Of a DNA stretch of 23,657 nucleotides, positions 1 through 23,657 are shown in pieces. This DNA is from Polyangia bacterium. GTDB lineage: Bacteria > Myxococcota_A > Polyangia > Polyangiales > Polyangiaceae. The stretch lies in the NCBI GenBank assembly GCA_030433055.1, contig JAUILJ010000014.1, positions 1 through 23,657 of the forward strand. The letters run 5' to 3'. The notes beneath the pieces were generated by a model that ran no database searches, was not told the DNA's origin, and worked only from the letters and a program-made list of their open reading frames with translations. The position numbers and the translations under genes were made by a program. Within the stretch, counting starts at the first letter, position 1; each line of letters begins with the position of its first letter.

Positions 1-2
1 AC

Positions 3-509
3 GCTTCTGCGTACCTGAAGCCTTACTGCGATCTCCAGCTGCTGCAGCGCATTGGGCAGAAGGTGATCGCCGCCGAGACGATGGAAGCCCTCGCCAGAGG
101 CCTCTCAGACATGGACGTCGTGCGGGATTTCGCGCTCGTGGGAGTCGGCCGGGTCTCTCCAAGCAATCGCGACGCCATCGCCACCGCGGCTGATTTCATC
201 GTGCGCCGCGAGGACATAGACACGGTGATCGTCTACGGCTTGGTCGGGAACCGTATCGATGGGTCCATGCGGACGAACAGCCCAAGTGTGGATCCCACGC
301 ATTTCCTTGAGGAAGCGTTTGGTAAGGACGCCAACGGACAACCTTACGGTGGCGGTCGCGCAGACAAGGGAGGCTTTCAGATCCCCCTCGGCATCCTGTG
401 CGAGGCCGACGACGATGACTCCCTCTGGCGCCTCGTGCGCCAGACCGTCCGGCGTCGTCTGGGCACGGTGATCCCCGAGCTGCTCGGGGATCCCAACGGG
501 CGCAGCTAG
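3..509 (+). CDS. DHH/DHHA1-family phosphoesterase, C-terminal fragment (5' end is upstream of the window)
   Basis: The frame is open from nt 3, with no stop before the GTG at 63 used by the ORF track. Stop is TAG 507-509. The C-terminus contains YGGGRADKGGFQIPLG, which resembles the DHHA1 GGGH..AAG motif with Arg in place of His. Codons are mostly G/C-ending, like the other genes here. Confidence 0.45.
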   Translation, partial: ASAYLKPYCDLQLLQRIGQKVIAAETMEALARGLSDMDVVRDFALVGVGRVSPSNRDAIATAADFIVRREDIDTVIVYGLVGNRIDGSMRTNSPSVDPTHFLEEAFGKDANGQPYGGGRADKGGFQIPLGILCEADDDDSLWRLVRQTVRRRLGTVIPELLGDPNGRS

Positions 510-526
510 GACCGGGGCGCGGGCGC

Positions 527-733
527 TCAGCCCTCCGCGGTCTCTTCGTTGATTTCGAGCAATGTGTTGAGCGCCTCGACCTGGCGCTTGGCGCGGATTT
601 CTTTCTGCCGGAGCAACTTGAGCTGAGTCTCCAGCTTGCGCTGCTCGGCCTCGATCTCCTTGAGCGAGTCCTTGAGCTGGTCTCGCTCGACCTTGAGAGT
701 TTCGACGCTGATCGTCAGACGCTTTTCTTCCAT
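527..733 (-). CDS. small (68 aa) coiled-coil protein, function unknown
   Basis: ATG to TGA ORF with G/C-ending codons. The translation is a continuous heptad-like Leu/Glu/Lys/Gln helix (LKDSLKEIEAEQRKLETQLKLLRQKEIRAKRQVEAL). It lies 77 nt downstream of the FHA-GGDEF gene on the same strand. No family recognised. Confidence 0.5.
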   Translation of the reverse strand: MEEKRLTISVETLKVERDQLKDSLKEIEAEQRKLETQLKLLRQKEIRAKRQVEALNTLLEINEETAEG

Positions 734-810
734 ACCGGCTCAGCAGATACCAACCGGCTTCCCACGAGTAAAGCCGCGCGTGATTTGCCTCGTCGGGGCC
801 TGCCTGGCGG

Positions 811-1797
811 CTAGTCCTGGGCGACGACTCGGTTGCGCCCTGCGCGCTTTGCCCGGTAGAGGCGTCGGTCTGCGGTCGCTACCAGCGCCTCGGCTGTCAC
901 CTGGGTCACGCAGCTCAAGGACGCTACCCCCAGGCTGACGGTGATGTTTGGGAGTCCCGTGTCCACCGGGGCGGGGCGAGCCAGCACCTCACGAATGCGC
1001 TCAGCGACCTGGGTGGCACCGGGATGTCCGATACCTCGGAGCACCACCAGGAACTCCTCCCCCCCATACCGCGCAAAGACGTCCTCAGCGCGTAGCATGT
1101 GGCCCACAGTTTCACTGAGGTGAAGGAGCACTTGGTCTCCTACCGGGTGGCCGTAGCGATCGTTGACCAGCTTGAAATGGTCGACATCGAGCAGGAGCAC
1201 CGCGAGCGCGGAGTGATGCCTCCGGGCATAAGACACCTCCGCAGACAGGCGCTCGTCGAGGTGACTCCGATTGTATGCTCCCGTGAGTGGGTCGCGGATG
1301 CTGGATTCATAGAGCTGAAGCATCGCGCGTTCCTGGGCGGCGTCCACACAGGAGTAGCGGAAGGCGACTCGGGCCCCGAGCTGGATCGTATCTCCATCCG
1401 ACAGCGCGCGCAGCTTGACGCGCTCACCGTTGACGTAGGTTCCGTTTCGGGAACCCAGGTCCTCGACCCAGTGTGCGTCGTGGGCGACAAACAGTTTCGC
1501 GTGGAAACGACTGATACCATCGTCGTCGATGCGGTAGTCGGCGTTCATGTGCCGCCCGACCTGACAGGGTACGCGACTGAGCGTCAACGGCCGACCTGCG
1601 CCCGCGGCGTCCAGGCGGACCAACACGCCGCGGTCTCTCCGTCCAACGCTCTCATCGTGTGCGCCGATGAAGGAGATGCTGGTCGTCTCGTCCTCCCCCC
1701 AACAGCAAGGCTCACGAAAGGGCTCGAGCAGAGTCTCTTTCGAGTTCTGAGGTCGACTCGGCGGGTCGGGGGTGAGGGAATGCGCAGGAACGGTCAC
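811..1797 (-). CDS. FHA-domain diguanylate cyclase (FHA + GGDEF, GGEEF active site, RxxD I-site)
   Basis: FHA signature: GRHMNADYRIDDDGISRFHAKL...GSRNGTYVNGERV. GGDEF domain: DPLTGAYNR, LLLDVDHFKLVNDRYGH, RAEDVFARYGGEEF, LYRAKRAGRNRV. I prefer the start at the in-frame GTG 1797-1795, which overlaps the upstream TGA as GTGA, over the ORF-track ATG at 1860, which would overlap the EAL gene by 67 nt. Confidence 0.88.
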   Translation of the reverse strand: MTVPAHSLTPDPPSRPQNSKETLLEPFREPCCWGEDETTSISFIGAHDESVGRRDRGVLVRLDAAGAGRPLTLSRVPCQVGRHMNADYRIDDDGISRFHAKLFVAHDAHWVEDLGSRNGTYVNGERVKLRALSDGDTIQLGARVAFRYSCVDAAQERAMLQLYESSIRDPLTGAYNRSHLDERLSAEVSYARRHHSALAVLLLDVDHFKLVNDRYGHPVGDQVLLHLSETVGHMLRAEDVFARYGGEEFLVVLRGIGHPGATQVAERIREVLARPAPVDTGLPNITVSLGVASLSCVTQVTAEALVATADRRLYRAKRAGRNRVVAQD

Positions 1798-3020
1798 CAG
1801 TTCAACTCCGGGAAAGCTGGGCCAGGTTTGGCGATGAAGTAGCCTTGGAGCAGGTCGCAACCGAGGTCGATCAACGCGTCGCGCTCTTCGCGCGTCTCCA
1901 CGCCCTCGCCTACGACCAGCATTCCCATGTCTGCGCAGAGCTGCGCGATGGACCGGATGAGCTTCTGCTTCGTCGGCGCCTGATGCACGTCTCTCACGAG
2001 GCTCATGTCGAGCTTCACGATGTCTGGCTCCAGCAGGGCGAAGCTGGTCAGGCCTGCATACCCTGCACCGAGGTCATCGACGGCGATGCGGAAACCCATC
2101 TCGCGCAACACGGCGACTCGGCGCTTCACGTCTTTGATCTCGTCCAGGCTCGAACGCTCCGTGATCTCGAGCACGACTCGATCGGCAACTCGCGAGAGCG
2201 GAGCGTCAGGCTCGTACAGTTGGGAGTCGAGTAGATCCGTCGTGTGCAGATTGACGAACAAGAGCCCGGACTCTGGAGTCACCGCGGACACCGCGCGCTC
2301 TCGAATCGTTCGGCTGAGTTCATCGACCCGCTCCAGCTTGATCGCGGCCTCGATGACGGCGCCGGGGTGAGGCAGACTGGGTTCCTTGGATCGCAGCAGC
2401 GCTTCGTAGCCGTAGACCGCGCCATTGGTGCGCACGATGGGCTGGTAGGCCATCCACAGTGTCGCCAACGCGCTACCGAAGCTCGCCTCCAGGCCTGCGC
2501 GGTCGCCTGCTCCTGCGTTTCCCCCCAAGAGCTCGGCGGCTTCGCGGCGCATGCGCGCCATGCGGTGGAGCCGCACCGCCTTGTCCAACACTTCCTCGAG
2601 GTTGTCGTTCTCGACAGGCTTGGTCAGGTAGTGGAAGGCTCCGTACTCCAGTGCCTTGACGGCGGTGCTCACCGCTGGCTCCCCGGTCACTAGGATCACG
2701 GGCACATCCAGATCGTGCTCTCGGACTTCGCGAAGTAGCTGGATCCCATCCATCCGCGGCATTGCGATGTCACTCAAGATGACGTCGTACTCGTGAGCGT
2801 TGAGCTGCTCGATCGCGGCTTCCCCCCCGGGTGCTGTATCCACGTGGAAGCCACGTAGCGCGAGACAACGGCGAAACGCTCGCAGCAGCGCGGGTTCGTC
2901 ATCGACGACCAGGATTCGACCCTTGGTCGCTGCCGACCACACGCCGCTGGCTTCAGAGCCCCGCTCGGAGGGCGATTTGTCGGTAGTTGAGTGCCGCAGG
3001 GCGACGAGGGGGACGGTCAT
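1794..3020 (-). CDS. response-regulator receiver + EAL c-di-GMP phosphodiesterase
   Basis: REC motifs: ILVVDDEP, DVILSDIAMPRMDG, VILVTG, YLTKP. EAL motifs all present: YEALLRS, FVNLH, LEITERS, AVDDLGAGYAG, VKLDMSLV, GEGVETRE, LLQGYF. Confidence 0.9.
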   Translation of the reverse strand: MTVPLVALRHSTTDKSPSERGSEASGVWSAATKGRILVVDDEPALLRAFRRCLALRGFHVDTAPGGEAAIEQLNAHEYDVILSDIAMPRMDGIQLLREVREHDLDVPVILVTGEPAVSTAVKALEYGAFHYLTKPVENDNLEEVLDKAVRLHRMARMRREAAELLGGNAGAGDRAGLEASFGSALATLWMAYQPIVRTNGAVYGYEALLRSKEPSLPHPGAVIEAAIKLERVDELSRTIRERAVSAVTPESGLLFVNLHTTDLLDSQLYEPDAPLSRVADRVVLEITERSSLDEIKDVKRRVAVLREMGFRIAVDDLGAGYAGLTSFALLEPDIVKLDMSLVRDVHQAPTKQKLIRSIAQLCADMGMLVVGEGVETREERDALIDLGCDLLQGYFIAKPGPAFPELNW

Positions 3021-3098
3021 GAAGCTGATGAACGGCTCCGAATCGCCTTCCCTTAGGCGCTTTTCTGCACCCCTCGCTCAGCCGGGAACAATCCCAGG

Positions 3099-3176
3099 TT
3101 GAACTGACGATTCAAATGAAGATTCGATCGGTAATCAATGGCATCAATCAATTGATCAAATCAATTGGTATTGATC
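3099..3176. promoter_or_regulatory. AT-rich island with iterated TCAAT/ATTGA half-sites, upstream of the minus-strand REC-EAL operon
   Basis: TCAAT occurs at 3135, 3144, 3148 and 3161, and ATTGA at 3151 and 3170. There is a perfect 10-bp palindrome ATCAATTGAT (3147-3156) and an inverted repeat TCAAT-N4-ATTGA (3161-3174). Local GC is far below the window average. Confidence 0.35.
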
Positions 3177-3179
3177 GCC

Positions 3180-5843
3180 ACGGGGGCAGCAAACGCGATG
3201 CTTTTGCGCCTGGTAACGCCGGGCTGCGGGGCAGCGGAGGCGGCAGTGGAGGGGCTTGAGCACGGCGTTCGAAGCTGCTTCTGCCGCTGGCATCGGCCGG
3301 CAACCAGCGACAAATCGCCTAGAATTCGTGGACAGTCAGCGCGATCCGTTGCAAGCTTGGAGTGCTGCAGGGCGCTCGCTGAGGTCTTCGACGACCTCCC
3401 GCCTGGGTGCTTCCCTCGACGCAGGGAGGTCCCCGATGTGCGTTACCTGGGGACGACTGATGCACAAGGTGCCCATAAGCTGTGGACAACCCTGCAAACG
3501 AAGAAACTGCCTTTGGTGGGAGTTTTCTTGTTGATTTGATTGCACGCTTCCGGCATAAACGTTTCTGGAAGTTCGCGGCACATCAAAACCGCGGACGGAT
3601 CGATCGTAGAGGTTACGAGGGGCGCTGCAGGGTCTTCCAAGGAAGGTCCTGAGCCGACTTGAGGGGTGCTTGGCGCGTTCAACGCCACGCTCCAGCGTCG
3701 GTTGAAAAGGCGTCGAGACCATGGCTGCCGCGTCAGACATGGCTCGGGCTGGTGAGAACCGGTTCCTTCGTGGTCGAAGGGGTTCCGGCTTCGTGGAATT
3801 CGATCTCTTTCGCGAGAGATGGTTCAAAGCGAGGCCTTGGCCGGCGATTCAGGACTGTCGTCTTCTAGCGACAGGCCAGGGTTTTCGGTGACATACGAAC
3901 CTCCGGGTGGAGTCGGAGTTGGCGCGTCTTCTCGCAGGGAAGATGCTGACTCGGTTCCACCGACCTTCGAGGGTGGAGGGGCTCTTTGAGTCACTCGATG
4001 CTCTCCTTCGGGAGGGCGAAGCCCTAGGAGGCCGCAGCGCTGAGTTTCTCAGCCAACGAGAGGCGTGAGAGCGTCTCTTGAGCGGTGATCGGACGTCCCA
4101 GGTCGTGCTCGAGCTCGAATTGAAAAGTCGCATTACGCAGTGATGAGCGTGCCCTTGTGCGTGTGCACGCTCCCTTCCGGGGGAGTGTGACGGCGTGCTG
4201 GAGTGTCGGTTTCGGCGCTCGGGGTCGGTTCGCGCGGGATGGTGTTTGCCAGACCGTTCGAGCTGTCGAACAGCTGGCTTGCTGGCTGAGTCGAAGCTTA
4301 CTTGCTGCGAGACGTCGAGGTTCTGCGTCTCCGGGTTCACGATACTCGGAGGGTGCGCTGGACCTTGGCCGTGGTACCTCGCGAGGGGTTCAGGGTTCGC
4401 ACATGGAAAAACCGTGAGCGGACACCAGCCATGGTGACAGTCGACGTCAGAAGCACGCGCAGGCGGCACGGCGTAGAGCGTTCGACAAGGATGCTCGCGG
4501 GGTGCGCTCTCGTGTGTGGAAGTCGGAGTTTCGCGTGAACGGAGCTTCGGTCGGAGTTGGCGTGAGCGCTTGCGTCTCGCGTCGGGCTGCCGATGACTTG
4601 GATGTGAGCTTGGGTACTCGTCTTTGAAATGCAGGTTGCAGGTATCGGTCGAACGTATCTTTGGTGCGTTGTCCGCTCGTTCCTTCGGGGGCGGAAGGAT
4701 GACGGATCTAGGCTCGAGCGAGGTGCGCGTTCCCAGTTGAATGTAGGGGACCGCGGACCGAGAGAGGGTCGAACGGGTGCGCGAAGCTGGGGTACACGGA
4801 ACAGTGCGCTCTGGCGTCGGCCTAGGAATGGGAGTTGCTAGGATTTCGGCACGGTACTAGATGTACTGGAGCATCGGTGTCTGGCTCTCTAAACCAGAGT
4901 TTGGACCCCCTGCTCCTGGCTCCTCGGGTGAAGCCTCGTTGGTGGAGCTACTTGAGATTCAGATTAGTTCCTTACGGAAGTGATTGGGGTCGCGGGTTGT
5001 TCCTTGGGCGGGGGCGAAAGCCAACGAACAGTACGAGGTTGCATGGGCTCTCGGGTCCATGTCGAGATGCTGGCAGCGATGTCAGCGTCAGACTCGCACC
5101 CAACAGGTCAGCCGGTTCGCCTTGTCTAGAGGCAGGGAGGACGGGTGTCCGAGGCGCGACAGAGTACATCAGCGGAAGGGGTTTCGTGATCACGGCTCTC
5201 CCAGCTCCCGCCACGAATCACCGGCAGCGATGTCGGTGATGGTTCGCTCGCCTAACAAGCGAGATGAAGCGTCGGATCGACCGCCCAATCGGGTTCGGTC
5301 CGTCCAGGGCGTCTTCAGGACGGAGCGCAGAGGGTCAGTCGCTCGCGGTTACGTGGTTTCGCTTCGATCGTCCAACGGGTTGCTTCGGCAGCTCGGGGTG
5401 GTCAGCGGACACGCGGCTGCGCGGAATGCCAGTGTTCGAGGTTCGTCAGCTCGTCCCCCACAGGATGGGTTGGCCACGTCCTTCGCCTTCACTCTAGAGG
5501 TGAACTGTTCTCTGCCCGAGAGGGTGAGTTGAGCAGGGGGTGGGAAGTGCGGCGGTTTCGCCGGTTCGGAAGCAGAGCCACCAGCCTCGCTGGGCGCATC
5601 ACACAAGCCTCCGCCAAAGCTGGGCAAGATAATTCCTTGCTCACCCAACTCAGGTCCTGCCAGCGCGAACTGCGCGGGCCTGACGAGAGAACCTGTATTG
5701 AGTCGACGATGTCACGTCACGCCGCAAGCGTGTGCGTGGGGCTGATGAGCCGCCAAGTGCGGCGCGGGGGCTTAATTGCTCACCATCGGCAAGCGACGCT
5801 TCCCGAAGGCAACCAGGGTGACCTGGTTGCCTTTCGTTTTTTT
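3180..5843 (+). ncRNA. candidate large structured non-coding RNA locus (one or several transcripts; 5' end undefined; no known family recognised)
   Basis: No credible ORF on either strand. GC is lower than in the flanking genes. Short perfect hairpins with tetraloops are frequent. The words GTCGGAGTT(GGCG) and GGTTCG recur. The region ends at a plus-strand intrinsic terminator. See findings for coordinates. This is not demonstrated. Confidence 0.3.
5806..5843 (+). terminator. Rho-independent terminator (plus strand only)
   Basis: Perfect 10-bp stem GGCAACCAGG (5808-5817) / CCTGGTTGCC (5822-5831) with GUGA loop (5818-5821), followed by TTTCGTTTTTTT (5832-5843). A5806 and A5807 can extend the stem into the T tract. 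The reverse complement has no U-run after the stem. Confidence 0.8.
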
Positions 5844-5999
5844 GTGCTGCGTGGTCGTAGCTGAGCCGTCTGTTCCTCCGCCCGACGCCCGGTCGCACCG
5901 CGCTGCGGTGGGCGAGCTGGCGTGGAGGCGCCGAAACGGGGCGAGTGGCAGGCGCGAACCGTTGCCCACCGGGAGCCTGTGTGCTTCGCTCGCCCGCCC

Positions 6000-6950
6000 A
6001 TGCATGAGCGCCCCGTACTGCCCAGATTGTCGCCGCTCGGGGGGCGCTGGGCGTACCTCCGGCTGCTTGTCAGCGCGTGCATCGTTCTGATCGGGGCAGG
6101 GGCGTGCGAGCACAAGCAGGAGCCGACAGCGGAGGATGGTCGGCCGCGGTTCGTCTCGCTGGCCCCCGCCATCACCGAGACGCTCTTCGCCATCGGGGCC
6201 GGCGACCGAGTCGTCGCGGTGAGCCAGTATTGCGAACGGCCGGCAGAGGCCAAGCGGCTGCCTCAGGTGGGCACCGCGATGACCCCGAACTACGAGGCGA
6301 TTGCCAGGCTCCGCCCCACGTTAATCCTTACGGAAACGAATAAGAGTGCCAAGAGCAAAGAACTGAAGCAGCTCGGGCCTACGCTGGAGCTGCCGTGGCT
6401 CACCTTGCCCGAGATCACGCAGAGCATTCGCGAGCTCGGAGAGAAGACGGGACACAGCGAGAAGGCCAACGAGATCGCACTGCGCATGTCCAGTGAGCTG
6501 GGGAAAGAGCCTCCACCTGACGCTCCCAAGGTGCTGCTGGTGCTGGGCTACGGTGCGAAGCCCAGCATCGATGAAGTCTGGTTCATTCGCAGAAATAGCC
6601 TTCACGGCGCTGCCCTCGCCTCTGCAGGGGGCCGCAACGTCGTGGATCGGGATGTCACTGGGCTACCCCGGCTCAAGGTTCAGGAGGTGCTACAGCTCGA
6701 TCCCGAACAGATCATCGTCTTGGTTCAGGCGAAGCGCAGCGAGGAGGCGGCCATTCTGGCCGCGTGGAAGAAGCTCGAGCCGCTGCAAGCGGTGAAGCAT
6801 CAGCGCGTCGCGGTGCTTGAGGCACCCGAAGCCTTCGGCAACGGTCCGAGCATTCTCGAACTGCGAGTGAAGCTGCAGCGCCAGATCGCCGCGCTGGGGG
6901 GGCCGCGACCGGCAGCGAGCTCGGCGGCAACGGCTGGAAGCGCACCGTGA
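6000..6950 (+). CDS. ABC transporter periplasmic substrate-binding protein, BtuF/FecB (class III) family, probable lipoprotein
   Basis: RFVSLAPAITETLFAIGAGDRVVAVSQYC...PNYEAIARLRPTLILTE is typical of cobalamin/heme/siderophore binding proteins. Start is placed at ATG 6000 (MHERP...LLVSACIVLIGAGAC signal with Cys) rather than the ORF-track ATG at 5922. Confidence 0.85.
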   Translation: MHERPVLPRLSPLGGRWAYLRLLVSACIVLIGAGACEHKQEPTAEDGRPRFVSLAPAITETLFAIGAGDRVVAVSQYCERPAEAKRLPQVGTAMTPNYEAIARLRPTLILTETNKSAKSKELKQLGPTLELPWLTLPEITQSIRELGEKTGHSEKANEIALRMSSELGKEPPPDAPKVLLVLGYGAKPSIDEVWFIRRNSLHGAALASAGGRNVVDRDVTGLPRLKVQEVLQLDPEQIIVLVQAKRSEEAAILAAWKKLEPLQAVKHQRVAVLEAPEAFGNGPSILELRVKLQRQIAALGGPRPAASSAATAGSAP

Positions 6951-7768
6951 CTCGCCTCGAGCTCCAGGGCGTGAGCTTGACGCTGAGCGGAAGCCAGGTA
7001 GTCGCAGGCGTGGAGCTGGAGATCGGAGCGGGAGACTTCGTCGCGCTCCTGGGGCCCAATGGGTCGGGCAAGACGAGCCTGATCAAGATCTGCTTGGGGC
7101 TATATCCGCCGGGAAGTGGCGAGGCTCGGCTCGACGGAGTCGCCCTGGGCGCGCTCGCGCCGAAGCTTCGCGCCGCGAAGCTCGCTTGGCTGCCCCAGCG
7201 CTGGGAGCCCAGTGAGCCGCTTCCGGTGGTGGAAGTCGTCGCCGCCGCGCGCTATCGGCTGGCGGAGCCTTACGCGGTCGCCGCGCGCGAGGCGCGGCTC
7301 GCGCTCGAGCGCGTGGGGGCGGCCGCGTTTGCAGCGCGGCGCATCGACGAGCTGTCGGGAGGTGAACTCCAGCGCGTGCTGCTCGCTTGCGTCGTGGCTC
7401 AGCAGGCGCCGCTGCTGTTCTTCGATGAGCCTGCCAATCACCTCGATCCGCAGCACCAGATCGCGACGTATCGCCTGCTCGGCGAGCTATGGCGGAGCGG
7501 CGCAGGGGTGCTGTGTGTGACCCACGACATCAACCTGCTGGCGCATGTGGGTCGCGCCGAGGACATCCGTGTGCTCGGCATGCGGGGGGGGAGGGTCACC
7601 CTGGACACTCGCTACGCCGATCCCGAGCTGGCTCGAGGTCTGTCTGAACTCTACGCCGCGGACTACGCGGAGTTTCAAGATGGTTCCGTGCGGCATTTCT
7701 ACGTGCGAGGCCCAGCAGGAGCCGCCAGTGGAGTGTCGGAGGCTGAGCCGCCTCGAGGAGACGCATGA
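6947..7768 (+). CDS. ABC transporter ATP-binding protein (FecE/BtuD/HmuV-like)
   Basis: Walker A GPNGSGKTS, signature LSGGELQRV, Walker B LLFFDEP, H-loop VTHD. The GTG start overlaps the upstream TGA as GTGA (6947-6950). Confidence 0.9.
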   Translation: MTRLELQGVSLTLSGSQVVAGVELEIGAGDFVALLGPNGSGKTSLIKICLGLYPPGSGEARLDGVALGALAPKLRAAKLAWLPQRWEPSEPLPVVEVVAAARYRLAEPYAVAAREARLALERVGAAAFAARRIDELSGGELQRVLLACVVAQQAPLLFFDEPANHLDPQHQIATYRLLGELWRSGAGVLCVTHDINLLAHVGRAEDIRVLGMRGGRVTLDTRYADPELARGLSELYAADYAEFQDGSVRHFYVRGPAGAASGVSEAEPPRGDA

Positions 7769-7780
7769 GCGGAAGGCGCG

Positions 7781-8722
7781 ATGCGTAACCTCTCCGTCTT
7801 TCTCCACGCGGCGCTGTGCCTCGCGCTGATCGCCGTGGTGCCGCTGATCGGACCCAGCCTGGATGTCCCGAGCGGCGACTTCATCCTGTGGCAGCTCCGC
7901 GTGCCCCGGCTGCTCGTGGGGGCCTTGGTAGGGGGCACCCTGGGTCTCAGCGGCGCGGTCTACCAGGCGCTGTTTCGCAACGGCCTGGCGACGCCGAGTA
8001 CGGTGGGGACGCTCGCCGGTGCGACCCTGGGCGCGCTCCTGGTGCTGGTGCTTGGCGGGGGCAGCGCCCTCGGGCTGCCGGGGGTCGCCGTTGCGGCGTT
8101 CCTCGGCGCGATCGGGCTCAGCGCGCTCGTACTGGCTGTTGCCGCGAGGCAGCGCGCGTCGATGAGTGACGTGCTCCTGGCGGGCATCGCGGTCACACTG
8201 GCTGCCAGCGCTCTGAGCACGGGGCTCCAGTACACCGCCGACAGTCGCGCGCTCTTCGCGGCCGCGCAGTGGTCCCTCGGCAGCTTGCCTCAGGTGGGCT
8301 ACCAGGCGGTGCTCTGGCTGCTCCCGTTCACGTTGGCGTCTTCGCTCGTCATGCTGCTGTTGGCTCGCCCGCTTCAGGCGCTGGTGGCGGGCGAGGAGGT
8401 CGCGGCGACGCAAGGTGTGTCGATCCCGCGGGTGCGCGCGCTGGCGCTCGGAGCGGGCGCGCTCGGCGTGGCCGCGTGCGTCGCCTGGTGTGGCCCCATC
8501 GCCTTCGTGGGGCTGCTCGTTCCACACCTCGTGCGTGGCCTGGGAGCGGTCACGTATCGGCGCCTCTTGCCGCTGAGCTGGCTCTATGGGGCGACGCTGC
8601 TGGTGTGGTGTGACACGCTCGCGCGCTTGGTGTGGCCCGGGGGTGAGCTGCCCGTCGGCGTCGTCACCGCTGCGTTGGGCGCGCCGGCGCTGATCTTCGT
8701 CGTTGCCCGACGCCGGCGCTAG
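7781..8722 (+). CDS. FecCD/BtuC-family ABC transporter permease
   Basis: LWQLRVPRLLVGALVGGTLGLSGAVYQALFRNGLATPSTVG plus a polytopic hydrophobic profile. Located 13 nt after the ATPase gene. Confidence 0.9.
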   Translation: MRNLSVFLHAALCLALIAVVPLIGPSLDVPSGDFILWQLRVPRLLVGALVGGTLGLSGAVYQALFRNGLATPSTVGTLAGATLGALLVLVLGGGSALGLPGVAVAAFLGAIGLSALVLAVAARQRASMSDVLLAGIAVTLAASALSTGLQYTADSRALFAAAQWSLGSLPQVGYQAVLWLLPFTLASSLVMLLLARPLQALVAGEEVAATQGVSIPRVRALALGAGALGVAACVAWCGPIAFVGLLVPHLVRGLGAVTYRRLLPLSWLYGATLLVWCDTLARLVWPGGELPVGVVTAALGAPALIFVVARRRR

Positions 8723-8739
8723 GATCGACGCCCGCCGCC

Positions 8740-10509
8740 TCAGAAGCGGGCGACGCCACCGATGCTGAACACGTTGGCGTGCTGGGTGATGCTGCCGCCA
8801 TTGACCGCGTGGAAACTACGATTGGCGGGGTCGTTGCCGGCGCCGGCGATAGCCTTGAGCTTGCCGTCCCCGCCGTTGTCCAAGCCCGCGTTCCAGATGT
8901 GCTGGTAGCCCGCTTCGATGTCGATGTGACCGAAGCGTGCGACGAAGCCGCCACCAAAGCCGCCGCGCAGCGCTGGGACCCCGGTCACGTTCAGGTACTC
9001 GTCATCGACGGCGGAGGTCTCCACCCAGGTGCCGGCGCGCAGACCCAGGCGGTTGCGCAGGACGTTGTACTGTCCACCAAGCCGCGCGCCGAAGGTGTCC
9101 TTCCAGCCCGTGGGGCGATCCGCGTTCGCGGGGGTGAGCCCGGGCACGCCGACGGGTTGGAACTGCTCGGTGAAGCGCACTTCGATGTTGTCCGCCGCGG
9201 AGTTGTTGGCCCAGGTCAGGTTGAGTTCGACGTCGTAGACGTCGTCGCGCAGCGGATCTCGCACGCTGACATCATCCTTGCGGAAATGCTCGAGCTCGAG
9301 AGGGGTAGGGCGTGGGGCTGGCTCGTGGTAGCGCAAGCCCAAGCGCCCTTCCATGGGCACCGTGATGTTGACGTGGACCTTGTCTTTACCGACTTCGTCT
9401 TCGCTGTGGGTGGTCACGGAGCAGCTGAGGTCCGGGGTCTCCTGGCCCGCGTCTTGTGCGGCTTGGATAGCCGCGTCGACCTCAGCCTGGCTGCAGATCC
9501 TCGCCGGGGCGCCGTTCCGGTTGAGGACGGCGGTGATGTCTGCGTCACCCTTGGCCTTGATGCGATCGAGCCACTTGAACCAGCCCGCGACCTCGAGGTT
9601 GTCCGTTGCCGAGTAGTGAGTCGAGACGACGAAGCCGGGGATGAACAGATCCTTGACGTGGAGCTCGCTCAGGTTGTCGTTGTTGAACTCGTCGTAGGCC
9701 CGCGACTCCGCCACGGTGCTCATCGACACGGCGTTCAGATCGAGGATCGCGATGCCACTGATGAAGCCAGCGCCGACACGCAGGCTGTCGGTGATGGCGT
9801 AGCCGAAGCTCAAGGTCGGCATCAGGATCGTGCCCTCGACCTTCGTTGAGAGGTAGCGCTGTGCCGCGGGGACTGGGCGCTCGGAGGTGACCGGGATGCG
9901 GCTGGTGGTCTTGCCGAAGAGGGGCCACTCGAGCGTGCCGTAGGACGCGGGTGGATTGATCGCGATGCCAATGGCGAGGCTCTCGTTCACCCGCCAGTTG
10001 AATGCCAGGTTGGGGATGAAGCGGGGGAAGTTACTGTGCTCGTTGCAGACTTCCTCGTAGGGGTCGGCGTCCGTCCCGTCTGGCGGCGGCTTGAGGCTGG
10101 GGTCGGCGTAGGAGTCTGCGCCTCCGGGACCTTTGCGCTGGTAGCAGATCTTCTGCATCGGCAGGTTGAAGCCGATCCCCAGGGAAGTGGGCTGGGTAGC
10201 CAGGGCCGCGGGGTTGTAGAAGGCGGCCAGCGGATCTGTCGCGGTGGCCAGCCACGCGCCGCCTCGACTGAACTGAGCGACGCCGTTGTCGGGGTACTCG
10301 ATTGCCGTGGAGGCGCGACTCTCCCCCTCCCAAGCGAAGAGCGCCCCGAACAAGCCCAACGCAGCGACGCAGGGCTTCGCAAACCGCGTTCGGCAGCTGT
10401 GAGTGAGCGCGTCAGACGACGCGAACCGCGTGTGAAATCCCCTGGCTCTGCGCATTTCGTGAAGCAGCCTTTCCGCTGCAGGAGACCAGACCGAGCGCGC
10501 TCGGGTCAA
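8740..10509 (-). CDS. outer-membrane transport protein, FadL/OmpP1/TodX family (long form)
   Basis: N-terminal family motif GVAQFSRGGAWLATATDPLAAFYNPAALA, alternating beta-strand pattern throughout, and terminal ...GGVARF (C-terminal Phe). The start is uncertain: ATG 10509 or the in-frame Met at 10455, before the signal-like CVAALGLFGALFA. Confidence 0.72.
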   Translation of the reverse strand: MTRARSVWSPAAERLLHEMRRARGFHTRFASSDALTHSCRTRFAKPCVAALGLFGALFAWEGESRASTAIEYPDNGVAQFSRGGAWLATATDPLAAFYNPAALATQPTSLGIGFNLPMQKICYQRKGPGGADSYADPSLKPPPDGTDADPYEEVCNEHSNFPRFIPNLAFNWRVNESLAIGIAINPPASYGTLEWPLFGKTTSRIPVTSERPVPAAQRYLSTKVEGTILMPTLSFGYAITDSLRVGAGFISGIAILDLNAVSMSTVAESRAYDEFNNDNLSELHVKDLFIPGFVVSTHYSATDNLEVAGWFKWLDRIKAKGDADITAVLNRNGAPARICSQAEVDAAIQAAQDAGQETPDLSCSVTTHSEDEVGKDKVHVNITVPMEGRLGLRYHEPAPRPTPLELEHFRKDDVSVRDPLRDDVYDVELNLTWANNSAADNIEVRFTEQFQPVGVPGLTPANADRPTGWKDTFGARLGGQYNVLRNRLGLRAGTWVETSAVDDEYLNVTGVPALRGGFGGGFVARFGHIDIEAGYQHIWNAGLDNGGDGKLKAIAGAGNDPANRSFHAVNGGSITQHANVFSIGGVARF

Positions 10510-10549
10510 CTACGAAACGGGCGTTTGGTTTTGGGCTGGCGCTGTGGGC

Positions 10550-10927
10550 TCACTGGTCATCCACGCGAACGAGGCGCCCACGTCGACCCACGCGGAAATG
10601 TTGCCGTACCACCTGACGCGCGATCTGCCGCCGATCCCGCTTGAGGTAGTCGAGGGCGTTCAGGTGTTCGGGGCGACCCGGGCGCGTCTCCACCCGCATC
10701 AGCCACGACCCGTAGGCCATTTGCGCGCGGATGCGAGTCTCCCAGACCACACCAGGCCCCGGGTCGAGGCGCTCGCGCTCGGCGCCGGGTAGCTCTGCTA
10801 CATTCTTCCAGCCATCGCCGGGGGCCGCCCGCCAGAACCAGGTCACTTCTCGCGTGCCACGCGCCGTGATCGCTTCGAACTGATTGAGTTCGACCCACTG
10901 GGGCGTGGGGGCGGACGGCGCGGTCAA
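10550..10927 (-). CDS. hypothetical protein (125 aa), no family recognised
   Basis: ORF with balanced composition and G/C-ending codons. Its start is 5 nt after the stop of the upstream lipoprotein gene. The overlapping ORF 10557-11045 in another frame is Arg/Pro-rich shadow sequence. Confidence 0.5.
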   Translation of the reverse strand: MTAPSAPTPQWVELNQFEAITARGTREVTWFWRAAPGDGWKNVAELPGAERERLDPGPGVVWETRIRAQMAYGSWLMRVETRPGRPEHLNALDYLKRDRRQIARQVVRQHFRVGRRGRLVRVDDQ

Positions 10928-10932
10928 GCGGG

Positions 10933-12111
10933 CTACTCGCCGGGTTCGTACGTGGGAGAGTCCGGAGGTGGCACGATGCCGTCGGGCTCCGTGCTCGGTG
11001 CGGTGTTCGGAGGGGGCGTGTTCGGAGGCGGCGTGCTCGTTCCATCGCCGGGCTGAGCTGGCTCCGGCGGCGGTGAAGCTGGCTGGGCGGTGGTTGTCTT
11101 CACAACGCTGAGGAACGTGGGCGTGCGGCCGGCGTCGCAGCCCGCGGCGAAGCCCGTGGCATCGATTTCGAACTCGATACTGCCCTTGAACTCGGTCTCG
11201 TCCTTGAGCGTCGTGGTCTCGATGCGCACGAAGCGCTTTCCGGCTCGCGCGGGGGAACAGTAGCTGACGACGTACTCGGCCTGGACTCGGGCTTCCATCA
11301 GGCGCGCGACTCGGCTGAGCGCTGTAGGCAGCTCACTCGTCGTCTCCGTGTCGACCGCGTCGCTGCGACCGAGGTCGTCCGCGCGCAGATTCTCCTGCTT
11401 GCCCAGCACCACCGCGAAGGTCGCGTGACTGGAGTTGTCCAGCGTTTCCGCCAGGCGATCTTCCGTGACTCGCCGCGCCAGATCGGGACCTCGAGTGATC
11501 ACAAGCAAGCTGCCGCGACGCACGGGTCGTTGCACCTGCATCAGCTTGGACTCCAGCTGCTCCAGGCCACTGATCACCGCACCGTTCAAATTCCGCGAGG
11601 GATCTCGACGTTCGAGGCGGTTCATCTTGTCGAGCTTGACGTCGGCGCTGCTTCCCGTGCGGAATTGACCCAGGGGGATCAAGTCTTCGGCGCCGTCGAA
11701 GCCGAACAGGCTGACATCTCGGGTCTGGCGCAGCCGAGTGATCAGCTCGCTCAGCGGGCCGCGCATCTGCACGTTCTCAGCGGAGCTCCCGACGTCTACC
11801 AGTACGACGGTGTGATGGTAGGCCACCTTGCTGCGATCAATCAGGGTGAGGTTGGCGCTCGAGGTGACGTCCGCTTCGTCCTCGAAGACTCGGAAGTTCT
11901 TCTGGCTCAGGCCCTGAACCGCCTCGCCTCCCTGGTCTACCGTGAGGTATGCGGCGACTTGACTCGGTGGGGCCTGCCCCGTCGCCACGCTCTCGACCTC
12001 GAGTCGATTGAAGAAGGCGCAGCCCGGCATCAGGCAACAAATCAGGAGCCAGCCTAGGCACCACAGCGCGCGCTGCCCGTGTCCGTAGAACCTCTGCGAC
12101 CTCATTCCCAT
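10933..12111 (-). CDS. lipoprotein with degenerate VWA-like domain and Pro-rich C-terminal tail
   Basis: Signal and lipobox LLICCLMPGC. VWA-like pattern VVLVDVGSS ... NLNGAVISGLEQL ... LLVITRGPD, but the MIDAS DxSxS/TDG motif is not intact. The tail is PPPNTPPPNTAPSTEP, encoded by a 15-nt tandem at about 11000-11040. An alternative start at ATG 12105 forms an ATGA overlap with the NUDIX stop. Confidence 0.65.
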   Translation of the reverse strand: MGMRSQRFYGHGQRALWCLGWLLICCLMPGCAFFNRLEVESVATGQAPPSQVAAYLTVDQGGEAVQGLSQKNFRVFEDEADVTSSANLTLIDRSKVAYHHTVVLVDVGSSAENVQMRGPLSELITRLRQTRDVSLFGFDGAEDLIPLGQFRTGSSADVKLDKMNRLERRDPSRNLNGAVISGLEQLESKLMQVQRPVRRGSLLVITRGPDLARRVTEDRLAETLDNSSHATFAVVLGKQENLRADDLGRSDAVDTETTSELPTALSRVARLMEARVQAEYVVSYCSPARAGKRFVRIETTTLKDETEFKGSIEFEIDATGFAAGCDAGRTPTFLSVVKTTTAQPASPPPEPAQPGDGTSTPPPNTPPPNTAPSTEPDGIVPPPDSPTYEPGE

Positions 12112-12569
12112 ACGACCTCCGCGCCTCGCGCGTTGTTGAGCATATCCGTCATTCCGTGGGCGAGGTGAGAAGGAAGCTCCGAGGTTCGGAACAACTTCAC
12201 CTCTGCGATTTCGGCCGGGTTCATGGGAGCGCTCTGTGGCTCGCTGACCCGGGCGTGCACCACGATGGTGACGGCGTGAAAGCGCAAGTCTCTGTCGGGC
12301 CGGGAGTAGACTCCCGCAAGTCCCCCGAGCTCTTGCACCACCACGCCTGCCTCTTCCTCGAGTTCGCGTGCGATCGCGATGCGTAGCTCTTCACCCCACT
12401 CGAGGGTCCCTCCCGGGAGCGCCCACTCTCCGGTGTCGGTCCTGCGCACGAGCACCCAGCGCCCATCGGCTGTGCGGGCGGCGGCGGCGATCCCGACCAC
12501 CGGGCGGCGCAAGATGTGGCGCGCGGCCTCCTTCACCACCCCCCAAACTCCCCGCGGCACTCGCAACAT
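12102..12569 (-). CDS. NUDIX hydrolase
   Basis: Nudix box GGTLEWGEELRIAIARELEEEAGV. AAGGA Shine-Dalgarno lies 7 nt upstream of ATG 12569. Confidence 0.9.
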   Translation of the reverse strand: MLRVPRGVWGVVKEAARHILRRPVVGIAAAARTADGRWVLVRRTDTGEWALPGGTLEWGEELRIAIARELEEEAGVVVQELGGLAGVYSRPDRDLRFHAVTIVVHARVSEPQSAPMNPAEIAEVKLFRTSELPSHLAHGMTDMLNNARGAEVVWE

Positions 12570-12728
12570 CCAAGGATCCTTTCAACATCGTCGCCCCCTG
12601 CGATCCGTGCTGGGGAGCCTCATCGGCGGCGCAGCATGCCCCGAGCGTCCGTCGATGCAAGTGCTGTCCGTTGAGGCGCCGTGCTCCGTTGCCCCGTTGG
12701 CAACGTTTTGTGCTACGCGGAGCCCCCG

Positions 12729-14333
12729 ATGCGTGGTCAAGCAGCACGCCAAGAGCAAAGCTCCGCACAGCGGACGTCAGCCGCGCTGGCGTCCGTGGCC
12801 TACGCGTTCGCGTGCCTCGCAGCGCTCGGCTGCTCCCAGGCCGAACCGCCTGGTGCGGAGCCTCCTCCCAGCGCGCGCCCTGTGCTGGTCGAGACGGCCG
12901 CGAGCGCCGGCCTGGATGCCGACGGAACGACCCACGGTCCGGTCTCGGAGAAGGTGCGCGGCACGATCGAAGACAACCTGCCTTTCGAACCCACGGGCAA
13001 GCGCATCGCGAGCATCGCGTGGCGCACCTGGGTGTACACGGACACCGGGCCGAAGCGTACTCGCTTTGGTTACTTGCGCGCGGGTGCCGTGGTCGACGCC
13101 CGTGAGCCCGGTATCGGGCCCAACGATGGCTGCGACGGTGGATGGTATCGCATCAATCCGCGCGGATTCGTCTGCGTCGGCAAGGGAGCGACCCTGGACG
13201 TGGAGCACGACCCCGTCGTGGTGGCCAGTGACACCCGGCCGGTGCGCGGCCAAGGCTTCCCATATCTCTACGCGATGAGCGGAGAGATCCCGCCTCTGCT
13301 CTACTTCAAGCTGCCCACGCTGGCGCAGATGGAGAACGTCGAGGGGGACGGGGTGAAGGGACGCGCGATGGCCTGGAAGCAGATGGGCCAGGTGAACGGG
13401 AACGCCACCCTGACGGGCCCGCTGTCACAACCGCCGTCGTGGCTCACGGGGATCGAGCTGAAGAAGCCCTACGGTGTCACTCAACCGCTGCACTACTCCG
13501 TGCATGCGGGAAAGGCGTCGCCGGACAGCGGGTTCGCCATCGCCCGCACATTCGAACACGAGGGGCGCGCCTTTGGTCTCACCACGGAGCTCGACATCAT
13601 CGCGCTCGATCGGCTGAAGCTGGTCAAGCCGAGTGAGTTCCATGGCGTGGAGCTGGGAGCGAAGGACGATCTGCCGGCGGCTTTCATCGAGCGGCACTAT
13701 GTGCAGCGCTACAAGAAGCCTGAGTCCGGTCCGATGACTCAGGACGGCAACTTCAAGTTTCGAGAAGCCATCAAGCTCACCGGCAAGACCGAGGGCAACG
13801 GCGGCCTGGCCTTCTACGAGACGAGTGACGGCGGCTGGATGCCCAGCGACGGCGCAAGATTGATTCCGCGCAGAACCGAATTTCCCAGCTTCGCCAAGGG
13901 CGGCCGTAAGTGGATCGACATCAGCATCAAGCATCAGACGCTGGTCGCGTACGAGGGGCGCCACCCCGTCTACGCCACGTTGGTGAGTACGGGGCGAGGG
14001 GGGTTAGGAGATCCGGAGAAGGTCTTCGCGACGGTGCGTGGCACTTTCATGATTCACGCCAAACACGTCAGTACGACGATGGACGGCGACGAGGACAAGA
14101 GCGACAGCTTCAACCTGCGTGACGTGCCGTTCGTGCAGTACTTTCACAAGGGGTACGCCTTGCACGGCACCTACTGGCACGACGAGTTCGGCAAGGTGCG
14201 CAGCCACGGCTGCGTGAACTTGTCGCCTATCGATTCGGCCTGGCTCTTCGAGTGGACGGACCCGCCAGTACCGAAGGGCTGGCATGGCGTGCTCAACATG
14301 GAGCGCGGCACGGTGGTGTACATCCACGCCTGA
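12729..14333 (+). CDS. L,D-transpeptidase (YkuD domain) lipoprotein with large N-terminal region of unknown function
   Basis: C-terminal YkuD catalytic motif YALHGTYWHDEFGKVRSHGCVNL. Start is placed at ATG 12729 (GGAG 7 nt upstream), giving signal/lipobox AFACLAALGCS. The ORF-track start is 12681. Confidence 0.88.
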   Translation: MRGQAARQEQSSAQRTSAALASVAYAFACLAALGCSQAEPPGAEPPPSARPVLVETAASAGLDADGTTHGPVSEKVRGTIEDNLPFEPTGKRIASIAWRTWVYTDTGPKRTRFGYLRAGAVVDAREPGIGPNDGCDGGWYRINPRGFVCVGKGATLDVEHDPVVVASDTRPVRGQGFPYLYAMSGEIPPLLYFKLPTLAQMENVEGDGVKGRAMAWKQMGQVNGNATLTGPLSQPPSWLTGIELKKPYGVTQPLHYSVHAGKASPDSGFAIARTFEHEGRAFGLTTELDIIALDRLKLVKPSEFHGVELGAKDDLPAAFIERHYVQRYKKPESGPMTQDGNFKFREAIKLTGKTEGNGGLAFYETSDGGWMPSDGARLIPRRTEFPSFAKGGRKWIDISIKHQTLVAYEGRHPVYATLVSTGRGGLGDPEKVFATVRGTFMIHAKHVSTTMDGDEDKSDSFNLRDVPFVQYFHKGYALHGTYWHDEFGKVRSHGCVNLSPIDSAWLFEWTDPPVPKGWHGVLNMERGTVVYIHA

Positions 14334-14391
14334 GTTTCTTTCGAGGGTTTGGGGGTGAGGGCGCACCAAACCGCGTCGTTGTTGCGACGCG

Positions 14392-15405
14392 CTACTGCAA
14401 GACCGGGTGACGTCGCAGCGCCTCGATCTGAGCGTTCGTGAGGCCGTGCGCAACGGAGAGCGACGGGTTGGGGTTCATCAGATTCGCGTCACCATCTCGA
14501 TCTGGATCCGTGTGGAACAGACCCAGGTAGTGTCCGAGCTCATGAGCCAGGATGCGCCCGCGTGCCTCTGGCGTGATGGATAGTGGAAAGGAGCTCGTGC
14601 AGTCTAGCTCTGGCAGGAAGACGCCGTCCGCGGCGCCTGCGCCGCCGAGCACTCGTGGGGTGTAGCCGTCCACCGCGACTGGGGGACCGAACAGTGGATC
14701 GGCGTACTCGAGGCAACCCGCGATCACGACGCGCACCTCGCGTGCGTCGCCTGGGTGTTCCGCCAGCAGCTCAGCAAGCTCCGAGGCGTCCCCGGCGTGA
14801 AACCGGAGCGTGCCGGCTGGCGCGGGCAGCGGCTCGACGTCAACCAAGCGCGTGGTGACTCCTGTGCGTCCCAGCTCGTCGTCCACTGCGGCGAGCAGAC
14901 GCTGGCGCTCGTTCCCGTCGCTCAGCAGCGTCGAGTCTCTAGCCACGAATAGACGCAGCGGCAGCACGCTGCTCTCGGGGGCAGCGAGCTGTTTCACCTC
15001 GACTTCAAGCTTGCCAGCCGCAATCTCACGAGGGTTCAGCGTCTCGCAGTCCGTGACACCGAAGCGAACCTGCGCTGCAGAGGAGAGCACAAACACCCCC
15101 GCTTCGGCGGCCACGGAGGTGCGGAGCGGGCAGTCTGGACACTCCGGGCCTGCGAAGCGCTGGGTGAGGGGCTCGCCATCCGGCGTCGCGGCCCCGCTGA
15201 GTTCGAAGCAGACGCCGGCTTCGGCTGTGACTCGCAGCGCCACCCCGCTCCCAGAAGTCGGGACGCTGACCCAGGGCGTTTCACCGTCGGACTCGAAGCT
15301 GACCTGCACTAGCGGTTGCCAGTCCGCCTGCGCGCTCTGCATCGGCGCCTGCGCGGAGCAGGCGCTGGGCAGTGACAGGAGAAACAACGAGAGCGCAGCT
15401 CTCAT
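14392..15405 (-). CDS. secreted zinc metalloprotease, metzincin of M43 (cytophagalysin/pappalysin-like) type
   Basis: N-terminal signal MRAALSLFLLSLPSACSAQA. Zinc motif ILAHELGHYLGLFHTDPD (HExxHxxGxxH). The ATG overlaps the upstream stop as ATGA (15402-15405). Confidence 0.78.
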   Translation of the reverse strand: MRAALSLFLLSLPSACSAQAPMQSAQADWQPLVQVSFESDGETPWVSVPTSGSGVALRVTAEAGVCFELSGAATPDGEPLTQRFAGPECPDCPLRTSVAAEAGVFVLSSAAQVRFGVTDCETLNPREIAAGKLEVEVKQLAAPESSVLPLRLFVARDSTLLSDGNERQRLLAAVDDELGRTGVTTRLVDVEPLPAPAGTLRFHAGDASELAELLAEHPGDAREVRVVIAGCLEYADPLFGPPVAVDGYTPRVLGGAGAADGVFLPELDCTSSFPLSITPEARGRILAHELGHYLGLFHTDPDRDGDANLMNPNPSLSVAHGLTNAQIEALRRHPVLQ

Positions 15406-17210
15406 CGCAGCGCCGACGCCGGCAGGTAGGTGCCGATCAGCTGCTTGAGACGGGCGTCAGTTTCCACGCGAAAATGGGCTGCGAGGGCTTCGCCAGCGGC
15501 GGGCAGCGTCCTCGCGGCAGCACCGAGCCACTCGATCAGCGCGCGCCGCTCCTTGATGGATTGGCTCGCTTCGAGTTGAGCGCTCAGCTTGGCGATGGAC
15601 GCGGGGGTCGGCTTGGCGCTCTTCAGTGCGTTGACGATGGCTGCCCGAGTATCCGGATCTCGCTCCTCGTCCAGTTGGGCCAACAGGCTGGGAGCGGAGA
15701 CAGCGGGATCCATGCGGCCGAGCGCCTTCGCGGCGTGGCGGCGGGTTACCGGATCGTCGGAGCTGAGTTCTTCGCTGACGCGACCCGCGAAGGTCGAGTC
15801 GCCGCTGTTGCCGATGGCGTCGAGCACGACGCTCTTGTGCCCCTGAGCTGCGGAGTCGAGCTCCGCAGACAGCTCGCCACGGACGTAGTCACGCAGCTCC
15901 GAGTCCTTCGCGCGGCTCCCCAGGTTGCCTAGCCCGAGTAGGCTGACATTGCCAACCATGCCGTCGTCGGAGCTTCGGGCACGGAGCTGCTCCGCGGAGG
16001 CTTGCGTTGGCTCGCCGATGTCCGACAAAGCCGACGCAGCCCGAGCGCGATCGAGGGGACTGAACGCCCTGTCGTCGAGCACGCTGGATAGCACGGCGCG
16101 GCTCTCGTCGTGCCCGGAGATTTCCAGCGCGAGAAACAGCGCCGGGCGTGCCTTCTCTGGGATGCGCTCCGCACGCAACGCGGCGAGCAAGAGCTTTGCT
16201 TTGGTCGGGTTCGCCTGTAGCCATGCAGCCAATTGCCGCGCGGCAGCAAAACTCACATCTGGCTGATTGAACAGCGCGATGAAGTCAGCGAGCGCCTTCT
16301 CGAAAGGCACCTTCAGCAAGCTGGGATCGACTTCTCGAGTGTGGTCGACCACCATCGCGAAGGCGTCACTGAAGTCAGCGTCAACGACGCTGAGCGGCGG
16401 CACGGGAGCGAACCGTTCGTCGTCTCGCACGACAGAGAAGTTCTGCACGAGATCGGCTTGGAGTGTCCCCGACGTCTCGATGCGTAGGCGCTCGCGTCCT
16501 CCGGCGCGCAGGATCCAACCGGATTCGTAGCGTGCCGTGGAACTCGAGCCGAGCAACTGCAGTGTCAGTCCGAGCGTCCGCGCTGCGTCCCTGTCCTTGT
16601 ATGCGGCCTTGTCGCGCCGAACGCCCACACCGCGACCGGGCAGGCGCTGATAGCTTGCTTCGTACGAGCCCACGCCGTCGGTCTGCTCCACGCGCCAGTG
16701 CTTTGCGCTGGGGTCGCCTGGGAGCACGTGCTCCCAGGTGGTGATCAACGTCTGAACCAGCTGGCGCTTGCGAGGGCTCCAGCTCTTGTCGAAGCCGAAC
16801 CCAACGAAGCGACATGATGCATCGACGTCGACGAAGAACGGCGCCTCCAGGGAACCAGAGACGCGCTCTTCGGGCAGCGTGAGCGACTGTCCGTGCTCCA
16901 CATCGCTCAGAGCAGCGCGTAGACGCCACTCGTTGGCGGAGACTCTCTCCGCAACCTGCCAGCTCAGGACGCCCTCGAGGGCGTCCTGCTTGGCGGGGGC
17001 TCGGGTGTCGTGCACCGATGACTCGAGGCGGAATGCCCCTCGCTGGTCTAGCTCGAAGTGACACCCGAGCTGTGCTTCGTCGCTGCTCGAACGGTCGATC
17101 TGCGGGGCCGCTGTAGCGGCGGTCCCGCTCCCGCCGAACACAGCGTATGCGAGTGCGATCAGTGGCAACACGGCCACGCTCGATGCCAGACTGGTCTTGC
17201 TGAACTTCAT
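15402..17210 (-). CDS. secreted protein: beta-rich N-terminal half + PBS-lyase/HEAT-like repeat C-terminal half
   Basis: Signal peptide MKFSKTSLASSVAVLPLIALAYAV. HEAT-like repeats: LGLGNLGS, VLDAIGNSGD, PVTRRHAAKALGRMDP, DPDTRAAIVNALKS. GGAGG Shine-Dalgarno lies 5 nt upstream of the ATG. Confidence 0.75.
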   Translation of the reverse strand: MKFSKTSLASSVAVLPLIALAYAVFGGSGTAATAAPQIDRSSSDEAQLGCHFELDQRGAFRLESSVHDTRAPAKQDALEGVLSWQVAERVSANEWRLRAALSDVEHGQSLTLPEERVSGSLEAPFFVDVDASCRFVGFGFDKSWSPRKRQLVQTLITTWEHVLPGDPSAKHWRVEQTDGVGSYEASYQRLPGRGVGVRRDKAAYKDRDAARTLGLTLQLLGSSSTARYESGWILRAGGRERLRIETSGTLQADLVQNFSVVRDDERFAPVPPLSVVDADFSDAFAMVVDHTREVDPSLLKVPFEKALADFIALFNQPDVSFAAARQLAAWLQANPTKAKLLLAALRAERIPEKARPALFLALEISGHDESRAVLSSVLDDRAFSPLDRARAASALSDIGEPTQASAEQLRARSSDDGMVGNVSLLGLGNLGSRAKDSELRDYVRGELSAELDSAAQGHKSVVLDAIGNSGDSTFAGRVSEELSSDDPVTRRHAAKALGRMDPAVSAPSLLAQLDEERDPDTRAAIVNALKSAKPTPASIAKLSAQLEASQSIKERRALIEWLGAAARTLPAAGEALAAHFRVETDARLKQLIGTYLPASALR

Positions 17211-17238
17211 CGGTGCCTCCGTTACCTGGTGTCTTGGA

Positions 17239-19374
17239 TCAGTCCAGCGTCTCGAAGTTGGCCATGGATTGGCTCATCAGGTTCAGGGTGCGAGTCGGCG
17301 AGCTGAAGCTGAAGAGGTTGACCTTCAGTCGCTTTCGCCAGCGGCGAATCCCGACGGAACCAACGATGGCGACGTCACCCTCGATCAACTGGATCTCCAT
17401 GTCCCAGTTCGCGTCTCCTCGCACCAGGAACTGACCTCCGTCCGTGAGGCCAAAGCCAAGCCCTGCGGTCAGCGGGAAGCTCGTCTTGACGAAGCGCAGG
17501 TCGGCTTCGACGCCAGCTTTGACGATGCGCAGGTTGATCCCACCAAACAGCTTGCCGGTCAGCGCGAAGTGGGGTGTCGCCGTGCGCGACATGCTTCCAC
17601 AAACCGGAACCGAGTCCTGCGTCTGCAGCAGCTCGCCGCAGCTCTGCTCACCAGTGACCCCTTCGAGTGTGTCTTCGAGGTCGAGTCCGATTTCACCACC
17701 AGCGCTGATTTGGAAGCCCACCTTCACTGGCCCGAAGCCGAAGCCCAGGCCGCCGATATTGGTCGACTTGGCCGCGCTGAAGTCGTCAGTCAGCACGATC
17801 TTCGCCTCGGACGAATGGGAGTCGCTGTACAGACTCTTGCCGAAGGCGTCGACGTTGACGTCGTAGAAGTTCTTCGTGGGGTCGACGTCGAGCTTCGCGT
17901 TGGCCTCAGCGTGAGCGATGACGAGCTCGAAGCTCTTTCCGAGCTTGCCCTTGAGAACGACGCTGCCTTCGTTGTTGCTCGCCGCGCCGGTGCGATCGAG
18001 CCTGCTGTCGGTGGACATCGACGCCTCGACGCCGATGCGGCTGCTACCGAGCTTCTGTTCGAAGCTCTTGGAGAAGGTGATGGCGCTCGCGGCTGATGAG
18101 GGGGAGGTCTCCCGCACGAGCTGAACTGGGATGTCCTTGCAGTCCGAGAGCCCGGCATCGCCTGCGTTGCCCTGTTGCGGGAACTGGCCATCGAAGCAGC
18201 CAGTCACGACGAAGTCCGTTTCGTTCTCCCAGATACCACCAGCGGACACGGCGGTGAGCGTTTCGCCCTCGATGAAGAGCTCATGCGCCACGGTGCGCGC
18301 GGTGCCTGGAACGACCTTGGTCACGCTGACTTCAGACACTCGTGTCCCTGCGCCCGTGCTCTCGGGATCGTTGACAGTGAGGGGCAGCGTGGTCTTTTCG
18401 TCGGCGGCGGTGCGCAGGGTGTAGTGCACGGTGGCGCTCCCCGGCAGCTGGCCGAGGGCCGCGAGCGCCGCGTCACTCAAACCGAACTTGAGATCCTCCT
18501 TGATGCCCGGTTCTGCTTTCAACAGATCCGCAGGGATCACCTCTCCATCGCTGAGGGGCGAGATGTACGGGTCGCGGCCGTTCACCACGAAGCTCGACTC
18601 CACGACTAGACTTGGCTCCAAGTCGGGCGGACCGTTGGGCCCGATGTTTTCCGTCTGGGTGAACGGAACCAGGGCTACCGACGACTTGCTGGATAGCAGG
18701 TAGCGCACGTCGATCAGCGCGCCGTTCGCGTCCGTGGGCGTCGGCTGCAGATCGAGTTGGTAGACACAGCCGCGGCCGAGGTCCTGGGCGTCGGTCTCCA
18801 GAGCAGAACGACACGCTTGATTCGCGTCGCTCTTGGCATTTCCCGCGGAGAATATTACGGACGGGGCATCCACGCCGTCGGATACTTCGCCTTCGCCGTC
18901 TGCTCCGGCGTCGAACACGACGCCGAGGTTGACCTTCGCGCCCGCGAGCTCCTCGCAGTCGTTGCTGGGCCAAATGAACCCGTCGACGAGCTGCTCCTTT
19001 CCGTCGCCGGTTAGCTCCACGGCGGCGGCGCTGGAGCCGCAGCTTCGGGGGTTCGCTGGATCCACTGGGTTGGCTTCGACGAAGATGAAGCTCACGGCCA
19101 CGATCTGGCTGGCAGGCGCCGCGGGATCGACGCTGTCTGCGGTGACGCCGAAGCTGATCGGGATGCGGTTGTTGACGAAGACCGGTTGAGAGAGGTCGTA
19201 CTTCACGCCGAGGTGAGTGAGGCGCACGTTGCGGAGCTCGGAGGTCGTCTGACCACACTCACTGCCGCTGCACGCCTGCGTTTCCGAAGCATCGCTCGAG
19301 CAGCCCACCAGGACCGAGAGCAATGGAACCGAGAGCCAAGTCGCGAGGAATCGAGATAAAGGACGGTGACTCAC
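17239..19374 (-). CDS. large orphan lipoprotein (711 aa from preferred start), no family recognised
   Basis: Preferred start is GTG 19374, with AAGGAG 5 nt upstream, giving SHRPLSRFLATWLSVPLLSVLVGCSS (lipobox LVGC). The ORF-track ATG is 19422. High GC3 throughout. The C-terminal part is Gly-rich with alternating hydrophobic residues. Confidence 0.75.
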   Translation of the reverse strand: MSHRPLSRFLATWLSVPLLSVLVGCSSDASETQACSGSECGQTTSELRNVRLTHLGVKYDLSQPVFVNNRIPISFGVTADSVDPAAPASQIVAVSFIFVEANPVDPANPRSCGSSAAAVELTGDGKEQLVDGFIWPSNDCEELAGAKVNLGVVFDAGADGEGEVSDGVDAPSVIFSAGNAKSDANQACRSALETDAQDLGRGCVYQLDLQPTPTDANGALIDVRYLLSSKSSVALVPFTQTENIGPNGPPDLEPSLVVESSFVVNGRDPYISPLSDGEVIPADLLKAEPGIKEDLKFGLSDAALAALGQLPGSATVHYTLRTAADEKTTLPLTVNDPESTGAGTRVSEVSVTKVVPGTARTVAHELFIEGETLTAVSAGGIWENETDFVVTGCFDGQFPQQGNAGDAGLSDCKDIPVQLVRETSPSSAASAITFSKSFEQKLGSSRIGVEASMSTDSRLDRTGAASNNEGSVVLKGKLGKSFELVIAHAEANAKLDVDPTKNFYDVNVDAFGKSLYSDSHSSEAKIVLTDDFSAAKSTNIGGLGFGFGPVKVGFQISAGGEIGLDLEDTLEGVTGEQSCGELLQTQDSVPVCGSMSRTATPHFALTGKLFGGINLRIVKAGVEADLRFVKTSFPLTAGLGFGLTDGGQFLVRGDANWDMEIQLIEGDVAIVGSVGIRRWRKRLKVNLFSFSSPTRTLNLMSQSMANFETLD

Positions 19375-19617
19375 GCGAACTCCTTTTCGAGGGGGAGGGT
19401 TGATGCCTTCAAGCCAACGCATCGTTGGTCCTCACCCCTGGATCCGCGAGTAAAACGCGGTAAAACCTGGGGCGGGGCGCGCCTCGGGCTGCCCGCGTGT
19501 GCCGGCGCGCTCGTCGCGCTGATTGGCGCTGTGAACCCCCGGTCAGATACTCGCAGCATTGGAGCAGGTCGCCGCCCGCGGCATCGCTGGGCGTGAGCGC
19601 ACCGACGGGCCTCAAAA

Positions 19618-19631
19618 TTTCCTCGAGGAAA
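19618..19631. promoter_or_regulatory. 14-bp perfect palindrome TTTCCTCGAGGAAA in a divergent intergenic region (candidate operator)
   Basis: The palindrome is exact by direct reading. It lies between the divergently transcribed lipoprotein genes (starts at 19374 minus and 19729 plus). Confidence 0.3.
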
Positions 19632-19728
19632 GTGACTGAGACGCGTTCGCTGGCGTCGGCGGCATCCGCTAGCCGTGGAGACAGGGCCGTGTGGGTAGAT
19701 TTCCGACACCTGGCCGTAGAATGGCCCC

Positions 19729-20937
19729 ATGACTCTCCCGACGACTCCAGGAACGAGTGGGGCGCACATGCTGGTGTTGGGCGCAACGCTGATGCTAGCC
19801 GCGTGCGGCCCGCGGTTTGACGCCAACGCCGACGTTCGTGACTCGAAGGTCACGGTTCACGTGCGCAAGCTGAAGGCTGGGGACGAGGTGAGCATCAAGG
19901 GGATCGAGGGAGCGACCGCTACCGCCAAGTTCAGCTCCGCCACCATCGACATCCCTGCGGAGAAGGTGGGGGAAGGGCAGCAGGAGCTCACGGTGGTGGT
20001 GACTCGAGGTAGCAAGACGAAGAGCAAGAAGGTGAACGTCACCGTGCCCGCGGCGGCGCTCGCCCCGTTCTTGACCATCACCGGCTGCGAGGGGTTCACC
20101 AAGGGCAACTACGGCGCCGGCGCGGTGAAGATGAAGAGCAAGGGCATGCCTTCGTACACCAAGGAACAGCGCTGCGCGCTGCAGCCGAGCGGCGCCATCG
20201 CCCTCAAGCTCAAGGCCAACGCGGACGCTGAGGTGAAGGTCGGTGATACGAAGGCCCAGATGGGTGATGGAGTTGGGATCGACCTGCTCCCGATCACGCC
20301 GGTGCTCCACAAGCTCAGCTTGCGTGGGGTGGGTGACAGCAAAGCCTCTGGCGAGTTTCCCTACTCCGTCCAGGCCACGAGCAGCCGCGGCGGGAAGACG
20401 GTGACTTACCCCGTGGATCTGACCATCGAGCTGAAGGCGATCCGCAGCGCGCTGTTCGATGCGGTGCTGGAGACGGACGGAGGCAAGGCAGCGCGCTGGC
20501 CCCGCACCGCGCACGATGGGAAGCCCCGTGGCGTGGCGTTCGCGGCGAAGCGCCATCCGGTGCGGGTCGACGGACAGGACCAAACCATCCTCAACTCGAG
20601 CTACGCTCAAGTGCTCGTCGCCGGGGGCGAGCACAAGGCGGACGAAGTCGACCTGTTCGCCGTCGCTTCGCCCAGCGATGTCACCAAGCGCGGCGCGTGC
20701 ACGGGTTACAGGACCATCTCCGGCGTGGGCGGTGTTCGCAACACGGGCTTCGTGATGGGTTTCGACGTCAAGGTCTACGATCACACCGGCAAGGAAGTCG
20801 CGAGCAAGGTGTTCAGCAAACCCAAGAAGACGCGCTGCCCGAGCACGCTGAGCGGCACCCGCGGCAAGACGACGATCCTCGTCTGGGCGCCGAACAAGGC
20901 TGACGTGGAGCAGTGGCTCGAGAGCCTGGTGAAGTAG
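19729..20937 (+). CDS. Lys-rich lipoprotein, function unknown
   Basis: N-terminus MTLPTTPGTSGAHMLVLGATLMLAACG (lipobox LAAC). An alternative start is ATG 19768. There is coding-like codon bias over 402 codons. No family recognised. Confidence 0.7.
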   Translation: MTLPTTPGTSGAHMLVLGATLMLAACGPRFDANADVRDSKVTVHVRKLKAGDEVSIKGIEGATATAKFSSATIDIPAEKVGEGQQELTVVVTRGSKTKSKKVNVTVPAAALAPFLTITGCEGFTKGNYGAGAVKMKSKGMPSYTKEQRCALQPSGAIALKLKANADAEVKVGDTKAQMGDGVGIDLLPITPVLHKLSLRGVGDSKASGEFPYSVQATSSRGGKTVTYPVDLTIELKAIRSALFDAVLETDGGKAARWPRTAHDGKPRGVAFAAKRHPVRVDGQDQTILNSSYAQVLVAGGEHKADEVDLFAVASPSDVTKRGACTGYRTISGVGGVRNTGFVMGFDVKVYDHTGKEVASKVFSKPKKTRCPSTLSGTRGKTTILVWAPNKADVEQWLESLVK

Positions 20938-20960
20938 CAGCGAAGTAGCAGCGAAGTAAC
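20931..20960 (+). repeat. 11-nt tandem repeat GAAGTAGCAGC x2.7 spanning the stop codon
   Basis: Units at 20931-20941, 20942-20952 and 20953-20960 (partial). They carry TAG 20935, TAG 20946 and TAA 20957, which is one stop in each forward frame. Confidence 0.6.
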
Positions 20961-20973
20961 TGGGTCGCGCAGC

Positions 20974-22719
20974 TCAGCGCAGCAGATCGATGCGATCCGC
21001 CCAGGCTTCGAAGGCCAGCGGCTTCGAGGGATCTTCCACTGGCATCGCACCACGGAGCACGACGCCTGTTTCCGGAGGGAGACTTTTGTCGACGCCGTAC
21101 ACGCGCTCGGTGTCGATCAATGGCGGCGGCGCGACCGGGTTCTCAGGGTGAACGGAGCTGGACAGCGCGCGGAGCTTGACACCAACGTTCTCCTTCAGCT
21201 CCTTGGAGGCGTTGTAGATGCACGCCTGGACTTCGCGTGGACTACCGTTGCCCACGACTTGAAGCTGGCAGACGCGCAGCGGCTGGGTCGCCTTGAGCAG
21301 CCGATCCAGGTACGGCGCCTCGTCTTCACGCAGCGCCTCGCGGAGGTCGCTCGCGGCCTTGTGCGCCCGCGGATCGCCGAGGTACGCCAAGAGCATGGCG
21401 CCGTGTAGGCGCACGGAGCGGTTGTTGGCCTTGAGCAGCTCCGCGATCGCGTTGGGGGGCGCCGCGCCTTCGCCATTGGGTGCGATGGTGCCTTCGATGG
21501 GGTTGAGCAGCTCGAAGACGGTGCCTTCGGCTTCGATCGCCCATTTGATCGCCTCGCCGGGGCCGAGCGGGCCCTGGTAGTAGACCGCGCGGTGATCCCC
21601 GAGGGAACGCTTGCCGTCGTTGCCGACCTTGTAAAACTGCAGGTTCAGGCTCAGTTCTTTCAGCTCCTCGTCGGAGTTGTTGACGGCGGCGACGTCGAGC
21701 TGCGTCAGGTCCCGGCTCCCCCGGGTGACCGTACGGCGATTGAACGCAATCAGGCTGAGCTTGGGGATGGCGCTGGCCCAGAGCAGCGAGTCGCTCCGAG
21801 CGCAGCTGCAGCTCGAGCCGCTGCGCAAGCTGCCGATCGCTGCTTGCTTTGCGTCTTCGGGGCTGGGCTGTTCCGGCTCTGGAGCCTTCGCGGCGGAAGC
21901 GGCCGGCTCGACGGGCGTCGCGTCGTCGACGATCTGCGACTCGGCCAGTGACTCCTTCGGGGGCGGAGGATGCGCGGCGGCGACCGGCGGTAATGCAGTG
22001 TTCGGGTTGCGCTCGCTCTTGAGGACATAGCTGCCGGTGAGCACCGCGCCGAGGGCGCAAGCGGACAGGGTGATCACGATGCCGGCGGTCGTGCGTGGGA
22101 TGAGCACGCCGAAGCTCGGGATGAGCTCGGGCTTTGGCTTCGGAGCGGGGGCGGTGTCGCTCTTCTGGAGCTTCGGGACGTAGCGTGACAGCTCGCTCGC
22201 GAACGCCTGGCGCAAGAACTCCGAGCTCGGGCTGCGATCGAACAGACGGCTCGTGATGAAACCCAGCAGGAGCACCACTCCCCCCCCCAAACAAGCGGCG
22301 AGTACCGTGGCGCCTGCGCCGACCCGCGGCGCGAGCTTGGGCAAGGTGAGCGCCCCGAGGATGGCGATGACCACGGCGCCGACCAGGCTGGTGATCCAGA
22401 TCATGCGGTCGCGCTTGAGCTTCTCCCTCGGGTGGAGTGAATTCCCTGCGGAAAAATCGGTCAGCACCAGGCGATTGAGTGGTGTCAGCTCGGGGTCGAT
22501 CTCCAGGTACACCTGCTCGCCGTCGACGCGCGCGTTGTGCAGCGCCATGTAGGGCACGGTGATCAACGTGCCGTGGGTGAGAGCGCCCGGCGCGTATCCC
22601 TCGCCCCAGCTGGCGGTGCCCAGATACGTCAGCAGCAACCCCTGCGGCGCGCACAAAAGCTCGACCGCGCCGATCGCGTTGCTGCGATCCGTGGCTCGGG
22701 CAATTGCGCGCAGCTTCAT
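20974..22719 (-). CDS. membrane protein: N-terminal soluble domain, three predicted TM helices, Pro/Ala-rich linker, C-terminal domain with HEAT-like segment
   Basis: Hydrophobic segments MIWITSLVGAVVIAILGALTL, GATVLAACLGGGVVLLLGFI and AGIVITLSACALGAVLTGSYV. C-terminal LHGAMLLAYLGDPRAHKAASDL. Consistent GC3 bias. No family recognised. Confidence 0.72.
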   Translation of the reverse strand: MKLRAIARATDRSNAIGAVELLCAPQGLLLTYLGTASWGEGYAPGALTHGTLITVPYMALHNARVDGEQVYLEIDPELTPLNRLVLTDFSAGNSLHPREKLKRDRMIWITSLVGAVVIAILGALTLPKLAPRVGAGATVLAACLGGGVVLLLGFITSRLFDRSPSSEFLRQAFASELSRYVPKLQKSDTAPAPKPKPELIPSFGVLIPRTTAGIVITLSACALGAVLTGSYVLKSERNPNTALPPVAAAHPPPPKESLAESQIVDDATPVEPAASAAKAPEPEQPSPEDAKQAAIGSLRSGSSCSCARSDSLLWASAIPKLSLIAFNRRTVTRGSRDLTQLDVAAVNNSDEELKELSLNLQFYKVGNDGKRSLGDHRAVYYQGPLGPGEAIKWAIEAEGTVFELLNPIEGTIAPNGEGAAPPNAIAELLKANNRSVRLHGAMLLAYLGDPRAHKAASDLREALREDEAPYLDRLLKATQPLRVCQLQVVGNGSPREVQACIYNASKELKENVGVKLRALSSSVHPENPVAPPPLIDTERVYGVDKSLPPETGVVLRGAMPVEDPSKPLAFEAWADRIDLLR

Positions 22720-23117
22720 GGGCGGGCGAGCCTACTCCGAGTGTCCCGATCGGGCGAACCGGCGCCGACGTTCAGCACGCGCAGAGCCTGGCGTTTCGCC
22801 CCGGTCGCCTGGGCATGTTTCGGCGTTTTCTGACTTTTGCGCTGATCCGAACGCGCCTAAGAGGCTGAAATTACGCATTTTTTGCAATGTGTCATGAGCT
22901 GGAAACTCTACGAAACACAGGAGAAACCCGCGCCTTCTACACCTGCATGCAACCACCCAGCGCCGAGGGCCACCACCACCCGACGCGCCGGCCGCGCTCC
23001 ACCTCGAACCACCGGGGGCCGAGTGCGAACTCATGCTCGTTCACGCCAGCCACGGCGCGGACACCAGCCGGGCCTTCCCCCCACGCGTTTCCGCGATCGA
23101 AGGTTCAAGGAGTTTCT

Positions 23118-23657
23118 ATGTCCAAAAAGCTGATTGGGCTCATGGCGCTTGGAGCGGCGCTGCTCGCGCCGAGCATCGCCCTCGCGGATGAAGCTGCAAA
23201 GGTTTCCCAGGGCGAGTTCGTCGCGAACAACACGTGGATGATGGTGTGCACGGGCCTCGTGTTCATCATGCACCTCGGCTTCGCGACGCTGGAGACGGGG
23301 CTCACTCGAGCCAAGAACACCGTCAACATCCTGTTCAAGAACACGTTCATCGTGTGCATCGGCCTGCTCACTTACTACGTGATCGGATTTGGCCTGATGT
23401 ACCCGGGTGACTTCAACGGCTTCGCCGGCTTCGCGGGCTGGGGACTCCATCCGACGGCCGCGGGGATGACCACCGAGTATGCGGCGGGCGGCTACACCTA
23501 CTACACGGACTTCCTGTTCCAGGGCATGTTCGCGGCGACCTGCGCCACGATCGTCTCTGGCGCCGTTGCCGAGCGGATCAAGCTGAACAGCTTCATGATC
23601 TTCGCCGCGCTGTTCGTGGCGCTGGCATACCCCTTCGCGGGATCCTGGTTCTGGGGC
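23118..23657 (+). CDS. amtB: ammonium transporter (Amt family), N-terminal 180 codons; continues beyond the window
   Basis: ATG 23118 is preceded by AAGGAG (23107-23112). My own translation gives a signal peptide MSKKLIGLMALGAALLAPSIALA, then NTWMMVCTGLVFIMHLGFATLETGLTRAKN ... FLFQGMFAATCATIVSGAVAERIKL, which are hallmark Amt motifs. It is absent from the ORF track because it has no stop inside the window. Confidence 0.93.
   Translation, partial: MSKKLIGLMALGAALLAPSIALADEAAKVSQGEFVANNTWMMVCTGLVFIMHLGFATLETGLTRAKNTVNILFKNTFIVCIGLLTYYVIGFGLMYPGDFNGFAGFAGWGLHPTAAGMTTEYAAGGYTYYTDFLFQGMFAATCATIVSGAVAERIKLNSFMIFAALFVALAYPFAGSWFWG

Follow-up and report, generated by a model that had tools for sequence, protein, structure and literature searches.

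Identification of the RNA Gene

The window analyzed here, a stretch of 23,657 nucleotides from a genome assembly of a Polyangia bacterium, very probably contains a stand-alone gene for a structured, trans-acting non-coding RNA (ncRNA) of ~2.28 kb, located on the plus strand at positions ~3567–5843. The gene is chromosomally encoded. Its product falls within an RNA family that had not been classified before and that has members of 1.73–2.39 kb in the Polyangiaceae (Myxococcota), in which a group of soil- and sediment-dwelling myxobacteria conserves the gene. A search with the family profile gave one match in the window (3577–5812), in which the gene is thus single-copy. A preliminary description made from the sequence alone had interpreted the region as encoding a giant structured ncRNA on the plus strand, ~2.3 kb long and reaching from a weak promoter at 3531–3559 to a terminator at 5843, and this proposal is supported by conservation, covariation, and strand-specific folding. 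However, the start that it gave for the region, position 3180, was wrong. The RNA begins at ~3567–3577, and 3180–3565 lie outside it, as does a hairpin listed at 3393–3431; positions 3021–3455 are poorly conserved intergenic DNA.

The region is poor in open reading frames (ORFs), as had been noticed, with no start-to-stop ORF of more than 206 amino acids in 3021–5921. The RNA consists of 35.4% G, 26.0% C, 21.5% U, and 17.2% A; the reported excess of G over C and of T over A on the plus strand was likewise found, the GC skew being +0.10 to +0.30 over ~3450–5550. The G+C content of the region (57–63%) is slightly lower than that of parts of its surroundings, but the contrast is smaller than had been claimed, as the upstream genes have 60–68% and only the downstream operon reaches 70–74%. 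Searches for tandem and dispersed repeats retrieved trivial repeats only, by which a repeat array or CRISPR-like element was rejected, and no terminal inverted repeats. The remainder of the window is made up of ordinary chromosomal genes and contains neither a tRNA nor a phage or an insertion sequence.

Members of the Family and Their Genomic Neighborhood

A protein search with spurious ORFs of the region led to two relatives (L001 and L002), which are 87% identical at the DNA level and have indels of lengths not divisible by three. Scanning genomes with a concatenated pseudo-peptide identified syntenic loci in two metagenome-assembled genomes (MAGs) of Polyangiaceae (L003 and L004) and in a "delta proteobacterium" MAG (L005). 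Conservation in relatives had been named beforehand as a test of the proposed RNA, and the syntenic Polyangiaceae loci keep the RNA at the level of the flanking genes (77–79% identity in L003 and L004, against 76–79% for the flanking genes), while L005 aligns in patches only (blastn). A motif scan with the invariant core strand of the RNA (see below) retrieved the family, yielding 85 metagenome contigs, 13 of which were recognized as chance matches by the profile search. According to this profile search, 77 related contigs are true members, in addition to two further genomic loci; 44 members are non-redundant and full-length, with sizes of 1.73–2.39 kb.

Eight relatives are situated on chromosomal contigs, the named ones being MAGs of Polyangiaceae or of a "delta proteobacterium," and six of these eight have neighboring genes in common with the window. 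The same neighborhood, with genes for a FadL-like protein, p392, a NUDIX protein, and a YkuD protein, recurs across clades, and in MAGs of Polyangiaceae all four main clades have the RNA at the same syntenic position of the chromosome. A divergently oriented REC-EAL gene lies upstream of the RNA in the window and in L003–L005. Two Polyangiaceae-like loci with the same YkuD neighborhood (L115 and L117) contain no RNA within 10 kb; hence, the RNA either is not universal or is not always found at this site. No gene is both co-oriented with and adjacent to the RNA in all clades, and nothing in the locus points to a protein partner, a ligand, or an activity.

Coding Capacity and Searches for Known RNA Families

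In all likelihood, the RNA is neither an mRNA or an antisense regulator nor a leader that acts in cis on a neighboring gene. Remnants of a frameshifted protein gene or of a mobile element, which according to the preliminary description would have spoken against the RNA, were not found: Pfam gave no match to the spurious ORFs, and among 28 stop-free stretches of at least 50 codons, not one stays intact in all three of the full-length relatives (78–81% identity). A dual-function transcript, that is, a structured RNA that also encodes one or more small proteins of less than 50 amino acids as its actual functional product, would agree with the fact that this ORF conservation test covered stretches of at least 50 codons and that gene callers have placed hypothetical proteins on family members, which in public data are mis-annotated over the RNA region. 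We nevertheless regard it as improbable, because the called ORFs vary in frame and strand among members and are only 37–53% identical where the DNA is far more similar, the indels are not multiples of three, the most conserved blocks have no third-position variation at all, and conservation follows base pairing.

No known RNA family was recognized in the preliminary description, and searches against Rfam 15 gave the same result: the whole window has no match at gathering thresholds, and ten diverse family members have none at E ≤ 1. Even at E ≤ 10, positions 2900–6100 returned a single noise match to a miRNA (17.9 bits, compared to a gathering score of 85). These searches covered rRNA, RNase P, tmRNA, SRP, 6S, group I and group II introns, OLE, GOLLD, ROOL, HEARO, raiA, and riboswitches. 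No description was found in the searchable literature on kilobase-scale bacterial ncRNAs or on a large myxobacterial RNA. A protein sponge of the CsrB type was rejected, because the RNA lacks a repeated loop motif.

Transcription Unit

The gene and its putative control elements are arranged as follows:
3455–3530: conserved upstream box, GTGCCCATAAGCTGTGGACAACCCTG ... GAAGAAAC-N14-GTTTTCTT
3531–3559, plus strand: promoter-like element with −35 TTGATT (3531–3536), a 17-nt spacer, and −10 CATAAA (3554–3559)
3567–5843, plus strand: RNA gene of ~2.28 kb, the 3′ end of which is the T-run of the terminator
5805–5843, plus strand: intrinsic terminator with the stem GAAGGCAACCAGG / CCUGGUUGCCUUU and a GUGA loop, followed by U7

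The element TTGATT-N17-CATAAA would work as a promoter. It scores below the threshold of a consensus scanner, but its position is conserved across genomic loci. In L003, L004, L005, L072, L116, and L118 the element is kept in position and form, with variants such as TTGATC-N18-CATAAG (L005), TTGCCG-N17-CATAAC (L116), and TTGCTT-N17-CATTAA (L118), and the pattern TTGnnn-N17/18-CATnAn, 7–8 nt 5′ of a conserved GGAAGUUCGC, is present in seven genomic loci. Transcription probably starts at this GGAAGUUCGC, 7–8 nt past the −10 element, the exact start being a prediction. Sequence conservation already begins at the upstream box in the window, in L003 and L004, and partly in L005; this box may serve the RNA promoter as a regulatory or UP-like element. 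A sigma-54 reading of an upstream TGGACA...TGCA box was rejected by eye, as its spacing is 2 nt short and the box is not conserved in L003.

The plus-strand terminator suggested earlier is real and strong, consisting of a 13-bp stem (5805–5834) and the subsequent T-run. Hairpin and T-run, with the same GUGA loop and compensatory changes in the stem, also occur in L003, L004, L005, L015, L072, L116, and L118, and thus in eight loci including the window. The relatives therefore share a Rho-independent terminator and a conserved promoter-like element of putative activity, as would be expected of an independent transcription unit.

The RNA is co-oriented with a periplasmic-binding-protein/ABC transporter operon (5922–8722), whose first gene follows the terminator after about 80–160 nt, and it could in principle be a long structured 5′ leader, similar to a riboswitch or an attenuator, that controls this operon. 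This is very unlikely, since the operon is confined to the window, L003, and L004. The RNA of L005, L072, L015, L116, and L118 has other genes on its 3′ side, mostly convergent ones (a FadL-like gene on the opposite strand, and a MerR-type gene in L116). Moreover, the strong terminator is retained at every locus, the unit-length contigs described below end at it, and no riboswitch of Rfam was matched.

Unit-Length Contigs in Environmental Sequence Data

Most of the other members are short contigs that start and stop exactly at the ends of the RNA. The 5′ end is reached by 61 contigs, 53 of which extend at most 5 nt beyond it, and the 3′ end by 69 contigs, with at most 9 extra nt in 62. Transferred to the window, these transcript-like contigs have their 5′ end at 3572–3577 and their 3′ end within the terminator hairpin. 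One contig contains a snap-back duplication of the 5′ end, which is typical of cDNA, and a protein search with the spurious ORFs of the short clade, made for genomic context, retrieved transcript-length contigs only. Judging from their ends, the short unit-length JGI and Logan contigs appear to be metatranscriptome assemblies. Their coincidence with the RNA ends strongly suggests that the RNA accumulates as a discrete full-length transcript in many environmental samples.

Both RNA ends are present in 54 public contigs of near-identical unit length and some clades have few genomic contigs, as might also be observed if they stemmed not from a cellular transcript but from an RNA replicon or from a DNA element present in many copies, with the chromosomal copies as its integrations. 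We consider such an origin highly improbable. All four main clades sit at the same syntenic chromosomal site together with the terminator and, where upstream sequence is present, the promoter-like element, the RNA has diverged about as much as the flanking genes in L003 and L004, and it encodes no replicase or other ORF. It is also absent from viral contig collections: a pseudo-peptide search had no match there, and all 24 matches of a 17-nt motif of the 3′ core were identified as chance by the profile search. Comparison with plasmid and phage collections (blastn) was negative as well.

Folding and Covariation

A comparison with shuffled controls, as advised in the preliminary description, revealed excess folding stability of the plus strand, with z < 0 in 26 of 26 sliding 200-nt windows and a mean of −1.93; the minus strand reached −0.73, and values near −0.2 to −0.3 were obtained outside the region. 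For positions 4105–4617, z was −6.59 on the plus strand (none of 100 shuffles was as stable) and +0.21 on the minus strand. RNAalifold predicted 552 pairs for the 44 members, with 88.0% of cells canonical and changes on both sides in 387 pairs; the RNA thus combines a length beyond ~500 nt and a non-coding sequence with a covariation-backed structure, the features of large ornate ncRNAs. Covariation, another test that had been recommended, gave a score of 0.431, compared to 0.235 ± 0.002 for shuffled and 0.10–0.13 for slid controls. The long-range subset of 92 pairs is 90.7% paired (81.5% when shuffled) and has a covariation score of 0.372 (0.217 when shuffled, with 0 of 500 shuffles reaching 0.372, and 0.07–0.11 when slid). 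An independent fold of the long clade comprises 825 pairs, 95% of them canonical and 192 compensatory, and contains the same long-range helices. G-U accounts for 17.7% of the paired cells and A-C for 2.4%, and this ratio of 7:1 identifies the plus strand as the RNA strand.

The sequence of the window itself is 70% canonical under the family consensus, compared to 775 of 806 pairs under the long-clade fold. Because of this weaker fit to the consensus, individual local helices in window coordinates are provisional. Among the 13 previously listed hairpins that fall inside the RNA, about six match helices of the comparative models; in place of the rest, the models have alternative or long-range pairings.

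These data also bear on another explanation, a decayed protein gene or a mobile-element or prophage remnant with hairpins due to chance in GC-rich DNA. Such a remnant would fit the length of the gap, its few ORFs within a dense genome, and a G+C content slightly below parts of the surroundings. The explanation is practically negligible, given the lack of Pfam matches and of phage or plasmid similarity and the single copy without repeats or terminal inverted repeats. The sequence is 77–88% identical, with invariant blocks and compensatory substitutions, between lineages in which the neighboring proteins reach only 30–66% identity; a pseudogene would not hold canonical pairs at 88–95%, nor would it preserve 123 consecutive nucleotides without any difference from a relative that is ~88% identical overall.

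Architecture of the RNA

According to the comparative model, the plus-strand RNA adopts a conserved, multi-domain, rRNA-like fold, in which five domains are closed by long-range helices and the 5′ and 3′ ends are brought together. Its predicted elements, all on the plus strand, are:
3586–4104: Domain I, closing helix 3586–3605 / 4087–4104
4105–4617: Domain II, closing helix 4105–4126 / 4597–4617
4614–4641: invariant core strand, GU.CUCGUCUUUGAAAUG..UUGCAG, with invariant columns across 44 members
4618–5706: central long-range helix, 4618–4637 / 5690–5706, enclosing Domains III–V
4644–4855: Domain III, closing helix 4644–4653 / 4844–4855 (10 bp, both-side changes in 5 of 10)
4860–5170: Domain IV, closing helix 4860–4867 / 5163–5170 (8 bp, both-side changes in 5 of 8, 97% paired)
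4949–5052 and 5086–5106: clade-specific expansion segments of Domain IV
5174–5615: Domain V, closing helix 5174–5190 / 5598–5615, seen in the family and long-clade folds
5207–5318 and 5347–5588: large long-clade expansion segments of Domain V
5576–5698: ultra-conserved 3′ core region, including the hairpin 5663–5667 / 5671–5675
5712–5790: 3′ terminal hairpins, 5712–5739 and 5741–5747 / 5784–5790
5778–5796 region: conserved CCACCAUCGGCAAG box

The closing helix of Domain I (17 bp, both-side changes in 11 of 17) was found independently in the long-clade fold, and that of Domain II (20 bp, both-side changes in 13 of 20) is formed likewise in the single-sequence minimum free energy structure. The central helix (17 bp, 91–99% paired) joins the invariant 25-nt core strand to the ultra-conserved 3′ segment ~1 kb away, and its part 4628–4637 / 5690–5699 is identical in the long-clade fold. 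Within the 3′ core, which also has invariant columns in the alignment, 123 nt are 100% identical to L001 at an overall identity of about 88%, and the AAC loop of the hairpin 5663–5667 / 5671–5675 is invariant in 44 of 44 members. The first of the 3′ terminal hairpins has 13 bp, 11 of them compensatory, and the second has 7 bp that are 100% paired. The peripheral domains are variable, and the clade-specific expansion segments in them make up roughly 480 extra nt in the clade of the window. The Domain V expansions are missing from at least 80% of the short-clade members, but are structured, compensatory pairs numbering 15 of 55 and 20 of 91 among seven long-clade sequences.

Comparison with Known Large RNAs

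GOLLD, ROOL, and OLE are structurally remarkable RNAs of unknown function and, rRNA aside, to our knowledge the biggest structured bacterial RNAs, with sizes under about 1 kb. These large "ornate" bacterial ncRNAs are represented by Rfam families, and their cryo-EM structures have been reported (PMC12286853). The Polyangiaceae RNA resembles them in being stand-alone and highly structured with many covarying helices, a conserved core, and a variable periphery, in its conserved GNRA, UUCG, and other loops, and in its apparent abundance in cells. However, it does not match their covariance models, and at 1.73–2.39 kb it is two to three times longer; the largest of these RNAs is GOLLD, many representatives of which exceed 800 nt. 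In contrast to GOLLD and ROOL, which are borne by phages or prophages near tRNAs, it is chromosomal and vertically inherited. OLE has an adjacent, co-conserved partner-protein gene, oapA, whereas no associated protein gene is evident at the Polyangiaceae loci.

With 16S and 23S rRNA the RNA shares its comparable size, domains that are each closed by a long-range helix, the joining of 5′ and 3′ regions, an invariant core with peripheral lineage-specific expansion segments, and the full-length assembly from environmental RNA, which here is deduced from the contig ends. Unlike rRNA, it has no match among the SSU, LSU, and 5S models, not even with permissive thresholds, is single-copy and located outside an rrn operon without an adjacent tRNA or 5S gene, and is confined to one bacterial family. 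As in RNase P RNA and group II introns, strands that are far apart in the sequence form a conserved core, and the domains around it are variable. Nevertheless, it differs from large ribozymes in having no model match and no recognized catalytic motif, and it has five times the size of RNase P RNA; intron-encoded proteins, flanking exons, and mobile-element signatures are lacking.

Proposed Role and Implications

We infer that the RNA is an abundant, trans-acting, stable RNA with an architectural or catalytic role. It might plausibly constitute the core of a large ribonucleoprotein, although this proposal is tentative. An RNA-only, homo-oligomeric assembly like those of GOLLD, ROOL, and OLE would be rather unlikely. 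In a screen of 33 loops for self-complementary kissing interactions, one hairpin loop of the short clades reads UGCA, AGCU, or (A)GCGC(U), depending on the sequence, in 30 of 44 members. Its register is imperfect, and the hairpin is absent from the clade of the window. It is similarly doubtful that the RNA is a ribozyme, and catalysis would be pure speculation. A bolder proposal, which we regard as possible but not probable, is that it founds a new class of bacterial RNAs at the kilobase scale and is the largest non-ribosomal structured RNA known in bacteria, in which either the invariant core assembled from strands 1 kb apart would form the active center of a ribozyme, or the RNA would organize a large ribonucleoprotein machine or an RNA cage that is as yet undescribed and peculiar to polyangiaceous myxobacteria.

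An RNA of 1.7–2.4 kb would stretch the size range of bacterial functional RNAs two- to threefold, and it stands out by its rRNA-like domains, hundreds of covarying pairs, invariant core, and apparently high abundance in environmental bacteria. A covariance model of the family would correct the mis-annotation of hypothetical proteins, and the RNA is a tractable target for cryo-EM, pull-downs, and genetics. Its presence in the Polyangiaceae bears on the question of how much large-RNA biology, such as ribozymes, RNA machines, and cages, uncultivated lineages still hide.

Genomic setting and relatives of the RNA gene

Between the start of a REC-EAL gene and a transporter operon, the window contains a stretch of 2.9 kb in which the longest open reading frame has at most 206 aa, as the preliminary description had stated, and whose mechanically predicted ORFs gave no Pfam matches. 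The further proposal that this stretch encodes a giant structured non-coding RNA on the plus strand is supported by covariation, by folding confined to that strand, by conserved ends and by the lack of a reading frame. G and U are enriched on the plus strand: the RNA consists of 35% G, 26% C, 22% U and 17% A, and the GC skew of +0.10 to +0.30 from about 3450 to 5550 agrees with the excess of G over C recognized earlier.

Features of the locus
811-1860, minus strand: FHA-GGDEF diguanylate cyclase, divergent from the RNA gene
1794-3020, minus strand: REC-EAL response-regulator gene (phosphodiesterase), divergent from the RNA gene, left border of the ORF-poor stretch
3531-3536 and 3554-3559, plus strand: promoter-like element (-35 TTGATT, -10 CATAAA), form conserved in relatives
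5805-5843, plus strand: strong intrinsic terminator, from a terminator scan of the window
5922-8722, plus strand: periplasmic-binding-protein/ABC-transporter operon (Peripla_BP_2, ABC ATPase, FecCD), right border of the stretch

The remaining genes of the window are ordinary chromosomal ones (a FadL/TodX-like outer-membrane protein, an L,D-transpeptidase, a HEAT-repeat protein and several unknowns, besides FHA-GGDEF). The window contains no tRNAs, phage genes or transposases, and repeat finders reported trivial repeats only. Because of this setting, and since no similarity of the RNA region to plasmids, phages or viral contigs was found, we reject a mobile element.

Translation of a spurious minus-strand ORF (3849-4469), used as query against the protein collection, retrieved a single "hypothetical protein" carried by the JGI contigs L001 and L002, whose DNA is homologous throughout to window positions 3577-5698 with 87-88% identity (3582-5698 in L001, 3577-5212 in L002). 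Indel lengths relative to the window are not multiples of three, compensatory changes in hairpins were seen by eye, and one block of 123 nt is 100% identical. A scan of the genome collection with pseudo-peptides from conserved blocks yielded three loci that have neighboring genes in common with the window: L003 and L004 from Polyangiaceae MAGs, and L005 from a MAG labelled "delta proteobacterium". The RNA region of L003 and L004 is 79 and 77% identical to the window, a level that the flanking protein genes share, and their alignable sequence begins at about 3436-3462 and ends at 5842-5848. The most conserved block of the five-way alignment (window 4618-4642) provided a motif of 20 specified bases, which matched 85 contigs in the metagenome collection. 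A profile search of 90 loci distinguished 77 true members from 13 chance motif matches, and detected exactly one copy in the window (3577-5812).

Control of the adjoining transporter operon by an RNA leader was considered. The operon is present downstream of the RNA in the window, L003 and L004, but absent from L005 and the related locus L072, where the RNA terminator is directly followed by a convergent FadL-like gene; other genes follow in L015, L116 and L118. As downstream genes differ among relatives, the leader reading is rejected, and the operon is a clade-specific insertion adjoining the RNA gene. A protein-coding function is rejected as well: each of the 28 stop-free stretches of at least 50 codons in the window RNA is interrupted in at least one of L003, L004 and L045, the longest open stretch differs from member to member in an erratic manner, and the "proteins" predicted by gene callers are inconsistent in frame and strand. 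The "hypothetical proteins" of 160-270 aa called on both RNA strands in JGI and Logan assemblies (P0001-P0013; L001:981-1688 and other members) are almost certainly false gene calls.

The wider neighborhood (the protein gene p392, NUDIX and a YkuD-type transpeptidase) is common to the loci even at 30-66% protein identity, and the chromosomal site is occupied in all four main sequence clades. The RNA is a separate, vertically inherited transcription unit. Its named carriers are Polyangiaceae MAGs and the "delta proteobacterium". No RNA was detected within 10 kb in two Polyangiaceae-type loci with the NUDIX-YkuD neighborhood, L115 (GCA_041389725.1, JAWKRG010000010.1; also with FadL and the protein gene p396) and L117 (JGI 3300048564). 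Therefore, the RNA is not present everywhere or its position varies, and these two genomes have either lost its gene or carry it at another site.

The FHA-GGDEF and REC-EAL pair upstream of the RNA is also kept in L003, L004 and L005, which could be synteny and nothing more, or could reflect regulation connected with c-di-GMP signaling. The mechanical ORFs of the two genes share 67 nt, so the real start codon of one of them is probably further downstream.

Conserved secondary structure

Folding of sliding 200-nt windows and comparison with dinucleotide shuffles gave a mean z of -1.93 for the plus strand of the region (negative in 26 of 26 windows), -0.73 for its minus strand, and about -0.2 to -0.3 for the flanking genes. 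The segment 4105-4617 reaches -261.1 kcal/mol on the plus strand (z = -6.59; none of 100 shuffles was as stable), versus -160.5 kcal/mol for its complement (z = +0.21). Folding thus exceeds chance on the plus strand only. The strongly negative z on both strands at 3001-3300 is caused by a palindromic, AT-rich cluster of ATCAAT/CAATTG repeats at 3120-3170 (2.7 tandem copies of a 13-nt unit), located in the gap that separates the RNA promoter from the REC-EAL start. Similar AT-rich "ATCAA" clusters occupy the equivalent position in L003, L004 and L005, and this cluster may serve the divergent promoters as an operator or as a binding site of a nucleoid protein.

For 44 non-redundant full-length members (<94% identity, 1.73-2.39 kb; mean column identity 47%), RNAalifold predicted 552 pairs in 76 helices, which were compared with 200 column shuffles and with 3' partners slid by 1-3 columns. 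Canonical cells amounted to 88.0% (76.4% shuffled, 40.5-43.3% slid), 387 pairs changed on both sides (288 shuffled, 212-233 slid), and the covariation score was 0.431 (0.235 ± 0.002 shuffled, 0.10-0.13 slid). The 92 long-range pairs are 90.7% paired (81.5% shuffled) with a covariation of 0.372 (0.217 ± 0.005 shuffled, 0.07-0.11 slid), and none of 500 shuffles attained any of five measures. Among paired cells G-U accounts for 17.7% but A-C for 2.4%, which assigns the structure to the plus-strand transcript. A separate fold of the window's clade (seven sequences, 76-88% identical) contained 825 pairs, 95% of them canonical and 192 compensatory, and recovered the same long-range helices.

Structural elements of the RNA
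3582-3584/5708-5710, plus strand: 5'/3' closing interaction of 3 bp, with a CG-to-GC swap
3586-4104, plus strand: domain I, closing helix 3586-3605/4087-4104
4105-4617, plus strand: domain II, closing helix 4105-4126/4597-4617
4618-4637/5690-5706, plus strand: central helix, enclosing domains III-V
4644-4855, plus strand: domain III
4860-5170, plus strand: domain IV
5174-5615, plus strand: domain V
4949-5052, 5086-5106, 5207-5318 and 5347-5588, plus strand: expansion segments of the window's clade
5712-5790, plus strand: 3' hairpins

In the central helix, the invariant strand CUCGUCUUUGAAAUG..UUGCAG pairs with the ultra-conserved 3' region. An AAC triloop is present in all 44 members, and UCGC, CGCUGC, UGCG, UCAC, GNRA and UUCG loops are near-invariant. 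The four expansion segments, which are structured and covarying themselves, add ~480 nt to the RNAs of the window's clade relative to the other clades. The window sequence agrees better with the long-clade fold than with the family consensus, and local helix details in window coordinates are provisional; about half of the hairpins found by hand earlier match comparative helices, and the remainder do not. The RNA has a very large, conserved, tertiary-structure-like organization with an invariant core assembled from distant strands, and variation is tolerated at the periphery only.

Short clades contain a hairpin with an 8-nt loop that is not found in the window's clade (columns 317-326 of the family alignment A2, between window 3756 and 3764). 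In 30 of 44 members this loop includes a self-complementary tetramer (UGCA, AGCU or (A)GCGC(U)), which switches from clade to clade and recalls the palindromic, covarying loops by which OLE and GOLLD form kissing contacts; since 33 loops were screened, the signal is statistically weak.

Ends and expression

The majority of member contigs have lengths of 1.71-1.86 kb. Of the 77 contigs, 61 extend to the 5' end of the family profile, 53 of these with at most 5 extra bases, and 69 extend to its 3' end, 62 of these with at most 9; both ends are present in 54. The contigs start at (C)GG(C/U)ACAU, corresponding to window 3576-3577, and stop inside the terminator hairpin near 5822. This pattern matches assembled transcripts rather than DNA contigs and, as judged from the contig ends, strongly suggests that the RNA is expressed. 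In L047, an inverted copy of the first ~170 nt (L047:1774-1945) is fused to the RNA 5' end; such snap-back chimeras typically arise in cDNA synthesis, and this one is consistent with an RNA origin of the contigs.

The promoter suggested earlier, TTGATT-N17-CATAAA, retains its position and form in seven genomic loci (TTGnnn-N17/18-CATnAn, followed after 7-8 nt by the conserved GGAAGUUCGC), which points to a putative promoter role. The terminator reported at the end of the region was confirmed; its hairpin, with compensatory stem changes, GUGA loop and U-run, is kept in all eight loci extending past the RNA 3' end. From the promoter-like element, the terminator and the contig ends, a primary transcript of ~2.28 kb (~3567-5843) is derived, so that of the region initially delimited (3180-5843) the part 3180-3565 lies outside the RNA.

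A conserved box upstream of the -35 element (3455-3530) comprises GTGCCCATAAGCTGTGGACAACCCTG, then the inverted repeat GAAGAAAC...GTTTTCTT, and includes a DnaA-box-like TGTGGACAA. L003 and L004 retain this box, and L005 retains part of it. A sigma-54 reading was rejected because the spacing is wrong.

Relation to known RNAs and possible function

Rfam 15 gave no matches in the whole window at gathering thresholds, and one noise match only in 2900-6100 at E<=10. Judging from these searches, the RNA belongs to no Rfam 15 family, in line with the earlier failure to recognize a known RNA. No description of such an RNA was found in the full-text literature, whose journal coverage was partial, and an earlier description is possible. 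The RNA is alike in kind to the "large ornate" bacterial RNAs OLE, GOLLD and ROOL. However, its length is two to three times that of GOLLD (members above 800 nt), and it has an rRNA-like five-domain layout; furthermore, it is chromosomal, not phage-borne like GOLLD and ROOL, and has no adjacent partner gene of the kind that OLE has, nothing in the locus pointing to a partner. On present evidence, it forms a new RNA class, and no larger family of structured RNAs apart from rRNA has been seen in bacteria.

An invariant core with a variable periphery is the pattern also displayed by rRNA, RNase P, group II introns, OLE, GOLLD and ROOL. We prefer the core of a large RNP as the function of this RNA, although we would put this at somewhat below an even chance. 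An RNA-only oligomeric assembly appears improbable; the palindrome-switching loop of the short clades is the sole, weak hint of self-association. That the RNA is a ribozyme seems equally doubtful. It is strongly suggested that the RNA is abundant at steady state, as one discrete full-length molecule, in wetland, sediment and soil communities. It would be stable and act in trans, in an architectural or catalytic role.
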